From NCBI RefSeq assembly GCF_028641065.1, contig NC_073384.1:13392001-13456000 (forward strand): a stretch of DNA of 64,000 bases, in the 5' to 3' direction. The DNA comes from Leucoraja erinacea. Taxonomy: Eukaryota. Positions 1-64,000 of this stretch are shown in pieces. Every line of letters starts with the position of its first letter. The first letter of the stretch is position 1. A program made the translations under genes and the position numbers. A model generated the notes under the pieces. The model was not told the DNA's origin. It saw only the letters and a list, made by a program, of their open reading frames with translations, and did no database searches.

Positions 1-497
1 CATGCCGCCCTGTCAGTGACACCCCATTTGCATTCAAAATTTGTACTGAATTTGAATTCTAGTGGGATTTCTCCAGATCGCTAATCCAACTGACTTATCC
101 TGCTCCACGGTGCCTAGAATATTTTCACAGCGGTATATTTTACCTATAATATATTTACTAGCCTCGGTAGGCTTGGATGGACAGACACTGCTGGTTGCTG
201 GATTTCACCTATTAAGTACCTCATTTAAATTCTGATCCATCTCTGTAAATATGAATAATTTAACACGTTTATTTTTCCTCTCAGTACGCCTACCATCCTC
301 CATCTCCAGTTTTTAGCACATCCTGTGCAAGGCAGCCTTTCAATCTCTGAACAGAAGGGCTGATCATTAACAGAGTTGTTTATGAAGTCACTTCTCTTCC
401 ACTCAAACAGCGTATATACAATTTATCTCAAGCTGATTTTCACCCACCTTTCTCTTGTCCTTCATTCACTAGCATCCCTCCCACAGTGACACACTTA

Positions 498-713
498 TGC
501 CCCTGTCCCACTTAGGAAACCTGAACGGAAGCCTCTGGAGACTTTGCGCCCCACCCAAGGTTTCCGTGCGGTTCCCGGAGGTTGCAAGTGGTTGCAGGTA
601 GTGGAAGTGTGTAGGAAGACTGACAAAAACTTCCGGGAACCACACGGAAACCTTGGGTGGGGCACAAAGTCTCCAGAGGTTTCCGTTCAGGTGTCCTAGG
701 TGGGACAGGGGCA
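498..713. mobile_element. Hairpin MITE, PIF/Harbinger-type
   Basis: ~85-bp terminal inverted repeats (TGCCCCTGTCCCAC... / ...GTGGGACAGGGGCA) flanked by TTA at 495-497 and 714-716; no ORF. Confidence 0.8.
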
Positions 714-1029
714 TTAGTTTAGTTTGGAGATACAGTAAGGAAAAAAGGCCCTCAAGCCCACCGGATCTGCACCAACCATCAATCACCTGTTCACACTACT
801 GCTAAGTTATCCCACTTTCTCATCCTACCCGCTATGGGCGATTTACACAAGCTGATCATCCGACCAACCTGCGCGCCTTTGGGGTGAGGGAGAAACCGGA
901 GAAATCCCACGTGGTCACGGTGAGAATGTACAAACTCTATGCAGGCAGCACCCGAGGTCAGGATCGAACCCGGGTCTCCGCCGCTGTAAAGCAGCAACTC
1001 TACCGCTGCGCTACCATGTGCCGCACCCT
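714..1029 (-). mobile_element. tRNA-derived SINE (HE1/V-SINE-like)
   Basis: tRNA-like head (GGTAGCGCAGCGGTAGAG, GGTTCGATCC), shared central domain, CR1-like tail ending (CTAAA)n. Confidence 0.8.
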
Positions 1030-1174
1030 TGCTGCGTTCCAGCAAAGCCCTTTGTAAGTTCAAAGGACACACTTCCCCCTTCTGATCAGCAACATTACCA
1101 ATTTCAGATAACCAGCCTTTCCCGTTTGTGTAGGATCCGGCCAGCTCGGTGAAAGATCATCATCCCATCACGTT

Positions 1175-1710
1175 ATCTAATCTGAGGAAGGACATTCTTG
1201 CCATAGAGGGAGTACAGAGAAGGTTCACCAGACTGATTCCTGGGATGGCAGGACTTTCATATGAAGAAAGACTGGATAGACTTGGTTTGTACTCGCTAGA
1301 ATTTAGAAGATTGAGAGGGGATCTTATAGAAACTTACAAAATTCTTAAGGGGTTGGACAGGCTAGATGCAGGAAGATTGTTCCCGATGTTGGGGAAGTCC
1401 AGAACAAGGGGTCACAGTTTAAGGATAAGGGGGAAATCTTTTAGGACCGAGATGAGGAAAACATTTTTCACACAGAGAGTGGTGAATCTCTGGAATTCTC
1501 TGCCGCAGAAGGTAGTTGAGGCCAGTTCATTGGCTATATTTAAGAGGGAGTTGGATGTGGCCCTTGCGGCTAAAGGGATCAGGGGGTATGGAGAGAAGGC
1601 AGGTACAGGATACTGAGTTGGATGATCAGCCATGATCATATCGAATGGCGGTGCAGGCTCGAAGGGCCGAACGGCCTACTCCTGCACCTATTTTTTATGT
1701 TTCTATGTAT
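1175..1710 (+). mobile_element. CR1-clade LINE 3' fragment (HER1-like)
   Basis: ORF2 C-terminus EGVQRRFTRLIPG...RRLRGDLIETYKI...VVNLWNSLP and 3' tail (TTTCTATG)n. Confidence 0.9.
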
Positions 1711-2102
1711 TTTCTATCTCTCTTTAACCTCTCTCCACCTGACCTGTTGACTATTTCAAATGTAGACAAAAAAGCTGGAGAAACTCAGCAGGTGAGGCAG
1801 CATCTATGGAGCGAAGGAATCGGTGACATTTCGGGTTGAGACCCTTCAAGAAAGGGACAGATCAGCTGTGATTAATGATACGCCACCATCCTCGCTCAGC
1901 CAGCGCCACAACCGCCTGTGTCATTCAGTCTCTCTGGTCTCCATCGGTTTCCAGACACTCCCTGTGTCCCCTCCACCCTTCTCTGCTCCCAAAACACTTG
2001 ATTTCAAACTTTTCTCAATTCAGGTGAATGGGTATCGGCCCAAAACATTAACTCGGTTTCGCCTTCCAGGGGTGCCGCCTGTCCAGTATTTCCAGTGTCA
2101 TA

Positions 2103-2307
2103 AGGAACTGCAGATGCAGTTTTACACCGAAGATGGACATAAAATGCTGAAGTAACTCAGCGGGTCAGGCACCATCTCTGGAGAAAAGGAATAGGTGACG
2201 TTTCGGATCGAGGTCTGATGAAGGGTCTCGACCCAAAACGTCACCTACTCCTTTTCTCCAGAGATGCTGCCTGACCCGCTGAGTTATTTTCCAGCATTTT
2301 CTGTCTA
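2103..2307. mobile_element. Foldback Penelope-pLTR-derived short element with degenerate hammerhead motif
   Basis: Left arm is the reverse complement of the right arm; CTGATGA-AGGGTCTCGACCC-AAAAC-GTC at 2215-2242 (G12 mutated); arms match the terminus of the PLE at 63760-63860. Confidence 0.75.
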
Positions 2308-2544
2308 TTTTCTGAGTATTTCCAGGATTCCACATATTTCTCCTCAACTTGCTTGATTTGATTTGCCCCTTTGTTGCCACCATCAATCCTGCCAAAACGA
2401 AACGTCTCCAAGTTGCGTGCGACCTGGCAGGTCACTGGTCATATTAAAATCCCTACGATTGTTTGAAAAAGATTCTGCAAATCCAGCTGTCCTCCATAGA
2501 ACGTATAAAAGGATAGCAGAAAATGTCCATTCAACTTCGCACAG

Positions 2545-2825
2545 TGGAACCGCTGCCTCATAGCGCCAGAGACCCAGGTTCGATCCTGAACTCGTTTGCA
2601 GTCTGTACGGAGATTATACGTTCTCCCTGCGAGTTTTCTTCGGGTGCTCCAGTTTTGTCCCACATACAAAGATGTGCAGGTTTGTAGGGTAACTGGCCTC
2701 TGTAAATTGTCCCCAGTGTGAAGCAGCGAATACAAAAGTGGGATAACACAGAACTAGTGTGAACGGGTGATCGATGGCAAGTGTGAAATCGGTGGGCCGA
2801 AGGGTTTGTTTCCTTGCTGTATCTT
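2545..2825 (+). mobile_element. HE1/V-SINE-like SINE
   Basis: Same head, body and tail as the other copies; 5' end eroded. Confidence 0.7.
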
Positions 2826-3163
2826 ACATTCAATCCAATAAGATCATAACTAATCTGTTATCTCAATGCCACTTTCCTGCACTAAGCCAAGAGCGCTTGA
2901 TTGCTTTAGTATTGATCTTAGCTTTAAATGTACTTGGCAAATAAGCCTCCCTTACGCTGAGAAAACCAAAGAATTGTTGCTGTCTGGTTAAAGTAAATTT
3001 TCATCTCTGTCCTGAAATGGCCGCCCCTTGTCATTTTGGACATTGGACCTTATTTCTTGGGACATATGGGCTTCGTCCACCTTTTAGTTCTAATTTTTAA
3101 ATTACACCCAAGACCTGCATCTACTTTTGGGCGGGTAAATGGAGTGGGGATTTTAACGGAATC

Positions 3164-3490
3164 AGGGCAGCACGGTGGCGCAGCGGTAGAATTGTTGCCT
3201 TACAGCGAATGCAGCGCCGGAGACCCACATTCAATCCAGAATATGGGCGCTGTCTGTACAGAGTTTATACACTCTCCCCGTGACCTGCGTGGATTTTCTC
3301 CGAGACCTTTGGTTTCCTCCCACACTCCAAATACGTACAGGTTTGTAGGTTAATTGGCCTGGTAAATGTAAAAATTGGCCCTAGTGGGTGTAGGAGAGTG
3401 TTAATGTACGGGGATCGCTGGTCGGCGTGGACCCGGTGGGCCGAAGGGCCTGTTTCCGCGCTGTATCCCTAAACTAAATCTCTAAACTAA
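3164..3490 (+). mobile_element. HE1/V-SINE-like SINE
   Basis: GGCAGCACGGTGGCGCAGCGGTAG head; GGGCCGAAGGGCCTGTTTCC...(CTAAA)n tail. Confidence 0.85.
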
Positions 3491-4091
3491 AAACAGGTGC
3501 TGTCTGTATGGAGTTTGTACATTCTCCCTGTGACCACGTGGGTTTTCTCCGGGTGCTCCGGTTTCCTCCCACGCTCCAAAGGTTTGATCTCGCTGGAACA
3601 TGGGGAGGCTGAGGGGTGATGTGACAAAGGTTCGTCGAGCTTTGAGGTAGTGTCCTTTCGGAGTGTAGTCATCAGAATGTAAATCAATATGGGCATAGAT
3701 TAAATGCATCGTGGCCTTGCTTTATAACAGGAGAATGGGTTTGCTGTGTAAAGGGGGAGAATATTATTAATAAAGCCAAATGTAATTGTTATTCACAGTG
3801 ATAGAACTTACACCTCCGCTCCTGATTCACCTTAATCAGCATCGGAATAACTCACTGACACAAGATTCCTACACACTTTTCTTTTATTCTCCAAGTACAA
3901 TGTGATTTATCACCCTAATGTATTAACAATTCCTTCCCATTCGCACCAAGGTATCTTCAGTCACCCATTCCTAACTACTCACTCTCTCTCCTCATATGGC
4001 TGTCCCAATAGTGGCCAATGGCCCAAACCCTTTGCCAATCTTCCTTACGATCGTGCTTCTTTCATTCCCATTTCTATCAAAGCCATAATGA

Positions 4092-4390
4092 TGGCACAGT
4101 GGTGCAGCGATAGAGTTACTGCCTTACAGCGCCAGAGACCCGGGTTCAATCCTGACGACGGCCATTTCTGTACTGGGTTTGTACACTCTATCTGTGACCA
4201 CGTGGGTTTTCTCCAGGTGCTCCAGTTTCCACCCACATACCAAAGATGTGTAGGTTTGTAGGGTAATTGTCTTCTGAAAATTGCCCCTGGTGTGTAGGAT
4301 AGAACTAGTGTATGGGTGATTACGGGTCGACTCGGACTTGGTGGGCCGATGGGCCTGTTTCCATGCTGTAATCTCTGAACTAAACTAAAC
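4092..4390 (+). mobile_element. HE1/V-SINE-like SINE
   Basis: Full-length similarity to the 3164-3490 copy. Confidence 0.8.
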
Positions 4391-5713
4391 CATGTGAAAT
4401 AGGATCAGTGGCCGGTCTCTTTAATTTGACTGGTGTCAACTAACCAGAATTCCATTTGGAATATTTTGGAGGACCAAGAACCAGGAACCAGAAGGATCAA
4501 AACATATTTAACACTTTCAGATCCATCTATAAACGCACATTAAAGTCATCAGTTTATCCAAAGCAAGAGCTGACCAAAATATTTTCGAGGGTGGAATCTT
4601 GTTCACGATAATCCTCCTGTACGATGACCATTTGTTTCAATTCCAGGGGTTGGGCTTTTCAATAATTTCTCCAGCCGACAGATTTACAGGATTAGATTAC
4701 CTCTCAGGTTAGGTACCAGCTCAGTTGTCTCCGAGTGTGGAAACAGGCCCTTCGGCCCAACTTGCCCACAGTGGCCAACGAGCCCCAGCTACACTAGTCT
4801 CACTTGCCCACGTATGGCCCATATCCCTCCTAACCTGTCCTATCCATGTACCTCTCTAACCGTTTCCTAAACATTGGGATAATCCCTGCCTCAACTACCT
4901 CCTCTGGCAGCTCGTTCCATACACCTGCCATCCAAGAGAGTGGTCAAAGATTTGAACCCTGGCTCTACAGAGGCTCCGGTGCTGCACTGAGGGGCCACGG
5001 CTCCGATGAAGATGTTGCCTTTCAAACTGAAGCCCTGTCTGCCCTTGCTTGACGTGGCATTATCTCCCAACCTACCTCGTAGCACCCCCTGCACTTTTTT
5101 TTACCTGCACTTCCTCTATTACCGCATCACTTTTAACGCTGCAGCCCTATGTTCTGCAACCTGGTATTTTTCACTTGGTCATACCTTATGATTTGATTTG
5201 ACTGGATCGCATACAGACAAAGTTGTTCACGATATCCCAGTACACATGACAATAACATATCAACACCAGTAACAAATAGAACATAATGCTTTCATTCTCT
5301 CAATTTGCACCAATAAAAAAATATCTGATATTCATGGGGGTTACAAAGAGGTAGTCACAGAGACATTCAGCACAGAAACAGGCCCTTCGGCCCACTATGT
5401 TTATGCCGACCATCATGTTCGATCCCGACTATGGATGCTGTCAATACGGAGTTTGTATGTTCTCCTCGTGACCGCGTGGGTTTTCTCCGAGAGCTTCGTT
5501 TTTAAAATAAATTGTTTATTTAACGTCAGCGACACCGGGCGTCACCCGCAAGACAGCATACGTCAGCGTGTAACAGGGGGCATGACATGAAAAGACACCC
5601 AGATGTTGCCTGAAGATTGAAAATGTCGCCCAAGTGGGACAAGCCCTTAAGACATCTTAGTCAGATTAGAGGCCTGTGTGTGACCTGTGGTGTGTCACAT
5701 TGGTGTTCATCAT

Positions 5714-6026
5714 TTAGAGTTTTGGTTTTAGAGATACAGCGTGGAAAGAGGCCCTTCGGCTCAACGAGTCTTTGCTGACCATTGATCCCCATACACTAAC
5801 ACCATCCTACACACACTAGGGACAATTGACATTTACACCAAGTCAATTTGCCCACAAACCAGTACGTCTTTGGAATGTTGGAAGAAACTGGAGCACCCGG
5901 AGAAAACCCACACGGTCACAAGGAAAATGTACAAACTCCGTTGAGACAAGCACCCGTAGTCAGGATCGAACCTGAGACACTGTCGCTGTAAAGCAGCAGC
6001 TCTTCCACAGTGCCACCATGCCGCCC
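5714..6026 (-). mobile_element. HE1/V-SINE-like SINE
   Basis: Reverse-complement similarity to the other copies. Confidence 0.8.
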
Positions 6027-6029
6027 AAT

Positions 6030-7260
6030 CTATAAAAATGGTTTAGAGAAGAATGTACAAGGCATGGTTCGTATGTTTGCAGATAGAACTAAAATAGTTA
6101 TAAAGTAAATGGCGAAGAAGGTTATCAACAATTACAGCGGGATCTCGATCAACTGGGTAAGTGAGCTGAGGAATTGGAAAGTGCATTCAATTTTGACAAG
6201 TGTGAGGAGTTGCATTTTGGGGGGTCAAACCAAAAATAACGGTTAAGGGTGGCACACCGGCAGAGTTGCTGCCTTACAGCACCAGAGACCCAGGTTTGAT
6301 CCCGACTATGGGTGCTGTCTGCACAGAGTTTGTATATTTTCCCCGTGACCGCGTGGGTTTTCCCCGGGTGCTGCGGTTTCCACCCACATTCCAAAGACGT
6401 TCAGGTTTGTGGGTTAATTGGCTTCAGTAAGAGATTGCAAATTGTCTGTGGTATGCCGGATAGAGCTAGTGTGCGGGGATCGCTGGTCGGCGCGGACTCG
6501 GTGGGTCAAAGGGCCTGTTTCCACGCCGTATATCTAAACTAAACAACAGGACAGTGAACTGTAGGGCCCCTGGTGGGTGTTGTCACACAGAGGGACTTTG
6601 GAGTACAAGAATATAGTTCCCCAAAAGCAGCATTGTAAGTAGATGGGGTATTGAAGAAAGGTCTCGGCCCGAAACATCAACCGTTCCTTCTCTCCAGAGA
6701 TGCTGCCTGTCTCGCAGAGTTACTCCAGCATTTTGTGTCTATCTTCGTGTTGAAGGCGGCGCATGGCATGACGGCCTTCATCAGACAGGACACTGAGTAT
6801 AGGAGTTGGGACGTGATGTTGCAGTTGTACAGGGACGTTGATGAGGCTGCATCTGAAGTACAGTTTTGTACTCGTGTACAGTTCCCCTACTGTAGGGAAA
6901 GTGTCATTAAGCTAGAAAGTGTGCAAACAAGATTTGCAGGGATTTTGACAGGACTCCTGGGCCTGAGATGTGGGGAGAAGTTGGGAAGGCTGGGACTTTA
7001 GCAGCAGAGGGGACTGAGGGGTGCCCTTATAGAATTGTGTAGAAATACGAGGGGCCTAGAAAAGGTGAATGCACACAATCCTTTACCCAAGGTAAGTGAA
7101 CTAGAACTAGAACTAGAAGCTTTAAGATGAGACGGGAAAGATTTAAAAGAAACCTGAGGGAGAAACCTCCTTACACGGATGGAACAAGCTGCCAGAGAAA
7201 GTGGTTAAGGTGGGTACAATAACAGCATTTAAGACATTTGGACAAGAACATAGATAGAAG
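6030..7260 (+). mobile_element. Decayed CR1 LINE fragment interrupted by a SINE (6247-6545) and a PLE-derived hammerhead element (~6651-6745)
   Basis: CR1 RT remnants (FAD.TK, LQ.DLD, LESVQ.RF) continue across both inserts. Confidence 0.7.
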
Positions 7261-8470
7261 GCATGGGGACAGCGGCAGAGTTGCTGCCTCAGAGCGTCGG
7301 AGACCCGGGTTCAATCCACACCACAGGGGCTGTCTGTACAGAGTTTGCACGCTCTCACTGTGACCGCGTGGGTTTCCTCCGGGTTCCACCCATATCCCAA
7401 AGAGGTGCGGGATTGTTGGTTAATTGGCTTCTGTAAATTGCCCCTAGTGTTGGATGCGGAAGTGGGAATAGCAGGGATACGACCCATCGCCAATACATCT
7501 ATAAACAATATGTAGTAAAGAACTGCAGGTGCTGGTTCGCACCGAAGGTAGACACAAAATGCTGGAGCATTGACGAAGAGAAGGAGGTGGGAGTCCAGTT
7601 CTGGAACAGGGAAGGGGAGGGGAGAAAGGGGGTGGAAGGGGAGGGGTGGAGGGGAGTGGAGAAAGGGAGGCACGGTGTCGAAAGGGGGGATAGGGCTGGT
7701 AGTTAGTTACCTCAGAGAGTCAGGGGAGGTAAGAGGAAACTAGAGGTAAGACTTCGACCCGAAAAGGTCACCTTCTCCTTTTCTCCAGAGGTGCTGCCTG
7801 AAGCCTCTAAGTGGCTCTAGCATTTTCGTGCCTACCTCTGCGAACAACGTTCACACTCACGCACAGTTTCTACTCGGAGCACCATAACAAACAGCAGGGC
7901 AGTGTTGTCCCACTTGCACCACACACTGTCTTGACGGGTAGGTCACACCAAGATGAAGTGGGGGTGGGTTCAGGGACAACACGTCTGCACAGCCCCCCTG
8001 TGGCATGGATTTGGAATAGTGCTAACTCCCCTCCTGTCTGTGAACAACCACCAGCTGAACAGCGAGATTGCAGGCATGCAACCTTACCCATTGCAGTACT
8101 GCGAATGTCAAGGGATGTGGGGAGAAAGCAGGAACGGGGTACAGATTTAGGATGATCAGGCCATGATCACATTGAATGGCGGTGCTGGCTCGAAGGGCCG
8201 AATGGCCTACTTACTCCTGCATCTATTTTCTGTTTCTAAATGTCACGCCTCTAGTGCTGTCATTGCCTGCTGTTGATTTTTTGTTTGTTTCTCTGCTCCT
8301 CCCTCCCCTCCCCCCGTGCTGGGAATTAATGGGCTTTGGGCTGGAGGTTGCAAGGAGAGAGCTGGCACACCTGCTACATACAGCTGGCAAGGACCAAGGC
8401 TGGTGAGAAGCTACAACCCACCCTCCACGGTTCAGCTGCAAAGCGTAGGCCAGACAGCGAGGCTAAAGCG

Positions 8471-8517
8471 AGCAGCAGCAGTAGTAGTAGTAGTAGCAGT
8501 AGCAGCAGCAGCAGCAG
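8471..8517. repeat. Compound (AGC)n/(AGT)n microsatellite in DTD1 intron 1
   Basis: Directly visible; accounts for the poly-S, poly-L and poly-A runs in the ORF track. Confidence 0.9.
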
Positions 8518-8546
8518 CCCAGGGGGCTCAGACAGCTCACACTCAC

Positions 8547-8589
8547 CTGTAACACTGGCCTTTGCAACCCTCTGGATAATGGCCTTCAT
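8547..8589 (-). CDS. DTD1: D-aminoacyl-tRNA deacylase 1, first coding exon (rest of gene not found in window)
   Basis: GCACC-ATG context; MKAIIQRVAKASVT matches the DTD N-terminus; 43-nt phase-1 exon ending AG|GTGAGT; lies downstream of SMIM26 on the same strand as in human. Confidence 0.85.
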
Positions 8590-8765
8590 GGTGCAGCAGC
8601 CGAGTGGACGTGTGTATGTATATGTATGTGTTGTCCCCGGGATCTTCCTGGCTGCCTACAGTCGCAGTCTCCAACCAGACAGAGATGGTGGGAGGGAGGG
8701 GTGGAGAAACATCGACGCAATGTTTCCCCTGCTGGACTGGAGTTGTGATGCACATGGAGTCTGTC

Positions 8766-8767
<2 letters not shown>

Positions 8768-8807
<40 letters not shown>
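8768..8807. repeat. (CA)n microsatellite upstream of DTD1
   Basis: About 20 CA units. Confidence 0.95.
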
Positions 8808-8809
<2 letters not shown>

Positions 8810-9175
8810 GAAAGAGCCCCCCCCCCTCCCCCCCAGCCTCTGTGTTTGCATTTACAAAGCTCTTCCATTCTCTTTGTGCATAGACTTTATCCATCAACAA
8901 ATATGGAGAGAAAATGCAATACAATCAGTGTATATATATTTTTTCTTGAGATACACGGGTGTCATTGTTTATAGTGCCAGCAAAGATGCTGCCTGTCCCG
9001 CTGAGTTGCCCCAGCATTTTGCGTCTCTCTTCTGTATGAACCAGCATCTGCAGATCCTTCCTACACGCTAACAATGCTGTGTTCCCTTTATTATCGTTAC
9101 ATTTTTGTATATTCATTTGTTCTATATCTCTCTATATCACCGTCTAAAACTCTCGTTTCCCTTTCCCCTAACCCT

Positions 9176-9312
9176 CAGTCTGAAGAAGGGTCTCGACCCG
9201 AAACGTCACCTATTCCTTCTCTCCAGAGGTGTTGCCTGACCCGCTGAGTTACTCCATCTTTTTGTGTCTGAATCTTCGGTTTAAACCAGCATCTGTAGTT
9301 CCTTCCTGCACA
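9176..9312 (+). mobile_element. PLE pLTR-derived element with intact minimal hammerhead core (9180-9207)
   Basis: CTGAAGA-A-GGGT CTCG ACCC-GAAAC-GTC. Confidence 0.75.
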
Positions 9313-9686
9313 AATTGGGGAATTGCTGGGGAATTCCTGGGGAATTGCCTCAGCGCAGAGGGAGAAGAGGGAAGAGACTGCAGCCCTAAGATTTTTGCCT
9401 CCACCACAGTGAGGAGGTGTTTGGAGGACTCACTGTGGTGGATGTTAATTTGTGTTTATTGTTGTTTATTATTGTATCATTGTATGTATGACTGCAGGCA
9501 CGAAATTTCGTTCAGACCGTAAGGTCTGAATGACAATAAAGGAAATTCAATTCAATTCAAAACCAATACTTTCGTTGTGTGTAAGCGCGCAGGGATCTGG
9601 AATAACTCAGAAGGAATCCAGAATTTCTTTCCTTTCCCTTGTCGGTGGGTTTGAAGATAATGTCGGGATTGTTGCAGAGTATTGCA

Positions 9687-9950
9687 AGTCTGAAGAAGGG
9701 TCCTGACCCGAAACGTCACCTATTCCTTTTTTCCAGAGATACTTTCAAGAGAGCGCTAGATAGGGCTCTTAAAAATAGCGGAGTCAGGGGATATGGGGAG
9801 AAGGCAGAAACGGGGCACTGATTGTGGATGATCAGCCATGATCACATTGAATGGCGGTGCTGGCTCGAAGGGCCGAATGGCCTACTCCTGCACCTATTGT
9901 CTATTGTCCATACTGCCTGACCCGCTGAGTTCTTCCAGTTTTTTTGTATC
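9687..9950 (+). mobile_element. PLE pLTR-derived element with intact hammerhead core (9690-9717), split by a CR1 3' end
   Basis: CTGAAGA-A-GGGT CCTG ACCC-GAAAC-GTC; CR1 tail at 9744-9909 flanked by ATACT (9739-9743, 9910-9914). Confidence 0.7.
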
Positions 9951-11089
9951 CATCTGCTGGAGTAACTCAGCGTGTCAGGAAGTATCTCTGGAATGGCCCT
10001 TCTTCAGACTGATTGTTGGGGGGTGCAGGGAGAAAACAATTGGAGGGAGAGACAGGGCAGGGCATTGTAGGTGGGCATAGGCGAGATGCGGGGGGGGGGG
10101 GGGGGGGTTTGTTGGTTGGCAGATGGTTGGGACACAAGCCAGAGATATGAGTAGAATATGTGTAACAGGTTTGAAATGTAACACATTGTGAAACCAGAGG
10201 GAGGAAAGTAACAGAGGAAAGGGGGGGGGGGGGGGGGTAGGCAGAAATAGGTGGGAGTCCAGGTTGGGCACAGGGGAGGGAAGGGAGGGGAGGGGCGGCA
10301 GAAAGGGGGAGGCATGTGGGGTAGAAAGAGGGGTGTGGTGTAGAAAGAGGACAGGGGGATGCTAGTTAGAGGTTACCTAAAATTGGAGAATTCAATGATC
10401 CCTCTCCACTAACTCGCAATCTGAAGGCTCTCGAACCGAATCGTCACCTGGTCCTTTTCTCCAGAGATGCTGCCTGACCCGCTGAGTTGCTCCAGCTTTT
10501 TGTGTCTATCTTCGGTGTAAACCAGCAGCTGCAGTTCGTTCTTACACTATTATACGGGAGTGGACAGTGACTCAGTCTATATCTGATGACACAAATGCTA
10601 CACAAAGAGCCGTGGATTGCAGCGGGCCGGCCCACAGCGGTGGAGGGACTATGGAGGACATTAAGAGCATCGGCAGGGCGAACACTGCAACTGCGGCCCA
10701 ATGCCGTTGCCTTTCGGGTCAAGATAAGACTCTGTTCAAAATAAGGCTCTGTTTGAAGAACCTGAAACTTGAAGGGAGTAAACTGGTGCTGGAAACATGG
10801 TGACTCTCTGTGTACTGCCTCGGTGAAGTCTTTTGTCGGTACACTTGAATAATTGCAATTTTGTATGCGTTTATGGTTGTGCTTGTGTGCTGTACAGTAG
10901 AATTTTACTGAATAATAAATAAAACAAAGAAGTTCACAGTTTTCACTGTATTTATTGTCACAAGTACACGTGGCAATACATTACCATTGAACCGTTGGCA
11001 GGGGGTGGCCTGAGTTTTGTTTAAGCCAGAAATCGAAGGTGCCAAGGGATTTGGGAGTGCTGGTGCAGGATTCCCAAAATATGTATTTG

Positions 11090-11450
11090 AAACATAGAAA
11101 TAGGTGCAGGAGTAGGCCATTCGGCCCTTCGAGCCTGCACCGCCATTCAATATGATCTGGCTGATCATCCAACTCAGTATCCCGTACCCGCCTTCTCTCC
11201 ATACCCCCTGATCCCTTAAGCCACAAGGGCCACATCTAACTCCCTCTTAGATATAGCCAATGAACTGGCCTCGACTACCTTCTGTGGCAGAGAATTCCAC
11301 AGATTCACCACTCTCTGTGTGAAAAATGTTTTTCTCATCTCGGTCCTAAAAGACTTCCCCCACTTATCCTTAAACTGTGATCCCTTGTTCTGGACGTCCC
11401 CAACATCAGGAACAATCTTCCTGCATCTAGCCTGTCCAACTCCTTAAGAA
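11090..11450 (-). mobile_element. CR1 LINE 3' fragment
   Basis: Reverse complement nearly matches 1340-1710. Confidence 0.85.
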
Positions 11451-11942
11451 TTTATTTTTTTTGCAAGTCGAATCAGCATTAAGAAAGGCAAACGCAATGC
11501 TAGTGTTTATTTCAAGAGGACTAGAATACAAAAACGGGGATTTAAGGCTCTGGAGAGGATCCAGGGGAGGTTTGCAACAATGATCACAGGAATGAGTGGG
11601 TCAATATATGATGAGCGTTTGATGGCACTGGGCCTCTGCTCACTGGAGTTTAGCATCTGGGGGAGGGCCTCATTGAAACTTACCGAATGGTGAAAGGCCT
11701 GGATAGAGTGGATGTGGAGAGGATGTTTCCACTAGTGGGAGAGTCTAGGATCAGAGGTCATCACATCAGAATTAAAGGATGTTCCTTTAGGAAGGAGATG
11801 AGGTGGAATTTCTTTAGTCAGAGGTGGTGAATCTGTGGAATTCATTGCCACAGAAGTCTGTGGAGGTCAAGTCAATGGATATTTTTAAGGCAGAGATAGA
11901 TGGATTCTTGATTAGTACAGGTGTCAGGGGTTATGGGGAGAA

Positions 11943-12088
11943 TGTATCTTCTTATTCTTGCATATGGCATGCACAGCCTAAAGTTGTAAGACAACTTGTT
12001 CTGTTTGATCTTCTGTTTGTGCACGCCAGGTCGATTGCATTCGTCGAAACAGGGTGGACCACGTGAAGGTTGCAATCTCCCACCCCAA
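11943..12088 (-). mobile_element. 146-bp non-autonomous retroposon (candidate ribozyme-headed SINE)
   Basis: Flanked by a GGGAGAA duplication (11936-11942, 12089-12095); 5' HDV-like fold; 3' hairpins and an AAGAATAAGAAGA tail. Confidence 0.75.
12033..12086 (-). ncRNA. Minimal HDV/CPEB3-like self-cleaving ribozyme (predicted)
   Basis: GGGGUGG(P1) GA GAUUGCA(P2) ACC(P3) UUCACGU(L3) GGU(P3') CCACCCU(P1') GU UUCGA CGAA(J4/2, catalytic C at 12043) UGCAAUC(P2'); all helices fully paired, with a G1-U wobble. Confidence 0.8.
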
Positions 12089-12859
12089 GGGAGAAGGCAT
12101 GAGAATAGGGTTAAGAGGGAGAGATAGATCAGCCATGATTGAATGACGGAGCAGAATGGCCTAATTCTGCTCCTATCACTTATGATGATTGGATGGAACA
12201 AGATATGTGCCCAGGGCAGTAGCAAATGTTCACATATTTATTACTTAGATGAAGTGAGACTAAAGTGGCAGAACTCTAGAGTTGAAAGCAATATAAGATC
12301 CATTTACAGGCAGGTGCCTGTATCCAGTATTAAATCTAGATATTGAAGCACTTTCAATTGATACGAACAGCCAATTATGTGATTAGCTGTTATCAGGCAA
12401 TTGAATCTTCCCACAACCAGAGAGCAGTCCCGAAATAATATCTACCTCATTGGTGACCCTCGGACTATCCTTGATTAGACTTTGCTGGGTTTGCCTTGCA
12501 CTAAACTTTATTCCCTTATCATGTATCTACACACTGTAAATGGTCCAATTGTAATCGTCTTTCCACTGGCTGGATAGCAATAGTTTTTCACTGAACCTCG
12601 GTGCACGTGGCAATAAACTAAACTGGACTGAACTGAGAAACTGAAACTGAACAATTGCATAACTTCAAATAAAATGCATAAAATTCTGATCTTTAATGGC
12701 ATTTCACAAAAGAAAATTATACATGCATGTGCAATGTGAATCAATTTCTAATTGTTAAACCAAAGTAAAACAGTTAATTTGACAACATCCAATTTTAATG
12801 AACTTTATGCAGAGTTTAAATCAACAGGCACTTAACAATTGTGCTCGGCAGATTTTAAC

Positions 12860-13179
12860 TTTAGTTTAGTATAGAGATACAGCGCGGAAACAGGCCCTTT
12901 CGGCCCACCGGTTCCGCGCCGACCAGCGATCCCCGCACATTAACACTATCCTATACCCACTAGGGACAATTTTTACATTCACCAAGCCAATGCACCTACA
13001 AACCTGTACGTCTTTGGAGTGTGGGAGTTAACTGAAGATCTCGGAGAAAACCCACACAGGTCAGGGGGGGAGAACGTACAAACTCCGTACAGACAGCACC
13101 CGTAGTCAGGATCAAGCTTGGGTCTCCAGCGCTGCATTCGTTTTAAGTCAGCAACTCTACCGCTGTGCCACCGTGCCGC
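12860..13179 (-). mobile_element. HE1/V-SINE-like SINE
   Basis: Full-length reverse copy. Confidence 0.85.
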
Positions 13180-13762
13180 ATTTATTGTGTAAACCATTCT
13201 TTCAAATCCCAAATGAATATTGTAATGGTGGTAGATTAATTTAAACATTTTTCATCAATTGACCTTTGTAACAAAAAGCATGAGTGTGCGTTGTGAATAT
13301 GTACTGTTAAGATTCTGTATTGTTATGAAAATAATACATTGCGCCCAGAGGCAGTAATGTTCTATGTGAAGTATTCTCACCTGGGTTGCATTTCAATCAT
13401 GCTTTAAAAACGTATTACCCTTCTTGACAGAAAGAAAGGGTCAATCGCCTCAGCCGCTCCAACTGGCTAATTTCAGAGCAACAGAGGAGAGCGCTGATAG
13501 ATCACCAAGGTCTTTGGAGAAAGGAACAAATGGAGGAAAATGGCCTTGCATTGATCGTAGATCACTGTCGATTGATTGTCTATGTGTGACAATATGGCGG
13601 CTGGACGTTCACGGTGTACTCCTTGCGGCATAATCTCGCTGACAATCTGTAAATACCCGCTTTCTTCTGAAGTTGCAGTCCAGAAGATGTCACCACAGTG
13701 TCGATCCAATGGACGCTATTCACTGAAAACAGGCAATCTCTGTACAGTATTACTAAGATTAA

Positions 13763-14065
13763 CTTAGTTCAATTTAGTTTAGAGGTACAGCACTGAAATG
13801 GCCCACAGAGTCCGTGCCAACCAAATGATCCCTGTACACAAGCACTATCCGACACACTAGGAACAATTTACAATTTTACCGAAGACAATTAACCTACAAA
13901 CGTGTTCATCTTTGGAGAGTGGGAGGAAACCGGCATATTTGGAGAAAACCCACATGGTCACGGGGAGAACATACAAACTCTGCTCAGACAGCACCCGTCG
14001 TCAGGATCGAACATGGGTCTCTGCCGCTATGTCAGCAACTCTACCGCTGCGCCACTGCGCTGCCC
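13763..14065 (-). mobile_element. HE1/V-SINE-like SINE
   Basis: Reverse copy. Confidence 0.75.
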
Positions 14066-14243
14066 CAACTGGTGGGGCTGTTACTGTAGTGTAACTGATA
14101 CAGAGTTTTGCCTACAAGAGATATCAAGCAGTCTGTTGAAGTTTGCACAATGCGAGGCAGTATTGAGGGCACATGCTTTGAAAATTCCTTAGTGCATCAG
14201 GCAAGGGCCGAGCATAAACCTTCAGCAATGCTGCTGGAACCAG

Positions 14244-14431
14244 TCATTTTTCTGAATTGCTTTTCTCTGTTGAATGATGAGATGAGCCGTCATAGAAAGA
14301 CTTTGCATAGTTGTAGATTCTGGATGAAAAGGGGATGAAACCTTCCTTGACCACAACATGTTCCTCCATGAAGTGTTTCTTTGTTTTCTTTTGTGGCTCA
14401 TCACTCGTTTCATGTTCCTGTGGCAGAGTGG
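14244..14431 (-). CDS. SMIM26: Small integral membrane protein 26, last coding exon
   Basis: KHFMEEHVVVKEGFIPFSSRIYNYAKSF resembles the SMIM26 C-terminus; pyrimidine tract plus an in-phase AAG acceptor; TGA at 14244-14246. Confidence 0.75.
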
Positions 14432-15244
14432 CTTCGGAAGAGAAGACAGCAAAAACAATCAACAGTTTAACTTGGTGCAGACGAGATGCCAAAACTATTC
14501 GCCCAGAATACTGGTTTGTTGGGATCGTTCCTAAACTATAGAATTTGAATACACAAGTTAAGGTCCAAAACATTGGTCAAAAAAATTAATTTATGCAATG
14601 GTCTTGGTGGATGAAGACATCCAATTCAACAATTTAATACTTTATTGTCAAATGTAGGTAGAGTGAAATGCTTCGTTTTGCATACAACCCAGTAAAATCA
14701 TACAACAGGCCTCACCTAGGCAGTACGCAAGTGTCGTCATGTTTTAGTGACACAATGTTACAAAAGTTAATCGAACAACCCTATCTACTGCCTGCTGCCG
14801 CCGTGACAAAAGGCATCCCCCACCCTGGCAGGTCCCCCTTTGTTCTCGCCGCCCACGTCCCCTTCCCCCACCAGGTCACAGAACATAAGAAACATAAGTA
14901 GGAGTAGGAAATTCAGCCCTGCATGCTTCAATAAGAACATGGCTGACCATACATCTCAATACCACGTCCTTACAGTAATCATGTATCCCTTGATTCTCTT
15001 AATATCCAAAAGATCATTTAGTCCATGTCTTCATTATACTTAGCAAATTGGTCCCCATAACCCTCCTGAGTGCTGGATTCCAAACATCTCCTTTGGGTGA
15101 AGAAATGTCTTCTTCTTGAATGACCCATCTTACTTTCATAGGCTTCGTGGTGTCATATGGCACGGAGACAGGACTTTCAGTCCACCACTCGTCCATTTAT
15201 ACTAACCACATTCTAATCCCAGTTTACTCTATCCACATTGGGGA

Positions 15245-15495
15245 TGCAACAGTGGCGCAGCGGTAGAGTTGTTGCCTTACAGCGCCAGGGATCCGGGTTG
15301 GATCGTGACTATGGGTTCTGTCTGTGCAGAGTTTGTGCAATCTACCTGTGACATTCCAAAGATGTGCATGTTGTAGGTTAATTAGCTTCTATAAAATTGT
15401 CCCTAGTATGTCGGATAGTGCTAGTATGTGATCGCTGGTCCCTGCAGACTCGGTGAGCCGAAGGGCCTATTTCCATACTGTGTCCCTAAAACTAA
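15245..15495 (+). mobile_element. HE1/V-SINE-like SINE, internally deleted
   Basis: Head and tail match the family. Confidence 0.7.
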
Positions 15496-15839
15496 ATAAA
15501 ATCTAATCATTATCATCATCCTCCCCAACTCCTTCAACTGCATTTTGGCAACTTAGAGTGGCCAATCAATTCATGTGATAGGAGCAGAATTAGGCCATTC
15601 AGCCCATCAAGTCTAATCATGACTGATCATCTCTCCCTCCTAACCCCATTCTCCTGCCTTCTCCCCATAACCCCTGACACCTGTACTAAACAAGAATCTA
15701 TCTATCTCTGCCTTAAAAAATATCTATTGACTTGGCCACCACAGCCTTCTGCCAACTTGCACATCTTAGGATGCTCACAGAGAGAACACGCTAACTCCAC
15801 ATAGACAGCACTTATCACGTGCAAAATATCAATGAAGGA

Positions 15840-16110
15840 ATAGAAACATAGAAAATAGGTGCGGGAGTAGGCCATTTGGCCCTTCGAGCCTGCACCGCCC
15901 TTCAATTTGATCATGGCTGATCATCCAACTCAGTATCCTGTACCTGCCTTCTCTCCATACCCCCCCGATACATTTAGCCACAAGGGCCACATCTAACTCC
16001 CTCTTAAATATAGCCAATGAACTGGCCTCAACTACCTTCTGTGGCAGAGAATTCCAGATATTCACCTCTCTCTGTGTGAAAAATTCCAGATATTCACCAC
16101 TCTGTGTGAA
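15840..16110 (-). mobile_element. CR1 LINE 3' fragment
   Basis: WNSLPQKVVEASSLAIFKRELD, matching the 1175-1710 copy. Confidence 0.85.
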
Positions 16111-16536
16111 ATATTGCTCTGTTTATTTTGTAACGGTTCTTAAATAAACAGTTTTTAGCTTAATGGGGTGACATTGATCAAAGGTTGTGTGTTCTCTATA
16201 TTCACTCTGTATCACATTTGGCAATGTTTTAACTATGTAGATTTAGAATAGACAGGGATGGTTGATGGCAAGAGTTGCTTTTAGGTAAATATGCTTTACA
16301 CTTGGGGAAGCAAAGGGGTACAGTTAAAATGTGGACATAGGAGTTACTTGGCACCAGCTAGCATACTGCGATAGTTAAAATGTACCCCTTTCTGGCTATT
16401 GTACCATGGCACCTTTTACCAAGAGGACTGGTGGGTTTACTCAATATCTGAAGGCATAATGTTGAAGGGTGTTTATTCTGCAGTGGCAGCAGGGCAAGTG
16501 ACAGGAGGGCAAGTATTCCAGACCTGTTACATTTAC

Positions 16537-16687
16537 CTGTAGAGATCTCAGTGCTGCTCTCGACCATTGCCTTCTCTCGCTTTTTCTTGAACTGTAAGTA
16601 GGCGTAGGCGCCGAGCATGGTCCAGATGCCGACTGCATAGACCAGGGAGACACGCAAGTTCCAGCGCGCTACCTCCTTCAACTTCAT
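16537..16687 (-). CDS. SMIM26: Small integral membrane protein 26, first coding exon
   Basis: MKLKEVARWNLRVSLVYAVGIWTMLGAYAY: W-x-x-R-x-S-x-VY-x-x-G-x-W motif plus one TM helix; 151-nt phase-1 exon ending AG|GTAAAT. Confidence 0.8.
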
Positions 16688-16712
16688 CCTCGCAATCTGC
16701 CGGGCTGCTCTG

Positions 16713-17385
16713 GGAATAAATACCTGCTCGCACCCTCACTCCCGGGTAAATACCCGCTCGCACCCTCACTCCCGGGTAAATACCCGCTCCCACCCTGGTA
16801 AATACCCGCTCCCACCCTCACTCCCGGATAAATACCCGCTCCCCCCCTCACTCCCGGGTAAATACACGCTCCCACCCTCACTCCCGGGTAAATACCCGCT
16901 CCCACCCTCACTCCCGGGTAAATACCCGCTCCCACCCTCACTCCCGGGTAAATACCCGCTCCCACCCTCACTCCCGGGTAAATACCCGCTCCCAGCCTCA
17001 CTCCCGGGTAAATACCCGCTCACTCCCGGGTAAATACCCGCTCGCACCCTCACTCCCGGGTAAATACCCGCTCGCACCCTCACTCCCGGGTAAATACCCG
17101 CTCGCACCCTCACTCCCGGGTAAATAATACCCGCTCCCACCCTCACTCCCGGGTAAATACCCGCTCCCACCCTCACTCCCGGGTAAATCCCCGCTCGCAC
17201 CCTCACTCCCGGGTAAATCCCCGCTCCCACCCTCACTCCCGGGTAAATACCCGCTCGCACCTTCCTTCACTTTCAGGGTAAATACCGATACCTTCCTCTC
17301 CCCAGGTAAATTCCCGCACCCTTCTTCCCTCCCCGGGTAAATACCCGCACCTTCCTCTCTTCCCGGGATAACTACCCGTAACCCT
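16713..17385. repeat. 30-bp minisatellite (CTCCCGGGTAAATACCCGCTCSCACCCTCA)n
   Basis: About 18 near-identical units to ~17260, then degenerate units; starts ~25 bp upstream of the SMIM26 ATG. Confidence 0.95.
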
Positions 17386-17399
17386 GGTCTCCGGGGAAT

Positions 17400-17880
17400 G
17401 TGTCCCCGCTCTTCACGCTAACTCCACTCCGCCCGCCAATGTCAGCGGCTCCATGGGCGCCGCCATCTTCACAGCAACGCCGGTGCCGGAACTCCCCGCA
17501 ACAGCGCCCCTCCCCGCCCGGCGCCGGACCCTCCCCGCAACAGCGCCCCCTCCCGCCCGGAGCTGGGACTCTCCCTGCAGCGCCCCCTCCCGCCCGGAGC
17601 TGGGACTCCCCCCACAGCGCCCCCTCCCCGCCCGGCGCCGGAACTCCCCGCAACAGCGCCCCCTCCCGTCCGGAGCTGGGACTCTCCCTGCAGCGCCCCC
17701 TCCCGCCCGGCGCCGGACTCTCACCGCAACGGCGCCGGACTCTCCCCGCAACAGCGCCCCCTTCCCCCCAGCCAGCCCGCGCCGGGACTCTCCCCGCAAC
17801 AGCGCCCCCTCCCCCCCAGCGCCGGGACTCTCCCCGCAACAGCGTCCCCTCCCGTCCGCCTGCTCCGCCGCCGACAGCAA
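17400..17880 (-). promoter_or_regulatory. CpG-rich putative SMIM26 promoter/first exon with YY1-type motif and GC-rich minisatellite
   Basis: AAGATGGCGGC at 17459-17469 (-); ~37-40-bp GC-rich repeats (ACTCTCCCCGCAACAGCGCCCCCTCCC...) at 17485-17860. Confidence 0.6.
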
Positions 17881-19759
17881 ACTGCCTGCAGGCACAACCA
17901 AAGATCCTATCTGCTATAGGATCTTTGGGCACAACCAGCTACTGACAGAAACAAGAGTAGGAACACTGCAGTAACACAGCATCTGTGCAAACATAAACCT
18001 GTCAATGTTTCGCGCCCGGGCTCTCCCTCGGACACTGAGAGATGTATTCAGTCACCTGTTGCAGCAACGGAATGAGGAAAGGTCGGGCGACCTGAAACGC
18101 TGACTGATGGCTCAGTGCACAGATGCTGCTTGATCACTGTGTTCTTCCAACATTTCTGGTTTTGCACCAGATTCCAACACATGCTGTTTTAATGATATTA
18201 AAAAATAATCCGAAACGAAAGCAATCTTTCTCATCAAACAAGGTCACTTTCCGATAAAGTTACTGGGTGAAGGGTAGTGACACATGGGGAAGAGCAATGT
18301 GCTTTGCTCATCTTGCCAGTGTATTTGGAGGTTTTGCAATGGCAGTGTTACCCAAAGGATTAAGGAGTGTATTGATTCACTAAGAATTGAAAATTGTCAT
18401 TGTACAATCATCCAAAATAGACATTAGGACCCATAGCCGATGTGATAATTCCCATTGTGGTGGTCAATGGAAATACTCCACTGCCCATTCCCCTAAACAT
18501 TTATACATGAACTTCAATACTCTACATCAAGGGGCAGTAAGTGCTCCATATACATTACTGTTCTAATTCCCTTGCTCCATTAATAAAGTCGACCTGTACT
18601 CTGAATTATTATACAATCATGACCCCTCCACATCTCTAGCCTTACTTAAGTTTAAAGGAGATCGATGGGGCATTTATTTTTAATGCAGAGAATGGTAGGT
18701 GCCTGGAATGCAATACCATGGTGGTGGAGGAGGCAGATAGGATAATGGCATTTAAGAGACTTTTAGCTAGCCACATGGATATGCAGAGAATGGAGGGGCA
18801 GGGTATCTGGTATATGTCCCCCAAATACTATATACCTGTACCAATTCTACAGGTTACATCCTCCCAGGAAATGCCCCTTCAGAATCCTGTAAGCATCAAT
18901 AAGGCCATCCATTTAAAATCTAGTTTGGGCTCAATCTGAAAACAACTTCCTTGTCCCAGGAATTAACCCAGTAAACGTTCTCTGAACTGTCTCCAATACA
19001 AACACAACCCTTCTTAAACAATGAGACAGAATTGTATGCAGTACCACTGTTGTGGTCTCACCAATTCTGTTGAGACTTTTCTACTTTTAAGTTTCATCCC
19101 CTTTGCAATAAATAATATTAATCCATTAAACCTCCAAAATACTTCCTCCATCTGTATACTAACTTTGCATTTCACCCTAATCTCTCTGGAGCATGTTACG
19201 CTATATAGTTTTTTCTGCATTTAAATAATATAGTTTTTCTAAGCCTACCACCAAAGTGGAAAACCTTACATTTTCTCCACATTATACTCCCTGCTAAATT
19301 TCTGCTCATTTGCTTAACCCATCTATGTCCACTGAAGACTGTCCTCTCCTCATAACTTTCTTTTCCGTTGTCAGAAAATCTGATTACAATACAATACAGA
19401 CCCTTCACCTCCATCATTAATGTAGTTTGTGAATGACTGTGGTCCTGGCCCTGATCCCTGTGACAATCTGCAAGCTGTCCATTCAACTTTTTGTTTTAAT
19501 TAGCCAATCATATGTTGCCGGCCCTGATTTGTTCTGGCTTTGTCTAGCCTTCAGTCCCCCATCTTCCCCCTGAAGGGTCCCAACCCAAAACGTCACCCAT
19601 TCCTTTTCCCCAGAGATGCTGCCTGACCCGCTGAGTTACTCCCGCATTTTGTACTTACCCCATTTTAATTTATTCTCCTCAAAACCCGAGTTATTACCTA
19701 ATGGAGCAACGTTTTATGGTTCCTTACCTAATGCCTTTTCGCAATCCATATACACAGCT

Positions 19760-20100
19760 TAGATGCTCAGAGTCTGTTGCCCAGAGTAGGGGAATTGAGG
19801 ACCAGAGGCCATAGGTTCAAGGTGAAGGGGAAAAGAATTAATAGGAATCCAAGGGGTAACTTTTTCACACAAATGGTGGTGAGTGGAAGGAACAAGCTGC
19901 CAGAGGAGGAGTTGAGGCTGGGGCTATCCCAACATTTAAGGTACCGTTAGACAGGTACATGGATAGGACGTGTTTGGGGGAGGGGGGGGGGATATGGACC
20001 AAGTGCAGGCAGGTGGAACTAGTGTAGCTGAGACATGTTGGTCAGTGTGGGCAAATTGGGCCTAAGGGCCTGTTTCTACACTGTATCACTCTATGACTAT
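19760..20100 (+). mobile_element. CR1 LINE 3' fragment (second subfamily)
   Basis: Similar to 46628-47050; tail GGGCCTGTTTC..ACTGTATCACTCTATGACT. Confidence 0.75.
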
Positions 20101-21948
20101 TATACTGGTTCTCTTTTATCCACCCTAGTTTGAAGCACCCCCCCAAAGTCATGTCATACTATCTGGCCTAAAAAAACTACACATAATGCTGGAGTAAGTC
20201 AGCAGTTAAGGGAGCATCTCTGGAGGACATAGAAAGATGACATTTCTGGTTGGGACCTCTCTTTCCTTAGCTATTCTCTTTTTATGTATGTACTTGCATT
20301 AACTCATTGTTTTTATTTTTCTGATTAGCCACTGCATAATGTTTTCTAGTCTTTTGATTCCCAAACATCCCCCATCCTTCCTTCCTGTCATTCATCTGTG
20401 CAATGTTGAATGCATCTTCTTTGAGATACCATCCTGAAGTTAAGTTAGCCACAAATTAATAATTCCCCCTGCAAAGTTTGTATTTCTTAGTTGAATATCT
20501 TTATCAATTATGAAATGTCTCTTCAAAATCCTCACTGCAGCTTATCTGCCAGCCTACCTTTCCATCTACTTTCCCCAGACACAGTAGCCAACTCTGTTGG
20601 TATATCATAGTAATTGCCTTTAAGTTTAAGAAACTAGATTTAGTTGCATTTGTCATTCTTAAACTAAATATATCACATCGAGATCACACCTCCAGATGAT
20701 CCTTTACGATAAAATCATGAATTGATGCTGTCCCATTACACATAGCCAGATCTGATTGGCTCCACAATAAAATGTTCTAAGAAATTGTCCCAAATACACA
20801 ATTAACATTTCCTCTAGATTGGCCTTGCAAATTTCATTTGTCCACTCACTAAGTTTAAGAAAAAAAAACTGCTGAAGGAATTTAGCATGAAGATAGACAC
20901 AACATGCTGGAGTAACTCAGCAGGACAGGCAGCATCTCTGGAGAGGGGGAATTCAGCAGACTGATTTGCAATTGCAGCCATAGTTTCTGGTGAATAGCAA
21001 ATCCTATGCTATAGCTAAATGAGGAACTCCGATGATCCTGTTATTACAATCACAACAAGGTGATTAGAATGTCTCTTTGGAGATAGTTTCTGCTTGGTGT
21101 CCACAGCATGAATATTACTTGCCCACTATCAGTTCATAGTGAATTTTGTCTGGATCTTGGAATCTTTTGACTATGAATAGAAGTCTTGTTGATTGACATT
21201 GCATTCTGAAAACAAACTGTACTTAAAGCAAAAAAACATTTATCAGTGTGCAAAACAGACTTTAATTTGCAGTTTGACAATAATGTATATTCATTTTGTC
21301 TGGAGATGGAAAGGTTCATTTAATCCCCAAAAGGCCTGAAGTACTTTGCATGATTTTCAAATAACTTTGATTTCCAATACAAGAGATTTCACAGATTACA
21401 ACATTTGCTGATTAATCGCAATCGATGCCTGAAAATCCATCAATAGCTGGGCGAGTGGAACAGAAGAACTCAACTGGGAGTTTGTTCGGTTTGACCACAA
21501 ATAAGTTACATCAAGAACATTCTCGTCACCTTTTGGCTGATTGTACACAAGTGGTATTACCCATTCTATAGCTGTACATCAGCAGCTGACATTGCAAACA
21601 AGGGCAGATTCACATCCTAAATGTAATACAAATCTGCAACTTAACCCAGCCTTGTGTTAACCGTGACTTTTGTGCCTGGTCAACCTGAAATTTCAGGGCA
21701 CCCTGCATAAATATCTACGGGCTGGCAAGAGGAGACATACGAACACTGGCCCCACTATGGTTTTTCCTATCAAAATACTGGGAAAATTGTGCAATAGTTG
21801 GTGCACTTGGCTGCAACAAGATGTGATCAATGCAAGCCAGTAGATACACACATCATATATCTGACTAGGGCTAGCCAGAACAGTGCACTTAAGTCACGGT
21901 CTATGTGACTTAATGTGCCAGGAATTGATAAACAATGGAAGTGTTCAG

Positions 21949-22740
21949 TTATGGTTCTTTTTTCTCTTGTGCAACCCCTGTAACCAACACCAGATTACAG
22001 GTCATGAACTGAACACTCAAAAGATTGCTGGTCTGTCCTGTGTATACACCCACCAGCTCATTGGAAGAACCATCCGCCAGTGAATTGGAGTGAGTGTTAC
22101 GAATATCCCAGACACGGACAGAATTGTCAACGGACGCAGAGACAATCAGGCTGCTATCTGGACTAAACGCAAGGCTAGTTATGTTGTCGGTGTGTCCTCT
22201 CAGCTCTTTGAATAAATTACCCGATGCAAGATCCCAGAGTTTCAGTCGCTGATCTTCACCTGCTGAAGCCAAGTACTTGCCGTTCGGAGAAAAGGCCAAT
22301 GCTAGCACGGGGCCACGATGTCCCGTGAAGAGACGAACTGTGTTCCCTTGCTGAGTACTCCACAGCCGCACAGTTTTATCTATCGAGCCCGTGGCCACAT
22401 AATTAGAGTTTGGATGAAACTTTACACAGTCCACATCTGCTAAGTGACCTGCGTAAATGCGTAGTGGGTACGTTCTTTCAAGTGCCCAAAGTCTTGCTGT
22501 CCGGTCATGCGATCCACTCACAAAGTAAAGGCTCAGGGGACTAACATCAATGTCCCAGACCGGATAAGCATGACCTTGATACAAACCAGTGTTTTTAAAA
22601 CTGCACAAATCCCAATATCGGACTGTCATGTCTTCCGAACAGGAGAGAAGTCCTGAATTATCCGAGAGAAACTTGGTGGCGTACACAGGCCCACAGTGCC
22701 CTCTTAGGATCTTCATTTCGCTGCCCACATCATCTACCAC
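21949..22740 (-). CDS. TAF5L: TAF5-like (PAF65B, SAGA/PCAF subunit), coding exon 4, WD40 repeats
   Basis: WD40 repeats (LRGHCGPVY...[19 protein letters not shown]); acceptor TTTAATGCAG; TAA at 21949-21951; 792 nt. Confidence 0.95.
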
Positions 22741-23129
22741 CTGCATTAAAGACAGGCAAAAGCAAAAAGTAACTAACAAGATCACACAAGTTCAACATTG
22801 AAATTCAATTCCTCATGCATGCAAAGATTAAAAGTATTTTTTTTTTTAAATATTCTAAAGGCTTTTATTTTGTGATTATGTAGAGATCATGCTTCTCTCT
22901 TGTATACTTGTTAATAATGGGGATAGGCTTAAGGCCACATAACTTATCCAAACCAAACTGCATCCGTACAATAGAGAAATTGTATGCAGCCAGGCACAGG
23001 TGTGCTTGAAATGATATGACACAACATCGGACGTATACCATTCTGTCACAGTGCTATAGAAACAGAGGGCAGAGAACAGGATACACACCCACTGCAGCCT
23101 CTTCAAGCAGGGGGCATTCAGAGGGTGGA

Positions 23130-23570
23130 GGTAGAGACTGAAAGGTGTTAAGTGCAGACACACAAGGGAAGGAAGGTGATCAGGGTACCAAATAAAGTAG
23201 GGATCAGATGGAACTGGAGGTGGGCGAAGAAATAGGAGTAAACATCTCCTGCAGTTTCAGAAGAAAGTGTCGAGCAATAGAGGAGGGGGGGGGGGGGAGT
23301 GGGAGAAGATGAGTGAACCAGAGAGTCAGAGACAACAGTCCCTGCGCAAGGCAGAAAGGGGTGGGGTAGGGAAGATGTGACTGTTGGTGGGATCTCATTA
23401 CACCTGGCAGAAATAAGGCAGGATATTATGCTGGAAATGGAAGCTGACAGGGTGAAAGTAAAAGACCAAGAAACTCTCTTCAGTTTGCTGTGGAAGAGGG
23501 CATAAGAGCAGAAGGGGAACAGATGAAATGCGAGTGAGGGGTCCGTCAACCACAGTAGCCTGACCAGAGA
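23130..23570 (-). mobile_element. Old decayed Penelope-like ORF remnant
   Basis: 23330-23470 resembles 62605-62750 of the young PLE. Confidence 0.55.
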
Positions 23571-24232
23571 ACCCCCTGCTGTTTTTATTTGTTTCAGTTT
23601 ACAGCATCTGCAGTCTCTTGTGTTGGCAATCTAAAAGAGTTCTCTCGGGTGGCTGCAAAAGATTCCAAGATACTATTTTTAAAAAGGACACGAGAGGTTA
23701 TGCCCAGTTTCCAGGTCAACATTAATTCCATAGCAAATCATAGGGTCATCATTGCAGGTCATAGAAGTTGGCAAATAGTGCATCATATACCAAAGGCAAT
23801 GACCACCTTTCAGCTCTATAAAGACACTGTAGAGCAGCTAAATTAATTTTGATAAGGCAGGAGCAATGCAAGACTATGCACCTCTTGACAGCTGTTACTG
23901 ATGCAAAAGTGATATTACAAAGTTAAGCTAATACACTCTTGTCCATTTCAAATATACTTTGCATTTCAGGCAGCATCTGTGGGGAAGGTAGGATAAACTA
24001 TTCTGGTAGCTGTGTATCAATCTGAAAGATGCAACTCCATATTGTTCTCTCCAGTAGAAAGCAGTTGCATGTATAACTTTATTTTGTACACCAATAAATA
24101 TGCTGTCACTATTAGGATGTCTTGTCAAAACTGAGGAAAGTAAGGGCCGAGTGGAAAACTGGTGACGGATTGCAAAAATAAACAATTCCTTGCACAGCCT
24201 TCAAGCTTTCAAAGCTCATAGCAGATGTCATC

Positions 24233-25385
24233 TAATAATAATAATAATAAATTTTATTTATGGGTGCCTTTCAAGAGTCTCAAGGACACCTTACAAAAAT
24301 TTAGCAGGTAGAGGAAAAACATGTAAGGGGAATGAAATAAATAGTAGAGACATGACTAGTACACAAAGTAAATACAGAATTCAATACAAAACACAGTATG
24401 AGGCAATTAATGCACAGATGAAAAGGGACGGCACGTGGGGCTAAGGATAGGCAGAGGTGAAGAGATGGGTCTTGAGGCGGGACTGGAAGATGGTGAGGGA
24501 CACGGAATTGCGGGGAGGGAGTTCCAGAGCCTGGGAGCTGCCCTGGAGAAGGCTCTGTCCCTAAAACTGCGGAGGTTGGACTTGTGGATGGAGAGGAGAC
24601 CAGCTGATGTGGATCTGAGGGACCGTGAGGGTTGGTAGGGGGAGAGGAGGTCAGTGAGATATGGGGGGGCCAGATGGTGGAGGGCTTTGTATGTGAGGAT
24701 CAGGATTTTGTAGGTGATCCGGTGGGAGATGGGAAGCCAGTGAAGTTGTTTGAGGACTGGAGTGATGTGATGCCAGGATTTGGTGTGGGTGATGAGTCGG
24801 GCGGCTGCGTTCTGGACCAGTTGGAGTCGGTTGATGTAGGTGGAGCTGATGCCAAGTAGAAGTGAGTTGCAATAGTCCAGTCGGGAGGAGATGAAGGCAT
24901 GGATGAGTCTTTCAGCAGCGGGCGGTGTGAGAGAGGGTCTGAGTTTGGCGATGTTGCGTAGATGAAAGAAGGAGGTTTTAATGACATGGCGGATGTGAGG
25001 CTCAAGGGAGAGGGTGGAATCAAAGATCACGCCAAGGTTGCGGGCCTGGGGGATGGGGAGACAGTGGTGCCGTCGATGGTGAGAGTGGGGTTATTGATTT
25101 TGCTGAGTGTGGCTTTGGAGCCTATGAGGAGGAATTCTGTCTTATCGCTGTTGAGTTTGAGGGAATTATGTTGCATCCAGGTTTTTATAGCTGACAAACA
25201 GGAGTTGATATGGGAGAGGGGGGGTGGGGGTGTGGGGGGATTTGGTGCCAAGGTAGATCTAGGTGTCATCAGCGTAGCAGTGGAAGTCCAGATTGAAGTG
25301 GCGGAGTATCTGACCAAGGGGGAGGATGTAGATGATGAAGAGGAGGGGGCCGAGTACGGAGCCTTGGGGAACGCCTTGAGTGACT
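24233..25385 (-). mobile_element. L2-clade LINE, 5'-truncated, frameshifted RT C-terminus
   Basis: LKLNSDKTEF and AFISSRLDYCNSLL motifs; L2-type 3' end with (TTA)n tail at 24233-24250. Confidence 0.9.
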
Positions 25386-25830
25386 GTGGCTGTAGCAGAG
25401 GTGTGGTTGTGGAGAGAGAGATGAAGTGGGATCTACTCACTAATGCAAGGCTGTTAAGAGGAAGATGAAAGCTGAAATCGAGCCAGTGTATGTCACACAA
25501 TAAGAACAGCATAAGTGAATTATTTACTGCTTCAAGTGATGAGGTTATGGATTGTAATCTTCAGTGAACTAAATGCCTGGAATGTCACACCAATGCTAAA
25601 AACAGTAGGTGTCAGGAATCAAAGACCTGTTGTGACAAGGAAAAGACCATTGGGCCCCATCAAGATTATGCTTATTACAATGGAAAGAACCCCTTCCATC
25701 CTTTCCCCCTAGCACTGCCTGCTCTCCCAACTGCTTTTGCATTCTGCCTGTTGAAGGCACTTGTTTCACCATTCTTGCAGGCAATGAATTGCAAATCTTA
25801 ACCACAGACTACAAAATGGTTTCCTTCTCC

Positions 25831-26135
25831 AGCACAGCGGTGCAGTGTTAGAGTTGCTACCTTACAGGGCTAGAAATCCGGGTTCAATCCTGACTATGGG
25901 TGCTGTCTGTACGGAGTTTGTACGTTTCCCCCGCGTGGGTGGGTAGGTTTTCTCCGGCTCCCCAGTTTCCTCACACACTCCTAAGACTTACAGGTTTGTC
26001 GGTGAATTGGCTTCAGTGAAGATTGTAAATTGTCCCTAGTGCGTAGGATTGTGTTAGTGCTAATACGGGGATCGCTGGTAGGCGCGGACCCGGTAGGCCT
26101 AAGGGTATGTTTCCGCGCTGTGTCTCTAAACTAAA
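25831..26135 (+). mobile_element. HE1/V-SINE-like SINE
   Basis: Full-length copy. Confidence 0.8.
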
Positions 26136-26640
26136 CACACCCTCCCCAATGTATAATTTGCCAACATTTTAAATCAGTTTCCTGGTTTTTGGAACCATCA
26201 CTTTAGCTGACAATGGGAACATGATCACAGCAGGAGCTGTAGTAGCATCTTAATTTTAAATATGTATCCATGCTGAAGAAAAACGTGTTACTACCCATTA
26301 TTTTACCACTGGCCTTGTGTTAGCAGGCAAAGTCCGCATCTGGCTCAGACACCAAGTGAGCACAAGAGACTGAGATGTGGTATTTGGAACAATGTGTATT
26401 AGAACAAGGGGTTAACTAAAATAAATGGCATTCTCTTGAGGTTCTTTCAACTCCTCTGAAGAATTCTAAGAAACCTGCTCCTTTGGTGTGGACTCGGTGG
26501 GGCCATCACTAGATGTGTGTCCCTAATTGGCCCTGAATTGAGAAGGCAGTTGAGTCATGAAACATTGATCAGAGCAAATTTCCTTTCTGAAGAAAATTAG
26601 ATAACCAGATGGGTTTTTAATGACAATCATTATTTTTGTG

Positions 26641-26735
26641 GTACACAAAATTGCTGGAGAAACTCAGCGGGTGCAGCAGCATCTATGGAGCGAAGAAAAT
26701 AGGCAACGTTTCGGGCCGAAACCCTTCTTCAGACT
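26641..26735 (-). mobile_element. Solo PLE pLTR fragment with intact hammerhead core (26705-26732)
   Basis: Nearly identical to 61933-62027; CTGAAGA-A-GGGT TTCG GCCC-GAAAC-GTT on the minus strand. Confidence 0.8.
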
Positions 26736-28435
26736 ATTTTTGTGGTTATTGTTTTACCGATTTTTTAAAATTCTAAATCACGTGAATTTCAATCCATCAA
26801 CTGCCACAGCGAGTTTAAACTTGTTTTCATGGATCAAAGGTTCAGAACTTTGTATGCTCGTATTGTAACTTAACCCCAACACTGCCAAATTATTCCGTAA
26901 ATTATTTTTCAGCCCACCCACTTTCTGGCTATCACGCTTGACTTCTGCACCTGTCTCCCTCCTAACGCTGTTAGCTTTGCCTCCCTCTCCATCTTCTGCC
27001 TCACGTGTCTTCCTCAATTCACAGAACTTCTCTTCAAAATTGTGCTGTTAGGTCATTTGCGTGGCTGAGAGGGCAGACAGGAGCTCAATTTAAGACAATA
27101 TATAGAGCATAACTTCCATTTCAAAAGTACCGTCAAAGCTCATAGCAGATGAGTCCACGAAGATAATACTGCTCTACTAGTGGTAACCATAAATGACAAC
27201 TCTCCCCCGACTCCTTCCACTCATATCCCTCCTCCCACCTTTACATTTCACCACTCCTCTCCTTATCTGACACCCCTTTGTCTCCATTTCACCTCTAGGT
27301 TCTGTCACTACCTCCAGCCATCTGTAAATCATTCCTTCTCACCTGTTTCCACCCATCACCTGCCAGATTTTGCCCCACCACTACATCTCTTAATCAGTTT
27401 TCTTCCCCCATCAGTCCGAAGAAGAATCGCGATTCTAAACGTTGTTTGTTCAATTCCCTCCACAGCTGCTGCCAGACCCACTGAGTTTTTCAAACTGTTT
27501 GGTTTTTGCTCAAGATTGCTGCATCAGCAGTTTCTTAACTCTGCATATTTGACTGTATTGTTCTGGGTCCAGAAGACATGGTTTCTCTTCACTGTACCTT
27601 AATATTAGTCATCTTAATTAACCACCAAATTTTTCAGAACATTGACAAAACAATGTGCTGAAGAATTCAGCCAGTTAGACAGCATCTGTGGAAAGTGAAA
27701 TCAGTTAATGTTTCAGGTTGAAGTTCCTTCAGCACAACTGAGAAAGTGAGACGAAGAAAGCAAGTTTATCTAAGTAACAGCAAAGGTGAGGGAGGGCAAT
27801 ATACCTCATGGTTGATGATGGGCAATCAACAATTGGGTGAAATGATAAGGCAGTCATTGTCAGTTAAGCTTCTTTGTGTAACGTGTTAACTTTGTATAAA
27901 CTGGTGTACTTTGACATGCTGAGCAGGCCAGAATATAAAGGATGTAGGTGACTGGCATGTATAAATGCCCAAGTTAGCAGAAGTTGAAGAATTCAATTAT
28001 CAAGTCCTGAAGGTTGCAATGTGCCCAGATGAAAAATGAAGGATTGCTTCATCAATTTAAATTGAGTCTTTTTTGTATTAGATTCCAACATCTACCATTT
28101 CATTTGTTTACCAAATTAATCTACCATACACAATTTATCAATATAATCTGCACTCGTAGCTTAATCTTTAACCTGGTGAATTTATCCTGCATTCCCAAGG
28201 TGTGCCGTTCCATCCTTTTTGCATCTCAGTCTGCGATGACATGAGGGCCGACAATACAACAGATTAAAACAATGTTGTGACTTCACTAGGTTTTAGCACC
28301 CTCTGAACATAGATCCCCAATTATCCTGCTCCTTTACAGATCCCAGCTTTTCATTAGTTAGAAAATATTCTGACCTCTTACCAAATAAAAATCCAAACAT
28401 GATGCATTGGACTTCTCATTGTACTTGCCACAGTT

Positions 28436-29020
28436 ATTTCCCCCTATTCCTTCACCATAAGCAAAGTGAGGCGAGGTGCAACATTAACCCTGGAGTAGTC
28501 TTAGGGGAGCACATATGAAATGGATTAATGGCTAAGTTACTACAAAGAACTATTTTACTGATTGGCACCGTCATCAGGAGTGGAGGGATGTCAGTTTTCA
28601 AAGCAAGGAGTTGGATACAAGACCTTATGAAGGATCTCGACCTGAAACAGGAAATCTCGACCTGGCTGGCAAACAATCAGGCAGTGTAGTGGGGTACCAA
28701 ATTCAGATATGTATATTTAATTTAAGGGATCCCCTATCTCCATTTTCTCCAGAGATGCTGCCTGACATGCTGATTTATTATGTATTTTGTGTCTATCTCA
28801 GATGTATATTCCCCCTATTCCTTCACCATAAGCAAAGTGAGGCGAGGTGCAACATTAACCCTGGAGTAGTCTTAGGGGAGCACATATGAAATGGATTAAT
28901 GGCTAAGTTACTACAAAGAACTATTTTACTGATTGGCACCGTCATCAGGAGTGGAGGGATGTCAGTTTTCAAAGCAAGGAGTTCTGGATACAAGACCTTA
29001 TGAATGAAGGATCTCGACCT
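28436..29020. repeat. ~210-bp direct duplication (28436-28643 and 28807-29020)
   Basis: CCCCTATTCCTTCACCATAAG...GGATCTCGACCT occurs twice almost identically. Confidence 0.85.
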
Positions 29021-29449
29021 CTAGAAACGTCGCTTATTCTTAAGGGGTTGGACCTTTGCTCCCGATAGGACAAGGGGTGCTAAGGATAAGGGGGAAATCC
29101 TTTAAAAACCCGCTTTTTCACACAGAGTTTCTCCACAGAGGGTAGTTTCATGGCTATATTTAAGAGGGAGTTAGATGTTAAGACAGATCAGGTACGGGAT
29201 AAGTCTAATATATTTTGGCCTACTCCTGTAATTTCATGTTTCTATGTTTCTATGAAACGTCGCTTATTTCCTTAGCTCCATAGATGCTGCCTCACCCGCT
29301 GAGTTTCTCCAAGACTTTATGGAGATAGGTTAAGACAGATCAGGTGATAAGTCTGATATATTTTGCCTAGTACATTGTTCACCAACTTGATACTAACAGT
29401 TGGATTTAGCCCATGTGTGTCACACTAACTAGACAAGGTAGATTCATAC

Positions 29450-30174
29450 CTCATTATCCACGATATCACAGGCAAGGTTGATTCGAGAAACATCCACCTG
29501 CTGTGGCCCAAATTTAAGTTTCTTCGACCGCAAACTCCAGAGTTTTATACAAGAATTGTCAAAGCCGGCACTGAGCAGTTTATTGTCGGGTGAAATTTCC
29601 GCAGTATTGAGCAATTGGTCCGTGTTGTAGAAAGCGTAAAAACAAATTGTTGTGAGAGAGGGCGGCCCATCCTTTACTTGTTTTATACTGTCCTGCAACA
29701 TCTCTAGTGCCGCTTCATTCTGCAAAATGGTGGTGGGAATCTCTGACGGCTCCAAGCCCACTACATCACTTCGCGATTGGGCTCCGACACTGTAAAGCTG
29801 ATAGCCAGTCTGCTGAGAACACTGCACATCCAAGTGAATATGCGAGGCTAGAACCTTGCATAGAGTACTATTATTGTCACTCTGGAGGTAGCGGAGGAGA
29901 TAGTTGTAACTTTCTTCAGTAAAGCTAACAACATACTTGTTTTCGATCAGAGTACGCAGCTTAGAGTTTGAATAAATATCCTGGCTGTTCAGAGTACTCC
30001 GCAGCTGTTCCATAATGTCCTTTTGATCTATGTTTTGTAGGAACATTCCATGGAAGCGACTGTAGAAGCTGTCCGCTGCACTCTTCAAACCACTGTGTAC
30101 CATGTCAAGATGGAGGTAGACAAATAAAGGGTAGAGCAGTTGTTTCACTTCTCGGCTGTACTTTGATTCTGTGT
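29450..30174 (-). CDS. TAF5L: TAF5L coding exon 3 (NTD2 domain and first WD40)
   Basis: LLYPLFVYLHL...PPSLTTICFYAFYN; TTATTCCAG acceptor, GAG|GTATGA donor; 725 nt, phases consistent. Confidence 0.95.
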
Positions 30175-30844
30175 CTGGAATAAAAAAAGTGACAGTGAGG
30201 GAATGAACTCGGGGGCTTCCACACCCTTCCCCATACTCCATGTGTGCAGTGCTCACGGGCGGTTCACAAACCTTATGAGCCAAAACTAATTAATCAGTGC
30301 ACATAAATAATGAACACTAATTCCATGAAGATATACACAGAACCCTTGCATTCCCTCCCTCTCCACCCTAGTCATCTTGCTAGTTTCACAGTTCCTATCC
30401 CTTCATTATCACAGCCAAAGATGGACCATTGTGAGCTCCACCTTTCCAGACTCATCGGTGCTGGCTCTGATTTGTTCTGTAGCTTTTCATCCCTCTAGTT
30501 GGCTTGTCCCCTGATACTCAGTCTGAAGAAGGGTCTCAATCCTAAACATCGCCTATTCCTTTTCTCTAGAATGCTGCCTGGCCACCAGCTGAGTTGCTCC
30601 AGCATTTTGTGTCTATCCAAGGTATACACAGAACATAGTCAGCATCCATTGGTTTTTCCAAAATTACAAAAAATACCACGTGCCAAGCTTTGAGTTTATT
30701 AAAATTTGACATGGCAATCTGGAGCAGATAAGGCATCTACAAAACAAATTTTAGTTTCCTTACTATTCAACTGAGACAACAAAACAAAATTATGTCCTGG
30801 ATCACAAGTAAAAAAATAAGCTAAAAATACCTGTAATATATTAA

Positions 30845-31155
30845 GATCGTGTGATAGGAGAAGAATTAGGCCATTCGGCCCATCACGTCTACTCCACCAA
30901 TCAATCATGGCTGATCTATCTCTCCCCCCTAACCCCATTTCCTGCCTTCTCCCCATAACCTCAGACACCCCTACTAATGAAGAATCTATCTATCTCTGCT
31001 TTAAATATATCCACTGAATTTGCCTCCACAGCCTTTAGTAGCAAAAAAATCCACAGATTCACCACCTTCTGACTAAAGAAATTCCTCCTCATCTTCTTCG
31101 TAAAAGAACGTCCTTTAATTCTGAGGCTATGACCTCTAGTCCTAGACTCTCCCAC
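30845..31155 (-). mobile_element. CR1 LINE 3' fragment
   Basis: GESRTRGHSLRIKG...KVVNLW. Confidence 0.8.
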
Positions 31156-31419
31156 GAGTCATCGTCTCCACTTTTAACTTATGGTACAGATGGTGGCCAT
31201 TCAATCTATTGAGTACATACCAGCTCGGAGGGAGTAATAATATTAGTTTTATTTCCCTGTAGTCCAGCAACTTATTCTCTCTTACACATGCCCATCAACT
31301 CTCCTTTGATCAGGCGTACCATTGCCCTAAACTAATGTCCAATAGTCAATCTACCAGCACTTTGGTCTATTGGACGAAACCCCAAAGAAACCAGACACAA
31401 AGAGCATGCAACTCACCAT

Positions 31420-31608
31420 GTCAGGCAGGATCTCTGGAGAAAAGGAGTAAGTGACGTTTTGGGTCAGGACCGTTTTTGGTGTGAAGTATGGTCTCGACCT
31501 GAAACGTCACCTATGCCTTTTCTCCAGAGATGCTGCCTGACCCGCTGAGTTACTCCATATTTTGGTGTCCGTCTTCGGTTTAAACCAGCTTCTGCCGTTC
31601 CTCCCTAC
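31420..31608. mobile_element. Foldback PLE-derived short element
   Basis: Inverted arms meet around degenerate hammerhead motifs at ~31452-31510. Confidence 0.7.
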
Positions 31609-34406
31609 ACTAAGAACTGGAACTCTGGATGGACAACACTTGGGATTGGCAGCGCTCCAGGGACCTTTGATACTTACTGCACCGCCCTACCACCCTTCAA
31701 GATTGAGATGGGTGTTACTTATACGCTGTATATATCATTATTATTCCTTAAGCGAATAATATCATAGATGAAAAAGTTGTATGATATATCTTGTTCACTT
31801 TTATCTTTTCATTTTATCTATATTATGCCTTCCTAATGGACTCCAGCAAAACCATCCAAGCATATAACCAACAGCCAACAAGTGTCTGACATCAAGTTTG
31901 TTCCATAATTTAGAATATCATGCCAGTGTTTGTAAGGCACCCATATAAAGGCAGTTTCAATTTCAGAAAGATGTTGCTCTCCCAAATGATATTTTAAACA
32001 GCAAATTGTCCTTTACAGAAGTAATTTTATCCTGACTTGGAATGTTGGAGGCTGAGAACTGATCTTATAGATGTGTATAGAATCATGAGAGGAATAGATC
32101 GGGTGAGTCTTTTATCCAGGCTAGGAGAATCAATCACAAATGACATTGTGTTTAGGGTGAGAGAGGCAAGATTAATAGGAACCTGAAGGGCAACTTTTTC
32201 TCAGAGGGTGGTGGGTATATAGAATGAGCTGCCAGAGGAGGTAGTTGTTGGAGGTACTATAATAGCCGTTGAAAGATTTGGATAGGCAAGGTTTAATGGA
32301 CCAAATGCAGGAAAATTGGGTATCTTGGTTGGCATGGACCAGTTAGTTTCCATGTTGCATGACTCTGACCCAAGGGGCAACTTTTTCCACATGGATATGG
32401 AATGAGCTACCAGAGGAAATCGTACAGGTGAGTGCAATTACAACATCTAAAATTTGGACAAGTACATGGATAGGAAAGGTTTAGAGGGATATTGACTTGG
32501 CACACGCATGTGGACGTGATTGGTTTGGCAATATGGTCGATATGTAAGAGTTGGGCCAAAGGACTAATTTCTGTGCTGTACAGCTCTTTCATTTTATATG
32601 CTTACTGGTATATAATGGATATTTTAACATAGGCCTTGAGAAAAACTGGAGACATTAAAACTATGGTAGGACCCACAGTCTATCCCATTACTTTCCCAAA
32701 GAACATTAAAAAGGTTGGTCAAGCTAGATATTTCCTTTTTCAATCTATGATGATTAATATAAATGTCAACTTCTAGACGTTCTCCTTGTTTTTCCCTAAG
32801 TTGAGATTCCAACTTTTTTCCTGCTTAAACTGCCCAACCTAAAACCCCATGGACCCCATTCTGAAATATGCATTACATTAAGTGTCTGCCTGTCCTCTGA
32901 CACACTATTTTTTCCTAACCAATTAGTAAATGTACAACAATGTCTATGCTATCTCAAACCTAGCAAATGCACGAAACAAAATGTATGATACAATTAATGG
33001 AGCAATGTAATGAATTCTGTCATCTCATCAAGACCTGTGGTATTGTCTTATTTGTCCCTTTATGGCGCTGCACCGATCCCAATCTATTTAATATTTAAGT
33101 ATTCTCTCTATTTTATGTTCCTTGATAATTTTGCTTTCCTTCCTAATTATTTTTGGTAATCTGTTATATTCCCCCTTACCACGCACTCCTCTGCAGCCTG
33201 TGTGTCTAATGTGTGCTGCTTTCCGTTTCCTCAGTTATTTTAATGTATATGTTGAACGTCACAAATGTTTTGTTCATTCTTTCTTTTAACTAGAACCTTG
33301 GCACTCTGCTGAATGCTCTTTTTTGAATGTTTCAATTTTTCTAACAAAAACAATGCTGTATCCCATTTGATCTTGATTTCTATATGCAGTTCCTCAAACA
33401 TCAGCTCCCAATCTGTTTACTTAATTTTCATCAGACTCATGTTCTTCCCTGTTGCCTTGAAGGGTATTATTGTTTGGTGCTCCCCCACTTTCTCTTACCT
33501 GCTGTGGTTCATTCACTCTCTGGTTCTTTCTTTAAAATATTGTGTTTTTTTGGACACATCAGTAGTGAATGCAAATTGCAATGTTTTTCTTCACACACAC
33601 CTCACCCACTAGGTCCCCTTTTTAAGTCGCAACTCTCAGGGGAGGATAATTTATTTCTTTCAGTTACTTTCTTCTAATTATTTTATTTAAATATTTATTC
33701 ATCAATACCTCAATATCTCTCAGATTTAAAACATTTGATATTTTTGCCCAAACCCAAGACTTGATCTGAACTGCGATGCAATCTTAGCATGTATATACAA
33801 CCCAACAGGATGCAATCATTAGCACGACCAATAGGACGGTCAAATCAACTGTCCTGGTGGGACATCTTTTGTTCCTATTATTGCTCAGTATCTTTTCTTC
33901 AGTTTTCAGACAAATACTGAATCACTGCAGGCTGAATTTATATCACATGACAGAATACTTTATGATGTGCTACAAATTTCAGACGAAATAAGCAACCATG
34001 TACACTCAGAGTGATTTGATTATTTTTATAGCATCTACATAATTTGTGTTTGAATATATTAAGGGTAACAAATTAATAGGTATCTGAGGCGCAACCTTTC
34101 CGCTCAGAGGGTGATGGGTATATGGAGCGAGCTGCTAGGGGAGGTAGTTGGGGCAAGTATTATAACAGCATTCAATACTGTTTAATGTATTTAACATTAA
34201 TGTTTGACGGCTACATGGATAGGAAAGATTGAGGAGGATATGGGATAAATACAGGCAAATGGTACCAGCCTGGTAAGGCATCGTGATTGGCAAGTAGAGG
34301 GAATGCATGTACAGGCATGGATGAGTTGGGCTAAAGGGCCATTTCAGTGCAGTATATTTCTGTATGCTTTCCCCCTCCCCCACCTCCACACCATGTCCAA
34401 ACTTAC

Positions 34407-34511
34407 CAAAAAGGAAGACTTTAAGCCTCGAAAACTGTATCTCATATTGATTAGGATCAGCTTGACAGGGAGCTGCAGACACCACGTTGGGAGATCCAGA
34501 CTCTGCCTGAA
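34407..34511 (-). CDS. TAF5L: TAF5L coding exon 2
   Basis: VQAESGSPNVVSAAPCQADPNQYEIQFSRLKVFL; ACAG acceptor, G|GTAAGT donor; 105 nt. Confidence 0.92.
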
Positions 34512-34851
34512 CTGTTTGAAAAAGATACAAATAGAACATAATGAACACCAAGACCTGGCAGAGGCAGTGAAATCACATCCTAGGCATTTCAAAATAACTG
34601 CACTGTACTGACAAGGTTAGTTCAGGAGACGTGCTGGTGAAATAGAAATTCCATTAAAACTATTCAATGAATTGTGACAGTAGCAGTTTCATTACATTTG
34701 CAGGTAAATATTGCAAAACTCCCAAACACACTATTTTCTGGTAATAAAATTGCATCACCTTGTGACTGTAATGCCACGGGTGTATTTTTTACTGTTATTA
34801 TTTGCTCTTACTGTGAGGCCAACTTACACAACAGGATGTGATAATTATGTA

Positions 34852-35897
34852 CAGTGCCCTCCACAATGTTTGGCACAAAGACCCATCACTTATTTATTTG
34901 CCTCTTAAATATACAATTTAAGAATTATAATAGGAAAAAAATCACATGTAGTTAAAGTGCACATTGTCAGATTTTAATAAAGGCCATTTTTATATATTTC
35001 GGTTTCACCATGTAGAAATCACAGCAGTGTTTATACATAGTCCCTCCCATTTTAGGGCACCATGTTTGGGGCACAGCAATGTCATGTAAATGAAAGTAGA
35101 CAATAGACAATAGGTGCAGGAGTAGGCCATTCGGCCCTTCGAGCAAGCACCGCCATTCAATGTGATCATGGCTGATCATCCCCAATCAGTACCCCGTTCC
35201 TGCCTTCTCCCCATATCCCCTGACCACAATTTTTAAGAGCCCTATCTAGCTCTCTCTTGAAAGCATCCAGAGAACCTGCCTCTGAGGCAGAGAATTCCAG
35301 ACTCACCACTCTCTGTGAGAAAAAGTGTTTCCTCGTCTCCGTTCTTAGTGGTTTACCCCTTATTCTTAACCTGTGGCCCCTGGTTCTGGACTCCCCCAAC
35401 ATCAGGAACATGTTTCCTGCCTCTAGCGTGCCCAAACCCTTAACAATCTTATATGTTTCAATGATATCACCTCTCATCCTTCTAAACTGTGTGTACAAGC
35501 CCAACTGCTCCATTCTCTCAGCAAGTAGTCATGTTTAGTTTTTTTGTTGCATATCCTTTGCATGCTATGACTGCTTGAAGTCTGCAATTCATGGACAGGC
35601 TTCTCTGGTGATGCTCTGCCAGCCTATATTACAGCCATCTTTAGCTTATGCTTGTTTTGGGGGCTAGTCCCCCTTCAGCATATAAAAGGCATGCTCAATT
35701 GTGTTAAGATCGGGTGATTGACTTCGCCACTCCAGAATTTACCATATTTTAGCTTTGAAAAATGTCTTTGTTCCTTTTGTTTGGGATCATTGTCTTGCTA
35801 TAGAATGAACTGCCGACCAATGAGTTTTGAGGCATTTGTTTAAACTTGAGCAGATAAGATGTGTCTGTATACTTCAGAATTCATTATGCTACTACCT
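34852..35897 (-). mobile_element. Truncated Tc1/mariner copy with a nested CR1 3' end (35100-35522)
   Basis: TA+CAGTGCCCTCC TIR as at 44491; CR1 insert flanked by AAGTAG (35094-35099, 35523-35528), which occurs once in the 44491 copy. Confidence 0.85.
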
Positions 35898-36117
35898 TTT
35901 GCTGCCTGCTATAGTCAGCAGAAAGACAATACATGATTACAATCGAGCCATTTACTGTGTATAGATACATGATATGGAAATAAATGTTAGTGCAAGGTAG
36001 AGCCAGCAAATCCGATCAAGGATTCTTGTGTGATTCACTAAAATCTATTGTAAATATGTCTGCATTGCTGGTAATAATTCAACTACTGGCCGGTTGTAAA
36101 TGTAGGTAAAATATGTA

Positions 36118-36270
36118 GGAAGAAACTGTAGATGCTGATTTACACAGATGCAGACACAAAAACTCAGCCGGACAGACAGCATCTCTGGAGAGAAGGAACA
36201 GGCAACGCTTTGATTTTCTCCAGAGATGCTGCCGAGTTACTCCAGCATTGTGTGTCTATCTTTGGTGTAA
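36118..36270. mobile_element. Foldback PLE-derived short element
   Basis: GCATCTCTGGAGA ... TCTCCAGAGATGC inverted arms. Confidence 0.65.
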
Positions 36271-36461
36271 TGTAGGTGGGCAGGAAAACTTGGCACAGGA
36301 AAACGTATACACAGGTTTCACAGAAGCAAAACAAACTAGCTATTTCGTCGTGCTTTTTCTTGCGATATTTGATGCAATCTTTGCCAACGAATAGATATTT
36401 GATGCTGCCCAGTGTCCAAAGTGGCCACATATCAGGTGGGCACAACTTTGTTTTGAGGTAC

Positions 36462-36603
36462 CTGTTAAGTTGGTTGCCATTTCTTCAGCAGTCTGTGTAA
36501 ACTTCGGTCCTTGCTTCATGGCTCCATCCGACTCCACAAATTGCCTTCTTCTGAGGTAGTGACCAACAGCACCTTGAATCTGTTCTGCGCGTACTCGCTT
36601 CAT
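36462..36603 (-). CDS. TAF5L: TAF5L coding exon 1
   Basis: MKRVRAEQIQ...AEEMATNLT matches the TAF5L N-terminus; acceptor TAG|ACC ATG; donor AG|GTACCT; 142 nt. Confidence 0.93.
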
Positions 36604-36799
36604 GGTCTACATATGAAAACACGAATAGAAATCAATGTGATGTGTGCAGTATTTATTTGACAATTACAAACCCCGAAGTTCATACAGCTAATCAGGATCA
36701 TTTAACATTAGGGGGGGGAGTGGGGGTAATGCAGGAGAGGGGGTAATGGGGATTGGGGAAAGAGGAGGGGGTGATGGAGCAAGAGGCAGTGTGAGGGTG

Positions 36800-37240
36800 A
36801 AGGAGGAGAGGGATCGGGCTGCAACTTCTGCTCCGCCGCGCTCCTCGCAGCTTCCGCTCAGGCGGCGGGCCCAGGACTTACTGCATGATGGCCGTTCCCT
36901 TCACCGCAGAAATGGTGGTGTCAGGGAGATGATGCTGATGCTGCTGCCGCCGCCGCCAGGCCTGTGTCGTGGGATAGGATGGGGTGAAGTGAACGGGCTG
37001 CGGGAAGGCCGAGTCTCGGCTCCGCTCACCAGCAGCAGCAGCCGCCGTCTCCTTGGCGCCTGGGCTGGAGCCGCCGGGCCGGGCCGGGCCGCGCGCCCAT
37101 TGGCCGCGAGCGCGCGGGGGAGGGTGAGAGTTCGCCAACGGACGCGGCGGCGCGCGGCCCCTTGGAGCCGGCACGTGGAGCGAGCGGGACCCGAGCGGGA
37201 CGGAGACGGAGAGCCCGGGATCCGCCGGCCTCGTTGGGGG
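36800..37240. promoter_or_regulatory. CpG island and bidirectional promoter of TAF5L (-) and URB2 (+), with predicted non-coding first exons
   Basis: High CpG density; divergent donors GTGAGC (-, 37024-37029) and GTAAGA (+, 37240-37245); CCAAT (ATTGG 37099-37103); E-box CACGTG 37172-37177. Confidence 0.8.
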
Positions 37241-37264
37241 TAAGATCACTAGATCATAAATAAG

Positions 37265-37470
37265 TGTGCAGGAGAGAACTGCAGATGCTGGTTTAAACCG
37301 AAGATAGACACAGGATGCTGGAGTAACTCAGCGGCACGGGCAGCGTCTCATGGGGGGACGTTTAGGGTCGGTTTATGAAGAAGGGTCTCGACCCGAAACG
37401 GCTCCCATTCCCTCTCTCCAGAGACGCTCTCCTGTCTCGCTGAGTCCCTCCAGCATTTTGTGTCTATGTC
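37265..37470. mobile_element. Foldback PLE-derived short element at the start of URB2 intron 1
   Basis: Inverted arms; TGAAGAAGGGTCTCGACCCGAAAC at 37376-37399. Confidence 0.7.
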
Positions 37471-38339
37471 AAAGATCATAAGTGATCCGAGCAGAATTGG
37501 GCCACTCGACCCATCAAGCCTATTCAATAATGCTTTTCATTCAATCAATTCAATCTCTCCCTCTTTTAACCCAGTTCTCCTGCCTTCTCCTCATAATCCC
37601 TGACACCTGTACTAATGAAGAATCTATCTATCTCTGCCTTAAAAATATCCACTGACTTGGCCTCCACAGCCATCTGTCAATTTCTAAATCCAAATGTTAT
37701 TAGTTATTTATGTTATGACATCGGTTGGAAGCTGCATACCAAATCTCGTTGCGCTTATGTGCAATGACAATAAAATATATGATTATTATTATTATTATTA
37801 TTTGCACGTCTTTAGGATGGGAGAGGGAACATCTGGTGGAACGAGCTCACAGAGAGAACATGCTAACTCCACACAGACTGCACTGGATTAAACCTGTGTC
37901 TCTTAAGCTGATAAGCAAGGCACATTCATTGTGTTGGTGAAACGTTTCACATTTGCTCCAGGGCACATAACAAAAAAAATCAATGAAGGGTCTCACCCCG
38001 AAACGTCACCCATTCCTTCTCTCCAGCGATGCTGCCTGTCCCGCTGAGTTACTCCAGCATCTTGTGTCTATCTTCAGAAGGAACAGGAAGTTCTTGGTCG
38101 GGTAGGTGAATGGGTAGTGTGGCTGGCAGTGCTATATTACCCATCTACCTAGTCCCATCAAGTATCACTGTTTTCAATAGGCTTGAAAGCAACATCTGAA
38201 ACATGATAACTTTGACAATGCTGTAGTAGTTCCTCAGCACTGAGACTCAAAACGAAGAGTGGTACCATTGCTAGGTTTCACAAGGTAGTAGGGTGAGTCG
38301 CCAGCAAAGCTCCTTGCTGGTTTAGACTGTTAATTCTAA

Positions 38340-38576
<237 letters not shown>

Positions 38577-38896
38577 TAACATTGGGATGAACTTTCCAAG
38601 GTAAATTGCACTTGGATGAAAGTGAAACATGGAAGCAGAATGAAAGTGTTGGCTTAGCCAGTCGTTGGGATACAGTGCAAAATGGGTGGGTTTTGACCTC
38701 AACCTTAATCTCTTGTCAGACTGAGCCTACACCTTTATCATTGACCTGCTAGACCTGTCAGTATATTTGGTGGGGCAGGACTATACTTTCCATCTTGCCT
38801 CTGGTGTAGAAGCAATAATGGGGGTTGGGAAGCAGTGCACCAGTCCAGGGAAATTAAAGTGCAAAATTAAATCTAACACCATTAACAACAATTGAG

Positions 38897-39210
38897 GGGC
38901 GGCATATTTGGCGCAGTGGTAGAGTTGCTGCTTTACAGCGCCAGAGACCCGTGTTCGATCCTGACTACGGGTGCTGTGTGTGCAGAGTTGGGAAGTTCTC
39001 TCGGTGACCACGTGGGTTTTTTTCCAGGTGCTCCGGTTTCCTCCTACGCTACAAAGCCATACAAGTTTGTAGGTTAATTGGCTTTGGTAAAAATTGTAAA
39101 TTGTCCCTATTGTGTAAGGTAGTGACAGTGTACAGGATCGTCGGTCAGCGTGGTGGGCCGAAGACCCTGTTTCCGCACTGTATCTCTAAAGTCTAAAGTA
39201 AAGTCTAAAC
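38897..39210 (+). mobile_element. HE1/V-SINE-like SINE
   Basis: Full-length copy. Confidence 0.8.
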
Positions 39211-39361
39211 AAAATACTATGAGCCTTGTGTTCCATGCATATCAAATGCTCTACTGTACATCCTGTCATACCTCACATGCCCTTTGGCTCACCTGAATCG
39301 GCTTGTATGCAAGAGTAAGAATTTGTCATTGTGATCTCTCTTTCTCTCTTGCAATATGAAG

Positions 39362-39538
39362 GTTTTACTCGATTGGGTGAGTCACGCATTAACTGGATAT
39401 TACAGCAAGAAGCTTCAGTTCGGAGGTGAAATTGTGGAAGGACTGTGGTCCTATCTGAACGATGTTCTTCACAGCAAAAAGATGCAGAAACTGATGGAGA
39501 AAGGGAAGATCATCACCATTCGCTTCACAATTGCGCAG
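39362..39538 (+). CDS. URB2: URB2 coding exon 2
   Basis: VLLDWVSHAL...LHSKKMQKL; AAG acceptor, CAG|GTGAAG; 177 nt. Confidence 0.9.
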
Positions 39539-40340
39539 GTGAAGTGGTTCAGATCCTTGCTTGCACCCCGGTGACAGAAACACATTGCTGTCGGTATTCA
39601 TTTCTATCTTGGCAGGAGTTGATTAATTGCTGACTGTGGAGCTAGAAGGATCGTGTTTTGATGATGTGCTTTTCAAACTCAAAGTGTCCCAAAGAATTTT
39701 GCTGCAATTTGTGGGCAGTTGTAACATAAATATGGAAGCCAATTTCCTCCCTGGCAGATTCCACAAATGTGATGATGATTAGATAATAATTTTCACTAAT
39801 GTTGGTTGAGTGATCAATATTGATAGAAGAGAGTTTCATTCTTGTTCTTTACAATGGTGGGATCTTTTCTCTCTAGGAGGGGGGGCTAAAAGTGAGGTCC
39901 TCTGTGTACAGTTCCTTCTCAGTACGCCAGAGGGAAATTCAGCCTGGATTATGTGCTCTGGTCCCTGGAGATGGGTATGATCTCATCAGAGTGATGTTAG
40001 GAAGTTGGGATAAGGCTCATGTGAAACATAAATGCTCACATAGACTTAATGGGTCAAATGCTTTTTTTTGTGCTGTATTGAATTCTTAACTATACTTACA
40101 AAAGAATAAAGACCTGAATTTACATAGCACCTTCTAATGTTTAAAAATTCACAACCCAATTCACAATGTCAAACAAAATTTGCCTCGTAAGGAGAGATAA
40201 TAATGAGAGATTTGGTCAAAGTGATAAGCTTTAACTAGGGACTTGCAGAAGACAGTGAGAAGGAGAACATTGGGTGTTTCATTAACAGTTTTGGAATTTG
40301 CGAAATATATCATCAGTGTTTTTTAAAACCTTTGTTTTAG

Positions 40341-43300
40341 ATCATAAACGAGAGGATCTCTGCATGTTCCAGTGAGGTGCCCCACAAGGTTGATGTGTCA
40401 AGCCTGCCCATGGTATTGAGCTGCTGTCAGGGAATCCTCGCCTCTCCTCCTTTCTCCATCATCTACACTAGCAAGAGCGAGCTGCTGGTTGACCTACTCC
40501 ACAAACTCTGTTCGCTGGCCTGCAGGAGGTTGAAATCGTCGGAGGCCTTGCACTCCACACAGCTCTTTGATGTTCTCTTGTTGGTGTTCAGTCAGTACCT
40601 CGTTACGCAAAGGCAGCAGAGTAACCAATCCCGGATATTTCAACAGGTCTGCAGTTCCCTCCTTCAGCCTTTTCTCCTCCTGCGACATCTGCTGTCCTCG
40701 AGGTGCTGGGTGGATGAAGATGAGGTGTCAGTGAGGCAGCACCTTAGCAGGGAGATCAATAGTAAAATTCAGGTGGCACTTCAGACTGGCCTGTTCCATG
40801 TTGACTTGCTGAACTCATACAGAGAAGAGCTCTTGCAGAGTAATGACTCTCAAGGAAAAAAGCCGAGCTTCTCCAAGGGTTTGGCGGAACCCACCGAAAC
40901 AATACTCCTGAAGCTGGCCGATGCTGCCTTCTTCAGCTCCAATCTGCACTCCGCCATCGTGTCCAGCTCAGTCCCGATGCTTTACAGGCTTGCCGTCGAG
41001 TCCTACTGCAAGGACGAGAATCAGCTTCTCTGCTTCCACATCTTTGTCAGGTTCCTCGACTGCCTGCGGTTCCCGAAGGAAAAGAGCGGCGGGGATGGAG
41101 CGTCTGTGGAATGGAGCCACTGGCTGCTGGCCCTGGATCAGCTTCTGAACTTGGTCTTCAGCAGCAACATCTACAACGTCTCGGTGGACAAGATCCGGTG
41201 CGAGGGGATACAGTTCGCCCGTTACAGCGGGGTGGCGGAGATGCTGCTGACCTACCCCTGCCCGGGCACGGCTGCCTGGTTCAGGTGCCTGAGGACCCTG
41301 ATCCTGCTGAACCACTCCATCGTGGAGCCGAGCCTGGATGAGCTGGTCTCGCTGGCGTGGGTGGACGCTGAGGTCGGGGACCCCAGGGTTAGAAGAGCCC
41401 AGGAAGCACTGCTGAGCACCCTGCTAGAGACCTACACCAAGCTGAGGCAGCTGCCCAAGCTGTTCAAGGAGCTGCAGGGCATCATCTGCCGCCCTGCCGC
41501 CGATGAGTTGAGGCAGCCCATCCTCTCCATTGGCCTCACCGGGAAGTTGCGGCAGTGCCTCCTGGAAGTCACCAGCAGTCAGATCGTGGACATTTGGGAC
41601 CTGGTCTTGGAGAGCTTGGAGATGCAGATTGACGATCTGGCGGGGAGCTCTGACGCGGCACTGAAAGTTCTCACCATGAGCATCTTGTTGCACGCTATCC
41701 TCTTCAACATGAAGACCCTCGACGACAAAGCGCCGGTGCCAGTAATCCGGAAAACCCAGGTGCTGATGGAGAAGATGGCTCGAGCGGTGGTGGTGCCGCT
41801 CCTCCAAGTGGGTGCGGGCGTGGACATGGGCACTTCCCCGTGGGCTGTGCGTGCCAGGAGCGCCGGGCTGATCCTCAGCAATGCCTGGGTGGAGGTGGAC
41901 CACATGCTGCGGCTCAACTGCGGCAAGTACGTCTCACCCGCCGGCCAGGCTGGCAGAGCGGGGACAGACTCCTGGAACCACAGCTGCCTCCTACCATGGG
42001 TGGGACTGGCAGAGTGGAAAGCAATGGCCCAGGCACCGCTGCCAGACGGCGAGTTGAGCCGGCACTTTCTCCAGCTGCTTTCCCTGCAGAAGATGAAACG
42101 GATTTTGATGGAGCCCGGGGATAAGACAGAGACGGACCTCCCGTCCCTGAGGGCCGCTGCTGCCTCTGTCGTCTCCTCTGGCAGAGCCGCCGTCGGTAGT
42201 ATCGGTGCCCGAGGGTGGGATGGAGAGCTCAGCACGCTGAATGGTGAGACCTACGGTGTGGCGCACTGGCACCTGCTCACCACCAACCTACCCCTCCTGG
42301 TCCCCTTTCTCCTGCGGGAAGAGGTTACGTACCTAGCTGAGGTGGTGATCACCTCCCTGTTGCAGAAGGGCACTGGGGAGGTGGGGCAGGACGAAGGAAG
42401 TTTGCTCTCCATTCCCGCCATGTGCCAGAGCCTGTTTTCCAGCGAGCTTCTCCCTGAAATCCAGCCTCTGCACCATGCAATTTTACTCGGTCTGACCCAG
42501 AGGGTGAGAGGTCTGACAGCTGCCCCCAGAGCTGAGTTGCCCACGGGGTTACAGCTGGCGAGAAGTAACCCGGATGAGGAGCACGGAGGCTGCAGCAACT
42601 GGGGACTGCTGTTCTCTCCTCAAGACTCTTCACTCCTCGATGCTCAGAGCATGTTCTCATCAGTAAAAGTCTCCCCCCTTCTCACTTTGCCAGAGGAGCG
42701 GTTGAATCTACTCTCACAAATTTTGGACCTGCTGTCTACTCTGCGGCTGGACTGCCTGTCCAACGCTGATCATCTCCAGTGCTTTCTTTTGCTGGTGTCC
42801 CTGATCACCACCCTCAAACCCAGCTGTGAAAAGTCTAACATCTCCAAGTACCTGCAAGTCCTGGATAAATGCTACTTCCTCCTCACTGTCCTGCTGACGG
42901 GTGCCAATGAGAAGGCAGTCTTCAGGTTGGCGCATGCCGGAAACATTCTGGAGAAGGTCCTAGCTCCATTGTTCCTGATCAGCAGCGAGTTGTCCCCTTC
43001 TCTGGAAGGCCCAGCCTGGTCAGAACTTCTCCACACTCTCCAATGCTTTCTCAGCAGCTTTATCCAGAAGATCGTGGAAAGGAAGCAAAGCATGTGCCTG
43101 AACCTGGAGCAGATCATCACTTTCCTCTCAAACTCCTGGGAAAAAGCAATGGCCAAAGAGGAACGCAAGATCGTGGCTGAGCAGCTGCTCGTGGTTGCCT
43201 TGTTGACCTTGAGTTGTGTTGTCCGCACTGCCCTGCAGCAGACTGAAAAGAGCAGGCACAAGAGCAGAGCCCTGCCACCTCTCCTGACCCAGCTCACCAG

Positions 43301-43656
43301 GCTCTTGGGCTCTGTTCTCCAGTCACATTTCGACAGAGGTGGATTAGATCAGTCTTTCAGTGTGCCTTGTGTCACTGCCCTTCTGGAGGCAGAGCTGTGC
43401 CCAAGAGAGGAGCAGAGCGATGGGACCAGGGAGGAAAGGATCCCAGACAAGGAGGGCCTGAAGCACAGTGACTTGTACCAAAGCATCTGTTCCCAGGTTC
43501 TGCATCACCTCGCCACCTCCGCTCATGATCTGGAACCACTTCAGAAACAACTTGAGTTTTTACAAGTGTTCTGTTCATCCTCTGAACTGTGCTCCGACCG
43601 CAATGTCAAGACGGGAATCCCCTCCATACTCGGCGCTGTAAAGACCATGCTCGCAG
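40341..43656 (+). CDS. URB2: URB2 coding exon 3 (3316 nt)
   Basis: Open frame of about 1105 codons starting IINERI; TTGTTTTAG acceptor, CAG|GTAAAA donor. Confidence 0.93.
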
Positions 43657-43669
43657 GTAAAAGAACATG

Positions 43670-44390
43670 CAGCAGATAGGCAGGCCTTCGGCCCATAATA
43701 TTTGCTGGACATATGCCAAGACAAACTCATAGCTGCATGCACATTATCTATTCCCTGATTTCCATGTACCTGTCCAATAGCTTATTCGATGCACTATTGT
43801 ATGCCTCCACCACCATTCCTGGCAATAAATTTCATTATTCACTACCCTCTGTTTTAAAAAAAATGTGCGCTGCACATCTCCTTTAAGCTTTGCCCCACTC
43901 ATCTTAAAGTTATGCCTTCTAGTATCTGATATTTCCATCCTGGGAAAAAATTCTAACTGTCTATGCGGGAGGCAGCAGCTCCGTTAGTTTTAATTATAAC
44001 CAATCTACAGGCCAGTTTGCAAACAGTTCTAAGACTGACATGCAGGCGATGATACCTCTTCTGTTAAATCCAATCTCTTAGCCTTTACCAGTGATATCAA
44101 AAATCTCCAGAATTCCAGAGAAAACAATCCAAGTCTGTATAATCTCTCCCTGTAACTAATGCCCTCTAATCCAGGTGGCATTCAGGTAAACCTCTTCTAC
44201 ACTCTTATCAAAACCTTCAAATCCTTTCCGTAATGGGGCGACCAGAAATGCATGCAATACTACAAATGTGGCCTAACCGAAATCCTATAAGGCTGCATCG
44301 TGACTTCCTGACCCTTATAATCTATGCCCTGACCAATTAAGGCTATATCATACATCTTTACCACTCTTGTCGACCTGTGCTGCCATTTTC
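43670..44390 (-). mobile_element. Decayed CR1 fragment containing a captured 142-bp local sequence
   Basis: CR1 motifs on both sides of 43963-44104. Confidence 0.7.
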
Positions 44391-44490
44391 TTGTCCAAAT
44401 AAATTCAGTCCTCATTATCTGTTGTCTTGCTATCTTTGCATATGCAACATCGATCCCAGACACCATCTTAAATTTATTTGCATATATATA

Positions 44491-46047
44491 CCGTGCCCTC
44501 CATAATGTTTGGGACAAAGACCCATCATTTATTTATTTGCCTCTGTAATAGAAAAAAAATCACATGTGGTTAAAGTGCACATGGTCAGATTTTAATAAAG
44601 GCCATTTTTATACATTTTGGTTTCACCATGTAGAAATTACAGCCGTGTTTATACATAGTCCCCCCATTTTAGGGCACAGTTTTGAGACACAGCAATGTCA
44701 TGTAAATGAAAGTAGTCATGTTTAGTATTTTGTTGCATATCCTTCGCATGTAATGACCACTTGAATTCTGCGATTTATGGACATCACCAGTTGCTGGGTT
44801 TCTTCCCTGGTGATGCCTGTATTGTAGCCATCTTTAGTTTATGCTACTTACCAGGAGAGCTGTGATAATCCTGGATAGCCCCCTTCAGTTTTCACTTGAG
44901 CATATAAAAGGCATGCTCAATTGGGTTCAGATCAGGTGATTGACTTGGACACTCAAGAATTTACCATTTTTTTAGCTTTGAAAAACTCATTTGTTACTTT
45001 AGCAGTATGTTTGGGATCATTGTCTTGCTGTAGAATGAACCGCCGGCCAATGAGTTTTGAGGCATTTGTTTGAACTTGAGCAGATAGGATGTGTCTATAC
45101 ACTTCAGATTTCATTATGCTACTACCATCAGCAGTTGCATCATCAATGATGATAAGTGAGCCAGTACCTTCAGCAGCCATACATGCCCAGGCCATAACAC
45201 CCCCACCACCGAGTTTCACAGATGAGGTGGTATGCTTTGGATCTTGGGCAGTTCCTTCTCTCCTCCATACTTTACTCTTGCCATCACTCTGATATAAGTT
45301 AATTTTCATCTCATCTGTCCACAAGACCATTTTCCAGAACTGTGGCTGCTCTTTTAAGTACTTCTTGGCAAACTGTAACCTGGCCATCCTATTTTTGCAG
45401 CTAACCAGTGGTTTGCATCGTGTAGTGTAGCCTCTTATTTCTGTTCATGAAGTCTTCTGCGGACAGTAGTCATTGACAAATCCAAGTCAAGTCAAGAGAG
45501 TTTATTATCATGTGCACCAGATTTCATTTCACTTGCACTTGTGTGCAATGTGACAAATAAACCGTATTGTATTGTAGGACAATGAAATTCTTGCTTGCTG
45601 CAGCTCAACAGAATGTTGTAAGAATAAATACAGAACAGCTCAGTGTGTCTATATAACATCGACCACACATATACACTTAAATAAACAGATAAAGTACAAT
45701 AGGCTATTACAGTTCAGAGTCTGTTTGTCGGCGAGTTTAATAGCCTGATGGCTGTGGGAAAGAAGCTGTTCCTGAGCCTAGATGTTATAGATTTCAGGGT
45801 CCTGTACCTTCTACCCGATGGTAGCGGAGAGATGAGTGCGTGGCCAGGGTGGTGTGGGACTATATATAAACACAGCTGTAATTTCTACATGGTGAAACCA
45901 AAATGTATAAAAATAGCCTTTAATAAAATCTGACAATGTGCACTTTAACCACATGTGATTTTTTTCTATTACAAATCTCAAATTGTGAAGTACAGGGGCA
46001 AATAAATAAATGATGGGTCTTTGTTCCAAACATTATGGAGGGCACTG
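44491..46047 (-). mobile_element. Tc1/mariner DNA transposon, defective; DDE transposase remnant at 44953-45387
   Basis: TA-flanked long TIRs (C[A/C]GTGCCCTCCATAATG...); VLWTDE, GGGGVMAW and FILQQDNDPKHT motifs; unrelated repeats at ~45483-45858 replace the transposase N-terminus. Confidence 0.92.
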
Positions 46048-46627
46048 TACCTATATACATGTACACTCAGGAACCAATCATTCTCTGCATAAATATTGTG
46101 ATTAGTTTTCGGGCCTCCTGATTCAAGTATCTCCCTGCCGTACACTCGGAGAGTGTCTTAATTTCCGCAAGTAATGCCTAGCACTTTCAAAAACCATCTC
46201 TGTTTCTAATCATTGCATTTAATACAAATAGTTTATTAGCTAATATCATTTAATCCATCAGTGCAAAGAGGTTTGTTTTAATCTATTTTCATTTTGTTTC
46301 ACCCTGAGCCGAAATCCTGACTTAATTGTCCATTGCTACATATTCTATATCTGTGGGGAATGGGTGTATGGATTTTCTATTAAGATCTTCTCTGCTGAAT
46401 CCAATGCACACCTCAATAATAGTTCTTTAAAAAATTCACATACTCGTTAGACTAAGAGCTTTCCCGACACCTTAAAGAGATGTAAAAGGAAGGTGGAGAG
46501 GTTTAGGGGACATTTCCAGAATTTGGGCCCAGGGTGGGGTGAAAATCACGAGAGGCATATTACAGTGCACCAACTGATGAAGGCCATTGGAACAGACTCT
46601 ACTCTGATGCGGAGCGGAATTTTCTGT

Positions 46628-47050
46628 AATAGGTTGAGCAGGCTGGGACTCTATTCCCTGGAGCGCAGGAGGATGAGGGGTGATCTTATAGAGTTGTATA
46701 AAATTATGAGAGGAATATATCGGGTGGATGCACAGAGTCTCTTGCCCAAAGTGAGGGAATCGAAAATCAGAGGACATAGATTTAAGATGAAGGGGGAAAG
46801 ATTTTATAGGAATCTGGGGGGTAACTTTTCCAGGTAAAAGGTGGTGGGTGTATGAACAAGCTGCCAGAGGATGTAGTTGAGCCAGGTACTATGTCAATGT
46901 TTAAGAAGCTATTGGACAGGTACATGCGTAGGACATATTTAGAGAGATATGGGCCAAACGCAGACAAGTAGGACTAGTGTAGATGGGACATGTTAGTCGG
47001 TGTGGGCAAGTTGGGCCAAAGGGCCTGTTTCCACACTGTATGATTCTATC
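46628..47050 (+). mobile_element. CR1 LINE 3' fragment
   Basis: RLSRLGLYSLERRRMRGDLIELYKI. Confidence 0.85.
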
Positions 47051-47221
47051 TTCTGATTTGGAGACAACTGGTCCCAGCTGGTACCTAATCTAGATGTAAT
47101 GTAACCCTGTAGATCAGTCCTTTGTGATGCTCCATTCTTTGGTACCATAAGGTTTGTCCAACGTTGCTATGTGTTCCTAAACCATTGTTCACTTGACAAT
47201 AGTTGTGCTGTGCTCTTTAAG

Positions 47222-47382
47222 CTCCCTGGATGACATCACCGTTCGTTCGGTCGCTGGATTCTCAGCTCATTGGGCTGCTCACCTGCATGTCCGAAAGATG
47301 CACGGACCACCAGTTTTACCTCCTCGTCAAGTCCATCACACAAGGCATTGAGGTGGTCAACCTATGGAAAGGACGGCACCCT
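47222..47382 (+). CDS. URB2: URB2 coding exon 4
   Basis: Not in the ORF track; reads (A)PWMTSPFVRSLDSQLIGLL...QGIEVVNLWKGRHP; TTAAG acceptor, GTGAGT donor; 161 nt fits phases 1 to 0. Confidence 0.8.
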
Positions 47383-47472
47383 GTGAGTAGACCTCTGGCC
47401 TGAAGCCCAAACAACACTGTTGCGATTAATCTGGTTCTCATTGTTGCTAAAACTGTTCTCATTTTGATTCAG

Positions 47473-47583
47473 GATGTCGTGTCCTCTCTCATCCTCACCA
47501 CTACCCTTTTGAAATGTTCGTCACGGGAAAACGCAGAAAAGACTCTGTGGTTTGCAGTCCCTCAGATTATCACAGCTCTCCTG
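47473..47583 (+). CDS. URB2: URB2 coding exon 5
   Basis: DVVSSLILTTTLLKC...WFAVPQIITALL; TTCAG acceptor, GTAAGT donor; 111 nt. Confidence 0.88.
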
Positions 47584-48181
47584 GTAAGTAGCATAAGTAC
47601 CGGTATATATCAGCTCCTCAATCCTGCCTCACCATTCACTAAGATTATAGTTAATCTGCCCCAGCCGTTTATCTCCAGTGCCAAATTCCCAAACGCCTCT
47701 TCCAAAGTATTTATCTAGTTTCTCCTTAAACATCCCTGCTGATCTCTCGTCCACAGCCCTCGTGTGAGAAAATTCTAGAGAGCCACCACTGTCTAGGTTC
47801 CCACGCATATCATGTTAAAAAAACTGACCCAGTGTCGCTGTCAGGACAAAGGGCATTTATGGCAATGTTAAGGCTACATTTTGAACAACTTTGGACTTGA
47901 ATCACACAAATGGCACTGGAAACGTGGTGACTCTTGTGTACTGTCTTAGTGCAATCTACTATTCATACACTCTTGTGCTTAAGTATGATTGTGCTTGTGT
48001 ATAGCAAAGATTTTTTACACTTTACTAGGTAGTGTGACAAGTGTGCCATTGGACAGTTGGGAAACATCCTAACTTCTACTCTATCATGGTCCCTCTGGCT
48101 CTTCGTCAACATACCCCATTGGTGCACTAGCCGGTGGCAGAAGCAATCACTGTAATCACCTTTTAATCATTGGCTTTTCAG

Positions 48182-48424
48182 GCTTTATGCAGGAAAACAG
48201 CCCTCGATGAACATTTGGGCTTCAAGATTACTTTGCTGAGTTTGGAAGCTTTGGCAGTTCTGATCCAGCAAGGGGAGGGTATGCTCTCAAATCCACACCA
48301 CGTGACACTTGCATTCGACGCACTCTTGTGCATTCCACTCGACCAGCTAAAACTAGATGAATATGCAGAAGTTTTTCAAGCTATCCACGAGGTGCTGTTT
48401 TCTATAATCCAGTCTCAGCCTAAG
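48182..48424 (+). CDS. URB2: URB2 coding exon 6 (Urb2 domain)
   Basis: QGEGMLSNPHHVTLAF...IHEVLFSIIQSQPK; TTTTCAG acceptor, GTAAAC donor; 243 nt. Confidence 0.92.
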
Positions 48425-50129
48425 GTAAACTCGCATCACTGAGCATTTCCTATTCTTCCTTGAGTTATCTGGGGATATTTTTTAAGGCAGAGATAGATTC
48501 TTGATTAGTACAGGTGTCAGAGGTTATGGGGAGAAGGCAGGAGAATGGGGTTAGGAGGGAGAGATAGATCAGCCATGATTGAATGGCAGAGTAGCCTTGA
48601 TGGGCCGAATGGCCTAATTCTATTCCTATTCCTTATGACCTTATCTTTGGGAGATGTACTCACTTACCTTTCTCAAATGCTTTTCTTAAATAAGTCCGGG
48701 TGTTGAAACTGGGGGCAATAGACCAACACCAATTCTCTTGCACTCCAGCAGTAATTTCTTGCCCACTCCTGCCTTACAGTGATCAGACAGTCACTTGGCC
48801 GGTTTGCAATTTGATTTGGGACTGCTCTGCTTTTGTATCAGAGCCTACCCTTCCCCAACCCAAACTCTGCAGATTGAAGCCCTGGTTTAGAATTTACAGA
48901 GACAGCGCGGAAACAGGCCCTTTAGCCCACCAAGTCCAAGCCGCCAACACTACATAGGGAGAACTTACAAACTCGGTACAGACATGACCCGCAGTCAGGA
49001 TTGAACCCGGGTCTCTGGCGATGTAAGGCAGCAACTCTACTGCTGAAGCACCGTGCTGCCCTGCAACAAAAGGCTGTTACTCTTTCTGAAGTGCTGATTG
49101 ATAGTGGTGGTTATTACTCTTAGCTCGGCTAGAGGAGGCCTCAATTGGAGAACAGGCTGAGGACATGAACCAACTGGAGAGATCAGATGGCCTCTCTTTG
49201 TTCTGACTCACAGGGCAGCAGAGTGGGTCTTTTGACATTTTTGATATCACTGGTAAAGGCTAAGAGATTGGATTTTACAGAAGAGGTATCATCACCTGCA
49301 TGTCAGTCTTAGAACTGTTTGCAAACTGGCCTGTGGATTGGTTATAATTAAAACTAATGGAGCTGCTGCCTCCCGCATCCTGAACTCTGGTGCTGTCTGC
49401 TAAAAGTTTGCAAGTTCTCCTTTTCCATCACAATCGTGAAGCGTGGAGGGTTAATTGGCTTTTGTAAATTACCACTAGTGAGTAGATGAACATTGAATGA
49501 GAGCTGTTGGTAATGTGGGGATTTAAAAAAAAAAACAGATTGGTGTCAATGGGTAGCTTATTTTAGAGATACAACATTTGAAACAGGCCCTTTGACCTGC
49601 AGTGTCCATGTCCACCAACAATCACCCAGACATTAGTTCTATCCTAAACACTGGGGGCAATTTACCAATGCCAATTAACCTACAAACATGCACGTCTTTG
49701 GAATGTGGGAGGAAACCGGAGCACCTGGAGAAAACCTACGAGGTCATGGCGGGAACCTACAAACTCCACAGACAGCATCCATAGTCGGGGTCGAACCCGG
49801 GTCTCTATCGCTGCGCCACTGTGCTGTTCCACTTGATAGTTTGCAAGGACTTGATGGGCTGAAGGATCTGTTTCCATGCTGTATGATTCTATAACTGAAA
49901 TGTCTGGGAGGAATCCACTGATTGTCAGCCTGCCAATCTTAGAAACAACATCAAGTTGGGGATGGAATGAATTCTATACTGAAAGGACTGTAGAATGATG
50001 AAAAGGGAAAATATTTTTATGAATGTGAATATTTTTTAGAAGCCGTGCAATTCTATCTTGACTTGTTTCTTGGTGTTCTCACTTAAGCATATTCACAGCT
50101 GCTTTTTGTTTAATACACTTTGGCAACAG

Positions 50130-50226
50130 GTTTTGTTCAACGCAGCGCCCACCTTCCTCAAGTGTTTTAACCGTCTGGTCCTTTCTGTTGTGCATAAAGG
50201 TCGTCAAAAAGCTGCAGGAGAGAAAG
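50130..50226 (+). CDS. URB2: URB2 coding exon 7
   Basis: VLFNAAPTFLKCFNRLVLSVVHKGRQK; CAACAG acceptor, GTGAGT donor; 97 nt. Confidence 0.9.
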
Positions 50227-51373
50227 GTGAGTCAAGAGCAAATTCAGCCTGTAGATAAGATGGCATAATGGAGTGCGGCCTGACCCACAACTGCTGAACA
50301 GTGACGTGTATTTACCTTGTGCCACAGCCCAGTAGAGTTCCCACTCTTTAAATGTAGTTTTAAAATACGGCAACAACATCAATGATCAGCATTTTATGGA
50401 GTGAAATGTGCAAGAGCATTTTACAAGGTCATACTATCAGCTTTGGCACCCTTCCATGCAAGGAGATGCTGATCCAGAATCACAGTCAGAAAGGTCAACT
50501 TTTAATAAAGATCATCTTAAAAAAGGTGGTACTGAAAGCTGGAGTAACTCCGGGTCGGGCAGCATCTCTGGAGAAATGGAATAAGTGACATTTCGGGTCG
50601 AGAGGTTTACGGAAATAATTCCAGAAATTACAACCAAGGCAGCTGAAGGGAAGCCACCAATAGAGTGATAAACATCAGGGATACACGTGGCCAGAATTGA
50701 AGGAATGAAGAGATAGTGTATTTGTAGGACCAGATGATATACTGGAGATGGTGAGGATGTTTTGTGTTGGTGTTTCATGTTCAGAAACAATCCTGACAAA
50801 AAGATGTTTAAACCCTGGTAAATTTATTCCCCTATAAACTATTTTTGACTGTTGATTTCAACAAGCTGCCTTCTGTTTGGTTGGGGAAGTGGACTGTGAG
50901 ATAGCTTTAAGCGGCCTTGGTCCAATTCTTTGACTTAAGGGCCAAACACAAAGATAGTACTGTACTGAACTCTGAACTGCACTAGCAACTGGTTTAGTTT
51001 ATTGTCACGTGAATGAAAATGTTTTTATTGCGTGCAAACGTGTCCTGCGGTTAAGAGAAGCCGCTTTATTTGAGAACGCCTGGATTGAATAATTATTTCT
51101 CATCATCTACCAGAGTGTGAGTTCTCCATTGGTAAAAAATGTTCAATTATCACAGATATGCCAGGATTGTAGAATGATGGTACTGCTACATTGTGTGAGC
51201 ATCTGATAGCGCAGCGATGTGTTAATGCTTTATGCTGCTGTGCCCCCTAATATAGGATGTGTCCACGCAATGTTGTCAATATCATGACTCAGTTGTGAAT
51301 GGACAGTGGATGATATTTTTACAATGTTCTAATGAAGTACTACTATAAGTTAGGCAGCTGTGCACTTCAGTAA

Positions 51374-51688
<315 letters not shown>

Positions 51689-51714
51689 TAGTACTCCACA
51701 AAGTTTTATTTTTT

Positions 51715-52018
51715 GAAATTCAGTGTGGAAACAGACCCTTCGGCTCACCGAGTCCGCTCCGTCCAACAATCACACGTACACTAGTTAGTTCTATGTCATC
51801 CTAATTTCGCATGCTACATACTAGGGATAATTTACAGAAGCCAATTAACCTACAAACCTGCATGTCTTGGGAAAGCGAGGGGAAACCGAAAGATGTAGAA
51901 AACCCAAGCGGTCACAGGGTGAACGTACAAACTCTATACAGACAGCATCCATAATCCGTATCAAACCCGGGCCCATGGTGCTGCAAGACAGCAACTCGAC
52001 TGCTGTGCCACTGTGCCC
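51715..52018 (-). mobile_element. HE1/V-SINE-like SINE
   Basis: Reverse copy; further partial copies at ~7262-7450 (+), 48885-49061 (-) and 49562-49825 (-). Confidence 0.75.
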
Positions 52019-52493
52019 CCCAATGTCGGTTTTGATGTCGATTACAGCTAATGTGCAAAGACCCCAACAAACACATGATAATACCCATGTAATTATTGCT
52101 GTTATGCTGGTTGATATATAAATATTGGCTTAAACCTTTGGACCTTGATCCTCTCTGCTGTTAAGAATAGCATCCCTAGATCTTTTAAGTGTAACATAAA
52201 GACAAATCCCAGCCTTGATTCAATGTCTATGAAAGATGGCATCTCTGACAATGTCAGTTTCTGGATTGTGTGCTCCAATCTCTTGAATAATGCTTAAACC
52301 TGCAAGCTTTTGACTTGGAAAGTGAGTCTTGGAAGGACATTTTGAGTCATACCCTCCCGAGCAACTCCCATGCAAATCTCCAAGTACTTCAGTTACCAAT
52401 AAAACACTAGTCTCCCCATTCCTTTATCTCCAAAATCTACAGTGGACTAGCTTGTCATATTAATGTTTCTACCAGACTCTTCTTTGTTTACAG

Positions 52494-52691
52494 GTGACTC
52501 TCAATGCAGACGTGAAAAAGCTGTTGGCAGCGGGGGTATATCACCTCCTGGATCTGGTGACGGAAAATGATCTCCGTTTTCTGAATGCTTCATTGCACTT
52601 GGGAGTGAGGGAGGTATTTAAGGAGTTGTACGGTGATTACGTGCGTTATCACAAAAGCAAGAGACAAGGTGAAGAGGAATATACGGCTTAA
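52494..52691 (+). CDS. URB2: URB2 last coding exon
   Basis: VTLNADVKKLL...GVREVFKELY...KRQGEEEYTA*; exons sum to 4569 nt = 1522 aa. Confidence 0.93.
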   Translation: MTLNADVKKLLAAGVYHLLDLVTENDLRFLNASLHLGVREVFKELYGDYVRYHKSKRQGEEEYTA

Positions 52692-53294
52692 CCTGGATGG
52701 AGCAAATAGCAACCCTCATGTCCTGTGCCTCTGGATATTTTAATTACCGGGCAATTTTTAGATTAAGGGAATCGTACTGGCGAACTAAAAGACGATGGGG
52801 GCATCCATTATCCTTCATCGATCTGTGCACTTCGTAACAAGTAAGATTGAGCATTGCTGATCTCAGCATTCTCTCCTTGTGGAAGAGGCAATTTTACCTG
52901 CCCCAATTAAAGTCATCTTAATCAGGAAGCTTCTAGCATCTAGAAAAACGACCCGTAGGTGAAGAAAATGATTCCTCTCTTTAATGGTAACTAACCTTAA
53001 ACATTTTGTTTGACTTTTCCAAAGATATAGCTTTGGATCACAAATATATATTAGTGATGAATATTCCAGGTCTACTTTAGTTTAGCTGCATTACAGGATG
53101 TCAGTGTTAAGTCATTTTTAGATTATTCGTCATCTAGAAATACCGATGCAAATCGCTTCATGGCAGCTGAGATGTTTACATATATAATCAATATAAAGTA
53201 TAGTATCAGTAATTGTAATCAAGAAACTAGTAAATAGGTAGAGGAGGCCTCTAGGTCCTTCAACCCTGCTCTCCCTTCGAAAATAGTCTTGACT

Positions 53295-53700
53295 GAGTCA
53301 TAAAGTGTGGAAACAGACCCCTGGCCCAACTTGCCCATGCCGAACAACATGCCCCATCTACTAGTCCCACCTGCCTACGTTTGGCCCATATCCTTCTGAA
53401 CCTATCCATTCCAAATGTTTTTTAAACAATGTGATAGTACCTGCCTCAACTACCTCCTCCGGCAGCTCGTTCCAAACACCCACCACAGTAAAAAAAAAGT
53501 TGCCCTCAGGTTCCTATTAAATCTTTTCCCCCTCACCTTAAACCAATGTTCTCTGGTTTTTGATTCCCCGACTCTGGGTTACAGACACTGCATTTACCCT
53601 ATGTATTTCTCTCATTATCTTATATACCTCAAGATCACCCCTCATCCTCCTGAGCATGGAATAACATCCCAGCCTACTTTACATCTCCCTCTAGCTCAGG
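53295..53700 (-). mobile_element. CR1 LINE 3' fragment
   Basis: Reverse complement similar to 46628-47050. Confidence 0.75.
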
Positions 53701-54146
53701 CTAGAGCTCAGGCTCCTGGATCAATCTTCCATATCAATATATATTCATAATATCTTCCCATACCCTTTGATTCCTTTTGTCTTGCAATTTATCTATCGCC
53801 TCAAATATACTTCTTGCCTTGGCAAACGGATCACAAATACATGATCTTCACTGAAAGACAACAGTATTTGCAAGACAGGCTGTTTGAAAAACTTTTTTAT
53901 TAAGTAAGAATTTACTTCACTAAGTTCCTATTGAGAGGAATTTAGCCCTTGTCTGTTGTAGCCACTGGGCAATTCACACCCACACCAATGTCCTGTACAT
54001 GTCTCTTGGCTAAAGACCAATGAACGGTGACCTTGCCCACGTCCCATAAAGAAAGGAAGCCACTACTGGTTTTCCTTTCAAGAATAAGATAGGACCCAGA
54101 ATTAAGGCTCTGCATGGAACTCTGAAAGACAAACATAAAATGCCAG

Positions 54147-54240
54147 GTAGACAAAAATGCTGGAGAAACTCAGCGGGTAGGCAGCATCTATGGAGCGAAG
54201 GAAATAGGCAACGTTTTGGGTCAAGACCCTTCTTCAGACT
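54147..54240 (-). mobile_element. PLE pLTR fragment with hammerhead motif (G12 mutated)
   Basis: Similar to 26641-26735. Confidence 0.7.
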
Positions 54241-55069
54241 GGTCAAAATGTCATGTATATGCAGCAGGTAAGATCAGCATCCTTAAATGTTCACCATCAA
54301 TGCTGCCTGACTCGCTGAGTGCAACATTTTTGGTTTCAGATTTTTCCAGATCTGCAGTGCTTTGATTCTGTGTTGTTCCTTTCCACCAGGAGGAGGAGTT
54401 TTTTACATCAATATTTAAATCCTCATTCCAAAGAATGAGAAAGCTAGCTGGTTGGTTAAAAATAAATCATGTGAATAGAGTAAGGGTTACTTGTGGGGCA
54501 TTTGGAGTTAATTCCTGTAAGTTTACCATGCTTTTCAACATTTGTATATATATTTTTGTAAATAAATCTAAAACAATTTACCTGTACACATTGGTCATGG
54601 ATATTTATCAATAAGTGTGAATGATGGAATCACATTTAACAGTAAGCAGATTACCAGTAGGTGTTAATTAGGCTACAATAACCCAAATGTGGTGTGGAAT
54701 GTTTACAGATAATGTTTAATTGAGAAAAAGACAAACATCAGGAAACAGACTGAACTGAACTGGAGTAGACACTGGTCCAACAAACATTCAGTTCGCCATC
54801 TAAAAAACCTCAACCTACCTTGGATTTACAAACCTCTCTTTCCTTTATCAATTCTCAACTACTTTTCTAGTGAAGAAATGCTTTGGGTTATTATACCCTC
54901 CCTGTGGAAGAAATGCTTCCTACCAGCACCTCTGAATTTGTCCATCTCAATTTCAGGGCATCCTCTTGAAGGTACGTTTCTCCTCATCTCCCCATTAAGA
55001 TCCTCAATTAAGCCATTTTACTTCCTTCTAAAAGGAATACGAAACCTCATTCATAATTGAGGCGTTTAT

Positions 55070-55902
55070 CTACTTCCTGTGGTGTGGTCTCGAGTGGTGG
55101 CACCATCGAGTGTAGCAGCCTCGCCTACAGCTGTTCGTACTTTCATCCTTTTTTTATTTTTAGTCTGTCAAAAAGTTTTGTTTTGGAGGTCTTTTAGTCT
55201 TTTTATGTGTGTGGGGGACTTTTTCCGCAGTCGCTACCTGGGTCGAGGATGCGTCTTTCCTCCGAGCCGCATCTTCGCCCCCTCCTCATGGCCTACCATC
55301 TGGATTAGCGCAGCCTTTCCTGCCGGAGACCGGCCAGAGCTTCGGCGGCGGCGCAGCACTGAAGTACCATCGCGAAGCGGCCGATGCCTTACTAGGGTCG
55401 CCGTGTTAGAAGCTCCAGAGTGCTGGGACTGCCGACTTTAACATCGTGGAGCTGTGGATCTTCCAACCGCAGGCGGCGCTGGCTTTAACATCGCGGAGGC
55501 CTGGGATCTTTCGCCGAGGTCGCCAGTGTTGGAGCTCCACCCAGCTTGGCCTGTGGACTTTGGGATCCGCGGTCTCCGATAGGAAGCGGCCGATTCGGAA
55601 ACTCCAAGCCGCTGAGAGTGTTCATCCACGCCGGAGCTCCATCATCCGGCGAGAGGGCCTGAAACATCGGGTCGTCCTTAGCGGTGACTGTGGAGGCCTC
55701 AATAGGCCCCGACCACGGGTGAACAAGAGGAAGAGGACTGAACTTTTATTGCCTTCCCTCACAGTGGGAAACGTTGATTCTGCTGTGGGGGATGTTTATG
55801 TTAAATTCTATAGTGTTGTGTTTATCTTATTTGTGTGCTGCATGGTAACTCAAATTACACTGCACCAATTGGTGTATACAACAATAAATGTCCTTTGTCC
55901 TT
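55070..55902 (+). mobile_element. Unclassified CpG-rich non-coding retroposon-like element
   Basis: Abrupt GC/CpG-rich block ending ACAATAAA(TGTCCTT)n; its 3' part resembles 9362-9560. Confidence 0.45.
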
Positions 55903-57354
55903 GTAACTGCTCCTTTACCTTTTCATTTGTGGACTTATTTTCTATGCGTTCGTGTCTTCAAACATCATTCTCGCACTCTTTATCTCAAATTTTCTTTGCC
56001 TCATCCCTTGGGCTGCCCTGTCTTTGGAACATCTCCCACCAAGAGATAAGGCAATACTCAAATCAGGCAATTACTACTCCAATCTGACAATGACGATGGC
56101 AGCTAAGATGTGGTGTCAGATGGGCTGGGACTAGAGGGTGCAAACAAACAAAACAGAAGGTATTGGGGGTTAGGTCCAGGATTGTTATCCAAGATAGGAG
56201 GATGGTGTTGGTACCTTGGGGTTTGACAATGAGAAGAGGAATCAAGGGCTCACAGATGATTTGAATGAAAGTTGAGACCTGACAAAACTTAAGGAGGGGG
56301 GAGAATGGGTTGCAATGACAGTTTGATGTTAGCTTTGTTTCACAGGATGTTTTGTTTCCTGCCCAGCTCACGTTGCTTTGCACTGAACAATAACAGTTTT
56401 GTTTGCTGAGCTAACCCTGCAGAAAAGAAAATGGTGAGACAGACTAGGAGGGATTCATTGGGGCCTTCCTGCTTGGAGAAATATTCAGGCAAAATCTGAA
56501 ACTGTTAAAAGTATGTGTCAAAAGTAAGGAAAATAATCAAGAATAAAACTTTAATTGTTTTTCGAAATAGGTAATAAAAAACACTACAGTTAGTGACAAT
56601 TCAGATTACACTTCAGATTGCAGGAAATCTAAATCATAAGACCATTTTGGTGTGTGTAGCCCTTTATTAGCAACTAAACAAAAAAATAACCTTATACAAT
56701 GTTGGCAGCAGCTGTTTGCACTGCAGCTTATATTGAGTAACTATGGTGTAAGATTATAAATGCAACTGACTTGGATATAAATGGTACACTCTCACTGACA
56801 TCCTGCCGAACTATCTGTAAGCAAGTACACATCTATTGTTTTATACTGCCAGCTATGGCCAATTTAATTGCTAGTTTACGTCATCCTGTACCTCACCAGT
56901 CTAAAAAGGAAAGAAAAACATAAAGCACATGTCAATCAAAACTATGAGGGACTACACCTCAGGGAAGAAAGAGTTCAAATGTTCAACATCCGATGGAGGA
57001 AGGCTGGGATCAGGAGACGGAGAATGCAGTGGCTTTCCTAAGCAGCAGTGATTCAGTGAACCATCAGAGTACCCGCAGCATAGCTAACGGAACTATCGTC
57101 CCAGTTTTTGCATTGACTTGATTGAGAGTAGTTCAGGAACGAGAAAGCCATGTTCATCCCACTCTTCCTCAATTCTGTCACTGCCTAAAGAAGAAATTGG
57201 AACAGCCCTTAAGGTCAGAGCAGGTTTTTGTTTTTTGGGGAGGAAAGGAGTTTATATATATTTTACATTTATAAATCTGGCTGTTTGCGTACAAATCTTG
57301 AAAATCTCGACAATGATCGGCCATCAGGCTGAACACCCGGCAAATTAGAAAATG

Positions 57355-57535
57355 TAGAAACAAGAAACTGCAGATGTTTGTTTACACAAAAGAACTCCAA
57401 GTGCTTCAGCGGGTCTGGCAACATCTCTGGAGAACATGGATAGGTGACGTTTTGGTTTGGGACTGGATAAGTCACCTATCCACGTTCTTCAGAGAAACTG
57501 CCTGAACCACTAAGTTATTCCAGCACTTTGTGTCC
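57355..57535. mobile_element. Foldback PLE-derived short element
   Basis: GGATAGGTGAC ... GTCACCTATCC inverted arms. Confidence 0.7.
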
Positions 57536-57837
57536 AAATTAGGGAATATCTTTGCTGGATATAGGGGGAACAAGATAGTATGAGGAATGATTCTCATGTA
57601 GCTAGCAAATAATTTTTCAGGAGTTTGCTTTTGAGACATAAAAACATAGAAAATAGGTGCACGAGTAGGCCATTCGGCCCTTCGAGCCTCCGAGACACTG
57701 GAATCTCTGGTTTGTCTCTTGTACGAGGAAGTGCATTTGTTGAACCATAATGGGATACTCTAAACAGCGTATGGCTAAAAGAATCAAATATCGCAATGAT
57801 TTTGAATGATATTCTGAGTAAAAAGTAGGAAAGAATG

Positions 57838-57996
57838 TCACAAAGTGCTGAAGTGACTCAGCAGGTCCGACAACATCTTTGGAGAACTTGGATAGGTTAG
57901 AAACCTATCCATGCTTTCTTGAGATGCTGCTTGATCTGCTGAGTTACTCTAGCACTTTGTGCCTTTCTCTGTAAACCAGTATCTGCAGTTTCTTAT
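57838..57996. mobile_element. Foldback PLE-derived short element
   Basis: Arms meet as GGATAGGT-TAGAA-ACCTATCC. Confidence 0.7.
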
Positions 57997-59186
57997 GGCA
58001 CCTGCATGTGTAACATATTCAACAAGAATTTCACTCTGCAGTTGCATATGTGACAAATAAAGCACCATTGAATCATTAGTAAAGAAAGTATTTGACTTAT
58101 TTTATTCAGGATTCTCCCTTGCCCTAAACAATCGAATCTGAATACATCTCCTTTCTCCAGCGCATGTTACTGGAGAGTGGTAGACACCTGCTACTTTAGA
58201 TTAGATAGCCCTGATCCACAGTAAAAAAAAAAGGAGCCTGCATAGCAATAGTATGAAAGGGGGGGAAACAACAGGCTTGAATACTTTTAACTTACATTGA
58301 GCAGAACCCCAATGGGATGACGACCACAGATAGTGTTGTGGTATTTCTTCAAATAGTTGTTAAACGATACAGCATCTAGTTGCTCTATAATATCCATACC
58401 CTGAAATAAAACAGATTAAGTGACAGTGTTTTACTGAAAAGTACTCCATTTTATGTTTCACTGCAAAAATTGTCCATGTTACAGGTAATCTGCTAAATCT
58501 TGCTGCCTTAGGAATCCATTCGTGTTTGAAAGACAGCTCCTGTTCAAAGTACAATGGCTCACGGTGAAAAGGGGAACAGACAAGATCTATCTAGGTATAA
58601 AAATCATGAAATCTGTCAAAACCTGGAAATGCATGGATCAGCGGCAATCGGAGATGGACGAATCTTAACCCATTCCTGCTCGTTACATTCTGATTTGATT
58701 TTTATCAGATTTCTACCCAAATACAGACCATTTTTTAAAAGCAAAAATATACTCAAAACCTGAAAGGCAACTAATTCTGTTATTTGTGAAGAGTGCAATT
58801 TTTTTGGGGGGGGAAATTGTTTTTATACAGCAGTTTACATTGTTGATTGTAAGTAGCTGAACTTTTCATCCAGACCAAAACTCTTCAACGAATCACTACA
58901 GGCAGGGAAGACAAAACTGTAAACTGTGCTTGATGTATAACCTGCCACAACTCTACAGTGCCACCAGGAAATGAGCCAGAATACTTTTCATTTCATCTTC
59001 TGGTCATCAGTCTCCAGTCAATCAAGGAGTGACTTAACTCCCAATAAAACACATTCCTGTTGCTCAATATAATGTAGACTGATATCATCACCAGTATTAT
59101 TAATAACATTTTAATGTAGCCCCTGTGATAAATAAGGGACTGCTGGACTTGCATGATTAAGAAATATATAGCTCAGGCGACATAGC

Positions 59187-59452
59187 CGGCACATTGGTGC
59201 AAGGGTATAGTTGCTGCCTTTCAGTGCCAGAGACCCGAGTTCAATCCTAACTATGGGTACTGTCTGTACAAAATTTGCATGTTCTCCCTGTGACCATGTG
59301 GGTTTTCTCTGGGTGCTCCAGTTGCCCCCCACATTCCAAAGACGTGCAGATTATCCCTAGAGTGTAAGATATAACTAGTATACAGGTGATCATATGTCGG
59401 CACAGACTCGGTGGGCCGAAGGGCCTGATTCCATGTTGTATCTCTAAACTAA
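59187..59452 (+). mobile_element. HE1/V-SINE-like SINE
   Basis: Head, body and tail match the family. Confidence 0.75.
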
Positions 59453-60774
59453 CTAGATACGATTGTTTCAAGCCATCAAGACTTGAGAAAAGAACAAAGT
59501 TCTAATAAACTTTTTAGTTAAATAATTGTTTCAATTCTTTCCATAATTATCCGTCAAAGTACCTGGGTAGAATACCATATTTCCTTCCATTGCCTTTGAA
59601 ATTAACCAAACACCCTTCTCTCAGTCAGTTCTGTTCAACCAATCTCTCCACACATTCTATCCCATTCTCTTTCACATTGTGGGTGGTGGCTAAGAATTTT
59701 TGTTCTCTCCATGCAGGCCCACAATAACATAAACCACACATATTTCTCATTTCCAGCTGACAATCATTGCTACAACCGATTTATAAACATGCAAAAAAGC
59801 TCATTAGTAATAGATTCAGGCTTTCATTAACTCAAACCTCAAATAAATATCCAAAGAGTCATAGTCATACAGCGTGGAAACAGGCCCATTTGCCCACACC
59901 GGCCAACACGCCCCATCTACACTGGTCCCACCTGCTGTATTTGGCCCATACCCCTCTAAACCTGTCCTATCCATGTACCTGTCTGTTACTTAAACGTTGG
60001 GATAGTCCCTGCCTCAACTACCTCCGAAATGGGTCTACTTTTTTAAAAGCAACCCATCATTTCCCATACCATTTTATCCAAGTGCTGAATTGACCTGTAG
60101 ATCTCTCCTTGACTCTCGTCGTAATGTGTGAATCGAAAACGTTGCCCTGAAAAATAACAGAGGTCAGAAATCAAAAGCAGAGGTGGCGAGGCATGCTTCA
60201 TCCTAGCTGTCTCTGCCCCTGTGACATGCTAATCTGAATGGTCTCCTGGCATGCTGTAAATTGTCCAGAGCTCCATGAATTACGACATGGGCCTTGTGAT
60301 ATTAGATGGCTAATATGCCATCTTTCAGGAATTTGCATTAATTTGTACTTGCAGTTCTGAGTGGAAACAAGGAATTGCAGATGCTGGCTTACACTAAAGG
60401 ACTCAAAGTGCTGGAGTAACTTAGCAGGTCATGCAGCATCTCTGGAGAATATGGACAGGTGGTGGTTTGGGTCGGGACCTTTCTTCAGACTCATTGTGGC
60501 GGGGGGGGGGGGGGGGGGGCTGGAAGAGAGGGGAGGCAAGACAAAATGCCACAGGCGAGGGGGGTTTTGATAGGCAGATGTTGCCTGCCCAGCTGTTACT
60601 TTTGTCCTTTTAACTTGCATGGCTTGAAGCTCCACCTGATTTTGTGTACAGCACCTTGTGTTCTAACCCAAACCTGAAGGAAGTGTCCCCTTATTGCAAA
60701 ACGTTTAGCACTATTTACCCAAAAGCCATCCTTGATCTGAATGAGAATGTCAATTAGCATTGGACTCGGAACAG

Positions 60775-61125
60775 CATCTCCCCGTTGGGTTGCAACCTTG
60801 TCGTGGTCGGGGAGCTTGTGTGTCTCAGTGACCCCTAGAGCTATGCCTGCGGGAGATTCGTGATGGACTTCCAGGGCTATCGACAGATGCTAGGATGAAT
60901 GTCAATGGTGCAGAGAACCAGACAGCATCCCAAGTATAGCCCCGCACTTGGGAAAAGGGAAAAGGAAAAGAGGGAGACCCAAAACCACCTGGCGACGAAC
61001 TATAGAGGAGGAAATGAAACCAATGGACCTACCCTGGGGTAGTGTCCAGAAGCTAGCCCAGAACAGACAGGAGTGGAGGACCTTTGTTGCTGCCCTACAT
61101 GCCAGGAGGCATAATAGGCAGTAAG
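60775..61125 (+). mobile_element. Bipartite non-autonomous RTE-clade element (5' leader fused to the 3' ORF end)
   Basis: TSD TCGGAACAG (60766-60774, 61126-61134); leader CCTTGTCGTGG...GAGCTATGCC; 3' part reads GKRKRGRPKTTWRRTIEEEM...AQNRQEWRTFVAALHA, an RTE-type C-terminus. Confidence 0.8.
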
Positions 61126-61996
61126 TCGGAACAGTGTTGCATTTAGATTTCTGGCCACAAGGAACTCAGCTAAAATCAGCCAACTCATTTCAGAGTGCAT
61201 GTTTCAACCCAAATCCCAAAGCTTAAAAAGCCAACACATTCTACCACTCAACGCTTTTTATCTCCCAAATTTCTATCTCTAGGTAGCTGTTCTGTATTCT
61301 ATCTCTGACACTGGTATGATAAAATACTTCTGAAGCTGGTCAGCAGGTGAAAGGAAGAGCTACCCTCACGCTAAACAACAGCAGCCTGGTGAACAAGCAG
61401 AAGAAATGGGCAGGGGACACACATAAACTTTGACAAGTGTATTTTCTTTGAATGGAGAGTTCATACCCGCTTTTAAAACAATTCAGATGACAAACATTCC
61501 TTATGATATCTGAAGCAAATGATACAAAGTCATTAAAATGCTCGGAACATTTAAAAAAATGACCAGCCAAATGCAAAAGACACTTAAAAATATATTCTTC
61601 ATATTTTTTAAGCGGACTGCAATGACCATTTGAGGGAAACAGATTACAGACGTTAACTGTGGGACATCAAAATTGAGTCCCAGCTCACTCAGTCAATCTC
61701 ATTGTGTGGCGAGATTTTGTTTAAAACAGTGCCTTTAGTGCATTTGCCTTTTAATAGATCAGGTCACTGTCCTTTGAAATAGGAGCAGAATATAAGTGTA
61801 GGTAAAAAGTATGTCATGTTTTCACAAGGAAATTACTCGCAGGTGTGTTGGCATGCACATGTATGCAATATCTGGACAGACATGCTAATGTTGGTGTTAA
61901 AGAGGGAACTGCAGATGCTGGAGAATCGAAGGTTACACAGAAAAGCTGGAGAAACTCAGCGGGTGCAGCAGCATCTATGGAGCGAAGGAAATAGGC

Positions 61997-62024
61997 AACG
62001 TTTCGGGCCGAAACCCTTCTTCAG
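61997..62024 (-). ncRNA. Minimal type I hammerhead ribozyme motif in PLE pLTR (predicted)
   Basis: CUGAAGA-A-GGGU UUCG GCCC-GAAAC-GUU. Confidence 0.7.
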
Positions 62025-62862
62025 ACTGATCAGGGGTGGGGGTGGGTGGGGACAAGAAAGGGAAAAGGAGGAGTAGCCGGAAGGCTGGAGGGTGGGAGGA
62101 GACAGCAGGGGAGCTGAGGAAGGGGAGGAGACAGCAAGGACTAACAGAATTGGGAGAAGTCGATGTTCATGCCCCCGGAGCAGACTCCCCAAACGGAATA
62201 TGAGGTGCTGTTCCTCCAATTTCCGGTGCTGCTCGCTGTGGCCATGGAGGAGACCCAGGACAGAGAGGTCGGAGATGGAGTGGGAGGGGGAGTTGAAGTG
62301 CTGAGCCACCGGGAGGTCAGCTTGGTTATTGCGGACCGAGCGGAGGTGTTCGGCGAAACGATCGCCCAACCTCCGCTTGGTCTCACCGATATAGATCTGC
62401 TGACATCTAGAGCAGCGGACGCAATAGATGAGGTTGGAAGAGATGCAGGTAAACCTCTGTCGCACCTGGAACGATTGCTTGGGTCCCTGAAAGGAGTTGA
62501 GGGGGGAGGTAAAGGGACAAGTGTTGCATCGGCTGCGGCCGCAAGGGAAAGTGCCCGGGGAGGGGGTGGACCGAGAGGGAAGGGAAGAATTGACAAGGGA
62601 GTTATGGAGGGAGCGGTCTTTGCGGAAGGCAGATATGGGGGGAGATGGGAAGATGTGGCCAGTAGTGGGGTCACGTTGGAGGTGGCAAAACTGACGGAGG
62701 ATTATTTTTTGTATGTGATGGCTGGTGGGGTGAAAGGTGAGGACTAGGGGGACTCGGCCCTTGTTGCGAGTGGGGGGATGGGGAGAGAGAGCAGTGTTGC
62801 GGGGTATGGAAGAGACCCTGGTGCGAGCCTCATTTATGGTGGAGGAGGGGAACCCCCGTTAA

Positions 62863-63652
62863 CGCCGCATCTGCTCCACGGATGAGGCGTTCCACACCAG
62901 GACATCTGAAATGTCCTCACTATTCAGGGAACGGGGGTTCCCCTCCTCCACCATAAATGAGGCTCGCACCAGGGTCTCTTCCATACCCCGCAACACTGCT
63001 CTCTCTCCCCATCCCCGCACTCGCAACAAGGGCCGAGTCCCCCTAGTCCTCACCTTTCACCCCACCAGCCATCACATACAAAAAATAATCCTCCGTCAGT
63101 TTCGCCACCCTCCAACGTGACCCCACTACTGGCCACATCTTCCCATCTCCCCCCATATCTGCCTTCCGCAAAGACCGCTCCCTCCATAACTCCCTTGTCA
63201 ATTCTTCCCTTCCCTCTCGGTCCACCCCCTCCCCGGGCACTTTCCCTTGCGGCCGCAGCCGATGCAACACTTGTCCCTTTACCTCCCCCCTCAACTCCTT
63301 TCAGGGACCCAAGCAATCGTTCCAGGTGCGACAGAGGTTTACCTGCATCTCTTCCAACCTCATCTATTGCGTCCGCTGCTCTAGATGTCAGCAGATCTAT
63401 ATCGGTGAGACCAAGCGGAGGTTGGGCGATCGTTTCGCCGAACACCTCCGCTCGGTCCGCAATAACCAAGCTGACCTCCCGGTGGCTCAGCACTTCAACT
63501 CCCCCTCCCACTCCATCTCCGACCTCTCTGTCCTGGGTCTCCTCCATGGCCACAGCGAGCAGCACCGGAAATTGGAGGAACAGCACCTCATATTCCGTTT
63601 GGGGAGTCTGCATCCCGGGGGCATGAACATCGACTTCTCCCAATTCTGTTAG
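62863..63652 (+). pseudogene. Penelope ORF C-terminus (RT tail, linker, GIY-YIG endonuclease); 5'-truncated, with a frameshift near 63108
   Basis: RRICSTDEAF...FRERGFP, RVPLVLTFHP, CGRSRCNTC, NLIYCVRCSRCQQIYIGETKRRLGDRFAEH, VAQHFN. Confidence 0.88.
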
Positions 63653-63768
63653 TCCTTGCTGTCTCCTCCCCTTCCTCAGCTCCCCTGCTGTCTCCTCCCA
63701 CCCTCCAGCCTTCCGGCTACTCCTCCTTTTCCCTTTCTTGTCCCCACCCACCCCCACCCCTGATCAGT

Positions 63769-63796
63769 CTGAAGAAGGGTTTCGGCCCGAAACGTT
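63769..63796 (+). ncRNA. Minimal type I hammerhead ribozyme motif in PLE pLTR (predicted)
   Basis: CTGAAGA 63769-63775, stem II GGGT/GCCC with TTCG loop, GAAAC 63789-63793, GTT 63794-63796. Confidence 0.7.
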
Positions 63797-64000
63797 GCCT
63801 ATTTCCTTCGCTCCATAGATGCTGCTGCACCCGCTGAGTTTCTCCAGCTTTTCTGTGTAACATGCTAATGTTGGTGCCTGGTCCAGTATGAATCCCAAAT
63901 CTGTAAGTGTCAGTGTGCCTTCATGGTTGTGCTAGGATGTGTGGGTGTATATTAGGTGCGTACATGGACTCATGTATACAGATGTGTGGTGTACTCCTGT

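Follow-up and report, generated by a model that had tools for sequence, protein, structure and literature searches.

A probable Vingi-derived short retroposon with a minimal CPEB3-type ribozyme candidate at its head, and a possible origin of the mammalian CPEB3 ribozyme

In the 64,000-nucleotide stretch of DNA analysed here (the window), a repeat that we take to be CR1 is interrupted by 146 bp located between two copies of GGGAGAA (11936-11942 and 12089-12095), which raises the question of what was inserted at this site and by what route. Both the insert with its duplication and the single-copy state of the host site at approximately 48528, where the CR1-like repeat runs uninterrupted, are confirmed as given in a preliminary description of this DNA. 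In public contigs, the empty-site joint connects 11935 with 12089, and 7 letters are common to both sides. The segments 11936-11947 and 12089-12100 are identical at 10 of 12 positions, including 7 bp that match exactly, and because 12 bp fits the mode of target-site duplication (TSD) lengths in the family, the TSD of the window copy is read as 12 bp with 2 mismatches. The 7-bp duplication proposed earlier therefore holds as an exact match but is probably shorter than the TSD itself. With a 12-bp TSD, the element proper spans approximately 11948-12086, plus 2 extra nucleotides at its 5' end. A tRNA search found no tRNA gene in the insert, in agreement with the described lack of tRNA features, and the ribozyme descriptor scan of the entire 64 kb returns a single site, the one in the insert. 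The features of the locus are collected in Table 1.

Table 1. Coordinates of the insertion, its predicted parts and the candidate ribozyme in the window.
Feature	Position	Strand	Basis or remark
Interrupted host repeat (presumably CR1-type)	11714..12192	+	Uninterrupted copies elsewhere in the window
Upstream TSD copy	12089..12100	.	Exact over 7 bp; 2 mismatches over 12 bp
Downstream TSD copy	11936..11947	.	Paired with 12089..12100; empty-site contigs
2 extra nt between TSD and G1	12087..12088	-	T at -1 in 28/50 family copies
P4-less HDV/CPEB3-type ribozyme candidate, 54 nt	12033..12086	-	Descriptor scan, covariation
P1	12086-12080/12057-12051	-	Descriptor scan
P2	12077-12071/12039-12033	-	Descriptor scan
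P3	12070-12068/12060-12058	-	Descriptor scan
L3	12067-12061	-	Descriptor scan
G37-U38	12050-12049	-	Descriptor scan
L4, 5 nt	12048-12044	-	Descriptor scan
J4/2, C44 first	12043-12040	-	Descriptor scan
LINE-derived 5' part, nt 1-~73 of the autonomous Vingi-like partner	12014..12086	-	blastn and L149-L168 heads
Terminal 5'-3' pairing, 5' arm, nt 59-69	12018..12028	-	Duplex analysis
Short-element-specific segment, ~25 nt	11989..12013	-	Without match to the partner LINE
LINE-derived 3' part	11960..11988	-	L101/L122, L143, L147, L148, L149
ORF stop codon of the partner LINE in the 3' part	11980-11978	-	Partner comparison
Terminal pairing, 3' arm	11975-11965	-	Within the LINE-derived 3' part
(AAG)n tail	11948..11959	-	Window sequence; one substitution in the window copy

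On the minus strand, the head of the insert begins at G1 (12086), with the putative catalytic C44 at 12043, and the positions assigned earlier to P1, P2, P3, L3 and J4/2 are verified at the only descriptor site. The segments follow each other in the nested double-pseudoknot order P1-P2-P3-P3'-P1'-P1.1-(P4)-J4/2-P2', with a 7-bp P1 and a 3-bp P3, and the HDV-like core consists of the G1-U36 wobble, U20/G25, C22-G37 and a C in the first position of J4/2. The numbering of G1-U36 and U20-G25 equals that of the CPEB3 ribozyme, and G1-U36, U20, C22-G37 and G25 occupy the positions named for CPEB3 in the accessible text of PMC4836649. The check with the Rfam HDV and CPEB3 models suggested in the preliminary description fails to detect the window copy, which has no Rfam match even at E<=10 and lies below the RF00622 threshold of 35 bits. 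Nested folding gives no stability signal for the head (z=0.59; whole element, z=-1.27), and because the folding energy is uninformative, the case for the fold rests on covariation and on the position of the element boundary.

In an alignment of 11 heads from 6 families, 95.6% of the cells are paired versus 38-49% with slid partners, and 14 of the 22 pairs change on both sides (3 in P1, 6 in P2, 2 in P3 and 3 in P4); because the heads are related and also supplied the structure, these figures are not probabilities. The predicted covariation of P1 and P2 is thus observed, and P3 covaries as well. Among 48 copies of the short element, CpG transitions are found in 6 of 137 cases at the core positions C24, G25 and C44, and five other CpG positions together show 49 of 225 (P=3e-6); C44 is retained in 46 of the 48 although it lies in a CpG in most. 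Non-CpG divergence amounts to 4.3% in both the ribozyme and the body, which indicates that individual copies decay neutrally. The CpG contrast fits selection on the source elements followed by neutral decay; alternatively, it could be the product of a few source elements. A genome search for a long-P4 version of the window head yields one match, which is a small internal duplication. In contigs from 4 putative RNA runs, which reveal neither RNA ends nor strand, copies continue into their flanks past G1; this argues neither for nor against cleavage.

The many genomic copies that had been anticipated are present. An initial search with the 146-mer gives 3,123 candidates, and the 40 that were scored are 95-100% identical to it over approximately 140 nt. 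All 30 fetched copies align from ribozyme nucleotide 1 or 2 onward, and 27 have a TSD candidate, which directly abuts G1 in 20. As these 30 copies are biased toward full length, counting was based on patterns: genome-wide 30-mer matches with at most one mismatch number 6,714 for the tail and 3,902 for the head, with 0 for the reversed controls. Part of the shortfall in head matches comes from an older subfamily that departs from the head pattern. Between subfamilies (L073-L121 versus L001-L030), P1 position 32 changes from G to A, which converts a U-G into a U-A pair and keeps the pairing. The short retroposon, approximately 139 nt in length, therefore has at least ~6,500 copies in the genome.

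In a tail-anchored sample, taken from contig C1 as its first 60 exact matches to the tail (two pairs being local duplicates), 50 copies reach nucleotide 5 or less, 41 of them nucleotide 1, while 4 begin at nucleotides 9-22 and 6 at nucleotide 53 or beyond. TSDs, mostly of 11-12 bp, are present in 40 of the 50 near-full-length copies versus 2 of 150 mismatched-flank controls, and 31 of the 40 stop at G1 or one base inside. The 5' end of the element thus coincides with the predicted cut site, and 5' ends at G1 with distinct TSDs, as the preliminary description had foreseen, are the rule. The variable TSDs, the simple-repeat tail and the dispersal of the copies are hallmarks of retrotransposition. 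The element is almost unaltered in DNA-type sequence runs with six organism labels. Judged from these sequences, the short element is a large, young family.

Comparison with autonomous elements reveals the source of both ends. The LINE partner with a common 3' end that had been predicted is found, with L101/L122 and L149 among the loci. Only one of the 60 sampled tails belongs to a LINE (L101), in which a coding frame with a CxC..H..C motif at its end lies upstream of the tail. L149, a broken but almost complete LINE copy, contains the head, APE, RT, the C-terminal CxC..H..C motif and the same tail as the short element. In blastn, the window head matches L144 at 90% over 63 nt and L149 at 85% over 66 nt. 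The 5' end of the partner consists of a P4-less 54-nt head, in which J4/2 is mostly CUAA, and approximately 19 further common nucleotides, followed by the ORF. The short element is accordingly composed of LINE nucleotides 1 to ~73, approximately 25 nt of its own and the last ~41 nt of the LINE; the 3' end of its own segment and the start of the LINE-derived 3' part form a predicted 7-bp hairpin, and the partner ORF stop codon falls inside the 3' part. Both ends derive from one autonomous LINE from which the ORF has been deleted, as in bipartite non-autonomous LINEs; the LINE-derived head contains no tRNA-, 7SL- or 5S-derived Pol III region and is thus not that of a classical SINE. The earlier reading as a ribozyme-headed SINE is correct in that the insert is a non-autonomous retroposon with a ribozyme-type head, but this head derives from the 5' end of the partner LINE and is not that of an independent SINE. 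The insert very probably arose by internal deletion from a Vingi-clade LINE of this genome and is non-autonomous.

Three candidates were rejected during this comparison: locus L122 as the partner source, which is 5'-truncated; the family A LINE as the parent, which differs in head and tail and has 28-56% protein identity in most aligned pieces; and the ATG behind the middle of the short element as a partner probe, of whose 111 matches all 10 that were fetched are point mutants of the short element.

Intact homologs of the partner are proteins of approximately 980 aa with APE and RT on contigs of 3.1-3.4 kb, in which no RNase H domain match is found, and the accessible descriptions of Vingi fit such proteins (PMC13708176, PMC3708506). 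The layout is that of Vingi, with a single ORF of approximately 1,000 aa, APE and RT, no RNase H and a length of approximately 3.1 kb, where the single ORF is deduced from the intact homologs and the genomic copies found are broken. In protein layout, the partner LINE matches the description of this clade, and, as an indirect indication, the 5' ends of named Vingi resemble the heads of families B and D described below. Several nucleotides are missing from the 5' end of some partner copies. Inverted 5' parts resembling the products of twin priming occur in L144, L145, L147, L152, L153, L155, L161, L164, L165, L055, L058 and L170, and in several inverted-5' LINE copies the junction lies at or near G1 (at or beside it in L164, near it in L161 and L165). 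In its C-terminal region, the partner shares 85% identity with a protein from the eel Synaphobranchus kaupii and only approximately 30-50% with the family A protein of the same genome, for which the best match is Aldrovandia affinis (60%). The eel-like partner protein beside a distant family A hints at horizontal transfer.

A genome search with RF00622 gives at least 55 matches, at least 48 of them at or above the gathering score among the 59 candidates scored, and all 41 inspected matches are heads of five other families, A-E, which reach the RF00622 threshold, whereas the window family does not. The heads of families A, B and E run into Vingi-like ORFs. Family A (L041-L043, L032-L040) is a younger Vingi-like LINE of approximately 3.1 kb with copies approximately 96% alike, and its full-P4 ribozyme candidate scores up to 62 bits on RF00622. 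Family C (L046-L053, L193, L195, L025:42-93) is a second short non-autonomous family of approximately 165 nt; its head is P4-less with J4/2 CCAA and a P1 of 6 or 7 bp, and it also has the terminal pairing and an (AAG)n tail. Family D comprises 8 old, fragmentary copies (L054, L056, L169-L173, L186) in which the P1, P2 and P4 stems are near-identical to the CPEB3 consensus, the closest to CPEB3 among the families of this genome; no in-line ORF was recovered behind these 8 heads, and the link to Vingi consists of one inverted 20-aa match (E=6.5e-4). We infer that ribozyme-type heads are a general feature of Vingi.

A second structural feature connects the two ends. In each family, 8-12 nt starting 4-7 nt past the ribozyme are complementary to a stretch that ends approximately 5-8 nt before the tail. 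Because the single-copy version of the pairing test is weak in 3 of 5 rows owing to point mutations, the test was repeated with several copies per family, and the cognate tail then forms the best median duplex in all five rows of the matrix. Equally stable duplexes arise in a fraction of 0-0.02 of the shuffles for the short element and families A, B and C; in the partner LINE the pairing is weak (0.06), with a 5' arm pairing of 8 bp versus 11 bp in the short element. The family B tail was predicted blind from the family B 5' arm and then searched. The predicted pattern shows no overall excess (122 matches versus 107 for the control); one sub-motif, scored by eye, occurs in 21 of the 100 listed rows, or 27 including one-off variants. 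Of 8 sub-motif loci fetched with upstream DNA, 7 are LINE 3' ends, and in L055, L058 and L174 an inversion junction links a family B head to this 3' region. The putative terminal pairing is thus family-specific, with a tail that was predicted blind for family B and then found. By eye, a 5-bp version of the same 5'-3' arrangement is present in SINE2-1_AMi, in the available supplement of PMC5786205. No report of such pairing in Vingi was found in the literature searched, and, if real, a family-specific 5'-3' closure may explain why Vingi RNAs give rise to two-ended mini-elements.

The relation of these heads to the CPEB3 ribozyme, at which the preliminary description had hinted, is strengthened by comparisons with the RF00622 consensus, which for family D and Vingi-2_Gav were made by eye. 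In family D, L056 agrees at 53 of 62 nt with one insertion and L054 at 43 of the first 46 nt, and the likeness includes the P2 and P4 stems, which vary freely in other families. In the available part of the PMC5786205 supplement, nucleotides 2-74 of Vingi-2_Gav agree with RF00622 at 38 of 40 and then 14 of 14 positions; outside the interior of P4, the crocodilian Vingi 5' end matches the CPEB3 consensus at 52 of 54 nt. In the same supplement, SINE2-1_AMi keeps the CPEB3 P4 stem, and the same ribozyme layout recurs in Vingi segments of sea urchin and amphioxus. Convergence is unlikely because it would hardly fix the sequences of the P2 and P4 stems. Capture from CPEB3 is also unlikely, as invertebrate Vingi carry the head and the CPEB3 ribozyme, conserved for approximately 159 My, is traced only to the marsupial-placental split in the available text of PMC8233481. 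The human genome contains a Vingi trace, X12_LINE (PMC5753468, available part). On these sequence comparisons, the CPEB3 ribozyme is probably a domesticated Vingi 5' end. The broader view, that Vingi generally begin with a CPEB3-type ribozyme, that the intronic CPEB3 ribozyme is a stranded Vingi end and that Vingi RNAs are closed by terminal pairing, appears likely. One RF00622 match on C15, with a CPEB-family zinc-finger exon approximately 282 kb away, was rejected as an orthologous ribozyme, since it is an antisense copy of family A.

How the short element spreads can be proposed with considerable confidence: a deleted Vingi with a self-cutting 54-nt head would be mobilised in trans by the partner LINE. 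To the bipartite origin, the copy number, the TSDs and the 5' end at the predicted cleavage site, all observed directly, this model adds cleavage, a source of transcripts and recognition by protein, which are modelled on R2 and L1Tc as described in the accessible texts of PMC8256844 and PMC6765202. The RNA would come from a copy inside a host Pol II transcript by read-through. Its first 54 nt would fold into a minimal HDV-type double pseudoknot and cut the RNA just 5' of G1 using C44, and in the freed RNA the arm just past the ribozyme would pair with the one that directly precedes the 3' terminal motif. The partner APE-RT protein would then bind the short RNA in trans and insert it through target-primed reverse transcription starting at the (AAG)n tail. 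Since the ribozyme stays with the RNA after such a cut, any new full-length copy could again serve as a source. Host read-through is possible for the window copy because it has the orientation of a minus-strand TAF5-like gene and is located approximately 10 kb past the last of that gene's large coding exons.

The main rival to this model is an internal promoter as in L1Tc. The head would mainly be a Pol II promoter, like Pr77 in L1Tc/NARTc, with G1 as the transcription start and cleavage secondary or absent. In the sources available, the related L1Tc head is both promoter and ribozyme, and bipartite LINEs are expected to be transcribed by Pol II from their 5' ends (Kojima, PMC5786205). However, the P1, P2 and P3 sequences vary between families with the pairing kept, which points to selection on RNA structure and not on DNA sequence, and the 5' end falls on the cut site predicted by the fold. 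A predominantly promoter-based head is therefore considered unlikely, and a dual promoter-plus-ribozyme head is compatible with the model of a self-cutting element.

It is even less probable that the full Vingi ribozyme has decayed into the P4-less head as a slow or inactive vestige and that the ends at G1 result from reverse transcription or integration stopping at a structured boundary. The missing P4 would suit a vestige, but P4-less HDV-type ribozymes are active and are inactivated by the C-to-U change in the accessible text of PMC10879173, the autonomous partner carries the identical type of P4-less head, and family C lacks P4 as well. Set against the low folding z and the failure of Rfam to detect the window copy is the retention of C44 described above, mostly in a CpG context. 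A 2-bp hairpin could also engage C44; this competing GU-UUCG-AC hairpin, which the preliminary description had raised as a possible trap for this residue, is absent from the predicted structures of the window element. A SINE put together independently, by capture of a ribozyme head and borrowing of a LINE tail, can practically be dismissed, since the head and tail come from one LINE family and the head is the 5' terminus of that LINE, even though the ~25-nt middle segment has no match there.

Compared with known systems, several components have precedents. Bipartite non-autonomous Vingi (PMC5786205) and the ribozyme-headed NARTc and R2 SIDEs are already known; internal-deletion derivatives of Vingi, such as that of Vingi-1_EE (Kojima 2011, cited in PMC5786205), likewise consist of only the two Vingi ends, without an ORF or a tRNA head. 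NARTc/RIME of trypanosomatids (L1Tc/ingi) and the R2 SIDEs are likewise short, carry the HDV-like ribozyme of the parent LINE at the head and are mobilised in trans, and Ingi is the sister clade of Vingi (PMC13708176/PMC3708506, accessible parts). The window family differs from NARTc/RIME and the R2 SIDEs in its vertebrate host, thousands of dispersed copies, P4-less 54-nt candidate, (AAG)n tail and terminal pairing. With the CPEB3 ribozyme (RF00622) it has in common the topology and the core, including G1-U36, U20/G25, the single P1.1 pair, L3 and J4/2, whereas its P1, P2 and P3 sequences are different, P4 is missing and it scores below detection; the CPEB3 ribozyme itself is a single, intronic copy. 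The drz-Mtgn and theta ribozymes (PMC10879173, accessible text) likewise have no P4 and a catalytic C first in J4/2, but they are phage or metagenome RNAs, often located beside tRNAs, whereas the window head tops a eukaryotic retroposon.

The 5' segments of Vingi-2_Gav, Vingi-4_Crp, Vingi-2_SPur, Vingi-1_BF and SINE2-1_AMi, as far as available, share this ribozyme layout and are similar to families B and D; in the examined text of PMC5786205 these Vingi segments are not called ribozymes, CPEB3 is absent from its main text, and the available list of ribozyme-bearing clades by Kojima does not include Vingi. SINE2-1_AMi, from alligator, has a tRNA head and an internal Vingi head in which changes at U20 and U26 should disable the ribozyme, and its 3' end, classed as "unknown", is similar to the terminal motif of Vingi in the present genome. 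Some SINEs are reported to use HDV-like ribozymes (PMC6765202, available part), and such ribozymes have been described from sea urchin, lancelet and lamprey in the accessible literature; some of these may be Vingi heads under another name. Part of the ribozyme-headed Vingi findings may already be known. In the papers that could be searched, Vingi were not found together with CPEB3 or tied to a ribozyme structure, and no origin of the CPEB3 ribozyme is given. The CPEB3 ribozyme is tied to memory and well studied in mammals (PMC10919898, accessible part), and its proposed origin from Vingi is a strong lead that is directly testable with existing genomes. If the model is true, host transcripts in this genome could be cut by thousands of candidate self-cleaving RNAs, and a vertebrate would possess a natural minimal ribozyme of 54 nt. 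Vingi-1_Acar is under development for gene insertion with two RNAs, in a tool that requires both UTRs in its donor (PMC13708176, available text), and the predicted 5' ribozyme, the terminal pairing and a natural 139-nt trans-substrate would point to the minimal signals for such a donor.

The window contains further features. The TAF5-like gene (21952-22791 and 29447-30289, minus strand) has Pfam matches to TFIID_NTD2 and WD40. A plus-strand frame of 1,112 aa at 40341-43676 has no Pfam match, and an additional plus-strand exon, which we presume to resemble URB2, is located at approximately 48180-48425. Repeats at 16716-17378, 17480-17844 and 28438-29020 represent a tandem array and local direct duplications, and the segments 43963-44107 and 49234-49378 form an inverted pair of 145 bp with 96% identity.
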